Origin: Escherichia phage phAPEC8
Reading direction: 5' to 3' (one strand)
Length of the DNA stretch: 64,000 nt
Sequence record: NC_020079.1
Shown: positions 1 through 64,000 of the stretch, in pieces
Numbering within the stretch: the stretch's first letter is position 1
How the letters are laid out: every line of letters starts with the position of its first letter
The notes under the pieces: generated by a model
What the model saw: the letters and a program-made list of their open reading frames with translations, nothing else
The model's database searches: none
What the model was told of the DNA's origin: nothing
Translations under genes and position numbers: made by a program

Positions 1-2
1 AT

Positions 3-68
3 TCGAGCAATATTCCTGCACTTACTGTTTTGACAATGGCAAACATTAGTGTGGACGTTACCGAGTAA
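3..68 (+). CDS. 3' end of an upstream gene truncated by the window start
   Basis: Open frame from window edge to TAA at 66-68, followed by RBS AAGGGG and the ATG at 77. Confidence 0.3.
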   Translation, partial: SSNIPALTVLTMANISVDVTE

Positions 69-76
69 GGGGTAAA

Positions 77-2230
77 ATGAAACAAGCTATATTTACTGTC
101 ACGCGAGACAAGAGAGTAAATGCGAGTTCATTTAACTACACGACTGTTGATGGAACAGCAGTCGCTGGTAGAGATTATATTGCAAAATCGGGAACACTTG
201 TGTTCCCTGATGATGCTGATTCTGCTACCATTGTGGTTGAAGTATTTGAACGACCAAAGAACTCAATAGATCTTAACTTCTCCCTCCAAGTTTCAGGGAT
301 TAGTCAAAATAATATGATGGTTGAAACAACCATCAATTGTATTATAACTACTATCCAAGAAAATACTACTCCAATAACTTGGACTACAAAAGACGTTAAA
401 ATGTTCTCTCCTATGTATTGGACAATAGATTCTCAAGCAACGGAAAGTTGTTCTATTGTATCTCATGGAGACTCTTTTACTGCAAGATTTGTAAACAGAA
501 CAACAGCAGGTTTGGCAGGGGTTATCTGGAGCACAGTTGACAAATATGACCATAAAGGTGTTGGGTATTTACCCCACACAGATTTAAGTTCAGAGAAACT
601 TTGGTTTAAAATGGAAATTAGTCAAAACATGCCAGGTTTTAAAGAAGAACCTTTGGTGCCGACTTTGACTGTAACTCTCCTGGATAAAAGTGTTCATTAT
701 GTCAGTTTAGGATTCTACGCTTCAGATATTTCAGAAGATGGTAAAACAGCTACAATCAAGTTAGATTTTGGTAATATCTTTTCTGGCCCTAATAATGATA
801 TTCCTTTGGATATGAGTGCTGTAGATAATATTTTCTTCTCTTTGATTACAGCAAGGTATGAAGAAATAGAAGAGGTTGTACCTATTGACAGTCAAGAGGC
901 TTGGTTTACTTTCACTCTTCTTGAACCTACTTCTGGTTACAGTATGATGAAAGTCAGCAACCTTGTCCAGCCTGAACATGATATTCGCATGTGCACATCT
1001 TATGATGATATGTATAACCTGACTCCAGAGAGAGTTATTTATAATACATATGCACTAGGTTATCGTGGGATGATTAACCATTATAACGGAATGTCTCACT
1101 ATTATGAGTTCTCATGGAATGGAACATCTTGGGCTTTAAATAAATCTGTTTTCCTGAATCCGGCTACAGAAGCTTGGCTTAACAGCTTTCATTCTATAGC
1201 AAACGAGAAGGGCTACACAATAATGAACTCTTTAAGTTTTGAATTGATGAGCACAGTTTGTCCTGTAGAATGGGTCCAGCATGATTGGAACGATGCTCTT
1301 GCAGCAACAGGGTATAAACCTCCTAGTTATGTGTTGTCTCCAACTATTGACGAAGGTATGGAATATTTGCAAAATGTTATTAATAAAATAGCATCTATTT
1401 CTCAAGCTAACAATATTCCAGTCGTCATTCAAATTGGTGAACCTTGGTGGTGGTATAATACAGCAAGTAAAATGCCTTGCATATATGATTACACTACCAA
1501 ACTGGCATTCAACACAGAAACAGGTTTATTTGCACAAGATGCAGGAACAATAGATAATTATAAAACAGGAACGCCGTTTGACGAATACTATGCATTTTTG
1601 TCTCGTAAACTAGGATTAAGAGTTACAAAGTTTGCAACAGATCCCAGAGCAACTTACCCAGGAGCCAAGGTAACATTGCTTCCGTTCTTGCCATCAATTA
1701 TCGGCAACGGTTTGATGGAGAAAGTTAACTTTCCGTCTGATTACTACATTCCTGAAACTTTTGATTTTTACTGTTCAGAGTGTTACGACTGGCTTCTGGA
1801 AGGTAAAATGATGAAAGCATTCGATGCAATTACCATACCACATGAAAAATTAGGTTTTGAATATTCTGATATTCACTATCTTTCGGGTTTTGTTCCAGAT
1901 GCTACTCTTGCACCTTTGTATGGCTTCGATCCTGAATCAAACTACCGAACGTATCTTTGGAAAATGATTATAGGCAATATAGTATTGAACGCCAACAAGT
2001 TTGACGGACTTACACAATATATATGGGCCTATCCTCAAATAATGCACGATTCCATCACGGTAGTTAATTCTCAATCTCAAGTTTTCTATATGGGTAACGT
2101 GCCTTTGAACGTTTATTTACAGGATATCACTCTTAAACAGGTAAATGTTGAGATTGCCACCATAAGTGGAATTACATTAGCCACTAAATCTGGAGAAGAT
2201 TTGGTAACAACACAAAAATTTTATATATAG
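77..2230 (+). CDS. Large virion-associated protein with N-terminal Calx-beta-like domain (fibre/adhesin-like)
   Basis: 717 aa ORF; N-terminus FNYTTVDGTAVAGRDYIAKSGTLVFPDDADSATIVVEVF resembles Calx-beta motif; heads a run of fibre/spike genes. Confidence 0.45.
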   Translation: MKQAIFTVTRDKRVNASSFNYTTVDGTAVAGRDYIAKSGTLVFPDDADSATIVVEVFERPKNSIDLNFSLQVSGISQNNMMVETTINCIITTIQENTTPITWTTKDVKMFSPMYWTIDSQATESCSIVSHGDSFTARFVNRTTAGLAGVIWSTVDKYDHKGVGYLPHTDLSSEKLWFKMEISQNMPGFKEEPLVPTLTVTLLDKSVHYVSLGFYASDISEDGKTATIKLDFGNIFSGPNNDIPLDMSAVDNIFFSLITARYEEIEEVVPIDSQEAWFTFTLLEPTSGYSMMKVSNLVQPEHDIRMCTSYDDMYNLTPERVIYNTYALGYRGMINHYNGMSHYYEFSWNGTSWALNKSVFLNPATEAWLNSFHSIANEKGYTIMNSLSFELMSTVCPVEWVQHDWNDALAATGYKPPSYVLSPTIDEGMEYLQNVINKIASISQANNIPVVIQIGEPWWWYNTASKMPCIYDYTTKLAFNTETGLFAQDAGTIDNYKTGTPFDEYYAFLSRKLGLRVTKFATDPRATYPGAKVTLLPFLPSIIGNGLMEKVNFPSDYYIPETFDFYCSECYDWLLEGKMMKAFDAITIPHEKLGFEYSDIHYLSGFVPDATLAPLYGFDPESNYRTYLWKMIIGNIVLNANKFDGLTQYIWAYPQIMHDSITVVNSQSQVFYMGNVPLNVYLQDITLKQVNVEIATISGITLATKSGEDLVTTQKFYI

Positions 2231-2238
2231 GAGTAAAA

Positions 2239-5004
2239 ATGTCAACTACAATTACTAATTTACCCGAAACATCAAAAGTTAATGGTTCTGATTACCTGGT
2301 TTTAGATCAACCTGATAAGACTGTTAAAAGCACAGTTTCCAACTTTCTTACTGACACTGGGGTGGTTTTAGCCACCCAGCTAAAAGATACTTCTGGAGCT
2401 ACCAAGTATCCAGAACTTCAAATGTCACGTTGGAGAGATGAAGGTGATCCTAGAGGATGGGGAGCAGTAGGTGACGGAGCAACAGACGATACTAATGCCA
2501 TAACACAGCTTCTTGCTGCTATGCCTGATGGATGGATTGTTGATGGGCGTAATCTCACTTTCAAGGTTACAACACTACCAGATATAAGCAAGTTTAAAAA
2601 CGCTGCTTTTGTTTACGAGCGTATTGTTGGACAACCCCTTACTTACGTATCTGAGGGTTTCTTTGATGGAAATCTGACAAAAATTACGGATACACCATTT
2701 TACAATGCTTGGACGCAAGATAAGACGTTTGTTTATGACAATGTTATATATGCACCATTTATGGCTGGCGAACGTCATGGTGTACAAAACCTCCATGTAG
2801 CGTGGGTTAAATCAGGAGATGATGGACAAACTTGGTCTATGCCAGAATGGTTAACTCCAATTCATCCTGATTATAATGCCTCTTCAGCAAACAAAGTTAA
2901 CTATCATTGTATGAGTATGGGTGTATGTGGTAATCGCTTATATGCGGTGATCGAAACCCGTTACTTATCTAACATGCGATTGAAGAAAGCAGAACTTTGG
3001 TCACGTCCAATGCCTTATTATAGAAGGCCAACTGGAGGCATAACAATTAGTTCTGGGTCTACTACAGCGACAATTGTTTTAGAAAAGCATGGTCTTAAAG
3101 TTGGAGATGCTGTTAACTTTTCCAATTCAGGTGCAACTGGCGTATCTGGAAATATGACTGTTGCATCTGTAATTAACAAGGATACATTTACTGTTACATT
3201 AGCGAGTGCTGCCACATCTAATATAGATAATACAGGAACTACTTGGCATTTTGGAACACGTTTCTGGGATAGCCCTTGGGAAATTACAGAATTACCAGAT
3301 GTTGCCTATTCTACTAATGCAGATTTATGTGTTACAGAAACCCATAGTTTTACAGTTATAGATGATGATAATTACACTTTTGCTGTTGGTTATCACAATG
3401 GTGATGTTTCCCCAAGAAGATTAGGTATTTTGTATTTCAATAATGCTTACTCTGACCCAAGTTCTTTTACTCGTAGAACAATTAGTCAAGAATATGCTGA
3501 CAATGCAGCAGAACCCTGCATTAAATATTATGATGGAATTTTATATTTAACTACCAGGGGTACTTCAACTTCTGCTGCTGGTTCTACATTAGCAATGAGT
3601 ACCGACCTTGGAGAAAACTGGAACTACTTAAGATTCCCTAACAACGTTCATCATACAAACTTACCATTTGCAAAAGTTGGTAACTACCTTTATATCTTTG
3701 GTACAGAACGTTCATTCGGAGAATGGGAAGGAGAAGAACTAGATAATAGATATAAAGGCACGTATCCTCGAACGTTTATGTGCAAGATTAATGTATCTTC
3801 ATGGCCTACATCTTTATCCGATGTTCAATGGTTTAATATCACTGATCAGATGTATCAAGGGCATATTGTTAATTCTGCATGTGGTGTTGGTTCGGTATGT
3901 GTTAAAGATGGTTGGTTATATTATATCTTTGGAGGCGAAGATTTCTTATCTCCTTGGTCTATTGGGGATAATAGTAAAAAATTATGGTACAAGCATGATG
4001 GTCATCCAGCCGATTTATATAGTTATAGACTAAAGATTACCGAACATGATTTTGTATCACGTGATTTCAAATATGGAGCTACGCCAAACCGTACATTGCC
4101 TGTATCTATGGGTACAGATGGGGTAAGGCATGTCTCAGCCCCTGTAACTTTTGATAATGATGTACAAGTATACTCTTTAACAGTTACTGGCCTTGAGCAT
4201 GATGGGACACAACAATCTGCCGTTAGAATAAAATTAGATGGTGATTATGGGGTTGTTGCAAAAAATGTCCCAATAAAAAATCCTTCTAAACAGCGACTAA
4301 TCCTATGTGGAGGAGAAACTCCTTACGTTACTGATGGATCGCTATTACAACTATATGGTTCAAACCATACGTATCCAAACAGAGCAGTTTTATATGCCCC
4401 AGGAGGAGCATATACCCAAAATAATTTCATGCCGTATTTAGATGGACAAGTTGCATTAGGCGGTGCGTCTAACAGATGGTCAGAAGTGTACGCATCTACA
4501 GGAACCATTAATACTTCAGATGGAACATTAAAAACTAAACCTACAGAGATTGAAGATATTTTACTGAAAGCATGGGAAGATATTCATGTAATCTCTTACC
4601 AATGGCTTAGTGCTGTCGCGGAGAAAGGAGATTCTGCGCGTATTCATTTTGGTGTTATAGCTCAAGATGTAAGAGATATTCTGATTAATTATGGCTTAAT
4701 GGATGAAAATAGCACTGATTGTAAGTATGCTTTTCTGTGTTATGATGAATACCCTGCTATGTACGATAGTGTTGTTACGGGACAAAAAGAAATCCCTTTA
4801 TTTGATGATGAAGGGAATGTTGTAATTGATGAAGAAGGTAATCCAGTAACAATCGTAGAAGATGTTGTAGAAACTATCGAAATAATTCCAGCAGGATCGC
4901 GATGGGGTATCCGCGCTGACCAAATGTTTTTTATTGAGATGGCTTATCAACGTAAAAAGTTAAAAGCTCTTGAAGAAAGACTTGCAACCCTGGAAAGTAA
5001 ATAA
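2239..5004 (+). CDS. Tailspike/tail fibre with C-terminal intramolecular chaperone (peptidase S74-like) domain
   Basis: 921 aa; C-terminus TSDGTLKTK...ARIHFGVIAQDVRDIL...FFIEMAYQRKKLKALEERLATLESK matches the self-cleaving chaperone domain of endosialidase-type tailspikes and L-shaped fibres. Confidence 0.65.
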   Translation: MSTTITNLPETSKVNGSDYLVLDQPDKTVKSTVSNFLTDTGVVLATQLKDTSGATKYPELQMSRWRDEGDPRGWGAVGDGATDDTNAITQLLAAMPDGWIVDGRNLTFKVTTLPDISKFKNAAFVYERIVGQPLTYVSEGFFDGNLTKITDTPFYNAWTQDKTFVYDNVIYAPFMAGERHGVQNLHVAWVKSGDDGQTWSMPEWLTPIHPDYNASSANKVNYHCMSMGVCGNRLYAVIETRYLSNMRLKKAELWSRPMPYYRRPTGGITISSGSTTATIVLEKHGLKVGDAVNFSNSGATGVSGNMTVASVINKDTFTVTLASAATSNIDNTGTTWHFGTRFWDSPWEITELPDVAYSTNADLCVTETHSFTVIDDDNYTFAVGYHNGDVSPRRLGILYFNNAYSDPSSFTRRTISQEYADNAAEPCIKYYDGILYLTTRGTSTSAAGSTLAMSTDLGENWNYLRFPNNVHHTNLPFAKVGNYLYIFGTERSFGEWEGEELDNRYKGTYPRTFMCKINVSSWPTSLSDVQWFNITDQMYQGHIVNSACGVGSVCVKDGWLYYIFGGEDFLSPWSIGDNSKKLWYKHDGHPADLYSYRLKITEHDFVSRDFKYGATPNRTLPVSMGTDGVRHVSAPVTFDNDVQVYSLTVTGLEHDGTQQSAVRIKLDGDYGVVAKNVPIKNPSKQRLILCGGETPYVTDGSLLQLYGSNHTYPNRAVLYAPGGAYTQNNFMPYLDGQVALGGASNRWSEVYASTGTINTSDGTLKTKPTEIEDILLKAWEDIHVISYQWLSAVAEKGDSARIHFGVIAQDVRDILINYGLMDENSTDCKYAFLCYDEYPAMYDSVVTGQKEIPLFDDEGNVVIDEEGNPVTIVEDVVETIEIIPAGSRWGIRADQMFFIEMAYQRKKLKALEERLATLESK

Positions 5005-5052
5005 TACAGCTTAGGTGGTATTTCAATCTTTATATCCCACTTAGAGGTACTC

Positions 5053-5316
5053 ATGGCTAAAGAGAAAAATGGTTTTAAAAAATTTATTCGCGGAATGTTC
5101 TGCACTTACCCCGGCAACGGGGTAAGCTCTACGAAAGTCTGGAACGCTGTAGGCATGTCTGTTATGACAGGCATGTTTATCTTTTTAGGAATAGAAAAAG
5201 AAATTCCTGAATGGATGGGCTGGGCTTTTGTTTTCATGATAACCCCTTCTCGCCTCATGAAAAATCTTATTGATTTACGTTGGGGCAGATCACAATCTAC
5301 CAAAGAGGATGACTAA
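5053..5316 (+). CDS. Small membrane protein
   Basis: 87 aa with hydrophobic segments (MSVMTGMFIFLGI, WMGWAFVFMITP); RBS present; sits inside the structural operon. Confidence 0.35.
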   Translation: MAKEKNGFKKFIRGMFCTYPGNGVSSTKVWNAVGMSVMTGMFIFLGIEKEIPEWMGWAFVFMITPSRLMKNLIDLRWGRSQSTKEDD

Positions 5317-6803
5317 TGGACGAATATGGTTTGACAGATGCGGGATTTGTAATCCCGACTTTTGACGATGTTTTAAACAACTACATGACAGCAGTAAAAA
5401 ACACATTTGGTGCAGATGCAGCCACTTCGGAAGACACTGTGATCGGGCAACTGTTTAGAATAATTGCATACACAGATTACACATTGTGGGAAGGTATGCA
5501 AGGTGTTTATAATACTCAAACACTGGATGGTGCAGAAGGTATTTATCTTGACGAAATCTTTTCTAAACGCGGTTTCTATCGAGCAGGGGCAGCAGCAAGT
5601 ACAGGTTATGCATATGTTAAGAGCAATAACAAAGCAGCTTGGACTTATGAGCTAGGCACGGATATTTACTTCAACTCTGATAGTGATATGAACTACTATG
5701 TTAGCACACCAACTATGTTGAATGCTAAGATTGCAGCTTATCAAATCTCTTGTGCTAATGCAACTGCTACAGGTGTTCCAAATATTACTTTTTATGCACA
5801 AAGTGCGGTAGATGGAGGACTAAACAGTAAAACACTTGCACCTGGTTCTTCTACATTTATAACCGATCTTGAAACTTTTATCAAGGCAAATTTAACAGAA
5901 GCTGATCGTAGTCTTGTATTTTCTGATTCAGGTAACTTATCAATTGGTTTTACTTCTTTAACTAGTGATACTCCAGTGGGACTGGTAACTCCTATTAAAT
6001 TTTATGCTAGTGTTCCGGTTGGAACCAAGTGGAGTGAGATTCCGGTAGTTGCAGCAGAGAAAGGATACAACCCTGTTGGCGTGGAGTCTATTACAGGGAT
6101 ATCTTCTACCTTTACAGGTTATCTTGACAGTGGTAACTTTTATTCATTTTCTCCTGGTCGGGATGTTGAGACAGACGCAGAATTCCGCTCTCGTTTCAAT
6201 GACAACGTTGATGAAGCTAACGCAGGGACACGAGCAGCTATTGTGAAAGCTCTGCTACTTACAGATGGTGTTACTAAGGTGAAGATTTATGATAACCCTA
6301 CATTACATGATCAAGAACATGCTCCGGCTATGACTTTCCAGACTATAGTTTATGGAGGAAGTGCTGAAGAAGTTGCTGAAGTTATTTACAAAACTAAACC
6401 AATCAACAGTTTGACACATGGAACAACCAACATAACTGTTACAACGGAAGACGGAGGACAAGAAATTATTCGTTTTTCTCCTGGTGCTTCTGCTACGTAT
6501 TCCGTAAAACTTGTTTATCAAACTGTCAACGGAACAACTTTAAGTGGAACAGAAAAACAAAACATTGTAGAAGCTTTACAAAACCTGCAAGCTTACTTTG
6601 AATTAGGTTCTTCAGTAACGAACGATCAAATCAAAGGTGTTATTTATGCAGCACTTGCTTTTGGACGCTTGACTTCTCTTCGTGTTTATGTTAAACTTAA
6701 TACTGAGGATGACAGTAAATATACAGAGAATAATATAGTTCCTGCTTATAATGTTGTCCCTTCTTTTGACCTTGATAACATTTCTTACGAGTATGGAGTG
6801 TAA
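5316..6803 (+). CDS. Baseplate J-like (baseplate wedge) protein
   Basis: 495 aa; position and N-terminus consistent with the J/gp47-like family; followed by I-like, fibre and assembly-like genes in the canonical J-I-H-G order. Confidence 0.4.
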   Translation: MDEYGLTDAGFVIPTFDDVLNNYMTAVKNTFGADAATSEDTVIGQLFRIIAYTDYTLWEGMQGVYNTQTLDGAEGIYLDEIFSKRGFYRAGAAASTGYAYVKSNNKAAWTYELGTDIYFNSDSDMNYYVSTPTMLNAKIAAYQISCANATATGVPNITFYAQSAVDGGLNSKTLAPGSSTFITDLETFIKANLTEADRSLVFSDSGNLSIGFTSLTSDTPVGLVTPIKFYASVPVGTKWSEIPVVAAEKGYNPVGVESITGISSTFTGYLDSGNFYSFSPGRDVETDAEFRSRFNDNVDEANAGTRAAIVKALLLTDGVTKVKIYDNPTLHDQEHAPAMTFQTIVYGGSAEEVAEVIYKTKPINSLTHGTTNITVTTEDGGQEIIRFSPGASATYSVKLVYQTVNGTTLSGTEKQNIVEALQNLQAYFELGSSVTNDQIKGVIYAALAFGRLTSLRVYVKLNTEDDSKYTENNIVPAYNVVPSFDLDNISYEYGV

Positions 6804-6805
6804 AA

Positions 6806-7435
6806 ATGGCAGTGAGTGTTGACCATGTAACAACTTGGGCCAGTATCAATGAAGACGTTAAAAACCTTCTGATTGAAGATTTTAAATCTTCTCCTAACAT
6901 TGTCAAGCTCCTCTACATCGTATCCAGTGAAAAGCAAAAGATAGATCAGGCAATGATCTATCTTGCTAAACACCGCTTGATCTCCACAGCCACAGGCAAA
7001 TACCTAGATATCTTAGGAGAAGAAATGGGGATCGAACGTAATGGCTCTGATGATGAAGAGTATAGAACAATATTAAAAATCAGGGCTTACCGCGTAGCCT
7101 CATCGGGGACTCGTGGTGACATAATTGATATCTTCGCCCGTTTCACAGGAACAGAGCGTGAAACGCTTAATACTTACGTAGGTTTGAATAAAACCTTTGA
7201 TGTGTTTTTCTACAACCTGTGTCTTCAATCTGATCAAGCTTTAGAGCAGTTGCTAAGTGTTTTCCCTATTATTAGTAGCTACCGTCTTGGAGCAAAAGCA
7301 GGATCAGCTTTTGGTTTTAGTTCTTATTATGCTACCAAACCGCCTCATGGTATTGGTGGTTTAGGTTCCCTGTACATGGAATCTACTGGGGATGAAACAG
7401 GACGCATGTGTACGCTTCTCAAGCAAATAGATTAA
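6806..7435 (+). CDS. Baseplate/tail protein (P2 gpI / DUF2313-like)
   Basis: 209 aa; synteny after the J-like gene; tight coupling. Confidence 0.35.
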   Translation: MAVSVDHVTTWASINEDVKNLLIEDFKSSPNIVKLLYIVSSEKQKIDQAMIYLAKHRLISTATGKYLDILGEEMGIERNGSDDEEYRTILKIRAYRVASSGTRGDIIDIFARFTGTERETLNTYVGLNKTFDVFFYNLCLQSDQALEQLLSVFPIISSYRLGAKAGSAFGFSSYYATKPPHGIGGLGSLYMESTGDETGRMCTLLKQID

Positions 7436-7444
7436 GGAGTTTAA

Positions 7445-8506
7445 ATGGCGAAGCCAATATATTATCCTGACTGGGCTACACAAACTGTAACGCTCCCAGG
7501 AACTTTAAACACAAACAAAATTAGACCTAAAGAAACCATCCGCACAATTGGTATGGATTATGGTCAAATCATGACTTGCGAAGAGATGAACTGGATTCTT
7601 AATAATATCGGTTTATGGATTCGCTATTTGGTGGATGATTTTCTTCCAACTTTACCTAATACCTACTTGCCTTTAGTGGGAACTAAGATTACAATGGCAG
7701 GTGATGCTACTGGTGAGGCCACTTGGAACGGTAACAAAGAAGTTACTTTATCTATCCAAGTTCAAGATAACAGTCATAATCACTTGTCAGCAAACATTAC
7801 AGATGCTACTAGTTCAACAGTAACACCAAACGTGTTGGTAAAACGTGATGCGGGTGGTGCTATTTATGGTGGCGATGTTTATGTTAACGGTACTTCCACA
7901 ACAGATCCTGCAACACTGTTCTTCAAAAACTTTGCAGGACAAACAAATGGTGAGATTTCTGCCGAGTATCAAAGCGGAGGTCAGCTTTACATCTATCGTA
8001 GAAATCCTAGCACAGGTAGTGTATCGGCAGGTGTTCGTTTATATGATGCAGGTTATGTTCTAATAGATAATCCAAGATCGAACAGTGGACAAGATACTTC
8101 TAACGGAAATGCTTTAGTTCGTTTAGATTATCTGAACTCTCGTTTGACTTCCCTTCAGAACACATTGCAGACGAATATTAACACTGTTCAAAACAACTTG
8201 AATAATGTTAACAACAACCTCTCTTCTCGTATAAACAATGTAGAAAGTAATCATCAAAGTCAGATTACAAATAACTACAACTATGCTAACGGAACCTTTG
8301 TAAGAGATATTCGTTATACTAGCCAAGGTGTGTATTATCCACCAGGGAACGAGGTTTCTTGGACTTATATCTGTTCTTCTGGTTATGTTCTTTCTGGTAT
8401 TATCGTACAGGAAACAGGACGTAGCTCTGCGGATAACATCGGTGGGGTTTACTTCAAACGCCTCCAGCGCAACGTTAACGGAAACTGGTACGATATTGGA
8501 GGCTAA
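7445..8506 (+). CDS. Tail fibre protein (coiled-coil shaft)
   Basis: 353 aa; heptad-like N/Q/L-rich stretch LNSRLTSLQNTLQTNINTVQNNLNNVNNNLSSRINNVESN. Confidence 0.5.
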   Translation: MAKPIYYPDWATQTVTLPGTLNTNKIRPKETIRTIGMDYGQIMTCEEMNWILNNIGLWIRYLVDDFLPTLPNTYLPLVGTKITMAGDATGEATWNGNKEVTLSIQVQDNSHNHLSANITDATSSTVTPNVLVKRDAGGAIYGGDVYVNGTSTTDPATLFFKNFAGQTNGEISAEYQSGGQLYIYRRNPSTGSVSAGVRLYDAGYVLIDNPRSNSGQDTSNGNALVRLDYLNSRLTSLQNTLQTNINTVQNNLNNVNNNLSSRINNVESNHQSQITNNYNYANGTFVRDIRYTSQGVYYPPGNEVSWTYICSSGYVLSGIIVQETGRSSADNIGGVYFKRLQRNVNGNWYDIGG

Positions 8507-9052
8507 ATGATATTTACAAACTTTAAAAAATATATTCCTGAAGACCCTGAACTAAAAGAATTGGTAGAAGCAGAGAACATTCTTTTTCTTCGTTGCGATC
8601 AAGGTTACGACTGGTATGATTTACGTAGCACAGAATTCAATAACGATAAAATGAAAGTCGTTTTTGATGATCAAAATCGTATTGTGTTTTGGAATACTGA
8701 TCCTACACTACTTTGCCCTGAAGATCTTTCTATAGCACAAGTAGATTTTAATATAGATACTTTTGAGGATATTAGGAACAAGGTTCTGGATTTAGAAACC
8801 TTAACTCTTAAGGATAAAGAGTATTCCCGTGAAGAGTTGATGACACAAGCTAGTGCAAAAATTCGCTCTTTACAAGAAACAGCGGTAGCACTTATAACAC
8901 CTTTACAGTATGCTAAAGATTTAGAAATGGCTACTGAAGACGAATTAGCTTATCTTAAAAATCTTCAAGTTTATGTAGTTAAACTAAATCGTGTTCCGCT
9001 TCAAAAAGACTATCCTTACGCTATAGATTGGCCTACATTACCGACAGAATAA
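8507..9052 (+). CDS. Possible tail fibre assembly/chaperone protein
   Basis: 181 aa ORF start-overlapping the fibre gene stop (ATGA); size and position typical of Tfa-like chaperones. Confidence 0.3.
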   Translation: MIFTNFKKYIPEDPELKELVEAENILFLRCDQGYDWYDLRSTEFNNDKMKVVFDDQNRIVFWNTDPTLLCPEDLSIAQVDFNIDTFEDIRNKVLDLETLTLKDKEYSREELMTQASAKIRSLQETAVALITPLQYAKDLEMATEDELAYLKNLQVYVVKLNRVPLQKDYPYAIDWPTLPTE

Positions 9053-9061
9053 GGGATCACT

Positions 9062-9397
9062 ATGGAATTTCAAGAAGCATGGGGACTTGCAAAGGATGCA
9101 ATAATCCCTTTAATCGGAGTCATCTGGTTCTTTTTCAAACAAAAAATGGATAAATTCGGCTCTGATCTTGAGGAAATGGAGGAGAAAAGTCGAGAGCTAG
9201 AGAAGAAGTTGGTCTTTGTTGAATCAACTTACGCAACTAAAGCCGAACTTACCCAGATGCTAAATCAAATTAACTCTACATTAATGGCAAATAACAACAC
9301 CCTTGAGCAAAAAATTGAAAAGATTATGGACCTCAAGAATGCGACTATCCAAATGATGCTAGATGACATAGTTAAACGTACACAGAATAAGGGGTAA
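9062..9397 (+). CDS. Small membrane-anchored coiled-coil protein
   Basis: 111 aa; N-terminal hydrophobic helix (IIPLIGVIWFFF) then charged coiled-coil. Confidence 0.35.
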   Translation: MEFQEAWGLAKDAIIPLIGVIWFFFKQKMDKFGSDLEEMEEKSRELEKKLVFVESTYATKAELTQMLNQINSTLMANNNTLEQKIEKIMDLKNATIQMMLDDIVKRTQNKG

Positions 9398-9400
9398 TTA

Positions 9401-12400
9401 ATGGCAACATTCCCAACATATCCAGCAACGTCTCTCGAACAGGGCGTAGACCTGGTTATTTTCTCATCTAACCAACTCCATGATGTTATTAATGGAAGTG
9501 CTACAGAGAGTATTGAAACAGAATCAGGGTTGATACCAACCCTGAGAAAAGCCCTTGTTGACAACTTTTTCTTTAAAAGTCCATTAGATTGGGCGCAAGG
9601 CACAAACGAAACAGTTTTTAACCAACTTCGTTATTTCCAGAACGGGGTGTTGAGTGGTTATTACTATGCGCCTAACGCTACACTGGTAAACCCAATTCCT
9701 ATGCAAGGGACTCCAGTAGGAGATAACAACTGGGTATTGTGGGGACTGAAGACAGAACAACTAGCAACAGAAGTCACCCCTTGGGTATATTCTGGTGCAA
9801 CTGGTTATGAAACAGTAATCAGTCCTCCCTACATCTTTGATAGTGCTATTGTTACGATCAATGGTGTTATTCAGGTTCTGGGAGAAGCTTTCCGCATAGA
9901 AGATAGTAAAATCATCTTATCTGAACCTTTGGGACACGATCCTGCAACAGGACTGCCAAACAAACTTTTTGCCTATATTGGTAAAATCGTAGCTTCCGCA
10001 GATACAGATCCTAACTTAGAAAACCGTCTTGTCAGTTTAGAAACAAAAACTGAAGAACTGACAGAAAGCATGGATAAAGTACCTTTACAAACTATTGCTC
10101 GTAAATACGGTTTGTTGGATGATGAAGTAGCTTACGCAACAGCGGGTCAATCGTTAACAGGGATTAAAGCTCTGTATGATCCAGTAGCACAATCTTCCTA
10201 CACATTGCCTCCTAACATCACAGGGACTTTAACATCCTTGTCTGTTTCTGGAGTAATGACTTATTCTGGCGGATCTGTAGATCTTTCTGCATTGGCTGTT
10301 GAACGTGGACAGTTTGTTCATTTGCCTACAAGCTTTGGTAATAACGTAACTCTGACAGCTAAAAATCAGACGATTGGACGTGGTGCTGGTCGTTATCGTT
10401 GGGCTGGGAGTTTACCAAAAAGTATTTTGGCCTCAGATACATTGGAGACAAGCGGTGGATTAGGTCCAAATGCATGGGTTCTGACCAATACAGAAGGACT
10501 GTTAACCCCTCGTGGTGGAACATACAACGATTTATTCGATGTTGTCTACTTATCAGAATTTGCTAACAACACAACAACATATACCACACCAGAAGCAGCT
10601 TTCCAAGCGGCACTGTTAGCAGCAAAAGCTTCGAAAAGCAAGATTCTCGATGCTTACGGTTGCGATATGACTTTCACGACAAGCTCTTTTGATATTCAAG
10701 GTATCACTTTGCGTGGGGGTGTGTTCCGTGGTCAACGCGACTATCGTGTGCAAAATGCTACAGTAGAAGGCACAACTTTCCGTAACTCTCGTGTTATGTA
10801 TTGGGGTGGTGCTGTGCGCATGTTCGATTGTTTGTGGGACGGTGCTCCTCGCGCAGGTCAAGTTGGTAGCTTGGTATTCCAAGGCAACCCAATATCAGGT
10901 ACTTTTGAAATTGATAACTGTACTTTTAAAAACGGGTTGTATGGCATCCTTCAACAAGGAACAGGGGAACCAGTAACACGTGGTGTCTTCCGTAACCTTA
11001 CCTTCATGGACATGCAAGGTGATGCAATAGAACTGAACGTCATCAATAAACATTATGACGATGGTTGTGTGATTGAGAATATTTACCTGTCTAATATCGA
11101 TGGGACTAACGCTCCTATTCCTCTGTCCAACTGGGGTATCGGTATCGGTGTAGCTGGTAAAGGACCATATGGTTACGGAATCCCTGATGATCAATATTGC
11201 AAGAATATTACAATTCGTAACGTTTTTGCAAAACGTTGTCGTCAGATTGTCCACGTAGAAGTTGGTCGTAATATCTCTATCGAAAACATTCATGGCGATC
11301 CAGACCAGACCGTATCTGTTGGGACAGGTTTGGCAACTGGCGCAGTTGTAATGTATGGAAGTAAAGATTTTACGATTGACGGTGTTTACGGAGAGCCTAA
11401 AACAGACGGTAGCACACTTGCAAGTAATATCCGTATGATTTATTTGGAGTGGGGAACTAACGCAGTTCTGGACGAAGAGGGTAATCCGGTAGTTCCGGCA
11501 CAGGGTAGACCTTCAAACCCATGCTTTAACTATTCTGTTCGTAATATTCACACCAAAACTGGGCGTGTTTTTGCAGGAGTTTCCGCTGGGCCAGGTTATG
11601 AAAACAGAGTTAGCTTTGAAAATATTCGTTGCGCTGCATTGCAGTTATTCGGTATAGCTTCTTGGCTTTCAATGTCTAACATCACCTGTAATATCTTCGA
11701 TTGTGTTGGTCAACCTGAATCTGGTCCAGGGACATTTTATGATGGATTCTTCCGTAGAGAAAAATCTGTTCTTGAAATGGTTAACGTGAACTGTTACCCA
11801 GATGGCAAGACGATGGTTACTGGTCGTCCACAGTGGAGCCGTTGCCGTTACTCGGATATTCATCGTGTCAATTGTAATGTTGAAGCTAATATGTATACCA
11901 ATATCGCAGGTGGTATTGGAGCTATTGTAGGGACAACGGGCAAAGTTTATTACTTAGAGCCTAATCCTAGTCGAAACATTGATGGAATGCATTTCCCAAC
12001 AGGGAAAGAGTTTGACAAAGGTGATATGATAGTCAAGGCGGATAATACGTTCTTCCTTGTAACAACAAGTGGGGCATATATTCCAGATATCCCAGCTTTC
12101 GGTATTCGAGCTACACAGGCAGGAGATACCTTCCTGACACAGAACTTGACTCCTAACGGGACAGCAACAAATGCTTCTTGGTTGTATCATTACCCTCTGT
12201 CAGCAGGGACACGTATCCGTATTCCTGGCGCTGGTGTAGGTGGAGCAGATTTGGACACAGTTATTACTCGTGCACCTTATCAAGATAATGATACGTGGAC
12301 TAACCCAGTTAAAATAGACATTGCAGATCCAATTGTAACGCCTACAAGTGCTGGAGTTAGAATTAAAACCATACCTAATGATTCCAGTAATGTTTCTGTA

Positions 12401-12454
12401 GGTAATACTGCGGTTATTCGCCCAACGCCAGTAGTAGATGTGCCAACAACCTAA
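9401..12454 (+). CDS. Tailspike with probable right-handed beta-helix (depolymerase-like) domain
   Basis: 1017 aa; central region with repeated short beta-strand/turn units rich in N, G, I/V (NIYLSNIDGTN, NITIRNVFAKR, NISIENIHGD) typical of pectate-lyase-fold tailspikes. Confidence 0.5.
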   Translation: MATFPTYPATSLEQGVDLVIFSSNQLHDVINGSATESIETESGLIPTLRKALVDNFFFKSPLDWAQGTNETVFNQLRYFQNGVLSGYYYAPNATLVNPIPMQGTPVGDNNWVLWGLKTEQLATEVTPWVYSGATGYETVISPPYIFDSAIVTINGVIQVLGEAFRIEDSKIILSEPLGHDPATGLPNKLFAYIGKIVASADTDPNLENRLVSLETKTEELTESMDKVPLQTIARKYGLLDDEVAYATAGQSLTGIKALYDPVAQSSYTLPPNITGTLTSLSVSGVMTYSGGSVDLSALAVERGQFVHLPTSFGNNVTLTAKNQTIGRGAGRYRWAGSLPKSILASDTLETSGGLGPNAWVLTNTEGLLTPRGGTYNDLFDVVYLSEFANNTTTYTTPEAAFQAALLAAKASKSKILDAYGCDMTFTTSSFDIQGITLRGGVFRGQRDYRVQNATVEGTTFRNSRVMYWGGAVRMFDCLWDGAPRAGQVGSLVFQGNPISGTFEIDNCTFKNGLYGILQQGTGEPVTRGVFRNLTFMDMQGDAIELNVINKHYDDGCVIENIYLSNIDGTNAPIPLSNWGIGIGVAGKGPYGYGIPDDQYCKNITIRNVFAKRCRQIVHVEVGRNISIENIHGDPDQTVSVGTGLATGAVVMYGSKDFTIDGVYGEPKTDGSTLASNIRMIYLEWGTNAVLDEEGNPVVPAQGRPSNPCFNYSVRNIHTKTGRVFAGVSAGPGYENRVSFENIRCAALQLFGIASWLSMSNITCNIFDCVGQPESGPGTFYDGFFRREKSVLEMVNVNCYPDGKTMVTGRPQWSRCRYSDIHRVNCNVEANMYTNIAGGIGAIVGTTGKVYYLEPNPSRNIDGMHFPTGKEFDKGDMIVKADNTFFLVTTSGAYIPDIPAFGIRATQAGDTFLTQNLTPNGTATNASWLYHYPLSAGTRIRIPGAGVGGADLDTVITRAPYQDNDTWTNPVKIDIADPIVTPTSAGVRIKTIPNDSSNVSVGNTAVIRPTPVVDVPTT

Positions 12455-12460
12455 TGGAAT

Positions 12461-12480
12461 AGAGGGGGGATTCCCCCTCT
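12461..12480 (+). terminator. Hairpin after tailspike gene
   Basis: AGAGGGGG-GATT-CCCCCTCT perfect 8 bp stem; weak U-tract. Confidence 0.35.
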
Positions 12481-12516
12481 TCTTCCAATAGAATGGTCTA
12501 ATGATAGGAGAGATAA

Positions 12517-14541
12517 ATGAATTTAACAAGACCTAATAGTGCGATAGCCGATCTGGTAGAAGCTACTTATCGAAAACGTCGCAGCTTTGAGGCAGGTTTT
12601 ACATTACGTAATTCCCGTGAAGTTTTGCTGTTAGCAGCAGAAGGGAATTATTACCAATGGAAAGGAACTTTTCCTAAAGTTGTTCCAGCAAACTCTACGC
12701 CAGCCACCACAGGTGGTATTTCTTCCCTTGCATGGCAAAGTGTTGGGACCGCTGATGATATAGCAATTATCAATGCCAAGTTTACGGCAATGCAGCAACA
12801 GATTGATGATCTGTCGGAAACAATACCTGAAGCTGGTAAATCGGCTTATCAGATCGCACTTGATAATGGTTTTGTTGGAACAGAAGCACAATGGCTTGCT
12901 TCTTTGAAAGGGGATACTGGTGCTCAACTTAATATTAAAGGATCATTAGCAAGCACTAGTGAACTACCATCCACAGGTAACGTTGCAGGGGATGGTTATA
13001 TCGTAGGTGATGTAATCTACGCTTGGGATGGTTCTGTTTGGAAACTTATTTCTTCTCTTGGGCCAGAAGGTAAATCAGCTTACGAGGTATGGTTGGCAGA
13101 TGGTAATACAGGATCTGTTTATGATTTTCTTACCTCTATAAAAGGTGATAAAGGTGATGTTGGTCCTACAGGGCCACAGGGAGCACCTGGTGTTAACGCC
13201 AACGGTTTTGATTATCGTGGGGATTTGCCTTCTACAAGTAACTTACCACAACCTAACTCTGAAAACGTAAGCCAAGCTTATTCTATCAATGGTAATCTTT
13301 ATGTCTCTAATGGGACAGCTTGGGTCAACATGGGTAATATTGTTGGTCCTCAAGGTCCACAAGGTGAGGCAGGTAAAGACGGTCTTGATGGAACAGATGG
13401 AGATGAAGGGAAATCTGCATATCAAAGTTGGCTGGATGCTGGTAATGAAGGGACAGAAGTAGATTTTATTGCCTCACTTAAAGGTCCAAAAGGAGACAAG
13501 GGTGATCAAGGAGAGCGAGGTCCACAAGGTGAACTAGGTCCACAAGGACCAGTGGGTGCAACAGGATCAGGCTTAGAGATTATCGGGGTTCTGAACAGTG
13601 AAGCTGAACTTCCTCCTACTGGAGAAGTAGGTGATGCATATAAAATTAATAATGATTTGTATGTTTGGATTCAAGATGCTACGGAATGGATGAATGTTGG
13701 CAGTCTTGGAGGAACATCAATTACAGCTAAAGGTCATGTTCCGAACAGTGAAGCTCTCCCTGTTTATAATAACTATGGCGATGCCTACTTAACTGAAGAC
13801 ACCAGTAATCTTTACATCTATACCTACGATCAAGACACCAATTCCGCATCTTTTGTTGACATGGGAAGTATTAAAGGCGACAAAGGTGAAAAAGGGGATA
13901 AAGGGGATAAGGGTGATCCTGGAACAAATGGAACCAACGGTACTGATGGGACCAACGGTAAGGACGGCGCACAGTGGTTTGTAGCAACAACTAATCCAGT
14001 CGCAGGAGACGGTGTTATCAATGATTACGCCTTCAATACTACCACTGGAGCAGTGTTTAAGAAAACAGATTCTTCTACGTGGACACTTATAGGAACTCTT
14101 CCTAGTATACCAGAAGCCCCTCAAGACGGCTTGACGTATGGTCGTTCTGATGGAAACTGGATCGAAATATCAGGATCAGATCCTACAGAAGCTATAACAC
14201 CAACTAGAGTTACAGCAGGTTTCATGGAACTTGAAACAACTACTGCCAACTCTGGAGCATCTTGGACTCCTTCTGGAACTTCCAATATGTATGTTGTTAC
14301 AGTAACTGATGCTCTGACAGTTGGAGCATGGCCTGGTGTCACTGGCTCTACAAAACCTAAAGCGTTTTCAGCAATGATTTATTTGATTCAAGATACAACG
14401 GGACACACGGTTACACTAGATGCGTCTTATGGAGCACTAAATGATACAGAAATAGCAACTACTGCTAACGCAGTAACAATTTTGCAATTAACGTATCCTG
14501 GTGTGGGTGATATCGTGGACATGGTTGTTGTAACACGATAA
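12517..14541 (+). CDS. Collagen-like repeat tail fibre protein
   Basis: 674 aa with several Gly-X-Y runs (GDKGDVGPTGPQGAPG; GPQGPQGEAGKDGLDGTDGDEG; GPKGDKGDQGERGPQGELGPQGPVGATG; GDKGEKGDKGDKGDPGTNGTNGTDGTNGKDG). Confidence 0.65.
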   Translation: MNLTRPNSAIADLVEATYRKRRSFEAGFTLRNSREVLLLAAEGNYYQWKGTFPKVVPANSTPATTGGISSLAWQSVGTADDIAIINAKFTAMQQQIDDLSETIPEAGKSAYQIALDNGFVGTEAQWLASLKGDTGAQLNIKGSLASTSELPSTGNVAGDGYIVGDVIYAWDGSVWKLISSLGPEGKSAYEVWLADGNTGSVYDFLTSIKGDKGDVGPTGPQGAPGVNANGFDYRGDLPSTSNLPQPNSENVSQAYSINGNLYVSNGTAWVNMGNIVGPQGPQGEAGKDGLDGTDGDEGKSAYQSWLDAGNEGTEVDFIASLKGPKGDKGDQGERGPQGELGPQGPVGATGSGLEIIGVLNSEAELPPTGEVGDAYKINNDLYVWIQDATEWMNVGSLGGTSITAKGHVPNSEALPVYNNYGDAYLTEDTSNLYIYTYDQDTNSASFVDMGSIKGDKGEKGDKGDKGDPGTNGTNGTDGTNGKDGAQWFVATTNPVAGDGVINDYAFNTTTGAVFKKTDSSTWTLIGTLPSIPEAPQDGLTYGRSDGNWIEISGSDPTEAITPTRVTAGFMELETTTANSGASWTPSGTSNMYVVTVTDALTVGAWPGVTGSTKPKAFSAMIYLIQDTTGHTVTLDASYGALNDTEIATTANAVTILQLTYPGVGDIVDMVVVTR

Positions 14542-14544
14542 CAG

Positions 14545-14569
14545 AAGCCCCGAAAGGGGCTTTCTTTTT
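14545..14569 (+). terminator. Rho-independent terminator
   Basis: AAGCCCC-GAAA-GGGGCTT followed by TCTTTTT, directly after the fibre stop. Confidence 0.6.
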
Positions 14570-14582
14570 ATGGAGGGTTTAA

Positions 14583-17258
14583 ATGTTTCCAATTCCAATA
14601 TTTACTATTATGACCAGCACTGGTGTCGTTCCTCTGCCAGCAGGTATTGTTAAAAAAGTAATCACTTTAGATTACCCAGATAATGCTGGTAATTCTAACA
14701 GCAGTTTAGCAATTTTGCTTAATGATGGTAGATTGTTTACTCAAGGCGCAAACCTTTTTGGTGAGATTGCAGATGGAACTCGTAGTGCACGATTCAATAA
14801 TTTCCACTTAGCTTCTACTGTAGTAGCGGATGTGTTTACCGCAGATCGTTGTTTTGTTATTAAAACTAACAGTGGGGGATGGCAATATTCAGGATTGACA
14901 GCAGGATTGGTAGGATCTATAGCAGCAGGTGGTACGGACGCATGTGTAACTACTTGGACCAGCTTTCCATCTGTAATAACAGGGACTATCTCTTTAGCCA
15001 ATCTTAAAGAGGTTAAGGGAGGATATAACAACACTCTCTGGTTAATGAATAGTGGTGTTCTTTACGGATCTGGTCAAAACACAGTAGGCAGTTTAGGTGC
15101 AAGTACTACTAACGAAGTTTCTACTCCTCGTCAGATAACAAGTGCAGCAGTTGCTTTTGATGCAGGTTACAACCAATGCTCTTATGTCAACAATGTGGGA
15201 ACCTTGCGTGTTTGTGGAGCTAGTAAAGGTTTAGCAGGTAATAATAACACAACAACAGCTTTTGTCAATGCCAAGATATCCGCTACTGAAACAGTGTATG
15301 TCAAAGATTACATCAATACAGTTTCCCAGACAATAGTTGTAGGAGATACCTCCGGTGGCACGGGTGCAGTAAACTACTTATATGTTAGATCTAATACAGA
15401 AACAACCTACACTAAACTGGATACCTTTGCAGCAGGTTTCTCAACATGGAAATTTCCACCAAGCCGCCACTCTTTTTTCGTTGGGATCAATAATTCCTTG
15501 TGGGCTATTGGTAAGAACTACACTGCAAACTTAGGTTTGGGGTATGATTCTGCGAGCGGAGATCCACTTCAAGTGGGAAAACCAGTTAAACCTGAAGGAG
15601 TGGGTTCCTGGGATATAAACAAGCTCACAAGCGTTCATACGCTGAATATGGATGTTACTAACCAATTAGGTTATCAAGGAACCTTTTTCGTTTATAATGG
15701 AGATATGTATTATTCCGGTATTTGGAAAGATGGAAAAGCCTCGTATCTGTTCAATAGTGGTCTAAACTATAATAAATTCACACCAATAGCAAGCTCCGTG
15801 ATTACGGGTGATATTCTGGCAACTGGCTTAACTACGGATTCTTTAGGAATTTGTATTGTAGGTGGAACTAAACAGTTGACACATTCTGTTAGCCCAGAAG
15901 GAGGTAAACTTTTCAATATTAAATATACTTCTTCTGCCCCTGCAAACATGACAATATCGTCTACTGGTTTAATGACTTTCCATGCAGAAGGTGGTTTTGA
16001 TGCAGGTATGACAGCCTTAAACGCTGAAGGAACAACTTTATCAGATACCTCTGGAGGATATGCTTCAACATTGAGTGTTTACACCCCTAGCTTATCTGCG
16101 ATGGATGTAGGAACAACACAAACAATGGTAGCAGAAATAACGCCAACAGGAGCAGCAAGCTTACCTGGCATGGTTGTTGAGTATTTCTCTAATGACCCTA
16201 CGGTAGCAACAGTTGACCCCGTTACAGGCGTTATTACAGCGGTTGCTGATGGAGGTTGTCGTATCGGTTGTAGAGCAACTTATCAAGGTGTGGTAACTGC
16301 CGAAGATAGTTCTTATCTCACAGTGAATGCTGTGGTGATTGTGATGGATTATGATTTGACGCAAGAAACTATTCCGGCGGATGTAAAGGTCAACAGGAGT
16401 AACCGTTATGCCAGGGCTTCTGGAGATATCCTTGTACCTACAGAGAGTTCTGCTCCCGTAGCACCTTTAGAATATGTTGGTACAACTCCACAAGGTAGAC
16501 GTGTTGTAGCAGCCAACCGTACACATATCTTTATCAACAATAACTTGACAACAGCTTCCCCGTGGTTGAAGACGAACTTGACAGTCACAGCATCAACAAT
16601 CAACTCTCCGGTTGGAACTACGGCTAACACTTACAAGTTAACACCTTCTACAACTTCAGGACAACATATTTTATCAGCAGTGAATACAGCTTCTGATATT
16701 ACAGCAGGTAAGCACTGGGCGGCATCCGTATTCTTGAAGCCAGATGGGATCACTAAAGTGAAACTCAAATTGACTTCAGGAGATGAGATTAACGAAGGGA
16801 CTTATGATCTTGTAGCTGGAACATTTACAGGTGCAGATGCAAACATAATCGATATGGGGAATGGTTGGTATCGTGTAATTCTACACAAAGTGACAGTTGC
16901 CAAACAAGCATCTATAACCTATGAGATTATAGCTTTGAATGCAAGTGGATCAGACACTTTCGCAGGAGATGGTACGGCAGGTCTTATTGCTTGGGTTCCA
17001 CAGCTTGAGATGGGGGATATGACAAATCCAGTTTGGGCGGGGACACCATTTGTTTGTTCTTATGCACGAGACACTACCAGTGCTGTTACCTTCACTATTC
17101 CTAAGAATGGACATACTGGCGTGGACATTTACCACACTGATGGTACTGTGCAACGAGAGGTCTTCACTGGTACAGCTACAACTTGGATGTTGACGTTCAC
17201 CGCCGCAAGTGCGGATTGGGGATCGAAGTTCATTACAGGTTTGAAATATTACGACTAA
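14583..17258 (+). CDS. Large virion protein with bacterial Ig-like domain(s)
   Basis: 891 aa; T/S/G-rich; segment MVVEYFSNDPTVATVDPVTGVITAVADGGCRIGCRATYQGVVTAEDSSYLTVNAV resembles a Big_2-type Ig-like fold. Confidence 0.45.
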   Translation: MFPIPIFTIMTSTGVVPLPAGIVKKVITLDYPDNAGNSNSSLAILLNDGRLFTQGANLFGEIADGTRSARFNNFHLASTVVADVFTADRCFVIKTNSGGWQYSGLTAGLVGSIAAGGTDACVTTWTSFPSVITGTISLANLKEVKGGYNNTLWLMNSGVLYGSGQNTVGSLGASTTNEVSTPRQITSAAVAFDAGYNQCSYVNNVGTLRVCGASKGLAGNNNTTTAFVNAKISATETVYVKDYINTVSQTIVVGDTSGGTGAVNYLYVRSNTETTYTKLDTFAAGFSTWKFPPSRHSFFVGINNSLWAIGKNYTANLGLGYDSASGDPLQVGKPVKPEGVGSWDINKLTSVHTLNMDVTNQLGYQGTFFVYNGDMYYSGIWKDGKASYLFNSGLNYNKFTPIASSVITGDILATGLTTDSLGICIVGGTKQLTHSVSPEGGKLFNIKYTSSAPANMTISSTGLMTFHAEGGFDAGMTALNAEGTTLSDTSGGYASTLSVYTPSLSAMDVGTTQTMVAEITPTGAASLPGMVVEYFSNDPTVATVDPVTGVITAVADGGCRIGCRATYQGVVTAEDSSYLTVNAVVIVMDYDLTQETIPADVKVNRSNRYARASGDILVPTESSAPVAPLEYVGTTPQGRRVVAANRTHIFINNNLTTASPWLKTNLTVTASTINSPVGTTANTYKLTPSTTSGQHILSAVNTASDITAGKHWAASVFLKPDGITKVKLKLTSGDEINEGTYDLVAGTFTGADANIIDMGNGWYRVILHKVTVAKQASITYEIIALNASGSDTFAGDGTAGLIAWVPQLEMGDMTNPVWAGTPFVCSYARDTTSAVTFTIPKNGHTGVDIYHTDGTVQREVFTGTATTWMLTFTAASADWGSKFITGLKYYD

Positions 17259-17261
17259 TAA

Positions 17262-17295
17262 AAAAGGGAACCCGCAAAGGTTCCCTTTTCTTTTA
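17262..17295. terminator. Bidirectional intrinsic terminator between convergent modules
   Basis: AAAAGGGAACC-CGCAAA-GGTTCCCTTTT flanked by A-run and T-run; lies between the last + strand structural gene and the first - strand gene. Confidence 0.6.
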
Positions 17296-17321
17296 TAAAA
17301 ACTCTTTATAAATCAATAAGA

Positions 17322-18209
17322 TTAGAATGGGATATCATCGTCGAAGTCCATTGGAGGTTCTTCTTGATTGCTTGGAGTTGGTTCTGGTTGTGGTTCAGGT
17401 TTCTTCTCTTCTTTCTTCTCTTCTTTCTTAGGTTGTTCTGCGGAACCACGAATGGCAGCAGCAACTTTATCAGACAGAGCCAGAACTTTACGAGCAGAGT
17501 CAATCAGATCTTCTACAGATACAGTCTTAATGGTATGGTCTTTACAAGCATTGAGAATAGCGTGACCAACAGATGCCCCAAGATCATAATCATTAATATC
17601 AACGCCACGAGATTCAGCAATTTCAGATTTCAGCGTGACAGTTGCAGATTGAACAACCCCAGCGATATCGAAAGCATCGCCTTTAACACCATTACGAATC
17701 AGTTCCAGTGCACCATTTACTGCGTGACCAGTTTCCAGACCTACAGTATCACGTTTTTTATAGGACTGCTTAGGAGCAGCATCGTTGGAACCTTTATTGC
17801 CAGAAGATTTGTTAGACTTCTGAACACCATCGGTAGACAATACTGTAATACGAGATTTTTTAGTATTGTAGTAAGTCTTACCGCCTTTATTATCAACGCG
17901 ATCAATATCAATACTTACTTCTACACCTTTTTCAATAGTGATCCAATTATCACCTTCTTTGACTTGCAGGTTTTCATAACCTTCTTTCAGTTCAATGTCA
18001 CCAAGAGAAATCCAAACACCTTTCTCATCTGGTTTAGCACCTTTCTCTTTCAGAACAAGAGAAGCTCGGTGAGTTGAAACAATCGTTTTCCCTTCCCAAT
18101 GAAAAGTTTTAGGTTCAGCGAATTTATCCAGTTTAACGTAGTCTACGATACCAGTTGCATAAGTTACGGTTTTGCCTTTACGATCAGTTTCAGTATTAAT
18201 TACGGACAT
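17322..18209 (-). CDS. ssDNA-binding protein candidate with acidic C-terminal tail
   Basis: 295 aa; Lys/Glu/Pro-rich linker then C-terminus MDFDDDIPF identical in character to the bacterial SSB tail tip; adjacent to replication genes. Confidence 0.5.
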   Translation of the reverse strand: MSVINTETDRKGKTVTYATGIVDYVKLDKFAEPKTFHWEGKTIVSTHRASLVLKEKGAKPDEKGVWISLGDIELKEGYENLQVKEGDNWITIEKGVEVSIDIDRVDNKGGKTYYNTKKSRITVLSTDGVQKSNKSSGNKGSNDAAPKQSYKKRDTVGLETGHAVNGALELIRNGVKGDAFDIAGVVQSATVTLKSEIAESRGVDINDYDLGASVGHAILNACKDHTIKTVSVEDLIDSARKVLALSDKVAAAIRGSAEQPKKEEKKEEKKPEPQPEPTPSNQEEPPMDFDDDIPF

Positions 18210-18225
18210 TATTATCTCCTCTACA

Positions 18226-18618
18226 TTACATTAATTTTGCACAGAAAGAGCGGAGTCTTTCCATATCATCTTGCTCTAACAGGTATTTACCTTTACCTAT
18301 TCCAACTCCAATTTCACCATTAGGAAAATGAACTATTTGCACTGGGAAACCTCCGAGTTTAATTGTGGCAGCTTTGCCTTCTTCGTCTATAACGTTTCGG
18401 ATTGTATCTTGCAGTGAAATGAATTCTTTGTTTGTAACAGTGGTTTCAATTATTTCAGATGTTTCGACACGAGCAGTTAGCTTCTTGTTTCCACCTTGAA
18501 TAACCAAAATTTGAAAATAAAAAGAGTTGTCAAGACCTACAACATTTTTCTCAACTAGTGTCAAACTGGTATAGTTTCCATAAACAGTTTCAACAGCTAT
18601 CTTAGAACGTTCAGTCAT
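18226..18618 (-). CDS. Hypothetical protein
   Basis: 130 aa ORF, compact operon context. Confidence 0.35.
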   Translation of the reverse strand: MTERSKIAVETVYGNYTSLTLVEKNVVGLDNSFYFQILVIQGGNKKLTARVETSEIIETTVTNKEFISLQDTIRNVIDEEGKAATIKLGGFPVQIVHFPNGEIGVGIGKGKYLLEQDDMERLRSFCAKLM

Positions 18619-18663
18619 TGAATGCTATCCTATCATAAAATGTTTAATATTGTCAAGCTTTAA

Positions 18664-19257
18664 TTACCAAGGAATATCATCTTCTTCCAATCTGGTATCT
18701 ACTTGAGGTGGACGTGGAACCTTAACCTCTTTCACAAAACGAAGATATGGGAAACGTGTAGCAATTTTAATAACATGTTTGGCATCTTCTCTAACATCTT
18801 TGTGCAAGAAGCAGATCCCTGTTTCCAAGGTTGTTTCAAAATCTTTAGAATAATAACAGTCCTTCCCATCAAATGCAGCCTGGCAGATGGACAGATCGAA
18901 CTCATTTAGAAAGGTTGTCATTACGCTTGGTTCCATAATCATAAGGTTGCAAAGCTGACCATCACGTTCAAACTCAAAAACGTGTTTAAGACCAGTAACA
19001 CCTTCATAATTGTCAGAAGCCTCTTTGTTCCCTAGTTTACGAATATTGGTTCCCATTAAAGCAGATGCAATTAATCCTTGTATTTGTTCTTCAGTCCGAT
19101 GTGCAGGAAGGGATGTATAGAAATCCAGATCACGTCCAGCAATATCAAGAATACGCCAATCACGAACAGCACCGCCAGCCAAGACAGAATTAGGATCAGC
19201 GATCTTTAATATGGTAAGAATTTCTTTGGCAATATTGATTTGTTTTGATTTAGTCAT
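18664..19257 (-). CDS. Minimal class II nucleotidyltransferase (CCA-adding/poly(A) polymerase head-like)
   Basis: 197 aa; LAGGAVRDWRILDIAGRDLDFYT carries the GGAVRD signature and downstream D-x-D; C-terminus EEDDIPW. Confidence 0.5.
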   Translation of the reverse strand: MTKSKQINIAKEILTILKIADPNSVLAGGAVRDWRILDIAGRDLDFYTSLPAHRTEEQIQGLIASALMGTNIRKLGNKEASDNYEGVTGLKHVFEFERDGQLCNLMIMEPSVMTTFLNEFDLSICQAAFDGKDCYYSKDFETTLETGICFLHKDVREDAKHVIKIATRFPYLRFVKEVKVPRPPQVDTRLEEDDIPW

Positions 19258-19468
19258 TGATACGCTCCACAGTTACTTTTACAACATCGTCCATATTAAT
19301 CTCATCCCCCAAGACCTCAATAACACCTTCCTCATAAAGTCGAGCACATTCTTCCCACACTTCAGCTTCCGTCATTCCACCTGCAATCTTATTTGCAAGA
19401 CCTTTAATAACATCTTCATTTTGTTCATCAACAAGAATTGAAACATTAAAGCTCACTAATTTACGCAT
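19250..19468 (-). CDS. Hypothetical protein
   Basis: 72 aa; RBS AAGGAGA upstream; start-overlaps the upstream stop. Confidence 0.35.
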   Translation of the reverse strand: MRKLVSFNVSILVDEQNEDVIKGLANKIAGGMTEAEVWEECARLYEEGVIEVLGDEINMDDVVKVTVERIND

Positions 19469-19478
19469 TGTTTTCTCC

Positions 19479-19646
19479 TTATACTTCTAAACGGAAAGTT
19501 TCTTTAGATACAAAATCGTATCCACCTTTTTCAAGCCAATCGTTGTAAACCTCATCGGCTTGAGACTCTATCATAAAATACCGAGTGGTAACTTCGTCTC
19601 CGACAATACGCACAATTTTATAGCAAATCATGATACCATTTCCCAT
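19479..19646 (-). CDS. Small hypothetical protein (55 aa, below ORF-track cut-off)
   Basis: ATG preceded by GGAGGAAG; translation MGNGIMICYKIV...FRLEV; fills an otherwise non-coding gap. Confidence 0.3.
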   Translation of the reverse strand: MGNGIMICYKIVRIVGDEVTTRYFMIESQADEVYNDWLEKGGYDFVSKETFRLEV

Positions 19647-19837
19647 TAATCTTCCTCCAGATCAATTTCATTATAACAATGTATACAGAAACCATCATTG
19701 TGCATATGTTGTTCATAAGACATATCTTTACCACAAGACCAACAACGGATATCCCCATCGTCCCATTCACGTTCTTCTTCACCTTCAAATTCATCTGGTA
19801 GGTAAGGCATACCAAAATAATCTAAATCGTAACTCAT
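19646..19837 (-). CDS. Small zinc-ribbon protein
   Basis: Start chosen at internal ATG (MSYDL) preceded by AGGAGA; CWSCG...CIHC pairs; the longer track ORF would overlap the polymerase. Confidence 0.4.
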   Translation of the reverse strand: MSYDLDYFGMPYLPDEFEGEEEREWDDGDIRCWSCGKDMSYEQHMHNDGFCIHCYNEIDLEED

Positions 19838-19850
19838 ATCTTCTCCTATA

Positions 19851-19868
19851 AAGGGGCAGAAGCCCCTT
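19851..19868 (-). other. Intergenic hairpin after the DNA polymerase gene
   Basis: AAGGGGC-AGAA-GCCCCTT between polymerase stop and next RBS; no strong U-tract. Confidence 0.35.
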
Positions 19869-19886
19869 ATAAAACAATACGTTAGA

Positions 19887-22484
19887 TCAATGACAGGATG
19901 CCCAGGAATTACCCACATCATATCCGGCAGTAAGCTGAACATTAAGATTGTAAAATTCTCCAGCCTTAGTAACAGCTAAGGCAGCAAGTTCACCTGCCCG
20001 ACTATAGGCTGTAAACCATCCACCTTTGGGAGATTCATGAATGTTAGCCCAAATTTGTCCCGTCTCTTTTTCCTTATTATGCTTCCATTCTTCAACTTTA
20101 GCAAGGCATTCTTTATCAATTTTCTTTTGTTCTTCAGGATCGTCTACTTTCTTCCAACCTAACGATTCAGGTGAAAACCATTTGAATTCTACAAGGTTAC
20201 GAGAAACTTCAAGCTGGGCTTCATCGTGATATGCGATCATTTGTTGCACGAAGTCTTTATTCTTCCAGTCATCTTTAAAGAAGTCAACACTTAGTCCTTC
20301 TTCTTCGATCATGTCGTCATAAATAACCATTGCACGTTTAGCACAGATAACCCCACCACTTTGGAACAGAGAGTTAAGAATCGCGTGAGCAGAACGAGTA
20401 GGAACCTTACGACCGTCAATACCCAAAACATATTGTTTACCAGTCTTAACCCAGAAATCGTTTAAACGTTCTTTAAGACGCGCCAATGGGAATGCAGCTT
20501 CCCAGAAAGCATCGAACACCAATTGACCTGTAAACTTATCGCTACCAATTGTTTTAGCAACCTTGTCGGCTTGTGCACCATAGGTAATACCATACTTAAC
20601 AGATTTAGCAGGACTACGTTCAAATTTACGTCCAATAGTTTCAGTGATACGTTTTGCCATCATTGTGTGAACATCATTAGGTTTCTCTAACAGCAGAGCG
20701 TTACAATATTCGTGTGGCTCCGGCTCGTACCGCCAACAGTAGTGTGATTCAATTTTTGCTTCCAAAGAGTCGAAGTCGTAGCCGATCTGGAAGTATTTAG
20801 GAACCTCTACACCAAACAAGTTACGCATCTCCCATCCAAACAAAGATGTGACACGAGGAATATTAGCTACAGATCTATGCTTCATACGAGAGGTTGCAGC
20901 ATCACATGTAGCGGCTGGTGTAGGAATACGCCCATCCGCCCTTACTGCGGCTAAGAAACCTTTATCGTATTCTTGATCTTCTTCGTCTTCTTCCCAATCA
21001 GCACCGCCACCTAAAATAGAGTTCCTACGATGCTTATACGTTAAGTATTCTACAATCTGTGTAGCATAAGGGAATTTCTCACCCAAAGCTTGCAGGTTAG
21101 GACAGATTTCTTTTTCCTGACCTTTGGTAAAACATGGGTTAGTCAATACTTTAAGACCGCGACCTTTACCTTTTGCTATACGCTCTTGAATCTTCCTTTC
21201 CAAGGTTTCCGGTGTGCACTCCAGATGATCACAACGGTCCTGACAAAAATTAGAAGATAGAGTTTGCTCAACGTAAGCTCGAATACCTTTCTGAAGTTCT
21301 TCCTCGCTCTTTTTAATCTTGGTGCCAGATTTAAGAGTCAAGTCTTTATCTTTATATTCAGACGGTACCCAACCTAATCCTACAAGCCAGTTTTTAATAT
21401 GGGTTGTATCGTTCAATGTTGCAGGGATGTTAGGATCACACAGAGGCTCATCTGCTGCAACTGGCAGTTTCCACTCTTTCCCCAACATAACTAACCACCA
21501 ATCGCCATCCCTCTCTTCCAAATGACCATCATGTTTCTTAGCAAAATTGATCATATGGTTAGTTGGCTCTAAGTTCTTTTTAATTTGCAACTTAGGTGGA
21601 ATAAAAGCTTTAAGATAACCTTTTGTTGCTGGTTTAGGTGGCAAAATAGGCTCAACGAGTAAACGAAGACGCTCCATTTCTGCATCCAAAAAAGCAAGGT
21701 TCTCTTCTGCTTGTTTCATGTTAAAAGCAAACCCACGGTGTTCCTGGCGTGTAATAATGTCTGCTACACGTTGTTCAAGTTCAAATGGACCTTCCCATTT
21801 ATCATAATCACCCCATTCTTCCATAAGGTAATTATATACGCTCGTATTGGCTTTGTTGTCATAGATACAGTAATAAAGCATATCCGCAGCAAAAGTCTTA
21901 AATCGATCTTCTTCTGGAATCTCTTTACGGAAATCTATTTTTACATCACCACCTGCTTTTCGAGAAAGTGCTGCCAAGCTATGTCCTGATTTGCCCTCAA
22001 TCTTTCGATCTGGGTTTAACACTTTACTCAAAATCAAGGAGTCAATAAGTTTTACCTTATTTTTGCCCCACGTATTATATTTAACACTGTAATCTAATCC
22101 ATAAAACAGTTTTGTAGCCAACCAGTCGTAGTTGATACCGTTGTGAGCCACAGCCATTTCAACCAGATATTCAGGCTTGTCTTTAAAATAACCTTCATGA
22201 TTAATAAAATCTGGGAAATCTTTTAGTTGAAAATGTGTGTAATCTTGTGCCACATACTCTTTAAGAACATATGTGTATTTACCATCTGACTCTTCATAAG
22301 GACGCCCATCAAAGATGTATTTAGGGCCATCGTGGAAAGCTACTATTTCTCCTGTTTCATGGTTCTCTAAGACAATACAGTGCATTTGAAATGTGTCTTT
22401 GAGACGATAAGGACTAGCTAAATAATCAATAGTGTCATTATTCAACAATCCGTTTGCTTCAATATCCCATGTAAACTTACTCAC
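19887..22484 (-). CDS. Family A DNA polymerase, T7 gene 5-like
   Basis: 865 aa; N-terminal WDIEANGL (Exo I D-x-E); RSPAKSVKYGITYGAQ (motif B); IAYHDEAQLEV (motif C); C-terminus ...NSWASCH parallels T7 gp5 ...NWAICH. Confidence 0.85.
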   Translation of the reverse strand: MSKFTWDIEANGLLNNDTIDYLASPYRLKDTFQMHCIVLENHETGEIVAFHDGPKYIFDGRPYEESDGKYTYVLKEYVAQDYTHFQLKDFPDFINHEGYFKDKPEYLVEMAVAHNGINYDWLATKLFYGLDYSVKYNTWGKNKVKLIDSLILSKVLNPDRKIEGKSGHSLAALSRKAGGDVKIDFRKEIPEEDRFKTFAADMLYYCIYDNKANTSVYNYLMEEWGDYDKWEGPFELEQRVADIITRQEHRGFAFNMKQAEENLAFLDAEMERLRLLVEPILPPKPATKGYLKAFIPPKLQIKKNLEPTNHMINFAKKHDGHLEERDGDWWLVMLGKEWKLPVAADEPLCDPNIPATLNDTTHIKNWLVGLGWVPSEYKDKDLTLKSGTKIKKSEEELQKGIRAYVEQTLSSNFCQDRCDHLECTPETLERKIQERIAKGKGRGLKVLTNPCFTKGQEKEICPNLQALGEKFPYATQIVEYLTYKHRRNSILGGGADWEEDEEDQEYDKGFLAAVRADGRIPTPAATCDAATSRMKHRSVANIPRVTSLFGWEMRNLFGVEVPKYFQIGYDFDSLEAKIESHYCWRYEPEPHEYCNALLLEKPNDVHTMMAKRITETIGRKFERSPAKSVKYGITYGAQADKVAKTIGSDKFTGQLVFDAFWEAAFPLARLKERLNDFWVKTGKQYVLGIDGRKVPTRSAHAILNSLFQSGGVICAKRAMVIYDDMIEEEGLSVDFFKDDWKNKDFVQQMIAYHDEAQLEVSRNLVEFKWFSPESLGWKKVDDPEEQKKIDKECLAKVEEWKHNKEKETGQIWANIHESPKGGWFTAYSRAGELAALAVTKAGEFYNLNVQLTAGYDVGNSWASCH

Positions 22485-23278
22485 TATCCCTCCTTTCTAA
22501 TGTTCTCCAGAACCCACTGAAGTTCTTTTAAACTTAAACTTCTTACTCCCGCAGTTTTACTAGCTTCAGCTTTAAGTAACGGGTAAGCCTCAATGATACG
22601 CGTTTTAAGATCAGAAGTCAAGGCTTTTAAAAAATAGGTAGATGCTTCAGATAAAGAATCCTCTTCTGATAACACTTTACCTGCACTTGCTCCCGCTCTC
22701 CTAACGGCTATGTCGTAGTCTTTACTGTTGCCTAATACGAATAGTCGATTTTCTCCTAAAACAACGGGAGAACGCTTCTCGTTGCGTTTAATCCATATCT
22801 GGAATACACAAGGAACATCCCAAGGTTCTCCATGAAGAATAAAAGATCCTTTTGGACATTCTTCTTCGTAAAGAAGATGCATGTGGGGATTTAGTTTGTG
22901 TGCAAAAAAGATTTTTTGAAATGTGCGAGGCAAGATAAAACAAATACCACCTTCGTTATCCAGCATTTCAGCACAATGGTTAAAGAATTTAATGGCAAGA
23001 CTAGCATTTTTTCCAAACGGAGGATTACCGACAAAAGCAGTTACACTGCCAACAGACTCAACAGATTGAGCTAAAAAATCTGCCTCAATACAATCTTCAA
23101 ACTTAGGGTCAATATCAAAAGAAGTTATGTTTTTAAAACAAGAAGAGAAAGCTCCTTCTCCCGCAGATGGTTCTACGTAGTTAGCTTCCTCTCCAAAAAT
23201 TTCTTTGATCTTATCACATAAGAACCCCGCATAAGCGGGGTTAGTGTAATATTGATCAAGTGTGTTCAACTTGCTCAA
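22484..23278 (-). CDS. N6-adenine methyltransferase (probably DNA)
   Basis: 264 aa; EPSAGEGAF (AdoMet-binding motif I) and GNPPFG (NPPF catalytic motif IV). Confidence 0.6.
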   Translation of the reverse strand: MSKLNTLDQYYTNPAYAGFLCDKIKEIFGEEANYVEPSAGEGAFSSCFKNITSFDIDPKFEDCIEADFLAQSVESVGSVTAFVGNPPFGKNASLAIKFFNHCAEMLDNEGGICFILPRTFQKIFFAHKLNPHMHLLYEEECPKGSFILHGEPWDVPCVFQIWIKRNEKRSPVVLGENRLFVLGNSKDYDIAVRRAGASAGKVLSEEDSLSEASTYFLKALTSDLKTRIIEAYPLLKAEASKTAGVRSLSLKELQWVLENIRKEG

Positions 23279-23287
23279 TAGTCCTCC

Positions 23288-23719
23288 TTAGTTGTTAGCG
23301 AACTCAATAGTGAGGTCAACTTTACCATCGTCAGAAATAACCATGTTTTTGGTATTTTTAAAGATGATATCTACTTTACCTTCACTTACACGACAGAATG
23401 CAACACCATCTGCAACTTTATCGATATAATATTTGTAAGAAAGAATACCCACTTTACTACGACCAGCACCTTTTGTGAAAGAAGGGCTTACATCGAAACG
23501 GAAACCTTTAGAAGAAACAACACGGTAAGAACGTCCAGTTGGAAGATGTTCAATAACAGAGACATTATTCTCAACAACTTTTACAGCAAACTCTTCAGGA
23601 TGATCCTCAACAATCATATGTGGGATGGCAAATGCCAACGCTTGTTTGTGTTTAATAACACCAGCACCCAGAGCACCAGCAGCTTTAACTTTTGCATTCA
23701 GATCGATTGTCATACGCAT
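23288..23719 (-). CDS. Hypothetical protein
   Basis: 143 aa ORF between primase-helicase and methyltransferase. Confidence 0.35.
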   Translation of the reverse strand: MRMTIDLNAKVKAAGALGAGVIKHKQALAFAIPHMIVEDHPEEFAVKVVENNVSVIEHLPTGRSYRVVSSKGFRFDVSPSFTKGAGRSKVGILSYKYYIDKVADGVAFCRVSEGKVDIIFKNTKNMVISDDGKVDLTIEFANN

Positions 23720-23797
23720 TTTTACTTCTCCTCTTGTTTGGTTGATGAGACAAGTATAAGTCTCTTCCGTAAAGTTGTCAACAGGTATTTTTAATAA

Positions 23798-23813
23798 AAG
23801 GGCCGAAGCCCTT
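23798..23813 (-). other. Hairpin at the primase-helicase stop
   Basis: AAGGGC-CGAA-GCCCTT overlapping the stop codon. Confidence 0.35.
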
Positions 23814-25590
23814 AATAGTTGCTATCCGTAGGCAAATTAGCAGGATTGTTGAAATACTGCTCTTTGTCATGCAGAGTTGCAGTTCTAATGTCATAGTAAA
23901 ACTGCCCTGCCGGACCAGTTTCTGAGAACTCACGGTTTTTTAGGATAAAGCAATGAGTCGTATTGCGTTCTACAGGGTCTTCAGCGGCTTTATCTCGTTC
24001 CAAAGCCAAGGTAATACCAGCACCTTTAGCCAAGAAACTACTACCCATTGCATCGTCCTCTGTTAAGTGTTCATTGCCACCATTAGCCGATTTCTTAACG
24101 TGTGAGATGACAATAATAGTTATAGCATACTCTTTCATGATGCGCTTCAACCATGTTGCTAACTCTTCCTGGGCTTGAACATCCATACCAGAAAGCAAAT
24201 CAGAATAAGGGTCGATAACAAGAATTGTTACTCCAAAATAGATGATCATCTCCAAAACTTTTTCTTTGATAGACTCCACATCTGCTCCACGATCATCACA
24301 CACATAAAAACGTGGTGATCCATCTTCTCTTTCGTAAAAATCTAGGATTTTTTCTTTATTCTCTTCCAAGATTTGAAATTTCTCTTCCGGTGTTTTCCTG
24401 TGTAGAGGAATATGCAGGAACGAGGACAACAGGTTACGAGAATATTTCTTATAAGTTGCTTCCAAGGACAGAATACCTAGGGTATGTTCTGGGTGCGCAA
24501 CAATAATATGTTTGGTGATCTCGTTCACCATCAAAGTTTTACCGATACTGGTCTTTGCCAGGATAACTGTAATCTCTTCCTCTACTAAACCACCACCCAG
24601 CATATTTGCAGCAACACGCATAAAAGGAGGCAAGGTAATCATCTTGGATTCCAAGCATTCTAATGCAGCTTCATACAAGACATTAGAAGCATAAACACCT
24701 GCTGGGGTGTATAGACGAGCACTCCAAAAAGCTTTTACGAAATCTTTTGCACGACCTTCTTCCAGATACTGATTGGCATCCTTAAGATCCATCTGCATAC
24801 GGTAGACTTTGTTACGAGGCAACACCTTAACAATATTTTCAAATGCCTCATTACCTGCTTTGTCATTATCCATGCAAACAATAATCTTCTTAAATTTTTC
24901 AAAGAAAGGATATTGTGCCTGAACTTGTTTATACATACTGGTTTCACCAGTTGTGCCACTAACTACTGCTGGAAGTTCATATTTGTTGTCCAAGTTTTCA
25001 GACAGCATTTGATAAGCTGCCAGAGCATCGTGTTCACCACCTGTAATTACCACAGTATGAGAACGGTCTGCAAAACGAATTTGTCCAAAAAGATCTACAT
25101 CTTTACCTACTTGACCAATAGGTTTACTGAAATCTTTAGGATGAATACGACGCTTAAAACCAACCAATTCTTTACCGATAGTAGTTGGATATAAACAACT
25201 TTCTACTACCATCTGATCCCCTTCCTGGCGGTATTCATAACGAACACCATAGAAAGATGAAACTTTTTCTTTAATGCCTCGATAACCACGTGGGTTGGTT
25301 GATGTTTCTTGAACAATTTTACGATGAATCTGTTTATTAAATTCCGAACCCACAATCTCCTCCTCTTCTTCTAAAACTTCACCATTTTCTCGTAACCATT
25401 CTACGCTAGGAATAGTGTATTCACACGCAAAGCACTTAGCACCTTTATGCTCTCCATTAGAATCTAATCCATAAACCATCAGGTTATTACGAGAGCGATC
25501 CTTGCCATTTTTCATGCAGCGCGGACAACCTGTATGTCCTTCCTTGCTAAGATCAACATCAAATCCATATTTAGTTATAATGTGCGACAC
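23812..25590 (-). CDS. Bifunctional primase-helicase, T7 gp4-like
   Basis: 592 aa; N-terminal Cys4 zinc ribbon (CPRC...CFAC); central primase region; C-terminal DnaB-like helicase with Walker A-like AKTSIGKT. Confidence 0.75.
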   Translation of the reverse strand: MSHIITKYGFDVDLSKEGHTGCPRCMKNGKDRSRNNLMVYGLDSNGEHKGAKCFACEYTIPSVEWLRENGEVLEEEEEIVGSEFNKQIHRKIVQETSTNPRGYRGIKEKVSSFYGVRYEYRQEGDQMVVESCLYPTTIGKELVGFKRRIHPKDFSKPIGQVGKDVDLFGQIRFADRSHTVVITGGEHDALAAYQMLSENLDNKYELPAVVSGTTGETSMYKQVQAQYPFFEKFKKIIVCMDNDKAGNEAFENIVKVLPRNKVYRMQMDLKDANQYLEEGRAKDFVKAFWSARLYTPAGVYASNVLYEAALECLESKMITLPPFMRVAANMLGGGLVEEEITVILAKTSIGKTLMVNEITKHIIVAHPEHTLGILSLEATYKKYSRNLLSSFLHIPLHRKTPEEKFQILEENKEKILDFYEREDGSPRFYVCDDRGADVESIKEKVLEMIIYFGVTILVIDPYSDLLSGMDVQAQEELATWLKRIMKEYAITIIVISHVKKSANGGNEHLTEDDAMGSSFLAKGAGITLALERDKAAEDPVERNTTHCFILKNREFSETGPAGQFYYDIRTATLHDKEQYFNNPANLPTDSNY

Positions 25591-25602
25591 TTTGTTCTCC
25601 TG

Positions 25603-25881
25603 TTAAAATGGTTCGTTAGTCTCCATCATATATTCTGCTTCTAGTTCTTCCATATGCTTTCTAAATTGGAAAGCAATTTCTGCTACAGTTACATTTAAAT
25701 CTTTTTCAAAAACTTCTGTAGAGCCTTCATAAAAACGAATACCGTCAATTAAAAGCCCTCCGTGGTAATCCCAATCACTTTCACGAGAAAGCGGGTTAGG
25801 CTCTTCATAATAGTAATCCACCTCCACGACTAAAGCTTTCCCGTTACGAGCGGTGTATTCAAAATCAAAAGTGTTAATCAT
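25603..25881 (-). CDS. Hypothetical protein
   Basis: 92 aa, start-overlapping the upstream gene. Confidence 0.35.
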   Translation of the reverse strand: MINTFDFEYTARNGKALVVEVDYYYEEPNPLSRESDWDYHGGLLIDGIRFYEGSTEVFEKDLNVTVAEIAFQFRKHMEELEAEYMMETNEPF

Positions 25882-26825
25882 TATAGCTCCTCAAATAAAA
25901 GTCTACGACGCTCATTCAACACATCAATGTGATAATGAGTCCTGACATACTTAGCTAATGCTAATCCTTTCTCCATGCAAACATCGGGAGCACTTAATAA
26001 GTATTCCGTAATATCTTTCCACTCGGAAGGTGTTTCAGCAAAGAATAACAAATCTTTAAACTCTTGTGTATGATAATTCTCACGAGGAGAACAGATCAAA
26101 GGTAAACCCTTAGCACCTGCCTCAAGAATTTTAAGATTGCTTTTTGCATTATTAAACACGTTATCAATCAATGGCGCAAGACTGATTTGATGACCATCGT
26201 AAGATTCCATGTAGTTGGCATATGGTCTTACACCTTCATAAACACAAGTTGGTGCTACATTTTCTCTGATTACAGACCATTCACGACTACTTAAAACTTC
26301 AGAATCCCTACGAAAACCACATATTGTAAGATCTTTACCAAAATCGGGCAAGATAGCCAAGTCTTGTTTATGTGTTTCACTTCCAGCCCAGACTAATGGA
26401 GTTTTGGAGTAGCGATCACGGGTCAACACAAATTGACCTTCATCGTAAGGAAGTCCATTAGGGATTATGTGCACATTATCATTGTATTGTGAAAGTTCAA
26501 CTTGCAAAGCAGGTGTCGTAGTTGTAACGAGATCGCTGTGCTCTAAAAACCATTTTAAATGTTCACGAATACCTGATTCAAAAATACCTTCTAACATGTG
26601 TCCTTTTGGAATAACTAAAGAGTCATCCAAATCCATAACCATTTTAAAGCCTAGGTTTTTAAGGGCTAAAAAGCCCTCTTTACCTTTTGTTGGCACCCCG
26701 TTAAAAACGAAAACGTTGTGTTTAGGTTGTGAAGAGAACTGCCTTGAGTAAGGCAGCACTACTCTATGGAAATCGCAGACACTATAATTGATTCCGTTAC
26801 GATTGTCAAGAATTATTTGTCCCAT
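25881..26825 (-). CDS. GT-B fold glycosyltransferase (group 1-like), paralog 1
   Basis: 314 aa; C-terminal KILEAGAKGLPLICS resembles the group-1 donor-binding motif; paralogous to the next gene. Confidence 0.5.
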   Translation of the reverse strand: MGQIILDNRNGINYSVCDFHRVVLPYSRQFSSQPKHNVFVFNGVPTKGKEGFLALKNLGFKMVMDLDDSLVIPKGHMLEGIFESGIREHLKWFLEHSDLVTTTTPALQVELSQYNDNVHIIPNGLPYDEGQFVLTRDRYSKTPLVWAGSETHKQDLAILPDFGKDLTICGFRRDSEVLSSREWSVIRENVAPTCVYEGVRPYANYMESYDGHQISLAPLIDNVFNNAKSNLKILEAGAKGLPLICSPRENYHTQEFKDLLFFAETPSEWKDITEYLLSAPDVCMEKGLALAKYVRTHYHIDVLNERRRLLFEEL

Positions 26826-26832
26826 ACTTCAC

Positions 26833-27783
26833 CTACAAACTTTCAATAACCTGGCGTCGCAACTCGTTTGCATCTGCCAGATTATAATGTGTTCGAACAT
26901 GTTCAGCCAAGAACAAGCCACGATCTTCCCGATAGTTTGGATTGCGAAGAAGCTTAACAATTTCGTAATGCCATTCTGCTTTATTCTCTGCGTAAGCAAC
27001 AGCGCGAGCATCTACAGGGTTAAAATAAGGTAATACCTTAGAACAAACAATTGGAATACCTTTTGCTCCAGCTTCCAGGATTTTGAGATTACTTTTACAA
27101 TTATTAAAATCGTTATCTACCAAAGGAGCTATAGCAATAGCATGACTTTCGTAAACACTCATGTAATTATCTAAATCTTTTACAGCGGCTTTATATTTGG
27201 CATTTGGTAAATTTCTGCGAATCTTAATCCACTCTTGTCCTGTGATGCTTTGTGATGCTTCATATCCCGCAATAGTAAGAAGTTCATCATCGAAAGTATT
27301 AGAGACTAGTCGTAAATCGGGTTCGTGACTAGCACCGCCAGCCCATACAACAGGGGTACCGGATGAACGATCATTTGACAAAGTGAATTGTCCGCTATCA
27401 AAAGGAAGTGCATTTCGGATCACAACAACATTCCTATTTAAGTGGCGGATCTTATATGCCAAATATTCCGTAGTCACAATAACCACATCAGCAAGCTTAA
27501 CCATAGCTACAATAGCATGAGTGTTTGACTCGTATAGACTTGCTAAATAATGTTCTGGATTGAGTTGGTAGAAATCATCTAAATCTACAACAATCTTAAC
27601 ACCTTGACGTTTCAAAGATAAAACGTATTCTGCACCTTTAGAGTGGATACGGTTAAACACAACAACATCTTTCTTAGGTTGAATATTATTGTTGTTAAAG
27701 GGCATAACAATACGATGATAGTCACAACCGCTATGAGGTTTTGCATCAATTTTTAGTTTAGACCATTTTTTTTTATTTGACAT
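26833..27783 (-). CDS. GT-B fold glycosyltransferase (group 1-like), paralog 2
   Basis: 316 aa; KILEAGAKGIPIVCS; shared CD(F/Y)HR(V/I)V, VWAG, NxxxNxKSNLKILEAGAKG blocks with paralog 1. Confidence 0.5.
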   Translation of the reverse strand: MSNKKKWSKLKIDAKPHSGCDYHRIVMPFNNNNIQPKKDVVVFNRIHSKGAEYVLSLKRQGVKIVVDLDDFYQLNPEHYLASLYESNTHAIVAMVKLADVVIVTTEYLAYKIRHLNRNVVVIRNALPFDSGQFTLSNDRSSGTPVVWAGGASHEPDLRLVSNTFDDELLTIAGYEASQSITGQEWIKIRRNLPNAKYKAAVKDLDNYMSVYESHAIAIAPLVDNDFNNCKSNLKILEAGAKGIPIVCSKVLPYFNPVDARAVAYAENKAEWHYEIVKLLRNPNYREDRGLFLAEHVRTHYNLADANELRRQVIESL

Positions 27784-28456
27784 GTGCTAGTGCCTCCTCA
27801 TAGGAAATTCGGATTTTCCCATTTTTAATATCCTCTAAAGATGCTTTATATTCTTCCCAGTTAATCCCAATAGCAGCTTCTTTCTCTTCTTTTGTCAGAT
27901 TAGCAAAAGGCATAGGATTGTTTCCAAAAACATCGTCTGGGTGGATATAAGCCATGATACGAAGTGGACAAGGTGTTGCCTGAATACCATGATTCAAACC
28001 AGCAGCTTGCAAACGGTGTCCCCATTCAGCATCTTCAAAACCATAACCGTGAGTGTAAGGACGGAAATAACCCATCTTCTCAACAACGGCACGAGAATAC
28101 ATTGCAAATTGACACATTGCAAGTTCCCAGAGAATAACTTCTCCTTTGCTTCCAACAACTTTATCTTTGAAATACTCCGGCATACCAAAGAAATCCCATC
28201 CTCCAGAGACAGCTTGATCTACAAAGTATGTTTCCCATCCCTCCATGACTGGGTAGCAATCGTCGTCAAAAATAAACCAATAATCATAACCTTCTTCATA
28301 AAACTGGTGCATAAGTTCATTCCTGGCATAAGCTACACCTTTACGATCTGGATCGTTGAATACTCGAAAATCTGCACGTGGATCTGTTACAAGGTAGTCT
28401 TTAAGTGGACGGACACCTACAGTGATAACACCCACTCCGATTTTAATATTTTCCAT
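27773..28456 (-). CDS. GT-A fold (family 2-like) glycosyltransferase
   Basis: 227 aa; FIFDDDCYP (DxD) and GYGFEDAEWGHR (GT2-type ED motif). Confidence 0.5.
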   Translation of the reverse strand: MENIKIGVGVITVGVRPLKDYLVTDPRADFRVFNDPDRKGVAYARNELMHQFYEEGYDYWFIFDDDCYPVMEGWETYFVDQAVSGGWDFFGMPEYFKDKVVGSKGEVILWELAMCQFAMYSRAVVEKMGYFRPYTHGYGFEDAEWGHRLQAAGLNHGIQATPCPLRIMAYIHPDDVFGNNPMPFANLTKEEKEAAIGINWEEYKASLEDIKNGKIRISYEEALAHVK

Positions 28457-28464
28457 TTTCTCTC

Positions 28465-29028
28465 CTAAATAGTTTTACTGTGATCATGACAGTGTAATAA
28501 ATGATGTATAGACCGTTGAGGATTTGTTTGACCTAATCTGTAAATGTGAAACAGATACATTCCCCGCATCAATCCTAACCTCTTTCCTTTTTCATGTAAA
28601 GTGCGAGAGAAAATTAAGTCGAATTGGATAGATTTTTCTTCGAAAGGAATTTCATTCCACAATGATTTTCTAAAAAGCAAAAAGAAACCTGCCAGAGGTG
28701 TTCCGAAAGGAACTTCTTCAACATTTACTTTATGATATTCTCTTGCAATCTTAGCATATTCTATATGGTTTAGAATATCGGGATCATCGTTAATTTGGTT
28801 AGAGAAAAGCTGATAACCACTACCTAACCTGTTACAAGTTGCACCTATTACATCAAAAGGCGGGTTTGACATAACAAGCTCTTCAAGCATAGATGGTTGA
28901 TCAGGTAGGAGGAACATTGTATCGGTATCTCTTAAACACACCCAACTATCATCTGGAAGAACGGCAATGGCTTCATTGATAGCCTTGCCGATATTTCCTG
29001 TCAGATAGGGAGTAATATAATAAATCAT
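28465..29028 (-). CDS. Possible small GT-A-like transferase
   Basis: 187 aa; N-terminal beta-strand then DDSWVCLRDTDTMF (D-x-D like); co-operonic with three glycosyltransferases. Confidence 0.3.
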   Translation of the reverse strand: MIYYITPYLTGNIGKAINEAIAVLPDDSWVCLRDTDTMFLLPDQPSMLEELVMSNPPFDVIGATCNRLGSGYQLFSNQINDDPDILNHIEYAKIAREYHKVNVEEVPFGTPLAGFFLLFRKSLWNEIPFEEKSIQFDLIFSRTLHEKGKRLGLMRGMYLFHIYRLGQTNPQRSIHHLLHCHDHSKTI

Positions 29029-29044
29029 TCTCCCCTCCGTTATA

Positions 29045-29236
29045 TTAACTGTCGGCTACAATCCCGCGTTTAATCATTTCCTGTTGGATTTGGATGACAC
29101 GATCTCGTGCTTCCATGTATTCTTTAAAAGATTCTTGAAGATGGTCACGAGCTACGTCTCGTAGCTTAATCAGTTTGTCGTTTGTCACTTCTTGAAGAGA
29201 GATTTCGCCAGTTTCATTGGTCCCAAGCGTTTTCAT
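29045..29236 (-). CDS. Hypothetical protein
   Basis: 63 aa ORF in operon context. Confidence 0.3.
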   Translation of the reverse strand: MKTLGTNETGEISLQEVTNDKLIKLRDVARDHLQESFKEYMEARDRVIQIQQEMIKRGIVADS

Positions 29237-29444
29237 TTACAACCTCCTTAATAGCTACTGCACAGTTCTTACAAATACATTGACCTTTGTTCTTAGAAAT
29301 TTCAATGTAAGGTTCATTTTCGTTTTCTCCGCGTCGTGAGTCGTATATTACTGTATTGAAGCAGACAACGCAAATGTTTTTAATAACGACATATTTTTGC
29401 ACTTTCTGTTTAGTGCGAAAATTGACTTCAATGACTTCTCCCAT
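29214..29444 (-). CDS. Small zinc-ribbon protein
   Basis: Start placed at internal ATG (MGEVIEVNF) with RBS GGGGAG and ATGA coupling; CVVC...CKNC. Confidence 0.35.
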   Translation of the reverse strand: MGEVIEVNFRTKQKVQKYVVIKNICVVCFNTVIYDSRRGENENEPYIEISKNKGQCICKNCAVAIKEVVNENAWDQ

Positions 29445-29728
29445 CAATGAATCTCCCCTAAAATGTTGTTTTGAGACATTACTGCGGAGCATTCTACAGC
29501 ATCATGAGTCCTTGCAAAACGCTCCCACAACACAGCATCTACTTTAAGAACCATACAAGGATAAATACTGTCGTTGATCATGTCAATGCTATATTTATCT
29601 ACATCCTTTTCATCTTCCATAAACAAAGTAGCGTATGCTTCTAAATGCTTACGGGTGTAGTATACATCCTCTTCAGTAAGACCGACAACCAGGTAACTTG
29701 CTACAACAACAGTATTATCTTCTTGCAT
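29444..29728 (-). CDS. Hypothetical protein
   Basis: Start placed at internal ATG (MQEDNTVVV) with RBS AGGGGAG. Confidence 0.3.
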   Translation of the reverse strand: MQEDNTVVVASYLVVGLTEEDVYYTRKHLEAYATLFMEDEKDVDKYSIDMINDSIYPCMVLKVDAVLWERFARTHDAVECSAVMSQNNILGEIH

Positions 29729-29729
29729 T

Positions 29730-30251
29730 TTAACTCCCCTTTGGTAGATAGAAACCATGCACTTTATCTCGATAAACAAGACGCATATCACGTTCCCAGT
29801 GTGTCCTTATATTCCGTTTCTTGAAGTATAGAGCACCTTTAGTAACATCTAAAACAGACCGCAATTCAGGAAAATGTTTCTCTAAATAAAGTAAACGCTC
29901 CGCTATTGCTTTTGCTTCCTGCCACTTATCTTTCTCTGTTACGTTAAAAGTTTTCGCATATGAGAATTGCCCTTTCTGGAACAAGACTCCTCTGACTGTG
30001 TTAGGGAAGTAGGTATCATTTCTTCTGTTGATTACCACATTCCCAACGGCATTCATTCCTTTTTTACCCAGACCGCGACCTTCTGCGTAAATTGCACAAG
30101 CTAATAGAATTTTATCATTATATTGCTTTGTACATTTGTGAACTACTTTAGCGGTTTTTACGTTTGCAGCTTCGGCTTTCGCCACAACAGGTGTAAATGT
30201 AAAAGCAGTTAAGGATAGTAACGCAACTGTTACAAAGTTTTTTATCAGCAA
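29730..30251 (-). CDS. SleB/CwlJ-like cell-wall hydrolase with signal peptide
   Basis: 173 aa; signal peptide LLSLTAFTFTPVVAKA; CAIYAEGRG motif; TTG start behind RBS AAGGAGG. Confidence 0.55.
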   Translation of the reverse strand: MLIKNFVTVALLSLTAFTFTPVVAKAEAANVKTAKVVHKCTKQYNDKILLACAIYAEGRGLGKKGMNAVGNVVINRRNDTYFPNTVRGVLFQKGQFSYAKTFNVTEKDKWQEAKAIAERLLYLEKHFPELRSVLDVTKGALYFKKRNIRTHWERDMRLVYRDKVHGFYLPKGS

Positions 30252-30283
30252 ATTTTGCCTCCTTTTTAAGTTAACGAACTTCT

Positions 30284-30332
30284 AGTATAACACGATAGAG
30301 GCTTTATTGCAAGAGGGGGATTTCTCCCCCTC
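30284..30332 (-). promoter_or_regulatory. Hairpin plus sigma70-like promoter (TTGCAA-N17-TATACT) upstream of the hydrolase gene
   Basis: GAGGGGGA-TTTC-TCCCCCTC perfect stem right after terD stop, followed by -35/-10 hexamers. Confidence 0.4.
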
Positions 30333-30350
30333 AAAATCATTTGTTAATTA

Positions 30351-30953
30351 TTATGGACATTCATACCATTCTTTTTTACCACCAAAGGCCATCACCACAT
30401 CGCAAATATCCAGACCAGCTTTACCTACACCATATGCTTTCAGCTTCCATTCCCCATCTTCACGAACCAGCGAAGCCACGTGGCAGATTGTGTTGCCAGC
30501 TACTTCAGGAGCCAGGAAGTCAAAATCCAGAATTTCCACATTGCGCTCGGAGTCGAAGATTTTAAGCATACCTTCAGAAGCATGACCAAAACGTTTCAGA
30601 CCTGTATCATCATCAATGGTCAGAACAAAGGCAATCTCTTGTGCATCAGGAGAGATTTTAGCCAGAGTAATATCAATCTGCTCCATGCTGCCAGTTCCAT
30701 CACGAACATCGTCACCAGCGAAGGTAGAACGTTCAGGATCAAACTTGTTAGCATAGCAAACCAGATGACGTGCAGACAGCATTTCAGGATTGCCAGCGGC
30801 ATTATGACGACAAACCAGTGCACTTACATCCAGATCCAGTTTAGAATCAGATTTCCAAGAGAATTCCAGGCGCAGTTCTTTCAGAGCCGGAGCAACTTTC
30901 TTCAGGGAAATTTTTTCGCTAGAACCTTTTTTCAGGGAAATTTTATCAGTCAT
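30351..30953 (-). CDS. terD: TerD-family stress protein
   Basis: 200 aa; block-wise match to E. coli TerD: ISLKKG..ISLKK, DLDVSALVC, GDDVRDGTGS, FVLTIDD, GEWKLKAYGVG. Confidence 0.8.
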   Translation of the reverse strand: MTDKISLKKGSSEKISLKKVAPALKELRLEFSWKSDSKLDLDVSALVCRHNAAGNPEMLSARHLVCYANKFDPERSTFAGDDVRDGTGSMEQIDITLAKISPDAQEIAFVLTIDDDTGLKRFGHASEGMLKIFDSERNVEILDFDFLAPEVAGNTICHVASLVREDGEWKLKAYGVGKAGLDICDVVMAFGGKKEWYECP

Positions 30954-30968
30954 CTTTTGTCTCCTCTA

Positions 30969-31238
30969 TTATTTAAGTGTAATACCAGTTACAGTCAATT
31001 CTACTTCCAAAAGCTTAGATGTGTTTTGGATTGATACTAATTGTGCATGATGGTTTAGTTCTACAGCAGAATAATCATTTTCCCCATCATCTACTTTTAA
31101 ATAAACAATGATTTCACTAAGGTCTAAACCATTTTCGTCAAATGCATTTTCATAGACGAAAGTATCTCCTACATCCAAATCTTTAATGGTAAGGCATCGT
31201 TTATTTACTTTTTGCTCATCAATTTCGAAGTTTAACAC
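30969..31238 (-). CDS. Small protein, paralog B of a duplicated pair
   Basis: 89 aa; shares DLDVG(D/A)TF(V/M)Y...Y(E/D)...GLD and C-terminal T(G/N)ITLK with ORF 32260-32604. Confidence 0.4.
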   Translation of the reverse strand: MLNFEIDEQKVNKRCLTIKDLDVGDTFVYENAFDENGLDLSEIIVYLKVDDGENDYSAVELNHHAQLVSIQNTSKLLEVELTVTGITLK

Positions 31239-31467
31239 TTCTTCCTCCTAATGTTATCTCCGGTTTGTATATACGAAGAATTATAGCATTTTCATTTTCT
31301 TTGTCAACCCATTCTTCATAATCGGGCCATACATGAATCTCTACTCTACTTACAATATCTTCCATCCGCACAATCCCAATGAAATACTCTTTGAGACTGC
31401 GCATAATGAAAGCTTCTCTCTCGCGCCAATAATTTTCTACGACTTGAGAGGCAAGCTCGTCGATCAT
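31219..31467 (-). CDS. Hypothetical protein
   Basis: 82 aa ORF, coupled. Confidence 0.3.
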   Translation of the reverse strand: MIDELASQVVENYWREREAFIMRSLKEYFIGIVRMEDIVSRVEIHVWPDYEEWVDKENENAIILRIYKPEITLGGRSVKLRN

Positions 31468-32258
31468 TTTTTAGCACCTACTTTAACAACCCACTCTCCG
31501 AACTCTTCAGATAAGAGTTTGTCATAAAGCTCTGAATCTGTCAAGTCTAAATCTTTAATGCCAATGAAACCAACATTATCATAAGCATTTGCCAGTTCTT
31601 TCAGGAAGCCAAACTTCTCATTACCAACGCCAACCATGAACCAATAAATAGGTTTATTCTTATTCTCTTCGATAAGACGACGAACAGCACTAGGATCACC
31701 ATTCTCACCATCCGTTTGGAAGAATACAACACCAGGGGTAACGTCAGCACCTGGTTCAGATACAGCTACAACCTTTTCACGCTCTACAGATACTGTTTCA
31801 GTTTTACCAAGCAGACGATTAAAGAAGCCTTTCTTTGGAGCCTCCTCTTGTACCACTTGTTTAGTGGTAATATATTTGGTAACAGTGCCAAAATACTCGT
31901 CGTAGATATCTGCCATTACAGGGGCGTAGTTTGTTCCACCTCCGATACGAACATTACGCATACATTTACCAACATAATCATCGTAAACGTCTGCTGTTGC
32001 TGGGGTAAGCTCTTGAGAACTCGTATTAAAGGCCCACATATCAATTTGTTCATTATCGTCGAACAGCATACCAAAAGGAAGCAGTTTACCTACAAAATCA
32101 CTCACTACCCCACTAGCATATAGACCATGCATACTACCAGAAATATCTAGAGCACATGCTACACGAAGAACAATCTTACCTTCATTCAGGTTCTTATTCT
32201 TTTTCAGAGAGAAAGCAAGGTTTTCTTGACGTTTTTTCAGGCTGATTTTCTCGGACAT
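31464..32258 (-). CDS. von Willebrand factor A domain protein (TerY-like)
   Basis: 264 aa; MIDAS elements DISGSM (DxSxS), GGGT, FFQTDGENGD; N-terminus MSEKISLKK..SLKK echoes the TerD N-terminus. Confidence 0.7.
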   Translation of the reverse strand: MSEKISLKKRQENLAFSLKKNKNLNEGKIVLRVACALDISGSMHGLYASGVVSDFVGKLLPFGMLFDDNEQIDMWAFNTSSQELTPATADVYDDYVGKCMRNVRIGGGTNYAPVMADIYDEYFGTVTKYITTKQVVQEEAPKKGFFNRLLGKTETVSVEREKVVAVSEPGADVTPGVVFFQTDGENGDPSAVRRLIEENKNKPIYWFMVGVGNEKFGFLKELANAYDNVGFIGIKDLDLTDSELYDKLLSEEFGEWVVKVGAKK

Positions 32259-32259
32259 A

Positions 32260-32604
32260 TTATTTCTCCTTCTTAAGTGTAATGTTGGTAACTTCTAAAT
32301 CTACTTCCACCATCTTTGTATCTGGTGGGATGCAATGAGTATAGCCTCGTTGTGCTAGTGATCCATTAATACAGATCGCACTGTTTGTGGAATTTTTAAT
32401 GAACACCAAGTTACGGTAGGTATCCAACCCTGCGTCTTCATAGGCATCATAATACATGAATGTGGCCCCTACGTCAAGATCTTCGAAAGCAATAGGTAAA
32501 TCCTGACTTTTTTCTTCTTGAATATTGAATCTAAACACGCATACCTCCTCTACCAATTTTGAAGCCCAAATCGTAAGCTTCCTTAGTGATCTTTTGTAAC
32601 TCAC
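32260..32604 (-). CDS. Small protein, paralog A of a duplicated pair (true start probably internal)
   Basis: 114 aa as tracked, overlapping the upstream gene by about 70 nt; paralogous core begins near FRFNIQEE. Confidence 0.4.
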   Translation of the reverse strand: MSYKRSLRKLTIWASKLVEEVCVFRFNIQEEKSQDLPIAFEDLDVGATFMYYDAYEDAGLDTYRNLVFIKNSTNSAICINGSLAQRGYTHCIPPDTKMVEVDLEVTNITLKKEK

Positions 32605-33094
32605 TTATAGGAAGTGTTACAAGAGGATCATCTTCTTCAATTTCCATCTTGTCATCTTCTGTTTCAATGAGAGTATTATGCACTTTGTGATAAGGGTTGT
32701 CAACACGTTTAAACTTATTCTTTTCTGTGCTGAAAAAACAATCTGGATCTTCTTCACCATCACCCCAACCTTGGTTAGGATCTCCGTCAGATTGTTCTGT
32801 AGGGATTTCACCTGTAAAGTACTCTTCCAGCACCATAGCGATACCGTCCCTTGGATTTGAGGAATGCATCAAATCACAAACCTTACTCCAATCCATAGCC
32901 CATTCAAATCGTTCACGAACACCATTTTCATCCTCCTTTCCAGAGAAAACACAACCATAACTATCATAGTTGCCATACATCTCTTCAATAACAACACCGT
33001 CCTTCAAAAGAAAGAGATAACAAGGTGATCCGTCGAAAGAAGTAGAAAGGGCAGCTTTGCCCGATTCTTTGCACAAAAAGCTAAAACAACCCAT
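32531..33094 (-). CDS. Hypothetical acidic protein
   Basis: 187 aa ORF. Confidence 0.35.
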   Translation of the reverse strand: MGCFSFLCKESGKAALSTSFDGSPCYLFLLKDGVVIEEMYGNYDSYGCVFSGKEDENGVRERFEWAMDWSKVCDLMHSSNPRDGIAMVLEEYFTGEIPTEQSDGDPNQGWGDGEEDPDCFFSTEKNKFKRVDNPYHKVHNTLIETEDDKMEIEEDDPLVTLPISELQKITKEAYDLGFKIGRGGMRV

Positions 33095-33492
33095 TACAAA
33101 CCCTCCTTCAGATTATCAAGAGCTACAGTGGTTTCACAAAATTCTCCATAAGCTTTATGATGTTCCAGAAAAGCTTCGGGTCCACCCCAGTCATTATCTT
33201 GTGTATTCCAGCCATCAATAAAAGCATCTTCAATGATTGTGATCAGTTCCTGTCGAGTCAACGTAATGGTATCAGGTTTCTGCGTAGTTTCCACACGGAA
33301 CCCTGGTTCTTCATAAAAACCTTTAGTTACAATGGATTCTAACTCTTCTGCATCACAGAGGAAGTAGCCACAAAGATAACACCCACCGTCATCATCTTTC
33401 ATTACTTCATAAACTTCACCACTTGCTAACTTGATGAAAAGAGTAGGGTCTGTTACTGTAAGTTTTAAAAGAATACCTGTTGGATTATACAT
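33094..33492 (-). CDS. Hypothetical protein
   Basis: 132 aa ORF; start-overlaps the upstream stop. Confidence 0.35.
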   Translation of the reverse strand: MYNPTGILLKLTVTDPTLFIKLASGEVYEVMKDDDGGCYLCGYFLCDAEELESIVTKGFYEEPGFRVETTQKPDTITLTRQELITIIEDAFIDGWNTQDNDWGGPEAFLEHHKAYGEFCETTVALDNLKEGL

Positions 33493-33658
33493 CTTCTTCC
33501 TCCTCTAAGATATGGAACCCGTAATTACAATAATCCTGAAAGGTTTCGTGTGCAAGATCTTCTATATCTTCTTGAGACATATCATCTTCAATTTCGATAT
33601 CTACAACCTCATTGCATCCACACCAAGCCGTTTCAATATTCACTCGTAATATTTTCAT
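33485..33658 (-). CDS. Small acidic protein (57 aa, not in ORF track)
   Basis: ATG overlaps upstream TAA (TAATG) and its stop overlaps the next ATG; MKILRVNIETAWCGCNEVVDIEIEDD... Confidence 0.3.
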   Translation of the reverse strand: MKILRVNIETAWCGCNEVVDIEIEDDMSQEDIEDLAHETFQDYCNYGFHILEEEEDV

Positions 33659-33858
33659 TACTCCTCCTCCTCCTCATTGAAGTCAATATCTGCAAGGAGT
33701 TCGAATTTACGGAAGTTACGACAACCTTCATAAATATAACAATCACGACAAACTGCTAGAACACTTGGGGGATATATGCCTCCCATCGGTGCGAATCGTT
33801 TTTCGTCATCATAACGGACACCAATGTCTTCATCAATTATATAGATACGGATTCTCAT
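33658..33858 (-). CDS. Small Cys-containing protein
   Basis: 66 aa; CRDCYIYEGC; acidic C-terminus; coupled to telA stop. Confidence 0.35.
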   Translation of the reverse strand: MRIRIYIIDEDIGVRYDDEKRFAPMGGIYPPSVLAVCRDCYIYEGCRNFRKFELLADIDFNEEEEE

Positions 33859-34967
33859 TTACCAAGCCCTCGTTTCACAGCAGCTACCATCCCGTCTTCC
33901 AGAGATTGAACTTCATTAATATAATCAACACGAGCAGCACGGGCTTCCGTATTGATGCGGTTAGTTTCTTCCAACATCTTAACCAAGTTTTCCTGATCGT
34001 GACGCAGAGTTTCAATATCCAACACTTGACGGTTAGCCAGTGCTGCTGCTTCGATCTGATTCTGTGTGGCAAGATCGCTACCCAGTTTAATTGCCAGGTT
34101 AAATTCATCAAGAACGTTATTCTGCGTCTCTGCTGCTTTCATTTGACGTAAGCTCTCGATATACATTGAGAAGTTAGCAGAGTAAGCAGGAATAACATTA
34201 TTTACTATGTTACGCGCAGATCGCATTAAGCTTGCAGAAACTTTTTGCATACCTTGTACACGCGGTCCCATTTGGACACACAGTAGGCGCAATGCTTTTA
34301 AATCTGCAATACGAATCTCCAGAAGATCCAAAGTATCTCGGATCACTTGTCGCTGTTCTACTGCATCTTCTGGAAGAGCAGCCAAAGCTTGTTCTTCTTT
34401 TTCATAGGTTGCTGTTAGAAGCTGCATATCTCGGTTCAAACTTGCAGCATATTGTCCAATAGCTTGATGTAGCTTTTCAAGATATACCAAGGAATCTTCT
34501 TCTTTGCGAATATCCATTTGAAGGTTCTTTACCAACTCTTCAATACGGTTATTAACATTATCAAACTCCCCAAACAGATCTTCTTTCATACCCATAACTT
34601 TTTTAATGAGTTTAGTAATACCCTTGCTTTGTTTAATAGAGTTTGGATCAAGTTGTTTTGCCTGTTTAATCAAAGCTGTGAGTCGTTCACTCATCTGATC
34701 GCCTTGATTACTACGTTGATGTTTTAATACCTCGGCATTCAAGGAACGCAAGGTTGTTCCTGCCTCTGCCCCAATCTCTTCAATCTCTTGTCGGGTCATA
34801 GAAGGCAAAACTGGAACTTCTTGCGGTGCCGCTGGTGCATAAACAGGACTGGCATCTAACACGCTTGGAGCGAATACAGATTTACTTGCATCGGTTGTTG
34901 CAGCAAATACGCTCATTTCAGGCTTCTTCTGACCACCAGTAGCTGCTTTTAAAAATGGACTTGTCAT
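33855..34967 (-). CDS. telA: TelA/KlaA-like toxic-anion-resistance family protein
   Basis: 370 aa, largely helical/coiled-coil, size and composition of the TelA family; sits in a Ter gene neighbourhood. Confidence 0.6.
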   Translation of the reverse strand: MTSPFLKAATGGQKKPEMSVFAATTDASKSVFAPSVLDASPVYAPAAPQEVPVLPSMTRQEIEEIGAEAGTTLRSLNAEVLKHQRSNQGDQMSERLTALIKQAKQLDPNSIKQSKGITKLIKKVMGMKEDLFGEFDNVNNRIEELVKNLQMDIRKEEDSLVYLEKLHQAIGQYAASLNRDMQLLTATYEKEEQALAALPEDAVEQRQVIRDTLDLLEIRIADLKALRLLCVQMGPRVQGMQKVSASLMRSARNIVNNVIPAYSANFSMYIESLRQMKAAETQNNVLDEFNLAIKLGSDLATQNQIEAAALANRQVLDIETLRHDQENLVKMLEETNRINTEARAARVDYINEVQSLEDGMVAAVKRGLGK

Positions 34968-35554
34968 TCTTCATTCTCCTCTTCTGCATCTCTTATATAT
35001 GGTGAAACACCGTACTCTTTAGCTACTTTAACCCAATCGTCCCATTTATACAACCATAATTTTCCTTCGGTCCCTTCTTTATCTGATTTCAACCACATAT
35101 TAGGTTGCTTACCTGGGTACATGCGATTAGGTTTACGATTATAACCTCTAACACATCTTGTCGCAAACCCATCTACCAGAACAAGAACATATTTATATTC
35201 GTGGTTCAACGGCTCTTTGGAAGTGGCTTTAGGATTAGCCCCTAATTCTGCTGCCAGTTTTTGCCAATGAGCACCGTGCCTACTAAACTTACCCATACAA
35301 CCATCAATAGCATGAGCAATTTCGTGCTTCATTGTGTCCACGATCATATCTCTTGTGGAGTTCTTATGCAAGTGCCAATTTACAACAACAATTTTATCTC
35401 GGTAGTTGCACCAACCGAAAGAGTTATTCACTTTGTTTCTAACACAAGCTTTATATCCTGCTTCACGTAACATGTTGTAGTAAACAGGAAAATCTTCTTT
35501 TATTTCCTGCATCACTTCCCACCACAAGAGTTGCAAGTCTCTCTCGGTATGCAT
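34964..35554 (-). CDS. SprT-like zinc metallopeptidase
   Basis: 196 aa; HEIAHAI (HExxH) followed by GKFSRHGAHW. Confidence 0.5.
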   Translation of the reverse strand: MHTERDLQLLWWEVMQEIKEDFPVYYNMLREAGYKACVRNKVNNSFGWCNYRDKIVVVNWHLHKNSTRDMIVDTMKHEIAHAIDGCMGKFSRHGAHWQKLAAELGANPKATSKEPLNHEYKYVLVLVDGFATRCVRGYNRKPNRMYPGKQPNMWLKSDKEGTEGKLWLYKWDDWVKVAKEYGVSPYIRDAEEENEE

Positions 35555-35557
35555 AAC

Positions 35558-36151
35558 TTACACCTTAAAAGCGAAATGCGTGGTCGTGGCTTCAAAATCA
35601 GGGCCAGATAAACTTGCACTGAAATCTGAAATATTTGTAATTAAAAAGCTTTTATGCATACCTAACACAGCCACGCTTTCAATATCTTCTACTAACATTT
35701 CAATCATGTTAGAAACATGGCTGAACGTATAGTTTTGTTTTTTGATGGTGTAGAAAGAAAGACTCCCACCTGCTGTATAAGATACCTCTTCAAAATCTTT
35801 AATCGTATATTGTGTACCATCAGTAAAGAAAATGGTAGCTTTATTAGTAGCACGTTTCTTGTTTTTTGGTCCTTTTTTACGTTTACTGCGAGTAGGCAAA
35901 CCGTTTGGGAACACCGTAGCTACAAATTCTTCAGGGGAAACCTCCTTACCGAAATCATAATCGTAAGAAACAGCGTCTATACACTCGTCGTCTTCATTTT
36001 TAAAATAATGAAAATAGGGCCAATTTGAGAGATTATCGAGCATCTTATGCGCATCCACAACAGAGAACGTATCCCTCAAAGCACGTGTGATTTGCAAAGC
36101 ATTAGGCAAACTTTTAACACCTGTAATGGAAGTACGAATAGAAATTGTCAT
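35558..36151 (-). CDS. Hypothetical protein
   Basis: 197 aa ORF. Confidence 0.35.
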   Translation of the reverse strand: MTISIRTSITGVKSLPNALQITRALRDTFSVVDAHKMLDNLSNWPYFHYFKNEDDECIDAVSYDYDFGKEVSPEEFVATVFPNGLPTRSKRKKGPKNKKRATNKATIFFTDGTQYTIKDFEEVSYTAGGSLSFYTIKKQNYTFSHVSNMIEMLVEDIESVAVLGMHKSFLITNISDFSASLSGPDFEATTTHFAFKV

Positions 36152-36165
36152 TGTTTTTCTCCTTA

Positions 36166-36603
36166 TTAACGTCGCTTGCTACGAGATGAACTCTTTTTAC
36201 TTAAAGGGCTATTGTAAGATTTACGAGTTGTATAGCTACTATTTGTTTTAAAAGTTTGTCTCGGCTTTTCATAAGTTTTTATCTCTTGTTTAGGCTTACC
36301 ATAAAAATTAGTTTTCGGTTTAGGTGTATTATAATGCTTATTAATAATCGTTCTGTTATCGTTATAATCCCCACTGCTACGATTACTACCACCACTCATC
36401 ATATGCCCTAACAACATACCTGTAGCAAACTCACCAACACCGCTACTACTAGAACCGCCACCATTGTTGATAATAGTTGTATCTCCGTCAGATCCTTGTT
36501 GAGCGTATTGTTGAGGAGGTTGTTGGTATTGTGCAGGATTTGTTTCATCCTCGCAAGCTGTTAAAAAGATACAACCAATTAAAATCAGGGCTAGTTTTTT
36601 CAT
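36166..36603 (-). CDS. Lipoprotein with Gly/Ser-rich region
   Basis: Start at ATG behind GAGGAAAG; signal MKKLALILIGCIFLTAC (lipobox LTAC); Q/G/S-rich linker. Confidence 0.5.
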   Translation of the reverse strand: MKKLALILIGCIFLTACEDETNPAQYQQPPQQYAQQGSDGDTTIINNGGGSSSSGVGEFATGMLLGHMMSGGSNRSSGDYNDNRTIINKHYNTPKPKTNFYGKPKQEIKTYEKPRQTFKTNSSYTTRKSYNSPLSKKSSSRSKRR

Positions 36604-36790
36604 ATTTGCTTTCCTCATTTTGACTATTAATACATCTGTGTTTGAAATCTCCAGAGAAGCAATAAAGTTGCTCTCCATCTCGGTATAAACTCACTTTACT
36701 GCCGTTGATTACGCTTGTCAATACAAAAATTACAACAAACAACCCTATTGCAAAACAAATATTTTCAAACACAACCAACAAGTATTTCAT
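36545..36790 (-). CDS. Small membrane protein
   Basis: 81 aa; hydrophobic N-terminus LLVVFENICFAIGLFVVIFVL. Confidence 0.3.
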   Translation of the reverse strand: MKYLLVVFENICFAIGLFVVIFVLTSVINGSKVSLYRDGEQLYCFSGDFKHRCINSQNEESKYEKTSPDFNWLYLFNSLRG

Positions 36791-37137
36791 TTTAAAAATA
36801 CCTCATCATCAGTCTCATTATCCCAGAAGAACAAATCCCAACCATTCGGATCATTCCATTTGGCTGCTGGAGAAGTCCATATTTGTTCGATATCAATATT
36901 CAAAACTTCACCGTTTCGTTTTGAAACAGCTTTAGTTAATTCCCAACGAGATACAGGCTCTACTTCCCCTGAACCACTCCCACAACAAGCTACCACGTTA
37001 GGAGGCAAATTAATTGGATCTTTGGTCACGATCATAACGCTTACCCCAGGGTAAACTTTTGAAAGATAATCTAAAACGTAATCCACATCACCAGATAAAT
37101 CCCAAACAAGTTCTTGAATTTCATCAAAATTATTCAT
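36787..37137 (-). CDS. Hypothetical protein
   Basis: 116 aa ORF. Confidence 0.35.
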   Translation of the reverse strand: MNNFDEIQELVWDLSGDVDYVLDYLSKVYPGVSVMIVTKDPINLPPNVVACCGSGSGEVEPVSRWELTKAVSKRNGEVLNIDIEQIWTSPAAKWNDPNGWDLFFWDNETDDEVFLK

Positions 37138-37179
37138 AAGTCTCTCCTATAAAATAGCCTCCCGAAGGAGGCTCATCTA

Positions 37180-38154
37180 TTAAACAGCAGCTTCTTCTTT
37201 TTCAGGGAAGATAAAGCTTGCAATAACACCAAGAGCTAATGTGCCTAGAACAATCATCAGACTTACGTTAGGGGAAATATCATGCGGGAGGAATGACCAC
37301 TTGGCATGAAGTGTTTCACCGAACGGGTGATACATAAGTTTAGCACCGACAAATACCAGAACCACAGCAACAGCTTTCTCTAAGTGAACCAGATATTTCA
37401 CAGCCACACTTAACACAAAGAAAAGTGCACGTAAACCAAGAACAGCCATCAGCATTGCAGAATAAACTAGCAGAGGTTCTTGTGTCACACCGATCACAGC
37501 CGGAACTGAATCAAAAGAGAAGACAATATCTGTAAGCTCAATAACAAACACACAAAGAAGAGCAGGAGTTGCATATTTAATACCATTCTTAATGGTGATG
37601 AACTTTTCACCATCTAGTGCATTGTGCACAGGCAGAACTTTACCTACTAAACGAACAGCCCAATGCTTAGAGTAATCAATATCCTCTTCTTCGTCACCAC
37701 CTTTGATGATAGCCACGGCAGACCAAGCTACAATCAAACCGAACAACACTTGGACCGACCAATGAAGGTTAAACAAAGCGGTCCCTGCTGCAACAAAAAT
37801 ACCTCGGAAGACAATGGCTCCTGCAATCCCCCAAAGTAAAATCTTATGTTGGAGATGTGTGCTCTTAATTCCAAAGCTTGCAAAAATTGCCATGAACACC
37901 ATCAAGTTATCTACAGAAAGACTCTTTTCCAACACATAGCCACTTAGGAAAAGCGCGGCAAACTCTTTACCATGTTCTACCCAAATGAATGCGTAATATC
38001 CTAAAGCTAAAGCAATCCAAAAAACAGACCAAAGCAAAGCAGATTTAATTCCAATTTCTTTATTCTCTTTATGACCAAAGAAATCGATACCAATAGACAA
38101 TGCTAAAATACCAACCAAAACAACTACATCAATAATGGGGAAACCAAGTTGCAT
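37180..38154 (-). CDS. terC: TerC-family integral membrane protein
   Basis: 324 aa; multiple TM helices; EKSLSVDN motif characteristic of TerC. Confidence 0.75.
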   Translation of the reverse strand: MQLGFPIIDVVVLVGILALSIGIDFFGHKENKEIGIKSALLWSVFWIALALGYYAFIWVEHGKEFAALFLSGYVLEKSLSVDNLMVFMAIFASFGIKSTHLQHKILLWGIAGAIVFRGIFVAAGTALFNLHWSVQVLFGLIVAWSAVAIIKGGDEEEDIDYSKHWAVRLVGKVLPVHNALDGEKFITIKNGIKYATPALLCVFVIELTDIVFSFDSVPAVIGVTQEPLLVYSAMLMAVLGLRALFFVLSVAVKYLVHLEKAVAVVLVFVGAKLMYHPFGETLHAKWSFLPHDISPNVSLMIVLGTLALGVIASFIFPEKEEAAV

Positions 38155-38173
38155 TATTTTCTCCTTTCTCTTT

Positions 38174-38232
38174 GCGGGGAACCACTCCCCGCCTCATGTG
38201 ATACATCTTACTCTATTCTAAAACTTTGTCAA
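38174..38232 (-). promoter_or_regulatory. Early-type promoter plus 5' hairpin cassette driving terC
   Basis: - strand reads TTGACA-N16-TAAGAT-gtatcacat-GGCGGGGA-gtggt-TCCCCGC-aaagagaaaGGAGaaaataATG; same architecture as the 60-64 kb cassettes. Confidence 0.55.
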
Positions 38233-38235
38233 CAC

Positions 38236-38457
38236 TTATTTTGAAGAACTTGAGGAAAAGATCCCACGTAGTACAGCCATGATAAATGCCACACACACCA
38301 CAGTCCAGAAGGTGACAGGAACAGTGATATCTGTGTGACCCATCATTTCAACAACGTAGTTATAAGCCAGCAGCAGAAGCCATGCTGGAATCATACTAAT
38401 CAGAAAAGCAATAACAAACACAATAATCACTGCAAGAATACCTGCTAAAACGCCCAT
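38236..38457 (-). CDS. Small two-helix membrane protein
   Basis: 73 aa, strongly hydrophobic. Confidence 0.4.
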   Translation of the reverse strand: MGVLAGILAVIIVFVIAFLISMIPAWLLLLAYNYVVEMMGHTDITVPVTFWTVVCVAFIMAVLRGIFSSSSSK

Positions 38458-38470
38458 AATATTTCTCCTC

Positions 38471-38944
38471 TTAAAGTTTATAAATAGTCACATCGTGACC
38501 TGTTTTTACTAAAGTTTCTTCAATCATCACTTGGATGATAGCCCAATTACCTCCAGCATGTCCAGCGCCAATCATAGGTAAGCCGATCTTACATTTTTGG
38601 TCACGGAGAAGCAAATCGTTAGCCATAGCTATTAGTGCATCGTAAAGTGCATCATAGTCCAACTGACGACCTTTAGCATTGTATCCGTAACGGTATTGCC
38701 CGTATAGATTATATACCAAAGGGTCTGATTGTTCGTCTGGCACTCCTAAACTAAAACAACCTAGTTTACTTTGATCACCAGCCATTGTGTCTAAGTCTGC
38801 TGCATATGCGTAAGGAAATGCTCGTTTGATTTGTGGGGCAATACCTGCCCCCATATTACACATACAGTTGCAACAATGAGCAATAACAGTTACTTCACCT
38901 GCTTTAGCGGCATCAATAAGATTACCTGTTTTCATTTTAAGCAT
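38471..38944 (-). CDS. Macro domain protein (ADP-ribose binding/processing)
   Basis: Start at ATG behind AAGGAG; VIAHCCNCMCNMGAGIAPQIKRAFP and IGLPMIGAGHAGGNW parallel the two macro-domain glycine-rich loops. Confidence 0.55.
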   Translation of the reverse strand: MLKMKTGNLIDAAKAGEVTVIAHCCNCMCNMGAGIAPQIKRAFPYAYAADLDTMAGDQSKLGCFSLGVPDEQSDPLVYNLYGQYRYGYNAKGRQLDYDALYDALIAMANDLLLRDQKCKIGLPMIGAGHAGGNWAIIQVMIEETLVKTGHDVTIYKL

Positions 38945-38957
38945 TTTTAGCTCCTTA

Positions 38958-39785
38958 TTACAGAATGTGTTGTTTTGTGTAACGATCCAAGAATTCAAAG
39001 TTTTCAGCATACTTTGAAATTCGGTTGTAACCTTCTCCCAAGCATCCAAAGAAAAGTTGCTCTACATAGTAATGTGGCAATTGGCTAAGAATGATTTTGA
39101 AGTCTTCATGATTTTGGCCCATAAGATACTTAATAGGACGAACAAGACACTGTGCATCACGTTCTTCATTAATCATTTTAACAAACGCTTCCGGTGTATT
39201 AATGTAGTTAAAATTCAGTTTAGCTTCGGTATCTGCTTGATTACCTTCATATTTTGCAAAATACAGGAAGTAAACATCATTTTTAACTTGATTTTCATTA
39301 AGGATCTCAATCAGTTTGTCTTCATGCGTTCCAGTGATATTTACATCATCAATGAATACAAGCTTCTTATCACCCCAGAATTCTTTGTTACAGTAGAATG
39401 TATCCCCATCAATAAGTTTCTTACGACTAGCTTTATCCAAGAAACCATAATCGTTGATATAGCTAACTTTACGATGAATAATGTCCAGTTCTGCTGAACG
39501 ACCTTGATCATATTGTGATTGCAACATATTAAAGTAATTAATAAAATGATCTGTCATCATTGTTGCAGCATTATGCACATGGTTGTAAGGAGAAGGAATG
39601 ATAACAAATTGTTCCCCAATATGTTTCATTGCCACTTGAGCAAAAAACTGAAGTGCCAATTCTTTACCCATACGACGCGCGGCTTGGTTACTACCAAATT
39701 TCAATTTTGAATAATCTTGGATATCAAAAGTAGCAGTTTCCAGGTCATCAAATTTATTTGCAAAAATTTGAGTTTGATTACGCAT
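38958..39785 (-). CDS. Phosphoribosyltransferase (type I PRTase fold) domain protein
   Basis: 275 aa; KLVFIDDVNITGTHEDK matches the PRPP-binding motif (hydrophobic-DD-x-x-TG-T). Confidence 0.55.
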   Translation of the reverse strand: MRNQTQIFANKFDDLETATFDIQDYSKLKFGSNQAARRMGKELALQFFAQVAMKHIGEQFVIIPSPYNHVHNAATMMTDHFINYFNMLQSQYDQGRSAELDIIHRKVSYINDYGFLDKASRKKLIDGDTFYCNKEFWGDKKLVFIDDVNITGTHEDKLIEILNENQVKNDVYFLYFAKYEGNQADTEAKLNFNYINTPEAFVKMINEERDAQCLVRPIKYLMGQNHEDFKIILSQLPHYYVEQLFFGCLGEGYNRISKYAENFEFLDRYTKQHIL

Positions 39786-40434
39786 TTACAATTTCTCCTC
39801 TTTTAAGTTTCTCTAGTAAGTCGTTAGGGTTCTTAATATGACAGAAGTTAAATCCTAAGTCAACACATTTTCCATCATATTCTTCACTATCGCCTACGTG
39901 CAATACTTCGTGCCCTAACAGAGGGATCGGAGAATACGTGAGCGTGCGAGCAAAGAATCGCGGATCTGGTTTACAAAGTAAAGCTTCATCCGAGAAATGG
40001 GTGAACTCAAAACAATTCCAACTATCAAACTTACAAGCACGACGCAGGATATCCCCTGATATAAAGTTGGTATTGCTCTTAATACTCAAATCATAACGTC
40101 CCGAAAGATACAGCAAGTACATCGGCAGATCCACGGCTACGTGTGGTGGAAACTTAAGGAACCACTGTTCACACTCGAAACGAAGCTTTGCAGACTTCCA
40201 AGGTGTTATCCCAAGTTCAGAACCAAGTCTTTCCCAGGCGTATGCTGCACACTCGGCTTTGCCTTGAAGTGCTGCATTATCCAGTTCCTTTTTGATCTTC
40301 TTATAAGCTGCTCTTGCTTCCACTTCCGTAATATCTCCATATTTTGCGATAGTCCAGGCTCGCATGTCTGCGTAATTGGAGTTTGCTGTGATCAGTGTGT
40401 TCCATACATCAAAAGAGATATGTTTAATAGTCAT
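39778..40434 (-). CDS. HAD-superfamily hydrolase/phosphatase-like protein
   Basis: 218 aa; N-terminal ISFDVWNTLI (nucleophile Asp motif I variant) and HVGDSEEYD (motif IV-like). Confidence 0.45.
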   Translation of the reverse strand: MTIKHISFDVWNTLITANSNYADMRAWTIAKYGDITEVEARAAYKKIKKELDNAALQGKAECAAYAWERLGSELGITPWKSAKLRFECEQWFLKFPPHVAVDLPMYLLYLSGRYDLSIKSNTNFISGDILRRACKFDSWNCFEFTHFSDEALLCKPDPRFFARTLTYSPIPLLGHEVLHVGDSEEYDGKCVDLGFNFCHIKNPNDLLEKLKRGEIVNA

Positions 40435-40435
40435 A

Positions 40436-41041
40436 TTAAGCCCACCATGCGTCTAAGTTAAGATTACTGTCCACTACCACTTGTTCTATGTGGTAGCCTT
40501 TTATCTGTATCCCACTGTTCAAGAGCATATCATACGCTTCATTGAAACGCAACTTATCTTCTGCGGAATATAAGCGAGCATTATAAAATCGGTAATCAAT
40601 TTCTTCAGCATTAGAAGAAATACGGAAGAAGTTTGTTTCTACTTCGGGATCACTTGCTGAAGTCTTAATGTGAACTTCTCCGTAATTTTCTTTACTTAGA
40701 TCCATGAAAAGAACACAGGCAACATGTTTAAACATTCGTTCCAGTTTGTAACGAACAACATTGAAACCTGCATTCTCAAGTTTTTCTACACACTGCAACA
40801 TTAAAGTAGTGTCGAGATCGCTTTGATACTTTGTTAACATACGATCACGTTGAGACTTTGTATCCCGATGTAAATCAATTGTTGTGCATTTGGCACCAAT
40901 AATCTTAGCTGCTTTCATCAACTCTTCAGAACTAACGTTAGATAAAGTAAGATGAAAGTGGGCTTTCCACACTTTTTTAGCAGGGACACCAAAAGATTTA
41001 TCCCCACTATTCGGCATGTTGACTACTACACTATGTTGCAT
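40436..41041 (-). CDS. Hypothetical protein co-operonic with HAD/PRTase/macro genes
   Basis: 201 aa; no confident motif. Confidence 0.35.
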   Translation of the reverse strand: MQHSVVVNMPNSGDKSFGVPAKKVWKAHFHLTLSNVSSEELMKAAKIIGAKCTTIDLHRDTKSQRDRMLTKYQSDLDTTLMLQCVEKLENAGFNVVRYKLERMFKHVACVLFMDLSKENYGEVHIKTSASDPEVETNFFRISSNAEEIDYRFYNARLYSAEDKLRFNEAYDMLLNSGIQIKGYHIEQVVVDSNLNLDAWWA

Positions 41042-41056
41042 TACTTATCTCCTCAC

Positions 41057-41248
41057 TTAAAATGGAAGTCTTTGAAGTTCATCTCCTCCGATATCAAGTA
41101 ATTTAGCAACATCTCGATCAGAAAGCAACTCTTTTCTTTGTAAAATATCCACAAGGGTTGCAAGAATGTCCTTAACGTCCCGATCACTGTTCTTCAAAAG
41201 TTCTCCTGCCGTCCCTACTCTATCTCCTACAGCAAAATATGTAACCAT
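41057..41248 (-). CDS. Hypothetical protein
   Basis: 63 aa ORF. Confidence 0.3.
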   Translation of the reverse strand: MVTYFAVGDRVGTAGELLKNSDRDVKDILATLVDILQRKELLSDRDVAKLLDIGGDELQRLPF

Positions 41249-41260
41249 GAAACCTCCTAG

Positions 41261-41731
41261 TTAATCTGATTGCCAACCACTTGCCGTTTTGGTCCATAAT
41301 CTTTGATTATCTGACCCTCTGAAAGGTTTTGTAGTTGGATTGTTTATTTCATACTTTCCGTCTACAATAATGTCAACAAGATTTTTAATATACAAAGGCA
41401 CTTCCTCAAAAGTATACCCTGTATACACCATTATATCTTTGCTTGACCCATAAACGTCTCTAACCTTTTCTATAAGGTTTTTAACATTGTAAATATTCTG
41501 TGGATCTAATGGCTCTCCTCCTAAAATTGTTAAACCTTTTACAAACGGTCTTGACAAATCTTTTAAAACTTGCTCTACATTTTCGTGAGTAAACGGTTTC
41601 CCATAAGAATAAGACCAGGCTTTTTGGTTAAAACAGCCACGACAACCGTGGCTACAACCACTAACCCAGAGGGAGCACCTAACTCCCTCACCATTAATAA
41701 GATCTACAGGTTCGTATCCTGCAAAATTCAA
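41261..41731 (-). CDS. nrdG: Anaerobic ribonucleotide reductase activating protein
   Basis: 156 aa; radical-SAM Cys cluster CSLWVSGCSHGCRGCFN; start-overlaps nrdD stop. Confidence 0.75.
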   Translation of the reverse strand: MNFAGYEPVDLINGEGVRCSLWVSGCSHGCRGCFNQKAWSYSYGKPFTHENVEQVLKDLSRPFVKGLTILGGEPLDPQNIYNVKNLIEKVRDVYGSSKDIMVYTGYTFEEVPLYIKNLVDIIVDGKYEINNPTTKPFRGSDNQRLWTKTASGWQSD

Positions 41732-43542
41732 AAATGTTTCTCCCTTTGCAAAACTTCCTGCATTTTACCTTTGTTGTAAGGCCGTGAATTAGGGGCAGAA
41801 AGATACCCTGATACACGTCTAACTACAGAAATAGTTTCTTCTTCATGGTTGCCACAATCAGGACACTCAAACCCTTTAGCCGTTGCCTTAAATTCTCCAT
41901 GAAAACCACACTTAAAGCATTGATCCACGGGCTGATTAATACCAAAATAGTGAATATGTTCATAAGCGTAGTCTACTAAAGTCTCCAAAGCTTCTAAGTT
42001 ATTCTTTAAGTTTGGTGTTTCGACATAACTTATGTTACCACCATTACTAATCTGTGCAAAACCTGCTTCATAATCCCATTTTTCAAAAGGATTTGTTACC
42101 AACCACACAGGTTGATGAAAAGAGTTAGTAAGATAATCTCTTTCTACCAAACCTGGGTATTTTTCATTTAAAGCTGTTGCAAACTTATAGCACAAGGATT
42201 CTGCTGGAGTTCCATAGAGACTAAACGCCAAATTAGATCGTTCTTTAAACACAGCACACACATCTTTCATATGTTGCAGAATGTTTTTACCAAGTTCCTT
42301 TTTATCTTTTTCTTCTGGATAAAGGATTTCCAAAGCTTCGGCAAGACCTACATAACCAATACTAATAGAAGCATAACCACCTTCAAACAAAACACCAATT
42401 TCATCGTTGGCATTTAAACGCGCTAAAGCCCCTTCCATGAAAAGAATAGGGTTTTCAGATGCTTTGGTATGTCTGATACGGTTTACACGTAGCATGTGAG
42501 CATCGTAGGCTATCTCCATATGTTTATTAAGAAGATCGGTGAAAGATTCTCCTTTACTTCTCGCTTCCGCAGCGATCAGAGGTAAGTTGATAGAAACTAC
42601 TCCAAGGTTGAATCGTCCATCGTATTTTTCTCCTTGTTCTGTGGCATAGTACGACAAAAAGGAACGACAACCCATACTCGTAACAGTGCCATCTGCTGAT
42701 CCCGTAACTTCTTTGTTCAAAGGAACAGAAATAAAATCTGGATAAATACGATCAGCACAACATGCCAAAGCTTGTTGCTTAAGGTCATAGTTAGGATCAC
42801 TAGGTTTCATGTTAACACCTTCTTGTAAAAAGAAAATAACTTTAGGGAATACAGGCGTTACATGATCTTTGCCTAGACCATTACTATGCACTTTAAGATA
42901 GTTAGCTGTGATCATTCTGCCAAAAACAGAGGTATCCAGACCCATACTGATTGTAATAAAAGGAGATTGTCCATTAACACTCATTAAAGTATTAACCTGA
43001 TACAAGAGAGTTTGCATAGCATCATATACATCTTGTTCGGTCATTTCTAGGGCTTCTTTCCTTGCATAACAACCGTAGCGACGTTTGGTTATCTCCATGT
43101 TTTTAAGGAAACTAGCTTCAACATAAGGACTAAGACCTTTATCAATGTGCGCACACGTCTGACCTCCATACTGACTGGAGGCAACAGCTTGGATGATTTG
43201 AGTTAGCACTGTGGTAGCTACTCCAATAGATTTTGGTTTTTCTATCTGTGCGGCACCGATTTTAAAACCATTTTCTAACATATCTTGATAATTAACAAGA
43301 CAACAGTTTGTAAGAGGAGAGAGCAGATAATCCAAGTCGTGAATATGTCCAAAACCTTCTGTATGCCACTCTGACAAGTTTTTTGGCAGTATCTGTGTCA
43401 TTGCCATATGTTTGCTTAAAATCCCCGCCAAGAGATCCCTATGCGTGTTAACGAGGTGGGAAGGTTTGTTTGCATTCTCTCTAGTGTATGTTTCTGAAGT
43501 ACGATCTAAAAAAGAAAAAACATCTTGGTACAAATCTTTCAT
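41728..43542 (-). CDS. nrdD: Anaerobic ribonucleoside-triphosphate reductase (class III)
   Basis: 604 aa; C-terminal zinc ribbon CFKCGFHGEF...CPDCG and glycyl-radical-type motif RRVSGYL. Confidence 0.85.
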   Translation of the reverse strand: MKDLYQDVFSFLDRTSETYTRENANKPSHLVNTHRDLLAGILSKHMAMTQILPKNLSEWHTEGFGHIHDLDYLLSPLTNCCLVNYQDMLENGFKIGAAQIEKPKSIGVATTVLTQIIQAVASSQYGGQTCAHIDKGLSPYVEASFLKNMEITKRRYGCYARKEALEMTEQDVYDAMQTLLYQVNTLMSVNGQSPFITISMGLDTSVFGRMITANYLKVHSNGLGKDHVTPVFPKVIFFLQEGVNMKPSDPNYDLKQQALACCADRIYPDFISVPLNKEVTGSADGTVTSMGCRSFLSYYATEQGEKYDGRFNLGVVSINLPLIAAEARSKGESFTDLLNKHMEIAYDAHMLRVNRIRHTKASENPILFMEGALARLNANDEIGVLFEGGYASISIGYVGLAEALEILYPEEKDKKELGKNILQHMKDVCAVFKERSNLAFSLYGTPAESLCYKFATALNEKYPGLVERDYLTNSFHQPVWLVTNPFEKWDYEAGFAQISNGGNISYVETPNLKNNLEALETLVDYAYEHIHYFGINQPVDQCFKCGFHGEFKATAKGFECPDCGNHEEETISVVRRVSGYLSAPNSRPYNKGKMQEVLQREKHF

Positions 43543-43613
43543 TATTAATCCTTATTTTGTGAGTAGAACTATTATTCTACCTCTTCCAACCGAAAAAAGC
43601 TTTGAGGAAAATC

Positions 43614-43635
43614 AAAAAAGGCGCAAAGTGCGCCT
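43614..43635 (-). terminator. Rho-independent terminator (- strand)
   Basis: + strand AGGCGCA-AAG-TGCGCCT preceded by an A-run, giving a U-tract on the - strand transcript. Confidence 0.5.
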
Positions 43636-43642
43636 TTAAGTT

Positions 43643-45031
43643 TTATCGTTTGGAGAGGAATTGTCTTCCCATGATCTTACCGTTCTTTACAGCGGTCCCA
43701 TCGTGTCCATTATAATCCCAAGTTCCATCAATGTTACGCAAGAAGCTATCACGAACAGTGTAGGCTTTACCGTTCTCTACTTTACTTTCTTCAACAATGA
43801 TTGCCATAACAAGCTTATTTTCAATTTCGGTAGTAACCGATTCTTTAATACCCTCTGTAACTTCACGATCATATTGGATATAAACTCGCTCCTCGGTTAC
43901 TTGCACATCAACCACATTTTTAAATGTGTATGTCTGTTGTGTAGTGTAGAGGACACGAACGACACTCTTCTTACCTACCGGAGGCTTCTTACGAGGCTTA
44001 CGGTAACGTGGTTTAGGGTTGTTAGTTGGAAGCCAACCAACAATATCCCGATCATATCCAACATGACCCCAAGTGAAATGCGTAGCCGATCCACTATCCG
44101 TAGTTCCGTCACGAAAGAGAACTTCTACGTGACCACCACAAGGGCGGTGTCCACCATTATTATAGTTGTATTTTGCCGTGCGCGGGAGAATGAAGTATTC
44201 TTTAATCGCCCACTCTTCCAGATTGTCGATATTCCAAGTGAATACTGTTCCCTTAGCAACATCTGTTTGACCATTGTTGAAGCGAACCTGCACGAAATCT
44301 TCTGAAGGCATAACACCTGTGTTCGGAAGATATTCAAATGCAGTATCTTCCGCTACAAACTGTTCTTCCTCTTGCTCCTCAATACTTGGCACAGGCGCAG
44401 CTTCATCGTATTTCGCAGCAAACATATTTTTAAATTCTTGAGCCGTGACTTCTACAAGGCCGCGATCACCAGTAGCAGCAGAGTGTGGGCGTGGTAAATC
44501 CCCAACTTCAATATGCATTGCATCTAAGCCTGCTTGACGATCAAAGAAGATAACCTTGCGGAATTGTTTATCTTTATATTGTGGCAGTTCATACATACTT
44601 GGGTCGATTGTCTTCAAACGTTCAGCATCTTCTGGCTTCCAGAAGCTTTTACCTGTTGCAAATCTAAAGTCTACCAGTAGTTTAACAACATCTCCTAATG
44701 ATAACCTATCTGCATCTACGAAAACGTCTTCGATTCCCAATAACCCTGATTTCTTAAGAATCAGATCTAACATGTAACCTCCTGTGGTTTGTTCTGCGTC
44801 TGGATAACGATCAACACTGGTGCTGGTTACACCGTTTATTTCACCAGTGGAGGCATTGTAGGAAATATATGGGAAGGTCATATCGTTCATTGCAAAATCA
44901 CCTGAACAGGTTGGATCATCTTCTCCCTCCCAGCCATACACCTTCACAATACCTTCACACAATTTGTCATACACACCAGCGCGACGTGCTGCTTCAGCAA
45001 CTTCCTGTTTACGGGCAAATTTATTAATCAT
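43643..45031 (-). CDS. Large hypothetical protein
   Basis: Start set at ATG (MINKFARK) behind AGGAGG; about 462 aa. Confidence 0.4.
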   Translation of the reverse strand: MINKFARKQEVAEAARRAGVYDKLCEGIVKVYGWEGEDDPTCSGDFAMNDMTFPYISYNASTGEINGVTSTSVDRYPDAEQTTGGYMLDLILKKSGLLGIEDVFVDADRLSLGDVVKLLVDFRFATGKSFWKPEDAERLKTIDPSMYELPQYKDKQFRKVIFFDRQAGLDAMHIEVGDLPRPHSAATGDRGLVEVTAQEFKNMFAAKYDEAAPVPSIEEQEEEQFVAEDTAFEYLPNTGVMPSEDFVQVRFNNGQTDVAKGTVFTWNIDNLEEWAIKEYFILPRTAKYNYNNGGHRPCGGHVEVLFRDGTTDSGSATHFTWGHVGYDRDIVGWLPTNNPKPRYRKPRKKPPVGKKSVVRVLYTTQQTYTFKNVVDVQVTEERVYIQYDREVTEGIKESVTTEIENKLVMAIIVEESKVENGKAYTVRDSFLRNIDGTWDYNGHDGTAVKNGKIMGRQFLSKR

Positions 45032-45581
45032 GATTCCTCCTATTAATTGCCATAGATGCACGAGGTTCGGCTATGGCTGTTGCATAAATATATGGATGAC
45101 CTTGTGGGGACAATCTTGTTCCGAATGACCCTAATTCTAAACCATTCATGTCTTCCACGTCAAGCCCTATTTCTGTTTCTACAATTCTTGTTTGGACTTT
45201 GTAGTAGGTCCAGAAGAAGTATCGCATTTCTTCGGCATACTCTTTCACTTCACCAAAGCTGGGATAGAACTCAATCAACTCCAGCTTCAAGAAGATGTTG
45301 AAGTGAGAATCATCCAACACTTCCTCTGTGCGGTAACATGGTGTCAGGGCCATGTAGGGATGACCAGCGATAAACTCGTAGCCATCCTTTTCCATTTGCA
45401 AGAATGATTGCTCGGCACTGGCAACATAAAACTTCCCATTAGGATGCCCCAAAGGAGCATCTTCTTTGCCAGGTGGCAGTGTGAATGCCAAAATATCTGC
45501 ATCCACTAAATAAGGAACATCTAACATTTCAGCAAAGCGTCCATAACTCTGGATGGCTTCGGCAATCACACCTGTGTTCAT
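45024..45581 (-). CDS. Hypothetical protein
   Basis: 185 aa ORF. Confidence 0.35.
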   Translation of the reverse strand: MNTGVIAEAIQSYGRFAEMLDVPYLVDADILAFTLPPGKEDAPLGHPNGKFYVASAEQSFLQMEKDGYEFIAGHPYMALTPCYRTEEVLDDSHFNIFLKLELIEFYPSFGEVKEYAEEMRYFFWTYYKVQTRIVETEIGLDVEDMNGLELGSFGTRLSPQGHPYIYATAIAEPRASMAINRRNHD

Positions 45582-45829
45582 GACCTTCCTCCTGTGCGAA
45601 ACGCACGTTTAGTAATGTTTGACATAATGATCAAATCTTGTAAAGTCGTACCTGGGAACTGTTGTTCTAACACTCCCTCGACAGCACCTATAATATCAGA
45701 TAGTTCAACAAGTTGCATTATTTTGCAATCCTGTTCAACAGCATCGAAAAGTTCTTCCACTTCCTCTTTAATCTTTTCTATGCTTCCGTAAGATTGTTTC
45801 TTAATGTCTGTTATGTGATACCCTGCCAT
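45578..45829 (-). CDS. Possible MazG-like nucleotide pyrophosphohydrolase domain protein
   Basis: 83 aa; EEVEELFDAVEQ...ELSDIIGAVEGV resembles the MazG/HisE helical EExxE..D motif pair. Confidence 0.3.
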   Translation of the reverse strand: MAGYHITDIKKQSYGSIEKIKEEVEELFDAVEQDCKIMQLVELSDIIGAVEGVLEQQFPGTTLQDLIIMSNITKRAFRTGGRS

Positions 45830-47422
45830 TTAACGATCCTCTCTGATTTGATTAATCTTACGAGCAAGGGCCGCTATAAGTTTATCTTCTTCAGATACAG
45901 GAGCCGTGCTCTTACCTAAACGATGCATGTCTAAAATCTCTTGAACAGTTCGGTTCCATTGCAGGCATTTAATACAACGTGTATGTGCAACATACAGAAG
46001 ATTTCGTTCTGATTCTTCAAGACCTACCCACTCACCCTTCTTATCATAATTGGAAGGAAAGTCATTTGCAACAATAACCTGATCCCATTCCAAACCTTTT
46101 GATTTGTGGGCTGTAGTTAAAGTAACTTTAGCCGTTGGAGAGTTACGGTGCATACGTAAAGTATATGCAATATTATTAGCTTTACCAGAAACAACAATGT
46201 TTAAAAGTCGTTTTGCATCAGGATCTGATTCTGCACACTCTACAAATTCTTCCCAAGAAGTGTAAGGGAGAACTGTCTCATGCTTAACTTTGTCCAAATC
46301 ACCTCTACGTAAAGCATTAACACTATCAACCATAGAAATGAAATCTTTGGTATCTACGTTAATAATAATCTCTTCTCCGTTAGCGATTCGGTCCATAGCT
46401 TCGAGCAACAGAGTCAAATTCTTACGGAAAATAATGGTGTAAGGTTTACTATAATCTACCACATCAGAATGAAAACTTCCAGTGACAGTATCATAACCTT
46501 TGCCTACCAGCGGATGCTTCAGAGGTGAACGATCAGAAAGGATCGCATTAGCAATTTCCGCAACTTTAGGACCAAAGCGAAAACAAGCTGTCAGAGGCAA
46601 CTCAACCCCATATGTAGCCGTTTGCTTCATCATGTTCTGGCTTCCACGGAACTGATAAATACTCTGAAATTCATCACCCACAACAACAATACGTTTAGCC
46701 GATTTAGCATTGCGAAGGATAGACAGGAATGCAGGGTTAACATCCTGGAATTCATCTCCGAAAATAATATCATATCCTAAGTCTTCTTTGCTCAATTCAA
46801 ATAGTTTCACATAGGTGTCATGAGTCATAATTGTTTCTGATTTAGGATCAATACGCTCACGCCAAAGTTGCTTCGCATATTTAACAACTTCGTTAATAAG
46901 TTTTTGTTCGTTGATGTTTTTACGTTTTAGGTCTGACATATGCACTTTAGGAAAATGTTTATGTCCAATATGTTCATCGTCAGAAAACTCATATTTAGCT
47001 AAAGTTTGTTTGACCATTAACCCGATCATTGCACGAGTCAGTAGCACTTTACCATTCTTATCGATCAAGTTCTGAATCTTGAATTTCTTGGCAATCTCAC
47101 TACCAGTTCCAGCTACGTTAACATATTGACCTTCTGGACGAGATAATTTGTGTCGAAGGTTTTGTGGAAGACGCTGGTAACAGATAGAATGTAGCGTTCG
47201 GCACATAACATTAGGCGGCATTTTACGTCGAGCTTCCTCTGCCATACTTTTGTTAAATGCCAAGTATAGAATACTATCATTTGTGCCATTAGCCAACATA
47301 TACAGTGTTGACGTTTTACCTGATCCAGATTTAGCTTGAATTGTAACGAAACGATTTTCTTTATACCCGCTTTCAATAGCGTATTGTTCCTCGGTAGGTG
47401 TAAAACTCAATTGTGTAGACAC
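45830..47422 (-). CDS. SF1 DNA helicase, UvrD/PcrA-like
   Basis: 530 aa; FTPTEEQYAI...IQAKSGSGKTSTL (motif Q/I, Walker A) and VVVGDEFQSIY (motif II). Confidence 0.6.
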   Translation of the reverse strand: MSTQLSFTPTEEQYAIESGYKENRFVTIQAKSGSGKTSTLYMLANGTNDSILYLAFNKSMAEEARRKMPPNVMCRTLHSICYQRLPQNLRHKLSRPEGQYVNVAGTGSEIAKKFKIQNLIDKNGKVLLTRAMIGLMVKQTLAKYEFSDDEHIGHKHFPKVHMSDLKRKNINEQKLINEVVKYAKQLWRERIDPKSETIMTHDTYVKLFELSKEDLGYDIIFGDEFQDVNPAFLSILRNAKSAKRIVVVGDEFQSIYQFRGSQNMMKQTATYGVELPLTACFRFGPKVAEIANAILSDRSPLKHPLVGKGYDTVTGSFHSDVVDYSKPYTIIFRKNLTLLLEAMDRIANGEEIIINVDTKDFISMVDSVNALRRGDLDKVKHETVLPYTSWEEFVECAESDPDAKRLLNIVVSGKANNIAYTLRMHRNSPTAKVTLTTAHKSKGLEWDQVIVANDFPSNYDKKGEWVGLEESERNLLYVAHTRCIKCLQWNRTVQEILDMHRLGKSTAPVSEEDKLIAALARKINQIREDR

Positions 47423-47436
47423 GTATTTCTCCTCTC

Positions 47437-47952
47437 TTAATAAAAACTCTTGACAATCCTCATCATTTCCTTAGCTCTGCTGGCATAAGGTTCTTTTAGA
47501 TTAGGTGGCAAATGTGCATTAATGTACCCCATTTGTTTTTCCCATGTCCACTTATCTTTAAATCTTGGCATGGTGTCTCCTGCTAAACTGTTTTCTTTTC
47601 GTGTTTGAATAATCCAATTGCATGGAAAATGCACACCACCTTTACGGAAGGGAATATAATGTCCCAATGTGAATGCCTTATTGTTCTTTAAACGTCCAGC
47701 TAAATTAAGATTAACAATAAGACTACGAAACACGTAGTATTGATAAAGATTGTCAACAGTATATACAGAGTAGTATGCTCTAAGTGCATTATCTCTACTA
47801 AGATTACCAACATCCAAACTGCACCAGTTTAAATTACTTGGATCGTAGTTGTGATTATCAATCCATTCTTCTCTTTCCTCAAATTCTGCATTAACAGCAG
47901 ACTGCCCTGCTGTAGATACAAAAAGAGAATTTGCATCAAAGAACATACTCAC
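47437..47952 (-). CDS. Hypothetical protein
   Basis: 171 aa ORF. Confidence 0.35.
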   Translation of the reverse strand: MSMFFDANSLFVSTAGQSAVNAEFEEREEWIDNHNYDPSNLNWCSLDVGNLSRDNALRAYYSVYTVDNLYQYYVFRSLIVNLNLAGRLKNNKAFTLGHYIPFRKGGVHFPCNWIIQTRKENSLAGDTMPRFKDKWTWEKQMGYINAHLPPNLKEPYASRAKEMMRIVKSFY

Positions 47953-47960
47953 TCCCCCTT

Positions 47961-48371
47961 TTAGTTTACATCGTTTAGAGCATTACCAATCTTTAAGATA
48001 ATAACATCATTAAGAGCTTCTTCTCCATTAAGGCCAGAGAAAGCAGGAGTAACGAAAGTTACCATATAATAATGGTCTTCTTGTAGGATTGCGATAACGC
48101 CGTCTAGTTTAACATCTCCTGTGAAACGAAAAACTTTCAACTTTTGTTCTAAAGGAAGATCTCCTTCAACATTTAAAACCATATCTCCGACACCAAACCT
48201 TTCTGCCCCGATGTAGATGTAAGCTTTGTCCTCTTTTTTATGATAATACAATGTTGCTTGTTTGTCTTGTAGTGTTGTGATACCAAACACATCTACATCA
48301 ATAATATTTTTCAAAAATTCTCCTCCCAAATCCAATAATTGTCTACATAAGTAGGATGCCTTTTGTCCCAC
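47961..48371 (-). CDS. Hypothetical protein (start uncertain; overlaps upstream gene by 60 nt as tracked)
   Basis: 136 aa ORF. Confidence 0.3.
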   Translation of the reverse strand: MGQKASYLCRQLLDLGGEFLKNIIDVDVFGITTLQDKQATLYYHKKEDKAYIYIGAERFGVGDMVLNVEGDLPLEQKLKVFRFTGDVKLDGVIAILQEDHYYMVTFVTPAFSGLNGEEALNDVIILKIGNALNDVN

Positions 48372-48679
48372 TCTTTTCTAGCCCAAGCTACGGCTGCTAC
48401 CAATACATCTCCATGACAAGGTTGAGGTGAGCAGTAGCAAACTAAATCTTTCCCTTCTAACTCTAATAAATCTTCAAGAGTGATCTTACCACAACGAATT
48501 TGCTCCCACAACCACTCTTTATACCTTTGTATGGTTGATCCTCGTGGTTCATCATCTTTTAACTTAAAAGGATTTGCAAACTTAGAGGCTTTTAGTCCCA
48601 TATGTGGCATTGCTCTACCAATATAAACAGCACCCTCTGGGATTGTTTTGCCTAAATGGTAAAAGTTTAATACCTTCAT
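48311..48679 (-). CDS. Conserved phage protein with CxC...CHG motif (DUF4326-like)
   Basis: 122 aa; LVCYCSPQPCHGDVL. Confidence 0.35.
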   Translation of the reverse strand: MKVLNFYHLGKTIPEGAVYIGRAMPHMGLKASKFANPFKLKDDEPRGSTIQRYKEWLWEQIRCGKITLEDLLELEGKDLVCYCSPQPCHGDVLVAAVAWARKEWDKRHPTYVDNYWIWEENF

Positions 48680-48680
48680 A

Positions 48681-49043
48681 TTAACCTAAACACATACGTG
48701 CGATCAGACCTTGGATGAGTTTATCTGCTTCTTCACGATCATAGTCGGTATCTTCTATACCACCATCTTCGTCACGATAAACTTTACCTTCCAGGTACCC
48801 AGCATCGATCAAACCAATAATCAAATCGAACTGCCAGCAAGAGTTACCGAAAGGGCGTTTTCCACTGAAACTATCTTCTTCTTCCCAAAGCGTAGAGAGC
48901 AGTCGTCTGAAATATTCACGCACAGTAACAGTGCCAAGATCATCGTCTTCAAAAACAACATCTAAAGCATCTGGTTCAGCTTTCTCTACAACAGGCACAT
49001 AACGTTGACCATTAATAACAACATCTACAATCGTTTCTCTCAT
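48681..49043 (-). CDS. Hypothetical acidic protein
   Basis: 120 aa ORF. Confidence 0.35.
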   Translation of the reverse strand: MRETIVDVVINGQRYVPVVEKAEPDALDVVFEDDDLGTVTVREYFRRLLSTLWEEEDSFSGKRPFGNSCWQFDLIIGLIDAGYLEGKVYRDEDGGIEDTDYDREEADKLIQGLIARMCLG

Positions 49044-49402
49044 TTTTCCTCCTTCTTGTATTCTAAGAACATGTCAACTTCATAAGCTGTCCGTTCATCA
49101 AATTTACTAGGATCTACTAAAATAAAAAGTTGTTTGTTTATATCTTGAAACTCTTTTACTACAATGTAAAGGTGTTTCTTACACGAGAAGCCTGTTGCTT
49201 GATAAGCATCACCCCAATCATCCACACCTTTTAATGTTTCTACATACTTACATTTTATTTTATCTTTACCGTCTTGGTAAAGTGCTTCACCTCCGAACCA
49301 TGTGAAGAATTTAGTGCGATCTGCCCCAACCTTAAAGCCGTCACGAGCAAAAACACCAGTAGAGGCTAATAACAGCAAGGCAAACAGCACTTTTCTCATC
49401 AC
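49040..49402 (-). CDS. Secreted/periplasmic protein
   Basis: 120 aa; signal peptide MMRKVLFALLLLASTGVFA. Confidence 0.4.
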   Translation of the reverse strand: MMRKVLFALLLLASTGVFARDGFKVGADRTKFFTWFGGEALYQDGKDKIKCKYVETLKGVDDWGDAYQATGFSCKKHLYIVVKEFQDINKQLFILVDPSKFDERTAYEVDMFLEYKKEEK

Positions 49403-49707
49403 ATCTCCTCGTCGGACTTCAAGGCTTTAGAGAATACCACATTAAACATTTCACCGCAACCATTATTAACGTAATACATGATATAATTATCATCTTCGTC
49501 TACAGGCGCACGGTACTCAAGTTCATAACTGTATAGGTTAGAATTACTTGTGCAACCTTGTGGATACCAAAAATAAAGTTCATCACCGGATTCTACCCAT
49601 TTAAGACCCGTCCGATCTTCAAACACCAATGTAGAAGGATTTTCTGAATCTTTCACAGCTTCTTCGTAATACTGATGAACCGTAACTGCTAATGATAATG
49701 TACTCAT
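49399..49707 (-). CDS. Hypothetical protein
   Basis: 102 aa ORF. Confidence 0.35.
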   Translation of the reverse strand: MSTLSLAVTVHQYYEEAVKDSENPSTLVFEDRTGLKWVESGDELYFWYPQGCTSNSNLYSYELEYRAPVDEDDNYIMYYVNNGCGEMFNVVFSKALKSDEEM

Positions 49708-49877
49708 ATAACCTCCTCATAGCCTTTGCAGACAACTAAACGCCAAGTCTTTTTATAGTGCTCTCGGATCTCAAGAGCAGCGTGATAAGATGGAATGTGT
49801 TGTGCTAAAAGCATCCATTCACAGTCCACACCCATACGTCCGTAAAGTGCATACTTGATTACTTTGTTTTTAGTCAC
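49704..49877 (-). CDS. Small hypothetical protein (57 aa, GTG start; not in ORF track)
   Basis: RBS AAGGAG 7 nt before GTG; stop overlaps the next ATG. Confidence 0.25.
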   Translation of the reverse strand: MTKNKVIKYALYGRMGVDCEWMLLAQHIPSYHAALEIREHYKKTWRLVVCKGYEEVI

Positions 49878-49896
49878 AACACTTCTCCTTAGTTAA

Positions 49897-50094
49897 TTAA
49901 ACTTTTTCCCAAGTACCAAAAGCACAGGAAGGATAGATCCCAACTTGAGGGTTTCCGTTATCATCTTTGAAAGTAAAACTGTTGTTGTCTTTATCAAGAA
50001 CTGTAGAATAAATCTTACCAACAGTAACGCAGTTGGAAGCTTGACCCAGTTCAGTGAGAGTAAGACATTTCATTTTCTGTTTCTTTGTAGCCAT
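49897..50094 (-). CDS. Hypothetical protein
   Basis: 65 aa; preceded by TTGACA-N18-TAGAAT promoter (+ coordinates 50125-50154). Confidence 0.35.
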   Translation of the reverse strand: MATKKQKMKCLTLTELGQASNCVTVGKIYSTVLDKDNNSFTFKDDNGNPQVGIYPSCAFGTWEKV

Positions 50095-50176
50095 TTATAA
50101 AATCTCCTTAGTAAGTGAATCTTTATTCTACACAAAGAGCTTTGCACATGTCAAGTAACTCTTTGTCAGATTAGTC

Positions 50177-50446
50177 TTAATGATTAGTGATGTTGATGAC
50201 AATTTTAGTTTCAACCTTAGCCCAACAGTAATCTGCTTCATTAAAACGACTAGTCACAATGTATTCTCCTGCACGAGAACCTGTTAAGCACACTGCACCT
50301 GTATCTGTAGCTAAGTAGTAGTCCCGTTCTTGTTCACTTACTTCTGAATCGTAGTAGTAGAAAACAGACATAGGTTCAATTTCATCTAAACGATATAATT
50401 TTGGAACAGGGGATTTCTCGATAAACTCGATAGAAGTCTTACTCAT
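50177..50446 (-). CDS. Hypothetical protein
   Basis: 89 aa ORF. Confidence 0.35.
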   Translation of the reverse strand: MSKTSIEFIEKSPVPKLYRLDEIEPMSVFYYYDSEVSEQERDYYLATDTGAVCLTGSRAGEYIVTSRFNEADYCWAKVETKIVINITNH

Positions 50447-50679
50447 TTGTTTTCTCCTAGATCTAAACTAATTAAGAAGTCACGAAGGATGATCATTTGT
50501 TCTGTAGACAATGATAATACACCTTCTCCATAAATATCACCAGACCATTCAGCAGTTAGATCTAGTGTACCAGTACCAGGAAACCAATCAACAGTGATCT
50601 GATTACCATTAGAGTCAGGTAGTATTTCACTGACTAACATAACACACTCTCCTATTATTGTTCTTGATCTTACGATCAT
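50443..50679 (-). CDS. Hypothetical protein
   Basis: 78 aa ORF. Confidence 0.35.
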   Translation of the reverse strand: MIVRSRTIIGECVMLVSEILPDSNGNQITVDWFPGTGTLDLTAEWSGDIYGEGVLSLSTEQMIILRDFLISLDLGENK

Positions 50680-50816
50680 CTACCGATAAGAACAAGTACT
50701 TAAATCTCTGTTCTTCGAACATCTAACGATAGAGATTAATTTATTACATAATCTATACTCGCTATCGCTCGACCCTTCGGGGTTAGGGTAGCATATTTTT
50801 TGAAAAAAGTCAACAC

Positions 50817-51134
50817 TTATTTTTTGGTAAGTAGATAAACCAATTGTTCACCTGCTTCTGGTGCATATAGTGCTTTAGTATCGAAGTCAAAGAAGTGAGT
50901 GACTCCTGTTACTTTGGATGCATGAATAGATAATCGTGCAAGCTTAAGCAGATTATCCATTTCCGCAATCTTTGCACGAAATACTGCACGTGTAGCGTCA
51001 AAAGCTGCATGTGGCATATATTTACGATTTAGACTACTACGTTTAAATTTACGATAATCTGCAATGATCTTGTTACGTTCTTTGTTCAAGTGCTTTACCA
51101 GTGCAGTATATACATGTGGTTCTTTGTTAGCCAT
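50817..51134 (-). CDS. Hypothetical basic protein
   Basis: Start set at ATG (MANKEPHVY) behind GAGGAG. Confidence 0.35.
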   Translation of the reverse strand: MANKEPHVYTALVKHLNKERNKIIADYRKFKRSSLNRKYMPHAAFDATRAVFRAKIAEMDNLLKLARLSIHASKVTGVTHFFDFDTKALYAPEAGEQLVYLLTKK

Positions 51135-51339
51135 TGTTAATCTCCTCTTCATATGTTGGTAGTGCATGGTATGCGATCACAGGTGCCAAGTCAAAATAAA
51201 AATGACCATTGATAACAGCTATCGTGCCATTGCGTGTTTTGTTAACTTCACAGAATCCCTTCTTGCCGTTTGCCATGATTACAAGCCACTCTCCGATAGG
51301 AACATCCTCAGTACCAGATACTTTAATCCATCCACTCAC
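51127..51339 (-). CDS. Hypothetical protein
   Basis: 70 aa ORF. Confidence 0.3.
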   Translation of the reverse strand: MSGWIKVSGTEDVPIGEWLVIMANGKKGFCEVNKTRNGTIAVINGHFYFDLAPVIAYHALPTYEEEINNG

Positions 51340-51593
51340 TTTACTTCCCCTTTGTAATCGGACACTATACCAGGTCTTACTTTTGCCTTAAGATGTTTCA
51401 ACTCTGCCATAGGAGTTGCCACTTGTATAGGGTTAACTTCAACCTCGTAGATAGTATACTCATAACCCGCATACTTCCCGATGGAATGCAGGTATTTGAT
51501 AGCATGTTCAGGTGAATCTGCTTCAACATACCCCAAATCTTTTGTAGTGCGGCCTTCACAGTCGCCTTCTGTAGTTACGTGATAAAGTGTCAT
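51336..51593 (-). CDS. Hypothetical protein
   Basis: 85 aa ORF. Confidence 0.35.
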   Translation of the reverse strand: MTLYHVTTEGDCEGRTTKDLGYVEADSPEHAIKYLHSIGKYAGYEYTIYEVEVNPIQVATPMAELKHLKAKVRPGIVSDYKGEVK

Positions 51594-51739
51594 AAAACCT
51601 CCTCATAGTAAGGTAAAGCCTTGATCAGTTGTTCTGAAGTGCCATTTTGCACCCACGTAACACCCTTGTCAAGAGAAACATACCCTTTCTTATTGATAAA
51701 TTTACGGAGACAACCAGTGAACTTGTTTTTGTAGATCAT
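51590..51739 (-). CDS. Small hypothetical protein (49 aa, not in ORF track)
   Basis: ATGA overlaps at both ends (translational coupling); MIYKNKFTGCLRKF... Confidence 0.3.
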   Translation of the reverse strand: MIYKNKFTGCLRKFINKKGYVSLDKGVTWVQNGTSEQLIKALPYYEEVL

Positions 51740-52179
51740 TTCTTCTTTCCTTTCTTTAATTTGTTGTGACCTTTACCCTTATAAAGCTTGTGATTACGAG
51801 TAGACGGGTTATTTTGGTTCTCCAGTCGGCTAACAGGTGTATTCCAAAGGTTTCCTGCTACAAAAGATGCTGCCACAAGTTCTTCCAGGTATACAAAATC
51901 CAAAGCAGGTATCTTTGTTTCCCTCATCTCGCGTTCTACATTAGACAACACGCCTTCTTCCTTACTGTCTTCTTTTTCAATTACAGACCAACCCTCTTCC
52001 TGCCAAGCTTCTCCTCTGAACCAAGTTTCCATGTTATAACCTTGTTCGTCGAGAATAACACCATCTCGCATCTCAAACCATTCGCCACCACAAAAATGGC
52101 GGTGCTCAACACGTCTACCTTCCTTCATTGCTTCTTTAGCTTCGGGCCAAGTCAGTTTGATGTTTTGGATGTTTTGCAT
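51736..52179 (-). CDS. Hypothetical protein with Lys-rich tail
   Basis: 147 aa; first gene of the - strand block. Confidence 0.4.
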   Translation of the reverse strand: MQNIQNIKLTWPEAKEAMKEGRRVEHRHFCGGEWFEMRDGVILDEQGYNMETWFRGEAWQEEGWSVIEKEDSKEEGVLSNVEREMRETKIPALDFVYLEELVAASFVAGNLWNTPVSRLENQNNPSTRNHKLYKGKGHNKLKKGKKK

Positions 52180-52209
52180 TTGTTTTCTCCTTTTGTTTGG
52201 TAGGAGTTG

Positions 52210-52268
52210 ATCTTAACAAGATTAAAAAGTATGTCAATACTTGATCTGAAATTATTTTCAGGTATCAT
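52210..52268. promoter_or_regulatory. Divergent sigma70-like promoter pair at the strand switch
   Basis: - strand TTGACA-N17-TAAGAT (+ coordinates 52210-52238) and + strand TTGATC-N16-TATCAT (52241-52268). Confidence 0.45.
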
Positions 52269-52293
52269 GTATGAACATTAACAAGAGAGGTAG

Positions 52294-52587
52294 ATGATGA
52301 ACATTACTTTAGCAACTAAGAATATTTCTGAAACAATTAACGGTTTTGGTGTGATTGTAGCCTTGCACGGTAACAATGAGAAATGGTTGGCTTCTTTTGA
52401 AGAAGATCGTCAACACAACATTATTTTAGATGCCCCTATAAAAGTTATGCATATCGTTGGTGAAAACAAAGTGCTCACTTCCTCCCGTTCAAAGGAACAA
52501 ATTACAAACGAATTAGTAAAACTGCTTGACAATGTTCTTAACATGTTTGATAATGCGCCCATCGACACAAAACGTGTCTTAATGTGA
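52294..52587 (+). CDS. Hypothetical protein
   Basis: 97 aa ORF. Confidence 0.35.
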   Translation: MMNITLATKNISETINGFGVIVALHGNNEKWLASFEEDRQHNIILDAPIKVMHIVGENKVLTSSRSKEQITNELVKLLDNVLNMFDNAPIDTKRVLM

Positions 52588-52599
52588 AAGGAGAATATA

Positions 52600-53091
52600 A
52601 TGGCTTACCCTGATTACATTGACGAACGTGCTATGGGTTTCTTCCGTAACTTCTTGGTTGGTCGTTCTCACGGAGACAACGGTTCCAGTTATAAAACAAG
52701 CTGGGATAGTCAATGTGGCGCTAAGGCTACCAAAACTTTGAAAATGCCAGGTCGTCCGTTGTGCGCGTATTGTGGTAATGAAGCCTTAGCTCTTCAACCT
52801 TGTATTGAACATGGTGATTATACTATTAAAGGTTACACTTGTGTCTGCAAAGGTGCAATGGACGAGGCGGATTGGGTAAAAGAAAAAGCAGAGATGGAGG
52901 AACGCCATAAACGAGAAGTTTATGAAATGGAAAAACGTATGCCTGTTCCAGATTTGCAAGTTAAGAAAAATATTGTTGCGAAAATGATGGAAAAAGTCCA
53001 GAAAGCAGAGACGGAAGAAGACCTAAACCGTGCACTGGAAAACTTGCGTAATTTTAAAGAAGAAAAAGAGTTGCGCGAGATTATGTGGTAA
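52600..53091 (+). CDS. Cys-rich (zinc-binding) protein with charged helical tail
   Basis: 163 aa; CAYCGN...CIEHGDYTIKGYTCVC. Confidence 0.35.
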   Translation: MAYPDYIDERAMGFFRNFLVGRSHGDNGSSYKTSWDSQCGAKATKTLKMPGRPLCAYCGNEALALQPCIEHGDYTIKGYTCVCKGAMDEADWVKEKAEMEERHKREVYEMEKRMPVPDLQVKKNIVAKMMEKVQKAETEEDLNRALENLRNFKEEKELREIMW

Positions 53092-53128
53092 GGTATACTA
53101 TTTCCATCAATTAAGAGAGGAGAACCAA

Positions 53129-53416
53129 ATGTATTATTCACAAGATGAAGTAGCAAACATTAAACTGGCAGTGGGCGATCTTATTGTGTCACCTAACTAC
53201 TATTGGGATAACACAGATTTGGTTGAAGTAGTAACCTATGTTGGAGTTGAAGGTATTGTGCTCTACACACTAGGTGGAGGTGTTGTTGGGGAAATGGAAC
53301 GTTATACGACAACGAAGAAACTGGTAAGCTCTTATCACATGTTTTTACACCAAGGTTCGGAAGAGTATACAGCTTTCTTGTTGAAATTAGATGCAGATCG
53401 GGAGAAGGCACGATGA
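53129..53416 (+). CDS. Hypothetical protein
   Basis: Start at ATG behind GAGAGGAG (track ORF starts further upstream). Confidence 0.35.
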   Translation: MYYSQDEVANIKLAVGDLIVSPNYYWDNTDLVEVVTYVGVEGIVLYTLGGGVVGEMERYTTTKKLVSSYHMFLHQGSEEYTAFLLKLDADREKAR

Positions 53417-53769
53417 AAATTGTACACGATGAAATTCAAATAGAAGAAAGTGACCTGATGGATTTGGATGCAGCTTTGGGGAAGGTAATCTATGCAGGAA
53501 TTAAAGCCTTCCGTGAGAAGGCAAACAATAGCACGTTTGTCATGATCCCCACTAAACTGATGCGTGTTTTGTATCCAAATAGAAGTGCGCCGTATACAGA
53601 TGAAGAAGAGGAGACAGGTAGAAGAGAGTGGTTAAATATTTTAGAAAAGATGGAGAATGCTTTTATTGATAGTGGTAATCCAGAAATCGTGTATGCTGAA
53701 GATCAAAGGAAGGCACGGTTAGAGGGCCGTCTTTTATTCGCTAGTTATTTTGATAATCTTTGGAGCTAA
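53413..53769 (+). CDS. Hypothetical protein
   Basis: 118 aa ORF. Confidence 0.35.
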   Translation: MKIVHDEIQIEESDLMDLDAALGKVIYAGIKAFREKANNSTFVMIPTKLMRVLYPNRSAPYTDEEEETGRREWLNILEKMENAFIDSGNPEIVYAEDQRKARLEGRLLFASYFDNLWS

Positions 53770-53771
53770 AT

Positions 53772-53948
53772 ATGTCTGAATTCTTCACAATGGCTTTCTT
53801 AGGGATCTATCTGATTATTAGTGCTGTTGGCTTAATCATGTCTCTAATAGAGGAAATGGGAATTAAGTGGAATTGTGTATTCGGTATAGCTCTTATGCTC
53901 ACTCCAGTTTGGATTTACATTTGCAAATCGGTTGAACTAATTGGTTAA
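53772..53948 (+). CDS. Small membrane protein
   Basis: Start at ATG behind GGAG; two hydrophobic helices. Confidence 0.35.
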   Translation: MSEFFTMAFLGIYLIISAVGLIMSLIEEMGIKWNCVFGIALMLTPVWIYICKSVELIG

Positions 53949-53958
53949 TGGAGGTAAT

Positions 53959-54297
53959 ATGTTTAGTAAAGAAATGAGAGAGGTGATCGCTACTCTGGTA
54001 GTTGATCATGGTGTTGAAGTTGAGCGTCACATTTGGAAAGATGAGCCTCCTTTCTTTGATTTGGCATCACGGGCTAAAAGTCACATGTATCTCCTTGAAG
54101 ATGATAAGGATTTTATTCTGCGTATGCGTTATGATCGAGAGTTTAGAATTCCTCTTGACACAGATCCTGATGATGTAATATTGTGGTTGGCAGAGCATTT
54201 CGCATTTAACGCTCTACATGGAAGAAGTTTTGGTAATGAACGTTGGGATACCATTTGTCGTAAACATAATATTGAACCAGAATACGGGAGTATGTAA
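53959..54297 (+). CDS. Hypothetical protein
   Basis: Start at ATG behind GGAGGT. Confidence 0.35.
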   Translation: MFSKEMREVIATLVVDHGVEVERHIWKDEPPFFDLASRAKSHMYLLEDDKDFILRMRYDREFRIPLDTDPDDVILWLAEHFAFNALHGRSFGNERWDTICRKHNIEPEYGSM

Positions 54298-54548
54298 TGT
54301 TAAGCGTTAAGCCTAAGATGATCAGTGAAGACCAGAAAGATTTCATTTACAAGTGTGGACGAATCTGGAGAGAGTATACCAAGGGTAACGAGGTCGTGGT
54401 GGTTACTGAACACGAGATTGAAATCTCTGATCTTTTCGGTGATTATTTGCAAGTGATCAAATTAGGCATTGACAGAGGTTTGGTGCAGGTGTTAACATTA
54501 TCCCAAGTTGAAGCAGAACACTTAGACAAAATCATTGTCGAGTTCTAA
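54297..54548 (+). CDS. Hypothetical protein
   Basis: 83 aa ORF. Confidence 0.35.
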   Translation: MLSVKPKMISEDQKDFIYKCGRIWREYTKGNEVVVVTEHEIEISDLFGDYLQVIKLGIDRGLVQVLTLSQVEAEHLDKIIVEF

Positions 54549-54561
54549 GAGGAGAAAGAAT

Positions 54562-54726
54562 ATGATCTCTTTAGAATCAATAGCTTTTAAGAAAGGGTAT
54601 ACCGCAGGGTTCAAGTTTGGTATGTTTAATAAAGTAAATCCATACTGTCCAATGACACACAAAAAGGAATTCGAAGAATGGGAAGATGGATTTTCTAAAG
54701 GCTACCAGGCAAAGGGTTGGTTGTAA
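54562..54726 (+). CDS. Small hypothetical protein
   Basis: Start at ATG behind GAGGAGA. Confidence 0.3.
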   Translation: MISLESIAFKKGYTAGFKFGMFNKVNPYCPMTHKKEFEEWEDGFSKGYQAKGWL

Positions 54727-54735
54727 GGAGAGAAT

Positions 54736-54900
54736 ATGATTTTAAACTTCATCATCAATTTGTGTTTGACATTGGGACTACTTTGCGCAATAGTATCCCC
54801 TCTGGTTGGTGAATATTGTTCAGAACTGGCGATGTTTATAGTTCTTGGTGTGGCTGTTGCTAACATGTTTGTCGCTGCGATTTGTATGTTGTGGGAATAG
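54736..54900 (+). CDS. Small hydrophobic membrane peptide (54 aa, not in ORF track)
   Basis: RBS AAGGAG; MILNFIINLCLTLGLLCAIVSPLVGEYCSELAMFIVLGVAVANMFVAAICMLWE. Confidence 0.35.
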   Translation: MILNFIINLCLTLGLLCAIVSPLVGEYCSELAMFIVLGVAVANMFVAAICMLWE

Positions 54901-54911
54901 GAGGGAAGTTT

Positions 54912-55268
54912 ATGAAAAAATTAATCTTAGTCACATTGCTGGCTACCGTAAGCTTCACCACTTACGCTCAAAAATTTGTAGCAGTTAAAACGGATATTGG
55001 TAAAGATGTTGTGATCACAGGCAACAAGTTTTACTATACACCTGGAAATGGTGTTCTAGAAGAGTGTAAAGATATTGAGGCATATACAGGAAAAGAAGAT
55101 AACACGGAACGTCCTTTTTATTCGATTATAGCTACTTGCAAAAATGAAATAGTAGCTATTAAACAATACAAAGATGCCCCTGGAGGAGAGTACTTATTAA
55201 TCAAGAATATTAAGAGTGAAAAAACTGCAAAGTTTACAGTAATTATTTTAAAAGGAGAAACGTTCTAA
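54912..55268 (+). CDS. Secreted protein
   Basis: Start at ATG behind GGAGGG; signal peptide MKKLILVTLLATVSFTTYA. Confidence 0.4.
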   Translation: MKKLILVTLLATVSFTTYAQKFVAVKTDIGKDVVITGNKFYYTPGNGVLEECKDIEAYTGKEDNTERPFYSIIATCKNEIVAIKQYKDAPGGEYLLIKNIKSEKTAKFTVIILKGETF

Positions 55269-56407
55269 TGAAATACACTATTTTTGGAGATGTGGCTGTT
55301 GTAAATAAGGAATATGGTGTTGAAGCTAATAAACTTCCTGCTGGAGTTTGGGTTGTCAACTGCGATCCGCACGGTAACTACTCTTTAGTGCGTGGCGAAA
55401 GTTTCTCTCTTCCGAACACTCTTTATGGGGAAACTAAAGACCGCGCCGCACATGTTATTAAAACATTTGCTCGTCGTAGTAAAGAAGGTAAAAATACTGG
55501 GGTGTTACTGACAGGGACAAAGGGCAGTGGTAAGACGATGTTAGCTAAACTGATTAGCATGTCCCTAATGTCCACAGAAGGTTTAGGTATTCCGACCATT
55601 TTGGTTACACAGCCTTACACAGATGCTGGCTTCTTAGAATTTATGAGTAAAATTACAGATCGTGCTGTTGTTTTATTTGACGAATTTGATAAAGTGTACG
55701 CTAAGAAAGAAGATCAGGAAGCACTGTTGACCTTGTTGGATGGAACAGGAAGTGGGAATAAACTTTACATCCTCACTAAAAATAGTGGTTATATCTCGGA
55801 ATATTTTGTAAACCGTCCTAGTCGTATCTACTACAGTTTCAATTACGATAAACTGTCTAGTGAAACTATGTTAGATTACTTGGATAAGAACTTGGTAAAT
55901 AAAAAACACGTAGATAACTTCCAACGTTTATGGGATGTTAGCACAGAGTTGTCTTTCGATGTTATTCAAGGCATTGTAGAAGAATTGAATTTCTATCCAA
56001 AAATGACTTTTAAAGAATGTCTTGAAATGATGGGTATTTCTTTAGGCAATGATGCTAAATGGAATGTGGCTTCTATTGTAGCTAATGGCAAAACCTTGAA
56101 GGTGAATTGGATCAATAACTGGCACGACTTTACCCCTACTAAGTTTTTGTCGGGTGCTTGTTCCTTGAACATCTATCTACAAAGCTTGAAAGATGATGAA
56201 GTGGAAGCAATGGAAACCAATAGTTATGTTATCCTAGACGAAGATGGCGATCCACATATTGATCTATGTGCAACTGCTGATGGTCTAACTTGTGATCTGA
56301 TTGAAGGTGGTAAGATCCTGGTGATGAGCACTACACCAGGAAACACTCTGCGAGTGGTGCTGGAGCCTGTAACACAACGTTCCACTACTTTGGGTAGCGT
56401 ATTCTAA
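55268..56407 (+). CDS. AAA+ family ATPase
   Basis: 379 aa; Walker A LTGTKGSGKT; Walker B VVLFDEFD. Confidence 0.55.
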   Translation: MKYTIFGDVAVVNKEYGVEANKLPAGVWVVNCDPHGNYSLVRGESFSLPNTLYGETKDRAAHVIKTFARRSKEGKNTGVLLTGTKGSGKTMLAKLISMSLMSTEGLGIPTILVTQPYTDAGFLEFMSKITDRAVVLFDEFDKVYAKKEDQEALLTLLDGTGSGNKLYILTKNSGYISEYFVNRPSRIYYSFNYDKLSSETMLDYLDKNLVNKKHVDNFQRLWDVSTELSFDVIQGIVEELNFYPKMTFKECLEMMGISLGNDAKWNVASIVANGKTLKVNWINNWHDFTPTKFLSGACSLNIYLQSLKDDEVEAMETNSYVILDEDGDPHIDLCATADGLTCDLIEGGKILVMSTTPGNTLRVVLEPVTQRSTTLGSVF

Positions 56408-56424
56408 TAAGTTGAGATTCATTA

Positions 56425-56449
56425 AACCCGCTTCGGCGGGTTTTCTCTT
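56425..56449 (+). terminator. Rho-independent terminator
   Basis: AACCCGC-TTCG-GCGGGTT then TTCTCTT. Confidence 0.6.
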
Positions 56450-56482
56450 GTATGGATATCAGATTAATAAGAGGAGCAACAG

Positions 56483-57667
56483 ATGGCAGCACCAAAATCA
56501 TGGGAACAATATAAAGAAGAGTGTCAACCAATAGCAGAGAGTAAGCAAATCCAAATCTTAGGATGGACGGGAGAATGGAAAGGGGTTAATACAAAACTTG
56601 ATTTGTTGTGTCATTGTGGTTATAAATGGGATACTACAAGTATTAACAGTTTTAAACGTGGTGGTGGTTGTCCTATGTGTGCAGGTCAAATTAAAGATTT
56701 AAAAACATACCTTACTGAATGTAAACCAATAGCGGAAGCTAAGGGGATTACCATCATAGGTATCGTAGAACCGTTTAAAGGTGCGCGTACGAAAATGATG
56801 CTACGTTGTAGGTATGGTCATGAATGGAATACATGCAGTTTTGATAGTTTTAAACATGGCAGTGGTTGTCTTATATGTAGGTATGAGAACACAAGGAGGT
56901 CACAAACAATACCAGACGATCAACATATTGCAGATTTCTTTTCTACAGGGAAGTTTAAGGAAGGTACTATTTTCACCAATACGGGGGAACGTAAAGGGTG
57001 TGATCCAATATGGATGGTTCAGTGTCCTGTTTGTTCTCATGATGAATATGTTAAAGCTGGACTATGTGATGGTAAGTTTTATATGACGCGTAGCAATCTT
57101 AAATATGGACACTTACCCTGCCGTTGCTCTGCATCTTATAGGTATACAGCGGAACAGATTACGTATAAAGTAAGAAAGAAAATAGAAAAGAAAGGGTATG
57201 TTTGGATAGGATGGATTACCAAACCATCTTCTATAGGTAAGTTTAAATATGTATGTAAGAGTCATGGGGAACAAAAAGGAACTGCAAACAACCTTTTAAA
57301 CATAGGACAAGGTTGTCCGCAGTGTGCTAACAAAAATCAACAACAAGCCTACATTAATTATATTTACGATGAGCAAGATATTCTCTGTGCACTGAAGTTT
57401 GGTATTGCTAATAATAGTAATCGCCGTATCAAAGAACAAAATAGTCGTAATGTGTTTACTATGAAACAGGGTCAAGTGTGGCACTTCCCTACTGTGAAGC
57501 AATGCAAAGATGCAGAAAAGCGTTGTAAGCGTGTCCTTCACACGGAAGCAGTGAGCAAATATTCTATGCCAGATGGCTACACAGAGACAGTAGAGTTATC
57601 TTGCATGGCCTCAATACAAAACATTTATAAACTTTATGGTGGAATATTACAGGAGGAAACATGTTAG
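56483..57667 (+). CDS. Tandem zinc-ribbon repeat protein, possible nuclease-like C-terminus
   Basis: 394 aa; four ~55 aa repeats each ending in a CxxC knuckle (GCPMCAGQ, GCLICRYE, CPVCSHDE, GCPQCANK); C-terminal YINYIYDEQD...KFGIANNSNRR weakly GIY-YIG-like. Confidence 0.4.
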   Translation: MAAPKSWEQYKEECQPIAESKQIQILGWTGEWKGVNTKLDLLCHCGYKWDTTSINSFKRGGGCPMCAGQIKDLKTYLTECKPIAEAKGITIIGIVEPFKGARTKMMLRCRYGHEWNTCSFDSFKHGSGCLICRYENTRRSQTIPDDQHIADFFSTGKFKEGTIFTNTGERKGCDPIWMVQCPVCSHDEYVKAGLCDGKFYMTRSNLKYGHLPCRCSASYRYTAEQITYKVRKKIEKKGYVWIGWITKPSSIGKFKYVCKSHGEQKGTANNLLNIGQGCPQCANKNQQQAYINYIYDEQDILCALKFGIANNSNRRIKEQNSRNVFTMKQGQVWHFPTVKQCKDAEKRCKRVLHTEAVSKYSMPDGYTETVELSCMASIQNIYKLYGGILQEETC

Positions 57668-58026
57668 TTGACGTTCAAATTATGCGCAACGAAAGGATGG
57701 ATTTCTTTGAAGCAGTAGAGAAACATCTGATCCGATGGGACTATGAATTTGTTCCTGCTGGATGTGGACCAGTAGAGCATTTAGCGGAAGACGATGATGT
57801 ATACATGATCATTCGTCAAGTGTACCAGACAGACCAGTGTGAAGAAACTCCTGAACTAATTTTGTTTGAGTGCAAAGATCTTGCAAAATATTTTGACTAT
57901 GGCGGAAAAGAGGGTCATAATCTCTCCAGATACAATAAACGTCTACTTATCTTAGACTACATGCGGAACAATAAACACAAACTCATCGACGCAGACGCAG
58001 TTTATGGCTACTGGTGGATGGACTAA
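57661..58026 (+). CDS. Hypothetical protein
   Basis: 121 aa ORF. Confidence 0.35.
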   Translation: MLVDVQIMRNERMDFFEAVEKHLIRWDYEFVPAGCGPVEHLAEDDDVYMIIRQVYQTDQCEETPELILFECKDLAKYFDYGGKEGHNLSRYNKRLLILDYMRNNKHKLIDADAVYGYWWMD

Positions 58027-58039
58027 CAAAGGAGAAACT

Positions 58040-58228
58040 ATGGCACGTTTAGCAGATCATGAAATCTTTAAACCTATTCTGAACCACTATGATGAACTTA
58101 AAGCAGTGTTGGATTGTTATAGAGAGGATGAAGAACGTTTGGAAGTCAATCTTAAGATAGTTCTGATGAAAGCTTTTCAAGACGGGCAAGCTAAAGTTTT
58201 AGAAGGCATGAAAAATGAGAATAACTGA
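58040..58228 (+). CDS. Small hypothetical protein
   Basis: Start at ATG behind AGGAGA. Confidence 0.3.
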   Translation: MARLADHEIFKPILNHYDELKAVLDCYREDEERLEVNLKIVLMKAFQDGQAKVLEGMKNENN

Positions 58229-58757
58229 TGAATATGTATTCTTCTTTTCACATAAAGATGTGTTTAGTAATTGGTATATTGCACCCTTTACAGAAACTGA
58301 ACCAGGTTACAATCAGACATTTAATTGTGTCGAACAATACATGATGTGGCGTAAAGCTTTGCTTTTTAATGATCACAACACTGCACAGGCTATTCTGACT
58401 CATAGTTTGATACGGAAAGATGAGAAGATCCAAGCTTATTACAAACGTATGGGTAGGGCAGTGTCAGATTTTGATAACAACGTATGGGAAGAGAACCGTG
58501 AGCGTATTGTTATGCGAGGTTTATGCTTGAAATATGTACAGAATCCAGATTTGTATGCAGACTTACACCTTTACCAATACAAAACGTTTGTTGAAGCAAG
58601 TCCTTACGATAAGGTTTACGGTATTGGAATGGGAATGTATGAACCAGGGGTGCTAAATCCGGTCAACTGGAAAGGGCAAAATCTTTTAGGTAAATATCAT
58701 AACAAACTGATCGAAATACTTTTCCCAGACAAAATACCGCAAAGACGATATTTGTGA
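58215..58757 (+). CDS. NADAR (YbiA-like, DUF1768) domain protein
   Basis: 180 aa; YVFFFSHKDVFSNWYIAPF, FNCVEQYMMWRKALLFND, GQNLLGKYHNKLIEIL match conserved NADAR blocks. Confidence 0.55.
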   Translation: MRITDEYVFFFSHKDVFSNWYIAPFTETEPGYNQTFNCVEQYMMWRKALLFNDHNTAQAILTHSLIRKDEKIQAYYKRMGRAVSDFDNNVWEENRERIVMRGLCLKYVQNPDLYADLHLYQYKTFVEASPYDKVYGIGMGMYEPGVLNPVNWKGQNLLGKYHNKLIEILFPDKIPQRRYL

Positions 58758-58812
58758 TATTTTAACTTTTTTCATTTTTAGAACAAAGGTGTCACTTTGT
58801 AGCACAGAAATA

Positions 58813-58848
58813 AGGCTCCTACAGCACCGTAGAGAGCCTGTTATTTTG
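58813..58848 (+). terminator. Rho-independent terminator ending the + strand block
   Basis: AGGCTCCTAC...GTAGAGAGCCT stem followed by GTTATTTTGT. Confidence 0.5.
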
Positions 58849-59000
58849 TCCTATACAAACCCTTATCTTTTTCAGTTTGCATCACTAGGATTCGATCTAA
58901 GTGGGTTCCTGAAGGTTTACCAATAAGATTAAAGGTTATCTCAAATTCCCACTACCTATTATCTCAAAAATCCCTCAAATTATTTAAACTTTTTAAGAAT

Positions 59001-59047
59001 TTACAAAAGTGAAAGTTGAAAACCAAAATTTAAAGTTTAGGAAAATT
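59001..59047. repeat. AT-rich direct repeat, copy 1
   Basis: ttacaaaagtgaaagttgaaaaccaaaatttaaagtttaggaaaatt; about 75% identical to the copy at 59139-59186. Confidence 0.5.
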
Positions 59048-59138
59048 ATCTTAAAATGTTAGATACAAAACAAAACTCAAAAGTCAAGGAAAATTTTAAA
59101 AATTTTGCGCGCCCACAGTATTTAAAGTTTTTTTGCTT

Positions 59139-59186
59139 TTACAAAAATGAAAGTACAAAAGCAAAATTTAAAGTTTACAAAAATTT
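59139..59186. repeat. AT-rich direct repeat, copy 2
   Basis: tttacaaaaatgaaagtacaaaagcaaaatttaaagtttacaaaaatt. Confidence 0.5.
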
Positions 59187-59223
59187 ATGCAGGTGGGAAT
59201 GAGAAGAGTTCTCATGTGGAAAT

Positions 59224-59242
59224 GCAAATGATAATGATTCGC
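59224..59242. promoter_or_regulatory. Fur-box-like palindrome 1
   Basis: gcAAATGATAATGATTcgc; 14/19 to consensus GATAATGATAATCATTATC. Confidence 0.35.
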
Positions 59243-59281
59243 ATTTAAGTTTATAAATGAGATTGATTCTTATTCAATAAG

Positions 59282-59300
59282 GTAAATGATAATCATTCTC
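59282..59300. promoter_or_regulatory. Fur-box-like palindrome 2
   Basis: gtAAATGATAATCATTctc; core AATGATAATCATT perfect, 17/19 to consensus. Confidence 0.45.
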
Positions 59301-59531
59301 ATTTAGAGAATGACGCGCAGGGGTGGTGTTTGTCTCGCGCTCCCGTGTCCCCTCGCCATGTAATAAGAATAACAGATCCAACCAGGAAAGCAAGCGATTA
59401 TTTTATCTTTACATTTCTTTACAAATATATAGCGCCCAGCCTACCGGCGATCAACCTTCCAACCAGTGCCCCTGGTATGTTAGCCCCGCCTTTACGCCGT
59501 GGGGTGGCGCTTCCTCTTCTGTATGTAAAAC

Positions 59532-59560
59532 AGTATAAGCCCGATCCCTGGGCTTGTCAA
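59532..59560 (-). promoter_or_regulatory. Strong sigma70-like promoter on - strand facing the GC-rich non-coding segment
   Basis: - strand TTGACA-N17-TATACT; the same DNA on + strand forms hairpin AAGCCC..GGGCTT followed by a T-rich run. Confidence 0.4.
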
Positions 59561-59562
59561 TA

Positions 59563-59829
59563 TTATTTTTTGTTTTCTTGCCAGGATAGGACACCTAACC
59601 AAAAATGCATGTCGCCCCGCGCCCCTGGTGGGATCTTGCTTTCCCCGCCGCCACTGCAAGCCCATAAATAACCATCAGCGAACGGATCAAAATTTTCTAT
59701 TTCTTCCACCTTATGATCGCCCAGGTTGAGAACTGTTTCAACCTTTAAGCCCGTTGCGCTTGCTACCTGGTGCACCGTGCCGCCTTGCCAGCCCAATGAG
59801 TGCATAAGGTGTAATGTAGTATTTGTCAT
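59563..59829 (-). CDS. Hypothetical protein with high-GC, host-like composition
   Basis: 88 aa ORF; GC-rich codons unlike neighbours; upstream TTGCTA-N17-TATTAT. Confidence 0.4.
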   Translation of the reverse strand: MTNTTLHLMHSLGWQGGTVHQVASATGLKVETVLNLGDHKVEEIENFDPFADGYLWACSGGGESKIPPGARGDMHFWLGVLSWQENKK

Positions 59830-59938
59830 GGTGTCGCCCTTTCTTTGTTGTGCGCCCTGGTTGGCGCGGTAGAAAGATAATAGCCCTTTCCTTTACATAT
59901 AGCAAGCAAAAAGAAAATAAAAAAGATTGAAAAAGTGG

Positions 59939-59997
59939 TTGACGTTCCTCACCTGGTAGCGTAGTATTCATCTTGTAGGGCGGCAATGGTGCCGCTC
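59939..59997 (+). promoter_or_regulatory. Promoter-hairpin cassette 1
   Basis: TTGACG-N17-TAGTAT then GGGCGGCAATGGTGCCGCTC hairpin, RBS, ATG 60017. Confidence 0.55.
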
Positions 59998-60016
59998 ACT
60001 ATTTGGAGTTAAGATC

Positions 60017-60214
60017 ATGGCAACATTGCACATTGTGGCGAAAGCTGGACAAATCAACGTAATAGTAAACGGTTTTACTGAGTTCAGTCATCCCCAGGAT
60101 GATCATGAAACGGTTTTATCTTTCATTGATTCCCTGTTAGAAATGGGAGTAATTACAGAAGACCAGCACGCTACAAAATGCAAACGCGTTAATCAAATTG
60201 CAGGAATAGAATAA
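60017..60214 (+). CDS. Early small protein
   Basis: 65 aa; RBS GGAG. Confidence 0.45.
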   Translation: MATLHIVAKAGQINVIVNGFTEFSHPQDDHETVLSFIDSLLEMGVITEDQHATKCKRVNQIAGIE

Positions 60215-60220
60215 AAAGTA

Positions 60221-60282
60221 TTGACAACAAACAACAACCTGATAAGATGTACCACATAGGGCGGCGGAATGGTCCACCGCTC
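60221..60282 (+). promoter_or_regulatory. Promoter-hairpin cassette 2
   Basis: TTGACA-N16-TAAGAT then GGGCGGCGGAATGGTCCACCGCTC. Confidence 0.55.
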
Positions 60283-60304
60283 ACAACAGAAGAGAGAAAT
60301 CATC

Positions 60305-60577
60305 ATGGCATCATATAGCGCAACAATGATCGTAGTCGGCACCACTGGTAAACCTATGAGCGGTGGCGGATCTTTCGCAAATATCAACATTGACGGGCGT
60401 TTATCCCTGGACGCAGCGATCACCGTGGCGCGGGAAACATTTAAGAAAGAATGTAAATTCAATAAACAAGATTATCTCGGTTTCGCTATTGAAAAAACCG
60501 CGCGTTTTGTTGATTATAAAAGCCCAAAAATGGTTGATACTACACTAAAAGCGCAAGATGTAGCGTTTTTGCTTTAA
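60305..60577 (+). CDS. Early small protein
   Basis: Start at ATG (MASYSAT) behind AGAAGAGAGA; the longer track ORF begins inside the hairpin. Confidence 0.45.
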   Translation: MASYSATMIVVGTTGKPMSGGGSFANINIDGRLSLDAAITVARETFKKECKFNKQDYLGFAIEKTARFVDYKSPKMVDTTLKAQDVAFLL

Positions 60578-60580
60578 GGC

Positions 60581-60635
60581 TTGACATTAACGAATAATTT
60601 GTTAATATGTTACATAAAGCGGGAATAGTTCCCGC
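60581..60635 (+). promoter_or_regulatory. Promoter-hairpin cassette 3
   Basis: TTGACA-N16-TAATAT then GCGGGAATAGTTCCCGC. Confidence 0.55.
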
Positions 60636-60653
60636 TATTTGTAAGGTGGTAGA

Positions 60654-60911
60654 ATGTTTTACATCAAATTAAAAGGTCACGTGATCGCGTTCAAAGATAA
60701 CGCTTTTTACAGATTAGCAAAATATGCGTTAATACATCCCCACTATGTTTATATAAGGGGGCGTGATGAAATAAATATCTTTGATCAAACAACATGCGAA
60801 AACATCGAGATCCGCAAGGTTGGCGTACGTGATTATCGTACATCTTTCTACCCTTGCAAGGATTCAGCAAGTCTTTTTAAAGTATGCCAATTGTTGAAAA
60901 AAGGTGGTTAA
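60654..60911 (+). CDS. Early small protein
   Basis: 85 aa; RBS AAGGTGG. Confidence 0.45.
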   Translation: MFYIKLKGHVIAFKDNAFYRLAKYALIHPHYVYIRGRDEINIFDQTTCENIEIRKVGVRDYRTSFYPCKDSASLFKVCQLLKKGG

Positions 60912-60912
60912 T

Positions 60913-61470
60913 ATGGGCCGCGAATATGTGATCCAGTCTTGGGTAAAACATGAAGCAGATGATCCGCGCATCATTCCCGATCATCTTATCGATGAATCCA
61001 CGGGATATAGCGGTGAGCAAATAGGTAACAGATTAGCACGTAGTAACGGCAACGTAAAAGCGCGTTATGTGCGCCCTGGCTGGCTGGCAAATGGTAACGC
61101 TGATTTATCCAGTGCGGAAGATGCGAGCGACGGCGCGAAAGATAATCCTTTGTACAAAGTTGATCCGGCTTTTCGTGTCCTAGATGAATACCCCAGCAAG
61201 ATAGCGGCGCTTGATGAAGCATTGGAAAGTAAGCGCATCACCTGGACCGCTTACAACATGGCAAAAAACGTACTTGATGGTAAATTGATTCAAGCTGAAA
61301 GAAAATTAGCCAAAATTGCAGCCATAGCCCAGGAGGAAGACGAGGAGACAACGGAAGAGGAAGAGTACGAAGAGATCCCGCCGTTGTTGTGTGTTGATGC
61401 TTTTCCTGATTATCAGCCGACAGAGGAAGAAAAAAGGATCGCACTAGAAAACTTTGAAAATAGTCTTTGA
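60913..61470 (+). CDS. Early protein with acidic C-terminal region
   Basis: Start at ATG (MGREYV) behind AAGGTGG; EEDEETTEEEEYEE stretch. Confidence 0.4.
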   Translation: MGREYVIQSWVKHEADDPRIIPDHLIDESTGYSGEQIGNRLARSNGNVKARYVRPGWLANGNADLSSAEDASDGAKDNPLYKVDPAFRVLDEYPSKIAALDEALESKRITWTAYNMAKNVLDGKLIQAERKLAKIAAIAQEEDEETTEEEEYEEIPPLLCVDAFPDYQPTEEEKRIALENFENSL

Positions 61471-61525
61471 CATATCGCCGCCACTGGCATAATATTTACC
61501 ACGTAGGGCGGCAATGGTGCCGCTC
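61467..61525 (+). promoter_or_regulatory. Promoter-hairpin cassette 4
   Basis: TTGACA-N17-TAATAT then GGGCGGCAATGGTGCCGCTC. Confidence 0.55.
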
Positions 61526-61552
61526 ATAGTGAAATTATGCAAGAGGCTTACA

Positions 61553-61660
61553 ATGATTAATAAAGGAAATAGCTTGACAGTTGGAACGATTAACGCTATC
61601 ATCTTAGTCGTTCCATTCTGGATCACCGTGGCAGTTATCGCAACAATCATTTTCAAGTAA
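61553..61660 (+). CDS. Small hydrophobic peptide (35 aa, not in ORF track)
   Basis: MINKGNSLTVGTINAIILVVPFWITVAVIATIIFK; first ORF after cassette 4. Confidence 0.3.
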   Translation: MINKGNSLTVGTINAIILVVPFWITVAVIATIIFK

Positions 61661-61670
61661 GGGGCACACC

Positions 61671-61862
61671 ATGTTTAAAAATATCACTGGCAACGTAGCA
61701 ACATTGAAAGCAGGCGACAAAGTAGAATTGCACCGGATCACAATGACAGTAGCGCACGTCGAGAAAGTGCCACCGCATCACCGCAAGATCTCGCTAATGT
61801 GCGACAAAGGGCGCAACATTACCGCCACACTGCACGAAAAAGATAACGTAGTCATTTTGTAA
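61671..61862 (+). CDS. Early small protein
   Basis: 63 aa; RBS AAGGGG. Confidence 0.4.
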   Translation: MFKNITGNVATLKAGDKVELHRITMTVAHVEKVPPHHRKISLMCDKGRNITATLHEKDNVVIL

Positions 61863-61872
61863 GGTGGACACT

Positions 61873-62154
61873 ATGAGCAAGGTAATTAACTATAAAGAGT
61901 TAAGCCCTACCCTTTCAATGAGTGAATGTACCGATGGGTATTGGCTGTATGATGAAACGCGCGGCATGAATTTAGCAATGCAAGCGAAAACCGAACAAGC
62001 GGCATATGTGCAAGCCCTGGAATATTACCAGCGACGACTACAGGAAGTCGAAAGCAATTATAAAAGCCTGAAATCAAAGGTTGATCACTTTATCAACCAG
62101 GTAGCAGATGACGATGATGATCACTACTGCGAACGATGCGGATCATATAGTTAA
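61873..62154 (+). CDS. Early small protein
   Basis: Start at ATG (MSKVINYK) behind AAGGTGG. Confidence 0.4.
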   Translation: MSKVINYKELSPTLSMSECTDGYWLYDETRGMNLAMQAKTEQAAYVQALEYYQRRLQEVESNYKSLKSKVDHFINQVADDDDDHYCERCGSYS

Positions 62155-62162
62155 AAATATCT

Positions 62163-62224
62163 TTGACAACGTTTAAAATTAGTGTAAGATGTATCACATA
62201 GAGCGGCGGAATGGTTTCCCGCTC
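62163..62224 (+). promoter_or_regulatory. Promoter-hairpin cassette 5
   Basis: TTGACA-N16-TAAGAT then GAGCGGCGGAATGGTTTCCCGCTC. Confidence 0.55.
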
Positions 62225-62245
62225 ACAACAGAGAGATTAAAGATT

Positions 62246-62473
62246 ATGGCTATCAATATTGTTCGCGTATCCGGTACCGTTGGTAACTCCCAGGTTGTAG
62301 CAGTTATCACAGAGAAGAAAGGGGATGATCTTCACTCTTCCTTGAATAGCTGGGCGGTCGCTAACTTCGGGCAATGGTCGAGCGTTGAGTACATCGAATC
62401 CTACCAGGTGCCGACGATTAGCCTAACCGATCTCAACGTTGATCGCTTGTTGTGCCTGGATGAATTAATCTGA
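62246..62473 (+). CDS. Early small protein
   Basis: Start at ATG (MAINIV) after purine-rich RBS; the track ORF start at 62189 lies in the hairpin. Confidence 0.45.
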   Translation: MAINIVRVSGTVGNSQVVAVITEKKGDDLHSSLNSWAVANFGQWSSVEYIESYQVPTISLTDLNVDRLLCLDELI

Positions 62474-62483
62474 AAAAAGATTG

Positions 62484-62541
62484 TTGACACCGGAAAGAAA
62501 AAGAGTAGAATATATTACATAGGGCGGCAATGGTGCCGCTC
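62484..62541 (+). promoter_or_regulatory. Promoter-hairpin cassette 6
   Basis: TTGACA-N16-TAGAAT then GGGCGGCAATGGTGCCGCTC. Confidence 0.55.
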
Positions 62542-62564
62542 ACAACAGAAGAGAGATTATCACG

Positions 62565-62780
62565 ATGGCTAATATCCGCACTTTACTGAAAAATGCAAGT
62601 CAAGTTTTATTTTCAGATGACGAGTATTTCAATAAAGACATTACAGGCGTGAAAAATTTAAAAGACGTGAAGGATGTTATCGGTATCCGTGGATCTTTAC
62701 GTAAGGGCGATTACTACGGTAACAAGGTGCAATATAAACTGTCAAAGGATTACAATTTTACTTTGACAATTATTTCATAA
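62565..62780 (+). CDS. Early small protein
   Basis: 71 aa ORF. Confidence 0.45.
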   Translation: MANIRTLLKNASQVLFSDDEYFNKDITGVKNLKDVKDVIGIRGSLRKGDYYGNKVQYKLSKDYNFTLTIIS

Positions 62781-62786
62781 AACCGC

Positions 62787-62846
62787 TTGCAATACTGCAA
62801 AAATAAAGTAAACTATATTCATCAAGGCGGGGAATGGTCCGCCGCC
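62787..62846 (+). promoter_or_regulatory. Promoter-hairpin cassette 7
   Basis: TTGCAA-N16-TAAACT then GGCGGGGAATGGTCCGCCGCC. Confidence 0.45.
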
Positions 62847-62870
62847 TAACAAAGAGAAGAGGAAAATATC

Positions 62871-63038
62871 ATGATCACTTTCGCTACCCGTGAAGCCGCT
62901 CGCAACGTTGCACGTAAAGTTAACGCCGCCAACCTGGGCGCTACACTTAAAGCCCCGGTAAAAGATGAATCAGGAAAATGGATCTTCCCTGGTTTGCGTC
63001 ACGCTGACAAGTTAGGTACTTTAAGCCTTAAAAAATAA
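62871..63038 (+). CDS. Early small basic protein (55 aa, not in ORF track)
   Basis: MITFATREAARNVARKVNAANLGATLK...; first 15 nt identical to the gene at 63113. Confidence 0.35.
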   Translation: MITFATREAARNVARKVNAANLGATLKAPVKDESGKWIFPGLRHADKLGTLSLKK

Positions 63039-63041
63039 TCG

Positions 63042-63078
63042 TTGACTTTTCGTTATAGCGCCTTATAATGGGCGCTAT
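63042..63078 (+). promoter_or_regulatory. Promoter with palindrome overlapping the -10 (cassette 8, variant)
   Basis: TTGACT-N16-TATAAT embedded in ATAGCGCC-ttataatg-GGCGCTAT. Confidence 0.5.
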
Positions 63079-63112
63079 AGAGAAGAGAAACCACTACTAA
63101 CAAGGAAACATC

Positions 63113-63334
63113 ATGATCACTTTCGCTATTGTCGCCGTTGTCGCTGGTCAAGTTTACGTAAATGAGACATTTACTACAGAAGACAAGGCGGCAGGAGATA
63201 TAACCGCCGTTTACAACGAGTGCAAGGCAGTAGAAAGGATGTTAGCGCCTTGTATGCTAATGAGTGAACGCCAGGACGGGATAACAGTATTTACTAACAT
63301 TGAAACAGGGTACCAAATGGTAGTAACAAAATAA
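63113..63334 (+). CDS. Early small protein, N-terminally hydrophobic
   Basis: 73 aa; MITFAIVAVVAGQVYV. Confidence 0.4.
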   Translation: MITFAIVAVVAGQVYVNETFTTEDKAAGDITAVYNECKAVERMLAPCMLMSERQDGITVFTNIETGYQMVVTK

Positions 63335-63337
63335 AGC

Positions 63338-63394
63338 TTGACACGGATTTAATTTTCAGTAAACTGTTACACGTAGGGCGGGAATAGTTCCCGC
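63338..63394 (+). promoter_or_regulatory. Promoter-hairpin cassette 9
   Basis: TTGACA-N16-TAAACT then GGGCGGGAATAGTTCCCGC. Confidence 0.55.
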
Positions 63395-63412
63395 TAAAAA
63401 GAGAGAAAGACC

Positions 63413-63766
63413 ATGAAAGCACAAAATGCAATTAAAGAGTACATCCTTGCCGCTATCGATTTTAATGATCACGGTATTACAACCGAAAAAGAGAAGATCG
63501 CGGAATTGATGCGCCGTTTTAATTCCGAGTACTGGTACCCTGATAACCAATCACGTTTTAATTATAGTATTGTTAAAGCACTTGCATCATGGTTACAAGG
63601 TTTGCCATCAGATATCAATATCGCTTTCGAATATTGGGAAATTGATCGCTTGTTAACATCCTGGGGATACATTAAAGAGAATAGCAACGATGATAAAATC
63701 CAACGAGAAAGGGAAAATTATTGGCTTTATATTGCAGGCGTGATCCTTGCTTGCTCTTATGAATGA
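63413..63766 (+). CDS. Early protein
   Basis: 117 aa; RBS AGAGAGAAAGA. Confidence 0.45.
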   Translation: MKAQNAIKEYILAAIDFNDHGITTEKEKIAELMRRFNSEYWYPDNQSRFNYSIVKALASWLQGLPSDINIAFEYWEIDRLLTSWGYIKENSNDDKIQRERENYWLYIAGVILACSYE

Positions 63767-63772
63767 TAAACC

Positions 63773-63826
63773 TTGACAATTTTACAAAACAGTTTAAATT
63801 AACAATATAGCGGCAATGGTGCCGCT
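63773..63826 (+). promoter_or_regulatory. Promoter-hairpin cassette 10
   Basis: TTGACA-N16-TAAATT then AGCGGCAATGGTGCCGCT. Confidence 0.5.
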
Positions 63827-63845
63827 CATATGAAGAGGAAACAAA

Positions 63846-63992
63846 ATGAATACATCTGATCGCGCAGAAAAAATTCAATCTTCCAAGATCCGCAAGGCCT
63901 GGAACGAGGAAGTGATCCGCAAAGGCGACAAGCGCAATAAAACAAAGCGCGGGAAGAGTGACAAATATAATTGGATGGATTTAGAGGATTAA
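63846..63992 (+). CDS. Early small basic protein (48 aa, not in ORF track)
   Basis: MNTSDRAEKIQSSKIRKAWNEEVIRKGDKRNK...; RBS GAGGAAA. Confidence 0.35.
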   Translation: MNTSDRAEKIQSSKIRKAWNEEVIRKGDKRNKTKRGKSDKYNWMDLED

Positions 63993-64000
63993 CATAACAA

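Follow-up and report, generated by a model that had tools for sequence, protein, structure and literature searches.

Candidate non-coding RNA genes with tandem host-type promoters lie beside Fur-like palindromes in a conserved block of Escherichia phage phAPEC8

The stretch of DNA that was analysed here (the window) comprises 64,000 nucleotides of the Phapecoctavirus phAPEC8 (NC_020079.1). Within this window, the segment 59300-59900 has a GC content of 0.491 compared to a mean of 0.393 for the 64 kb (sd 0.026, z = 3.8, 600-nt windows). This is the top value among all 600-nt windows and agrees with the original prediction, which had described a GC-rich island clearly above the phage background. 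All features named in that prediction were found at their predicted positions. Read along the minus strand, the segment contains a promoter-like site (P0), which stands back-to-back with the first plus-strand early promoter at 59939-59967, an ORF of 88 aa, the promoter P1 followed by the putative RNA-B, and a second promoter region (P2) followed by the putative RNA-A; it ends at a series of palindromes (Table 1). From its sequence, the block is a conserved, unannotated set of candidate non-coding RNA genes with tandem host-type promoters that ends at Fur-like palindromes.

Table 1. Positions of the features at the phAPEC8 locus (numbering of the 64,000-nt window)
Feature	Position	Strand	Remarks
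Four 19-bp palindromes, AATGAKAATnATTCKCATT	59198..59303	.	Starts at 59198, 59227, 59256 and 59285
RNA-A (putative)	about 59284..59359	-	~75 nt; both ends predicted
P2 region	59366..59424	-	Decayed ancestral site and replacement promoter
Two direct copies of TGTAAAGA, 10 nt apart	59406..59423	-	Directly upstream of P2, conserved in alignments
RNA-B (putative)	about 59426..59525	-	~100 nt; 5′ end deduced from the promoter
P1, sigma-70, TTGACA-17-TATACT	59532..59560	-	11/12 match, best site in 58500-60800
88-aa ORF	59563..59829	-	Hypothetical protein in relatives; phrog_19316, E = 1e-58
P0, promoter-like, of the 88-aa gene, TTGCTA-17-TATTAT	59877..59905	-	9/12 match

The 88-aa ORF was present together with its own promoter-like site, as had been predicted. 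Its product has 21 homologues, all of them unannotated; where the longest contig is long, this contig is phage-sized (about 140-150 kb). One entry is labelled E. coli, which is the only bacterial annotation. Fourteen aligned homologues are of similar length and share 45-93% identity, with an almost invariant stretch of 35 aa at the N-terminus that resembles a helix-turn-helix. The AF2 model (pLDDT 94) is all-helical with five helices. A fold search of the PDB gave no significant match and a Pfam search of the protein yielded nothing. The gene is an ordinary conserved, phage-restricted gene and not a host gene. The original prediction had suggested horizontal acquisition of a host-like gene, and the GC content, 10 points over the phage background, would be in line with such a host-derived island. 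However, of the BLAST search in enterobacterial genomes that had been proposed as a check, blastn against 5,426 E. coli genomes gave no match. When 100,044 species genomes were scanned with a pattern, the result was 7 chance matches in high-GC coding sequence and one mis-binned phage fragment. Moreover, two phage subfamilies share the island as an ancestral feature in a syntenic position, and the 88-aa family lacks a Pfam domain. The element is restricted to phages, and those in which it is conserved infect Escherichia, Klebsiella, Salmonella, Cronobacter, Pectobacterium, and Erwinia. A host-derived island is thus largely refuted, and RNA helices together with the GC-rich spacers of the promoters, not foreign DNA, account for the high GC content.

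Within 57000-62000, only the region 59196-59530 aligned to Vequintavirinae, with 68-81% nucleotide identity in five genera. The ORFs in 59290-59560 are all short and start with GTG or TTG, and no reading frame is conserved across the core in the relatives, the core length of which ranges from 49 to 60 nt with every residue modulo 3. This bears out the earlier statement that no credible ORF lies downstream of P1. The annotation of plus-strand ORFs by a few submitters (Ro121lw, GEC_vB_MG) might speak for a missed small coding gene in 59290-59560, but the annotated ORFs differ in frame and extent. Like the host-derived island, such a gene is very improbable. No known RNA family was recognized either: the Rfam scan that had been suggested for the island gave no match at E <= 1 in 57000-62000 (Rfam 15), the scan of six relatives gave two chance snoRNA matches outside the element (E about 1-2), and ARAGORN predicted neither a tRNA nor a tmRNA in the window. 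We found no prior transcriptome, Fur-box or non-coding RNA description for these phages in the literature, and record MZ726793 contains no terminal-repeat annotation.

The predicted minus-strand promoter P1 proved to be well conserved. Its -35 and -10 hexamers and a spacing of 17-18 nt are kept in about 50 relatives, whereas the spacer sequence varies, and an A-tract is located directly upstream. The GC-rich spacer of P1 forms a hairpin (59555..59537) that doubles as a terminator-like structure after the 88-aa ORF; in the minus-strand reading it sits right after the stop codon of this ORF and is followed by ATACTGTTTT. On the plus strand, a hairpin plus T-run had been predicted. The hairpin is present (59535-59557) but lies within the 17-nt spacer of P1 and does not constitute a separate plus-strand RNA gene; because the T-run begins ~10 nt past the stem, it is also a poor terminator. 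In nearly all relatives, P2 reads TTGCAA/TTGATC-16/17-TATATT/TATTAT, has a GC-rich variable spacer and is located ~161 nt past P1. The ancestral P2 has decayed in phAPEC8 (TTGCTT-16-TATTCT, 59393..59366), and a replacement promoter with a 9/12 match (TTGTAA-16-AATAAT, 59424..59397) arose via a lineage-specific 10-nt insertion, as seen in the alignment. The TGTAAAGA doublet upstream of P2 might be an upstream promoter element or a factor site; a Mydovirus has it at a second locus too, again ahead of a GC-spacer promoter, and TGTAAAGA is not enriched elsewhere in the 64-kb window. Both P1 and P2 have kept their position and hexamers among relatives, and each stands directly upstream of a conserved non-coding segment, as would be expected of stand-alone sRNA genes. 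The existence of two such tandem promoter-RNA units, the second ending in a Fur-like palindrome, had been missed in the original prediction. Weak minus-strand promoter-like sites also occur inside the Fur-like boxes (TTTATA-18-TATCAT here; TTCAAn-17/18-TATCAT in relatives). A plus-strand promoter within the palindromes (TTGAAT-18-CAGAAT) was rejected, since several lineages are without the -35 hexamer and the key -10 A is lost in Mydovirus (by eye).

The predicted RNA-B starts with a purine-rich 5′ leader and the sequence CGCC (59509-59506). These are followed by CCCC (59504-59501), which would pair with GGGG (59487-59484) as a pseudoknot stem, by CGGCG (59499-59495), which would form a long-range helix with CGCCG (59449-59445), and by an irregular hairpin (59483..59456); the fold also has invariant unpaired stretches. 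A covariance model of RNA-B had one match in the window (59441..59514, minus strand, 88.7 bits), and the unit is therefore single-copy. In alignment A6, 89.3% of the cells are paired compared to 82.8% after shuffling, the covariation score is 0.158 compared to 0.069, and 27 cells are changed on both sides where 8.9 are expected; none of these values was reached in 500 shuffles, which ignore phylogeny, and slid controls were paired to at most 48%. The compensatory changes support, at the level of aligned sequences, the RNA-B hairpin and the pseudoknot stem. As much of RNA-B is invariant, the covariation bears on only part of its predicted helices. The hairpin is known in at least six unrelated sequence versions, and single-sequence folding z-scores of -1.8 and -1.6 for the two strands were weak and uninformative. 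Two results of RNAalifold were not adopted: a helix GGCGG:UCGCC, because divergent homologues swap GGCGG for ACUUG with the partner unchanged, and an extended plus-strand hairpin, which is an alternative only, as G.U counts and promoters favour the minus strand. The latter hairpin includes the same CCCC:GGGG stem.

DNA that is bound by proteins typically contains long stretches without variation as well as perfect palindromes, and it could just as well be DNA-binding proteins that read the invariant loops. It might therefore be that the block is a purely DNA-level element, i.e., a set of protein-binding sites or a packaging or recombination signal, with incidental RNA structure, all the more so as Watson-Crick covariation alone cannot separate RNA from cruciform DNA. 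However, the promoters are conserved and correctly placed for transcription, and the sequence of the RNA-B hairpin is replaced wholesale while its pairing is kept. The strand counts of RNA-B (14 G.U cells compared to 5 A.C cells) and G.U-for-G-C exchanges that occur on one strand only (pairs 36-62, 17-76, and 18-75) also argue for an RNA, and the minus-strand version of the hairpin is the more stable one in 18 of 19 sequences. We consider a role solely as DNA improbable.

The position of RNA-B directly after a promoter, as well as its pseudoknot with invariant unpaired stretches, would also suit a cis-regulatory leader, that is, a riboswitch-like sensor or a put-like RNA that would control whether polymerase started at P1 reads through the RNA-A hairpins, the Fur-bound palindromes and what follows. 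The CGGCG of RNA-B could pair either with CGCC upstream or with CGCCG downstream, and RNA-A offers three exclusive helices. Furthermore, an inserted gene has RNA-B as its 5′ leader in one relative: a 0.7-kb HNH endonuclease gene (minus strand) with an AAGGAGG ribosome-binding site follows right after RNA-B, which it separates from the rest of the element, and leaves no room for a promoter between RNA-B and that site. This insertion also speaks for the minus strand as the transcribed one. Apart from this single contig, however, no downstream minus-strand gene follows the units in the window or in most relatives. Neither is there an intrinsic terminator-like site between RNA-B and P2, the Rfam riboswitch and leader families gave no match at E <= 1-5, and a Vequintavirus with two RNA-A units lacks RNA-B entirely. 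A leader function is accordingly unlikely.

For RNA-A, an outer helix is predicted between 5′ AUGGCG(A)GGGG and CCCCU(GCG)CGUCAU, with the invariant GAGACAAACACC (59336..59325) as apical loop. Pairing in this helix reaches 92% and includes many G.U pairs, but 70 of 500 shuffles were as good, so it is not significant. Covariance in related phages, which the original prediction had put forward as a check, hence exceeds the shuffles for RNA-B and does not do so for the RNA-A helix. A search for targets of the invariant loops within the window revealed no enrichment. The 3′ hairpin UCAUUCUC-UAAAU-GAGAAUGA (59314..59292) is made from half of palindrome 4. It is an alternative both to the hairpin that the palindrome itself can form and to the 5′/3′ helix, which results in three mutually exclusive helices in series. 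With 9 pairs, 3 of them GC, and the tail UAUCAUUUAC, it represents a weak terminator-like site. Since RNA-B lacks a terminator, and since the RNA-A hairpin is rich in AU and its U-tail is interrupted, the locus need not yield discrete small RNAs.

The four palindromes are spaced by exactly 29 bp. Their motif has 9 strand matches, all within 59198..59303, compared to 0.51 expected. The number of palindromes among relatives is 1 to 4, whereby the last one, which belongs to the RNA-A unit, is conserved in all of them. This palindrome matches the E. coli Fur consensus GATAATGATAATCATTATC at 16 of 19 positions (59282-59300), and it is the one site of this quality in 64 kb, where 0.01 are expected. 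From these matches, the palindromes are predicted to be Fur-box-like operators. Adjacent to the promoter-RNA units lies an AT-rich (GC 0.27), repeat-rich, non-coding stretch (58900-59290) with 72-nt direct repeats. Lineage-specific repeated motifs (AAAATGGATTTTC, A6T6 tracts) were noticed by eye in relatives.

Tandem promoters that lead into an AT-rich, repeat-rich non-coding stretch fit a role in cis at least as naturally as one in trans. P1 and P2 might fire into 58900-59290 and thereby activate or prime replication, or the block might be another DNA-transaction module; in that case, RNA-A and RNA-B would serve as precursors of primers or as leaders that form R-loops, with the palindromes as binding sites for a factor of the host or the phage. 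In favour of an origin, two to four leftward promoter-like sites in a row, including those in or beyond the palindromes, face DNA with the 72-nt repeats or, in the relatives, the repeated motifs seen by eye, and the minus-strand RNA is mildly G-rich (63 G compared to 50 C). Moreover, rV5 has a block that was called "non-coding" and is without ORFs, and the replication proteins of rV5-like phages include a polymerase of the Pol I type and a helicase-primase similar to T7 gp4 (PMC3606486). On the other hand, a search for DnaA boxes found none, and the cumulative GC skew has no inflection at 59 kb but extremes at ~18 and 52 kb. These extremes appear to mark switches of the coding-strand orientation. 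The varying palindrome count, the HNH gene that can split RNA-B from the rest, and an extra promoter, RNA-A, and palindrome cassette that a Mydovirus carries elsewhere, between two ordinary ORFs and with no obvious iterons, also speak against an origin, and T7-type origins do not require conservation at the level of a pseudoknot. An origin or similar cis-acting module is possible, but we regard it as rather unlikely.

We tentatively prefer, with less than even confidence, the explanation that the island is an early non-coding RNA locus, which would be transcribed leftward by host sigma-70 RNA polymerase into structured RNAs that act as RNA. P1 would make RNA-B, which would fold into a pseudoknotted domain, with CCC(C) pairing to (G)GGG, CGGCG to CGCCG, and the irregular hairpin inside. 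The second promoter, ~160 nt downstream, would make RNA-A, a stem with the invariant apical loop, which would terminate in the hairpin built from the Fur-box-like palindrome. If both RNAs accumulate and act in trans, they may target a factor that is conserved across the Enterobacterales hosts or these phages, either as regulators or as decoys, and the palindrome could set or gate the 3′ boundary, either through bound Fur or through hairpins in the RNA. That the original prediction of a structured non-coding RNA candidate has gained ground is due to the promoter, the nucleotide conservation, the compensatory changes in RNA-B, and the lack of a conserved frame. The modular behaviour of the units, two RNA-A units without RNA-B in a Vequintavirus and the extra cassette of a Mydovirus, would likewise suit genes. 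It is also conceivable, though quite doubtful, that RNA-B, RNA-A, and the Fur-type palindromes together form an iron-sensing switch of a virulent phage. RNA-B would modify or accompany RNA polymerase, and host Fur bound at the palindromes would decide whether transcription stops, giving short RNAs, or runs into the AT-rich repeats and fires replication. The early programme or origin firing would then be tied to the host iron status. Such a switch would combine a new RNA class with a metalloregulator of the host in a role that is new for it.

The phAPEC8 and rV5 groups consist of large virulent coliphages, which are isolated in many places and serve as components of therapy cocktails. Their "non-coding" block of roughly 1.2 kb has been unexplained since the rV5 genome paper. 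It now has coordinates, a predicted fold, and a covariance model, and as it holds putative promoter-driven RNA units with covariation support, the annotation gap becomes a set of testable genes. Through the physical link to near-consensus Fur operators, it can also be asked in concrete terms whether the iron status of the host is sensed by a lytic phage, and if the origin reading is right, the same coordinates mark the replication origin of these phages.

Among known systems, Pectobacterium phage phiTE encodes pseudo-ToxI, a 36-nt tandem repeat of AT-rich sequence that lies beside tRNA genes at 106.7 kb (PMC3475682). phiTE, a member of the Vequintavirinae, also carries the present element at 39.5-39.9 kb, where a "hypothetical protein" and a "terminator" but no RNA are annotated. 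Pseudo-ToxI, which is expressed in infection, is likewise an intergenic non-coding RNA gene of a virulent rV5-like phage. In contrast to it, the present units are GC-rich, predicted to be pseudoknotted and driven by their own sigma-70 promoters, and have no likeness to known antitoxins. A type III antitoxin mimic of the pseudo-ToxI kind was rejected, as pseudo-ToxI occupies another locus in phiTE and the present element is single-copy and has no ~36-nt tandem repeats. The put RNAs of HK022 are cis-acting, polymerase-modifying antiterminators of ~70-100 nt that are located just after strong early promoters. The element shares with them a predicted structured RNA of ~70-100 nt downstream of promoters, the tandem or dual arrangement, and the lack of a protein product, but no delayed-early genes follow, and RNA-B would have a pseudoknot plus one hairpin instead of the two stem-loops of put. 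The primary origin of T7 consists of the tandem promoters 1.1A/1.1B and an AT-rich region, and RNA II of ColE1 serves as a primer. Similar to these, tandem promoters face an AT-rich stretch here, the replisome is of the Pol I family (PMC3606486), and the predicted transcript is structured and mildly G-rich. In contrast, the promoters are of host type, conservation of the putatively transcribed segments is strong, Fur-like palindromes are interposed, the units are portable, and support by skew and DnaA boxes is absent. Finally, ryhB is a Fur-controlled sRNA gene in which the Fur box overlaps the promoter. While the element has no sequence similarity to ryhB and no Rfam match, and its Fur-like box is part of the terminal hairpin with which the RNA unit would end on the 3′ side, it resembles ryhB in that a putative small RNA unit is physically coupled to a near-consensus Fur box (16/19).

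Many Phapecoctavirus genomes (phAPEC8/ESCO13 group, Stephanstirmvirinae) share 96-99% identity with the 58700-60300 region. On one side of the locus a + strand gene block ends, and on the other a + strand array of small early genes begins, with one promoter apiece. Annotations of relatives call the 88-aa - strand ORF a "hypothetical protein" and either leave the DNA to its left blank or place inconsistent + strand ORF calls there. All features described in the original prediction were found to be present, and the locus proved more structured than that reading had recognized. The 59300-59900 island has a GC content of 0.491 vs 0.393 for the window (z = 3.8), the top value among all 600-nt windows; the predicted - strand promoter, here termed P1, is the best site within 58500-60800, and the ORFs within 59290-59560, as had been claimed, are all unconvincing, being short and starting with GTG or TTG. 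The + strand "hairpin plus T-run" does exist at 59535-59557, but it sits within the P1 spacer; read on the - strand, it comes after the 88-aa ORF's stop codon, with ATACTGTTTT next. Each small early gene has a near-consensus promoter, a GC hairpin no more than ~10 nt after it, and next a ribosome-binding site (59939-60000, 60221-60290, and 60581-60645, +); this promoter-stem-loop cassette architecture recurs along the + strand early array, whereby one relative's annotation calls the hairpins "terminators" directly after promoters.

Features of the locus and of related loci (L-numbers denote homologous loci from phage records, IMG/VR, and metagenome contigs; RNA-A and RNA-B are candidate RNAs; RNA-B pairs are numbered by alignment columns)
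Feature	Position	Strand	Details
NADAR-domain gene	58215-58757	+	Pfam E = 1.8e-35; last of gene block before non-coding stretch
Interrupted hairpin	~58812-58848		GGCUC-CUAC...GUAG-A-GAGCC; U-rich tails on both strands; terminator annotation in ASO2A
AT-rich non-coding block	58900-59200		27% GC; 72-nt direct repeats 58976-59047 and 59114-59185, 138 nt apart
Palindromes, 19 bp, four	starts 59198, 59227, 59256, 59285		exact 29-bp spacing
RNA-A	about 59359..59284	-	putatively transcribed segment downstream of P2
RNA-A outer helix			5' strand AUAGCGGG or AUGGCG; can pair with CCCGCUAU or CGUCAU
RNA-A apical region			invariant GAGACAA(A/U)CACC
RNA-A 3' hairpin			formed by half of last palindrome
Decayed ancestral P2 (window lineage)	59393..59366	-	TTGCTT-16-TATTCT
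New P2-region promoter	59424..59397	-	TTGTAA-16-AATAAT, 9/12; from lineage-specific 10-nt insertion
RNA-B	about 59525..59426	-	fold tested on 25-sequence alignment
RNA-B covariance-model hit	59441..59514	-	88.7 bits; single copy in window
RNA-B pseudoknot stem			CCC(C) with (G)GGG
RNA-B long-range helix			CGGCG with CGCCG
RNA-B irregular hairpin			with lower stem
RNA-B pair 38-60			A-U 18, G-C 7
RNA-B pair 41-58			C-G 22, G-C 3
RNA-B pair 43-56			A-U 11, C-G 5, G-C 2
RNA-B pair 15-30 (pseudoknot)			C-G 18, A-U 6
P1	59560..59532	-	TTGACA-17-TATACT, 11/12
88-aa ORF	59563..59829	-	
HNH endonuclease gene	L027 6420-7013	-	197 aa; phrog_953, E = 8e-79; Mydovirus-like contig
Extra diverged RNA-A-like cassette	L019 ~4960-5110; L016 ~4316		Mydovirus genomes; ~7 kb off in locus coordinates

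A sensitive blastn search with 59290-59900 as query matched 237 phage records. In the distant ones, which include the Vequintavirinae genera Seunavirus, Certrevirus, Mydovirus, and Henunavirus, the match is confined to the query's initial ~240 nt, the non-coding part, at 70-82% identity, and in many of them this stretch bears no annotated feature at all. When 57000-62000 was compared with nine distant loci including 1.5-kb flanks each, 59196-59530 was the only alignable stretch in five Vequintavirinae genera, and it stops at the predicted start site of P1. Further divergent copies came from IMG/VR and metagenome scans, long contigs among them being ~140-150 kb. The suggested acquisition from a host was not supported, since E. 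coli genomes gave no match to the island and pattern scanning across 100,044 species genomes yielded only a 4-kb Phapecoctavirus fragment in a MAG besides chance hits in high-GC coding sequence. The fragment (JAEZZU010000352.1, L063) is binned in a "Proteobacteria" MAG. The records "Campylobacter phage B15/A110a" (MG065650.1/MG065689.1) are 93-99% identical to the E. coli Phapecoctavirus locus, and their host label is probably wrong. Coding is excluded for the left half of the island; the conserved core varies from 49 to 60 nt among homologues with all residues mod 3 represented, and no frame on either strand is open across it in all sequences.

The 88-aa ORF, which had been taken for a host-like gene, is a genuine gene of the phage. 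Of its 21 homologues, the 14 that were aligned share 45-93% identity at similar length, and whenever a homologue's longest contig is a long one, it is of phage size. No Pfam domain was found in the family, and annotation of the homologues is almost nil. The N-terminal 35 residues are near-invariant (GWQGGTVHQVAxATGLKVxTILNL) and look like a helix-turn-helix; the AF2 model, a confident one (pLDDT 94), comprises five helices and had no significant neighbour in a PDB fold search. In other genera the slot holds an unrelated small ORF or is empty.

The idea of a non-coding RNA was supported by the candidate - strand RNA that follows P1, RNA-B. Its fold was assessed on typical and divergent copies, the latter from two phage records (L009, L031) and from IMG/VR and metagenomes (L038, L041, L043, L044, L045, L050, L070, L074, L077, L096, L099, L106). 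Paired cells amounted to 89.3% (82.8% in shuffled alignments), cells changed on both sides to 27 (8.9 expected), and the covariation score to 0.158 (0.069 shuffled), none of which was reached in 500 shuffles, whereby the shuffle control ignores phylogeny and the figures are thus supportive and not probabilities. Slid-register controls gave at most 48% paired cells and covariation of at most 0.033. The hairpin is found in six or more versions unrelated in sequence, with a different hairpin in its place in Klebsiella phage FKP3, whereas several segments are invariant and thus untested by covariation. No Rfam family matched the 57000-62000 region or the element in six relatives.

Several observations point to the - strand. 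There are 14 G.U cells against 5 A.C cells, the former concentrated in the G-C/G.U-alternating pairs 36-62, 17-76, and 18-75. The hairpin is more stable on this strand in 18 of 19 versions, which is weak evidence alone because a G-rich strand tends to fold better anyway. The only conserved promoters, P1 and P2, both face this direction. A + strand promoter candidate within the palindromes was, by eye, not conserved among relatives. P1 retains its hexamers at 17-18 nt spacing in ~30 dereplicated relatives (-35 TTGACA, TTGCAA, or TTGACG; -10 TATACT, TATATT, or CATAAT), and its GC-rich spacer differs in sequence by lineage. P2 is found in nearly all relatives ~161 nt downstream in the same style (TTGCAA or TTGATC, 16-17 nt, TATATT or TATTAT), with TGTAAAGA present twice as direct copies upstream of it. 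We read its replacement in the window lineage as suggesting that selection maintains a promoter here. More leftward promoter-like sites lie within the palindromes and, in some genera, also past them.

The HNH gene in L027 likewise points to the - strand. It sits directly after RNA-B and before the second promoter, its ribosome-binding site is AAGGAGG, and the gap from RNA-B to that site is too short to hold a promoter. RNA-B serves as the 5' leader of this gene. An HNH gene is also annotated beneath the blast match in Klebsiella phage K23PH08C2 (hit H69). A cis-regulatory role of the locus, riboswitch- or put-like, is a third option that we regard as improbable.

For RNA-A, the candidate following P2, structure is plausible but not demonstrated, since the outer helix, 92% paired with many G.U, did not exceed the shuffles (70 of 500 reached the observed value). 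Three helices here exclude one another in series: the 5'/3' helix, the 3' hairpin, and the hairpin of the palindrome itself. The unit behaves in the manner of a cassette. One Vequintavirus has RNA-A in duplicate, palindromes included, and by covariance-model search lacks RNA-B. A Mydovirus carries an extra diverged unit of promoter, RNA-A, and palindrome elsewhere, between two co-oriented ORFs; next come a further TGTAAAGA doublet and GC-spacer promoter, and then a 109-aa ORF.

The last palindrome matches the E. coli Fur consensus at 16 of 19 positions (0.01 such sites expected) and is present in every relative; the remaining ones occur in 0 to 3 copies, and no further copies exist elsewhere in the 64 kb. 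The palindromes harbour weak promoter-like sites facing leftward (TTTATA-18-TATCAT). The last palindrome is kept across phages of many Enterobacterales genera, and the AT-rich repeats to its left are lineage-specific (by eye, e.g., AAAATGGATTTTC and A6T6 tracts in L009 and L013), a pattern that may point to a conserved host protein such as Fur. The repeat block looks like an origin-like or operator-like array, and the main rival explanation is that the tandem promoters serve transcription into the AT-rich, repeat-bearing 58900-59290, as at the T7 primary origin or with ColE1 RNA II. We consider this unlikely. It would fit the Pol I-type polymerase and T7-like helicase-primase of these phages and the unexplained "non-coding" block on the rV5 genome map (PMC3606486), but neither DnaA boxes nor GC skew supports it at the locus; the cumulative skew has its maximum at ~18 kb and its minimum at ~52 kb, probably switches of coding-strand orientation, and no comparable feature at 59 kb. 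The interrupted hairpin farther left is the probable terminator of the + strand gene block and likewise of any leftward read-through out of the locus. For the NADAR gene before it, an anti-defence role may apply if the phage enzymes that neutralise DarTG1 are of NADAR type, as they reportedly are. According to a preprint (PMC11257639), the DarTG1 defence system is neutralised by phage "orphan antitoxin-like enzymes".

The data firmly support a non-coding locus that is promoter-driven, conserved, and restricted to phages, and in which compensation maintains the fold of one RNA at least, RNA-B. How it works is less certain. We tentatively favor that RNA-B and RNA-A would work as RNA molecules upon a conserved host or phage factor, the palindrome possibly marking or gating the 3' end, because the units are gene-like and modular, a 0.7-kb insertion between them is tolerated, and unpaired motifs are invariant. 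A literature search returned no description of these RNAs, of the palindromes, or of a transcriptome of these phages; in kind, the locus belongs with the known phage non-coding RNA genes. In phiTE, a member of the Vequintavirinae known for its pseudo-ToxI RNA, the element occupies 39.5-39.9 kb, where the annotation lists no RNA; pseudo-ToxI lies apart from it, at 106.7 kb.

Follow-up and report, generated by a model that had tools for sequence, protein, structure and literature searches.

Promoter–hairpin cassettes of the PeSL kind precede small genes in a phAPEC8-like phage

Why should small genes that lie side by side in a phage genome each carry a strong promoter of their own, followed a few nucleotides later by a GC-rich hairpin? 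The question is raised by a stretch of 64,000 nucleotides, here called the window, from Escherichia phage phAPEC8, a Phapecoctavirus (phAPEC8-like myovirus). The cassettes belong to a known kind of element, the promoter-early stem-loop (PeSL) of T4-type phages (PMC2839356, PMC4122927). We lean, with a little more than even confidence, towards reading them as portable early-expression cassettes of this type in a new phage lineage, in which the hairpin would be transcribed at the 5' end of the mRNA, stabilise it and supply homology for the exchange of gene units.

Anatomy and distribution of the cassettes

The phAPEC8-like unit is about 95–105 bp long and comprises, in order, an A-rich tract, a near-consensus sigma-70 promoter, a GC hairpin, a leader with a Shine–Dalgarno sequence (SD) and an ATG (Table 1). 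Ten consensus sigma-70 promoters lie between 59939 and 63826, with -35/-10 spacers of 16–17 nt, and AT content over the 30 nt preceding the -35 element is 71%, against 60–61% genome-wide. Nine of the ten promoters are followed, 8–10 nt past the -10 element, by a GC hairpin of 8–10 bp, the gap being 10 nt in seven of these nine. The hairpin and the start codon are 16–27 nt apart, and the leader between them is unstructured, purine-rich and contains the SD. Cassette 8 is of a different design: its palindrome straddles the -10 element, as in classic PeSLs, and a downstream transcript hairpin is absent. The ten-fold repeat of promoter plus 5' hairpin described in the first-pass annotation therefore holds for the ten promoters but comes down to nine 5' hairpins, the promoter at 63042 carrying the straddling palindrome instead.

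The same annotation held that almost every early small gene is preceded by a cassette, which is roughly right, as 10 of the 13 ORFs in this stretch of the block have their own and the remaining three, cassette-free, closely trail the preceding ORF. The product encoded behind cassette 4 is a 35-aa membrane peptide, after which come three closely spaced ORFs without cassettes. None of the genes behind the cassettes has a known function, as with the ORFans of PeSLs (PMC2839356). An eleventh, isolated cassette lies on the minus strand, before a gene for a TerC-family membrane protein (38154–37183) that has an intrinsic terminator at its end (37173–37156).

Table 1. Promoter–hairpin cassettes in the window (positions are those of the window)
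Cassette	Extent	Strand	-35	-10	Hairpin or palindrome	ATG
1	59939–60019	+	TTGACG, 59939	TAGTAT, 59962	59978–59997, GGGCGGCAATGGTGCCGCTC (GGGCGGCA-ATGG-TGCCGCTC)	60017, after SD
2	60221–60307	+	60221	TAAGAT, 60243	60259–60282, GGGCGGCGGAATGGTCCACCGCTC, single C/A mismatch	60305
3	60581–60656	+	60581	TAATAT, 60603	60618–60636, AGCGGGAATAGTTCCCGCT (AGCGGGAA-TAG-TTCCCGCT)	60654
4	61467–61555	+	61467	TAATAT, 61490	61506–61525	61553 (probable)
5	62163–62248	+	62163	TAAGAT, 62185	62201–62224, GAGCGGCGGAATGGTTTCCCGCTC, bulged	62246
6	62484–62567	+	62484	TAGAAT, 62506	62522–62541	62565
7	62787–62873	+	TTGCAA, 62787	TAAACT, 62809	62825–62847, AGGCGGGGAATGGTCCGCCGCCT, one bulge	62871
8 (different design)	63042–63115	+	TTGACT, 63042	TATAAT, after N16	63053–63080, palindrome TTATAGCGCC/GGGCGCTATAG	63113
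9	63338–63415	+	63338	TAAACT, 63360	63376–63395 (GGGCGGGAA-TAG-TTCCCGCT)	63413
10	63773–63848	+	63773	TAAATT, 63795	63809–63826 (AGCGGCA-ATGG-TGCCGCT)	63846
11 (isolated)	38152–38232	-	38232–38227	TAAGAT, 38210–38205	38192–38174, GCGGGGAGTGGTTCCCCGC	38154

The repeated association of promoter and hairpin is real. The window contains six matches to the hairpin pattern, compared with 0.34 expected from shuffled sequences, none of 100 of which reached six. No perfect GC hairpin of the family occurs by itself in the 64 kb: each lies immediately downstream of a strong promoter. All 10 of the predicted 5'UTRs in the window fold as a 5' hairpin followed by an open ribosome-binding site (z-scores -1.1 to -3.3).

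The window holds the first third of the cassette block, which runs past base 64000 and continues for about 7 kb further in relatives, whose genomes each have 16–19 cassettes in about 11 kb. Related cassettes are present in phi92-like, Klebsiella and rV5-like phages.

The hairpin is the predicted first structure of the transcript

Nucleotide 8 after the -10 element is A or G in 71 of 77 copies and nucleotide 7 is C or T in 65, which points to transcription starting 7–8 nt past the -10 element. Because this expected start precedes the hairpin (10 nt from the -10 element in 54 of the 77), each transcript would have the hairpin as its first structure, and 0–4 unpaired 5' nucleotides are predicted in 75 copies. 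The earlier placing of the hairpin at the transcript 5' end thus finds support, whereas its suggested role as a processing site is without support: the stems are of 8–10 bp, which is short for RNase III.

Probable selection on pairing

Stem changes occur on both sides of the hairpin with pairing preserved, as the first-pass annotation had noticed. Nearly all of the 34 distinct core hairpins are well paired, in a structural alignment that was fitted to pairing and so inflates the paired-cell percentage. Substitutions that retain pairing are evident at positions 9–27 (GC 26, CG 7, GU 1), 10–26 (AU 24, GC 6, GU 4) and 2–34 (GC 16, GU 7, AU 6). The covariation score is 0.213, compared with 0.116 in shuffles (0 of 500 reach 0.213), and sliding the partner gives at most 0.085. 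Because the copies are paralogues and recombine with one another, few compensatory events are independent; compensatory changes are also found between orthologous cassettes. Upstream of the 60305 gene, the slot holds GGGCGGCGGAATGGTCCACCGCTC in the window, GGGCGGGAAGTGGTTTCCCGCTC in Schickermooser and GGGGCGACAAGCGCCCC in SKA64, and in SKA64, a Klebsiella phage and the Vequintavirus Bas59 the hairpin position of the cassette is occupied by unrelated GC hairpins. Because compensatory changes keep the pairing and unrelated hairpins share the slot, this comparison argues for selection on the hairpin structure.

The same data bear on whether the hairpin is a functionless passenger of promoter units that spread by duplication and gene conversion. 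Flanks are indeed highly similar among copies (GTATCACATAG before the hairpin, CACAACAGAAGAGAGA after it), and exchange between cassettes is clearly evidenced. However, the good pairing of so many distinct hairpins, the compensatory changes in orthologues and the holding of one position by unrelated hairpins across genera, despite diverged flanks, make this extremely improbable.

RNA or DNA, and a possible binding partner

Sense-strand RNA is the more stable form in 23 distinct hairpins, antisense RNA in 7. G·U cells number 16 and A·C cells 5, and in all 16 G·T pairs the G is on the 5' arm, with no pair in the TG orientation. These sense-strand G·U pairs weakly suggest that the hairpin acts as RNA. 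A DNA-level element could take one of two forms: an operator of inverted repeats (+3 to +25) bound by a dimeric repressor, or a cruciform that either modulates the promoter or draws in structure-specific nucleases and so stimulates recombination. The palindromes do sit at promoters, several recombination events have crossovers in or beside the hairpin, as reported for the RB49 mini-circles, and two other GC hairpins likewise act as junctions. Yet neither a duplex operator nor a symmetric cruciform would be expected to show the bulges, the one-sided G·T pairs and the energetically favoured sense strand, and the crossovers are explicable by plain homology, given that conservation within the cassette is highest over the 20 nt of the hairpin. 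The DNA operator offered in the first-pass annotation also fits poorly with replaceable arm sequences and an arm spacing that varies by 5 bp (hairpin length 20–25 nt), and we consider a DNA-level role very unlikely.

The GCGG/CCGC core does not vary within Phapecoctavirus, and 59 of the 77 copies have an AATGGT/AATAGT apex; both features could equally stem from recent gene conversion or from a partner that binds the sequence specifically. A partner would make the hairpin a common recognition handle, through which a phage or host protein coordinately represses, cleaves, protects or modifies early mRNAs, for example in early-gene shut-off. The invariant core and the A-A-U-R-G-U apex frequent in Phapecoctavirus and Justusliebigvirus are in keeping with this, and a protein bound 16–27 nt from the AUG could affect 30S binding. 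Against it, the loops vary (AUGG, UAG, UGG, GUGGU, UAC, CAC, UGU, CUAU), orthologous slots of close relatives hold different hairpins, as at the 60305 gene, the Bas59 hairpin sequences are unrelated, and an RNA-binding protein was not found among the neighbouring genes. We regard such a handle as unlikely.

Absence of terminator features

The hairpin might instead attenuate read-through, pausing or partly stopping polymerases that arrive from upstream in a series of about 20 tandem strong promoters and so evening out expression, or become a protective 3' hairpin of upstream messages after processing. Few intrinsic terminators lie within the cassette block, a read-through role has already been proposed for PeSL stem-loops, and those of RB49, placed behind a promoter, cut lacZ expression as strongly as rrnB T1 (PMC2839356). 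The hairpin orthologous to that of cassette 3 is called a terminator by ARNOLD in the Schickermooser record. However, in the 8 nt that follow the stem none of 75 copies has at least five T and 52 have none or one, and the tail is 55% A; with the U-tract absent from all copies, the hairpins are not intrinsic terminators. A terminator scan reported no family hairpin on the plus strand. A terminator, moreover, would need no fixed 10-nt distance from the -10 element, and its expected place is ahead of the promoter. As a general account this reading is improbable. The stem-loops of cassette 8 and of four Bas59 cassettes, in the latter spanning the -35 element, could nevertheless act only on read-through RNA or on DNA; because they are incapable of stabilising a 5' end, at least some such stem-loops have a DNA-level or read-through function.

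Cassettes as junctions of gene gain and loss

Ten related phages differ by gains and losses of single genes with crossovers inside cassettes. Among about 12 such events, 5–6 have crossovers at +21 to +90 of the cassette, and one further unit begins 3 nt ahead of a -35 element. What is a single, chimeric cassette in one phage is, in another, a gene unit between two cassettes. Cassette 5, whose hairpin looks chimeric, lies at one junction (62154–62230), where SKA64 has a 1.24-kb segment that is missing from the window DNA, and Schickermooser has an extra gene directly after the leader of cassette 8. In this comparison, the cassettes are the places where crossovers add gene units to related phages or remove them.

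A proposed portable early-expression cassette

In the portable-cassette reading, unmodified host RNA polymerase would read the near-consensus promoter of each unit, presumably early, and the resulting mRNA would start with 0–4 free nucleotides followed by the hairpin. The hairpin, probably a 5' stabiliser or insulator, would prolong mRNA life by limiting 5'-end-dependent attack (RppH, the RNase E 5' sensor) and leave the ribosome site unfolded irrespective of the upstream sequence. Near-identical cassettes would provide homology through which related phages gain, lose or exchange genes one unit at a time by recombination.

RNase E acts more slowly on a base-paired 5' end (PMC3997798), and RppH is blocked by a stem-loop at the 5' terminus; for both enzymes two unpaired nucleotides suffice and at least three are preferred (PMC8833179). 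Protection would be only partial at the commonest predicted tail of 3 nt. RNase E scanning is unhindered by a simple stem-loop within the 5'UTR (PMC11194081).

Comparison with known systems

PeSL cassettes have been described in the T4-type phages RB49/phi1, PST/T4 and nt-1/KVP40 (Arbiol et al. 2010, PMC2839356; Comeau et al. 2014, PMC4122927). As here, an AT-rich tract, a near-consensus sigma-70 promoter, a stable GC stem-loop and an SD with ATG fit within about 100 bp, dozens of repeats in a variable region each serve a small gene of unknown function, and close relatives differ by cassette-bounded units, with crossovers within the cassette and sometimes in the stem-loop. The phAPEC8-type cassettes differ in belonging to Stephanstirmvirinae and Vequintavirinae rather than a T4-like lineage, in lacking a T-tract and in their stems (GCGG...CCGC, not Gn-loop-Cn). 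Their hairpin lies almost always 10 nt past the -10 element, inside the transcript, whereas that of PeSLs is mostly between or over the -35 and -10 elements; one of five PeSL subclasses has it past the -10 element, yet 'just before' the start site. Terminator activity and mini-circles have been reported for PeSLs.

Emory, Bouvet and Belasco reportedly described in 1992 the 5'-terminal stem-loop mRNA stabilisers of the E. coli ompA and papA leaders. In these leaders (reviewed in PMC3997798), too, a simple hairpin a few nucleotides from the 5' end precedes an accessible ribosome site, and the position of the hairpin is critical and its sequence unimportant. The phAPEC8-type element differs in being present in about 20 copies per genome within a mobile promoter unit, and its predicted free tail, mostly 2–4 nt, is borderline for blocking RppH and RNase E (PMC8833179).

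Lambda nut (boxA/boxB) and HK022 put likewise place a small RNA hairpin just downstream of early phage promoters, but with one hairpin per operon rather than per gene. Lambda boxB has a 5-bp stem and a GNRA-like pentaloop, in contrast to the longer, GC-rich stems and variable loops here, and put RNAs are described as about 70 nt with two stems (PMC9378689). The phAPEC8-type cassettes have no boxA: on inspection, CGCUCACAAC resembles it at only 5 + 4 positions, partly overlaps the stem and is missing in many copies. An Rfam search gave no match.

In phage N4, the virion RNA polymerase recognises early promoters that take the form of DNA hairpins. These share with the present cassettes a short GC hairpin at early phage promoters, but the N4 hairpin is the promoter itself, upstream of the start site, whereas here the hairpin follows a complete sigma-70 promoter and a virion RNA polymerase plays no part. 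Repeated intergenic palindromes are also known from REP/BIME elements and integron attC sites, and attC hairpins, too, bound single-ORF cassettes, the ability to circularise being an attC feature. Unlike these, the phAPEC8-type cassettes own a promoter, are co-oriented with their genes and lie at 5' rather than 3' ends; an integrase is absent, and their exchanges are compatible with ordinary homologous recombination.

The cassette block and its distribution

By Megablast the window belongs to the genus Phapecoctavirus (phAPEC8-like myoviruses, Stephanstirmvirinae), and bases 59900-64000 are 92-96% identical to the corresponding sequence of the E. coli phages SKA64, AV125, Schickermooser and others. 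The stretch singled out by the first-pass annotation (59939-63826) is the first third only of a block of cassettes, units of about 100 bp in which a sigma-70 promoter is followed by a GC hairpin, a Shine-Dalgarno (SD) sequence and the ATG of a small early gene. In relatives the block covers about 11 kb and holds 16-19 cassettes by our own criteria. An 89-nt cassette used as a BLAST query matched 154 phage records; the phages among the matches listed are all of 130-156 kb and belong mostly to Phapecoctavirus, Justusliebigvirus (phi92) and the Vequintavirinae (rV5-like). The AAA ATPase neighbouring the block, used as a route to more distant relatives, led to unrelated phage groups, and a tRNA/tmRNA scan returned none.

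A scripted search identified ten promoters from 59939 to 63800 of the form TTGACA (at most one mismatch)-N16-17-TAnnnT, nine of which are followed by a GC hairpin that begins 8-10 nt past the -10 box. The ten-fold promoter-hairpin cassette originally described therefore holds for all ten promoters and for nine downstream hairpins, but promoter 63042 is built differently: its palindrome encloses the TATAAT box and so would not be part of a transcript begun at that promoter. In Schickermooser, an extra gene (gp155) directly follows the leader equivalent to this cassette, and the gene next after gp155 has a promoter-like site without any hairpin.

The hairpin consensus is present six times in the window, compared with 0.34 occurrences expected by chance. 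When the whole 64 kb was scanned for perfect GC hairpins, those of the family (a GCGG...CCGC stem of 8-10 bp with a loop resembling AATGGT or AATAGTT) all lay directly 3' of a strong promoter and none stood alone; the remaining strong hairpins were inside genes or at gene ends, some of them T-tailed.

We derived the anatomy of the cassette from 77 copies in the window and seven related phages. The 30 nt 5' of the -35 box are 71% A+T and 44% A, against 60-61% A+T for the genome. The distance from the -10 box to the base of the stem is 10 nt in 54 of the 77 copies, with the consensus (G/T)TA(T/C)CAC(A/G)TA between them, and the start codon, preceded by a purine-rich SD sequence, lies 16-27 nt (mode 19-21) beyond the 3' end of the stem. 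Folding returned the hairpin in each predicted 5' UTR of the window (-11 to -16 kcal/mol; z-scores of -1.1 to -3.3 relative to dinucleotide shuffles) and left the ribosome-binding part unpaired; hairpin energies overall range from -11 to -17 kcal/mol.

The genes served have 35-185 codons, and gene content varies across ten close relatives. Thirteen of the 14 block ORFs tested match PHROGs of unknown function and the other, 61671-61859, matches no family; the two block ORFs tested against Pfam gave no match. Within a 35-codon membrane-peptide ORF after cassette 4 there is a further, near-consensus promoter-like site (61574-61602, TTGACA-N17-TATCAT, 11 of 12 matches), which is kept in relatives (L001 10674 and L008 11675) and has no family hairpin downstream.

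One cassette stands apart from the block, on the minus strand and in a region otherwise devoid of cassettes. Because this cassette drives the adjoining TerC gene and a textbook terminator ends it, the TerC unit is a self-contained expression unit, and the gene has the appearance of an accessory gene that was inserted and is served by the portable cassette of the early block.

Pairing is maintained while the hairpin sequence changes

Covariation was assessed in 34 distinct core hairpins, aligned by structure and anchored on the invariant GCGG...CCGC. A MAFFT alignment of the raw cassettes misplaced the 3' arms, and an N-padded structural alignment of our own was used instead. The four central pairs are invariant. 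The pair adjoining them is G-C in 26 hairpins, C-G in seven and G·U in one, with no mismatch; the pair that follows is A-U in 24, G-C in six and G·U in four; and the second pair from the base is G-C in 16, G·U in seven, A-U in six and unpaired in five. The covariation score was 0.213, compared with 0.116 in column shuffles (none of 500 reached 0.213) and at most 0.085 with slid partners, in an alignment that is biased by having been fitted to the pairing. Independent compensatory events are few, since the copies are paralogues that exchange sequence.

The hairpin is also replaced outright. The gene at 60305 is preceded by a different hairpin in each of three close relatives (GGGCGGCGGAATGGTCCACCGCTC, GGGCGGGAAGTGGTTTCCCGCTC and GGGGCGACAAGCGCCCC), and a Klebsiella phage and the Vequintavirus Bas59 have unrelated GC hairpins at the same distance from the -10 box (for example GGGGCAAGCCCC, GGGGAGCTAATCCCC and GGGGCAAGACGTTTGCCCC). 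Retention of the slot while its sequence is replaced is a stronger argument for a selected structure than covariation is. Both lines of evidence support the first-pass proposal that pairing is preserved under selection on structure, and together they show the precedence of structure over sequence that characterizes an ompA-type stabilizer.

Selection on an inverted repeat could alternatively reflect a DNA operator, as the same annotation suggested. An operator for a dimeric repressor is disfavoured by the dimensions of the hairpin, which is 20-25 nt long, varies by 5 bp in the spacing of its GCGG and CCGC arms and is in places bulged. On the sense strand, non-Watson-Crick cells of the alignment are G·U in 16 cases versus A·C in five, and predicted stability is greater for the sense than for the antisense RNA in 23 of the 34 distinct hairpins and the reverse in seven (Wilcoxon p = 0.009, for hairpins that are not independent). 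The G·U excess and the sense-strand stability weakly suggest that the selected form is gene-strand RNA and not duplex DNA.

A predicted role at the 5' end of the transcript

Transcription by E. coli RNA polymerase usually begins 7-8 nt past the -10 box, with a preference for a purine preceded by a pyrimidine. Nucleotide 8 after the -10 box is A or G in 71 of the 77 copies and nucleotide 7 is C or T in 65. With +1 placed at nucleotide 8, the predicted start, 0-4 unpaired nucleotides precede the stem in 75 of the 77. Emory and colleagues are reported to have found in 1992 that a hairpin no more than 2-4 nt from the 5' end stabilizes an mRNA whatever the sequence of the hairpin. A role at the transcript 5' end is the best-fitting candidate function for the cassette hairpin: once transcribed, it would act as a stabilizer at the end of the mRNA, with the ribosome-binding site kept free.

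Pairing of the 5' end slows RNase E (PMC3997798) and a stem-loop at the 5' terminus blocks RppH, although two free nucleotides suffice for both enzymes and at least three are preferred (PMC8833179). As the commonest predicted tail is three nucleotides and RppH and RNase E need only two, protection would be only partial. A role as an obstacle to RNase E scanning was dropped, because scanning is not hindered by a plain stem-loop, which gives negligible protection (PMC11194081). Our survey of the literature on phAPEC8, rV5, phi92, Phapecoctavirus and Vequintavirus found no start-site or transcriptome data.

A GC hairpin between genes might instead be read as an intrinsic terminator, and one GenBank record annotates a family hairpin as such. 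In none of 75 copies do the 8 bases after the stem include five or more T; 52 of the 75 have 0-1 T there, and the tail is 55% A. A terminator scan called no family hairpin on the plus (coding) strand. Family hairpins should not carry the terminator label that they bear in at least one GenBank record.

Other known RNA elements fit poorly. A resemblance of CGCUCACAAC to boxA of a lambda-type nut site was judged by inspection to be partial; it overlaps the stem and is absent from many copies, and the loops are variable. Stems of 8-10 bp are short for RNase III, and a site for this enzyme was considered implausible on that ground. On inspection, the sequences and dimensions do not fit a CRISPR-repeat mimic, a tRNA-like minihelix or a REP element, and no tool result favours any of them. 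Rfam yielded nothing relevant, whether the region was searched at E <= 1 or the entire window at gathering thresholds; the sole match was a chance one of 30 bits against a threshold of 94 bits. The rV5 paper reports an Srd homologue; no such homologue was found among the ORFs tested next to the block, and we therefore claim no link to induced decay of host mRNA.

Gene gain and loss at cassettes

We compared the early blocks of ten Phapecoctavirus genomes pairwise for segments that are present in one and absent from the other, taking an overlap of the flanking alignments in the shorter genome as the signature of direct-repeat recombination. About 12 distinct single-gene gain or loss events were found. 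In five or six of them, a crossover interval of 8-70 nt falls inside a cassette, between +21 and +90 from the -35 box; in another, the gained or lost unit starts 3 nt 5' of a -35 box. Two events map to other GC hairpins (GGGGCGGCAACGCCCC and GGGCGCACCAAGCGCCC) and three or four lie elsewhere. These two hairpins, GGGGCGGCAACGCCCC and GGGCGCACCAAGCGCCC followed by TTT, are crossover points of single-gene gain or loss in the distal early block.

Two of the events (2 and 3) are clean left/right chimeras: where one phage has a gene with a cassette on either side, another has just one cassette, which matches the left copy as far as the hairpin and the right copy from there on. The window is itself an example, as it lacks 1.24 kb (three to four gene units) that SKA64 has, with a junction that spans cassette 62163-62230, and the homology with Schickermooser restarts 9 nt before the -35 box of the same cassette. 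The bulged hairpin of cassette 62163 looks, from its sequence, like a hybrid whose 5' arm comes from one type and whose 3' arm comes from another.

The 63-codon ORF 61671-61862, which has no PHROG match and is absent from SKA64, is flanked by two copies of a stop/RBS/start junction of about 24 nt, TTTTCAAGTAAGGGGCACACCATG and TTTTGTAAGGTGGACACTATG. Gene units that lack a promoter likewise seem to be exchanged, by way of repeats at the boundary between one ORF and the next.

Crossover points are concentrated at or beside the hairpin, further GC hairpins act as junctions, and within the genus the GCGG/CCGC core does not vary. These observations leave room for a reading that we consider unlikely, in which the hairpin is more than a passive stabilizer and is either an active site of cassette mobility or a related, shared tag of early mRNAs. 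Were it a mobility site, it would be a structure-specific point of breakage or crossover in a strictly lytic phage, and promoter-ORF units would excise as circles and reinsert at any other cassette, in the manner of an integron without an integrase. Were it a tag, the phage could use it to tell its own early mRNAs from those of the host during host shut-off. The stabilizer at the transcript 5' end remains our preferred reading.

Features flanking the early block

Immediately 5' of the cassettes, bases 58760-59560 (especially 58976-59185 and 59198-59305) are AT-rich and without convincing ORFs. They contain direct repeats in two sizes, 72 nt (two copies) and 29 nt (three copies), together with three or four units spaced by 29 nt that are similar to the Fur box of E. 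coli, AATGATAATCATTCTCATTT being an example; one unit matches the 19-nt Fur consensus within 3 mismatches, where 0.01 such matches are expected. The equivalent region is annotated as 'repeat_region' in relatives. On this sequence evidence the stretch in the window could represent an origin or iteron region, or else an element related to Fur.

Upstream lie an endonuclease gene, annotated as 1461 nt in Schickermooser, 981 nt in SKA64 and 999 nt in tuntematon, and a NADAR-domain gene. The endonuclease gene is a variable, possibly homing-type, element just upstream of the early block. The Macro and NADAR domain families are both linked to reversal of ADP-ribosylation, and by that link the two genes may act in counter-defence.

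Coordinates of features in the window and in related phage sequences (L001, L006 (Bas59), L008 and L009)
Feature	Location	Strand	Description
Isolated cassette and TerC unit	37156-38232 (cassette 38232-38152)	-	promoter-hairpin, TerC-family membrane protein gene (Pfam E = 3e-40), strong intrinsic terminator
Macro-domain protein	38474-38944	-	weak Pfam match, E = 9e-5, 22.9 bits vs 22-bit cutoff
Endonuclease gene	56483-57664		CapR-homology and treble-clef zinc-finger domains; PHROG 'endonuclease'/HNH
NADAR-domain protein	58215-58754	+	E = 2e-35
Cassette 63042	63042-63115	+	palindrome TTATAGCGCC/GGGCGCTATAG at 63053-63080 encloses -10 TATAAT
Distal GC-hairpin junctions	L008 18359-18626; L009 17374-17642; L001 18432-18689; L001 20600-21141		
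Second Bas59 cassette type, four copies	L006 20755-20834, 21376-21464, 21711-21786, 25119-25211		

Comparison with the PeSL cassettes of T4-type phages

The closest known counterpart is the promoter-early stem-loop (PeSL) of T4-type phages, which consists of an AT-rich tract, a consensus sigma-70 promoter, a GC stem-loop and an SD/ATG (PMC2839356, PMC4122927). PeSLs cluster in hyperplastic regions, have orphan genes beside them, and are responsible for the shuffling of modules and the formation of mini-circles (PMC2839356, PMC4122927). All ten window cassettes share with them a near-consensus sigma-70 promoter and an AT-rich tract before the -35 box. The likeness extends to a stable stem-loop within an intergenic unit of about 100 bp that ends with an SD and ATG, to clustering in a variable region with small ORFs of unknown function, and to gains and losses, seen when close relatives are compared, that are delimited by cassettes, with chimeric cassettes at the junctions.

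Several properties set the two apart. The lineage studied here is not T4-like. The PeSL stem-loop lies over or between the promoter boxes, upstream of the -35 box, or after the -10 box 'just before' the start site, whereas that of the phAPEC8-like phages is almost always beyond the predicted start site and would thus be transcribed. In addition, PeSL stem-loops acted as strong terminators in a reporter assay (PMC2839356), whereas the T-tract is absent here. The classic PeSL layout is found in the window at cassette 63042 only. It also occurs in four Bas59 cassettes, where the hairpin encloses the -35 box, so that both layouts coexist in the group. The hairpin of this second Bas59 type, GATGGCCTTGACTCCAGGGCCATC, has its -35 sequence TTGACT in the loop and 5' arm and a T-run before it.

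Our search of the literature on phAPEC8-, phi92- and rV5-like phages yielded no account of these cassettes; the rV5 paper, with its list of 33 promoters and 20 terminators, does not note the association. Our analysis carries the PeSL idea, that such units express and shuffle orphan genes, from T4-like phages to the phAPEC8-, phi92- and rV5-like phages. As these phages form another large group of E. coli myoviruses, one that is used in phage therapy collections, modular exchange by way of cassettes may be a general route for the turnover of early host-takeover genes in large lytic phages. The combination of a promoter, a 5' hairpin and an open ribosome-binding site is also a natural design that could serve strong, context-independent expression, and the cassettes may help in studying how phage early mRNAs survive 5'-end-dependent decay. 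Judged from sequence and the predicted start sites, the element is best classed as a mobile regulatory cassette of PeSL-like type from a new phage lineage, in which the hairpin is predicted to be consistently transcribed.
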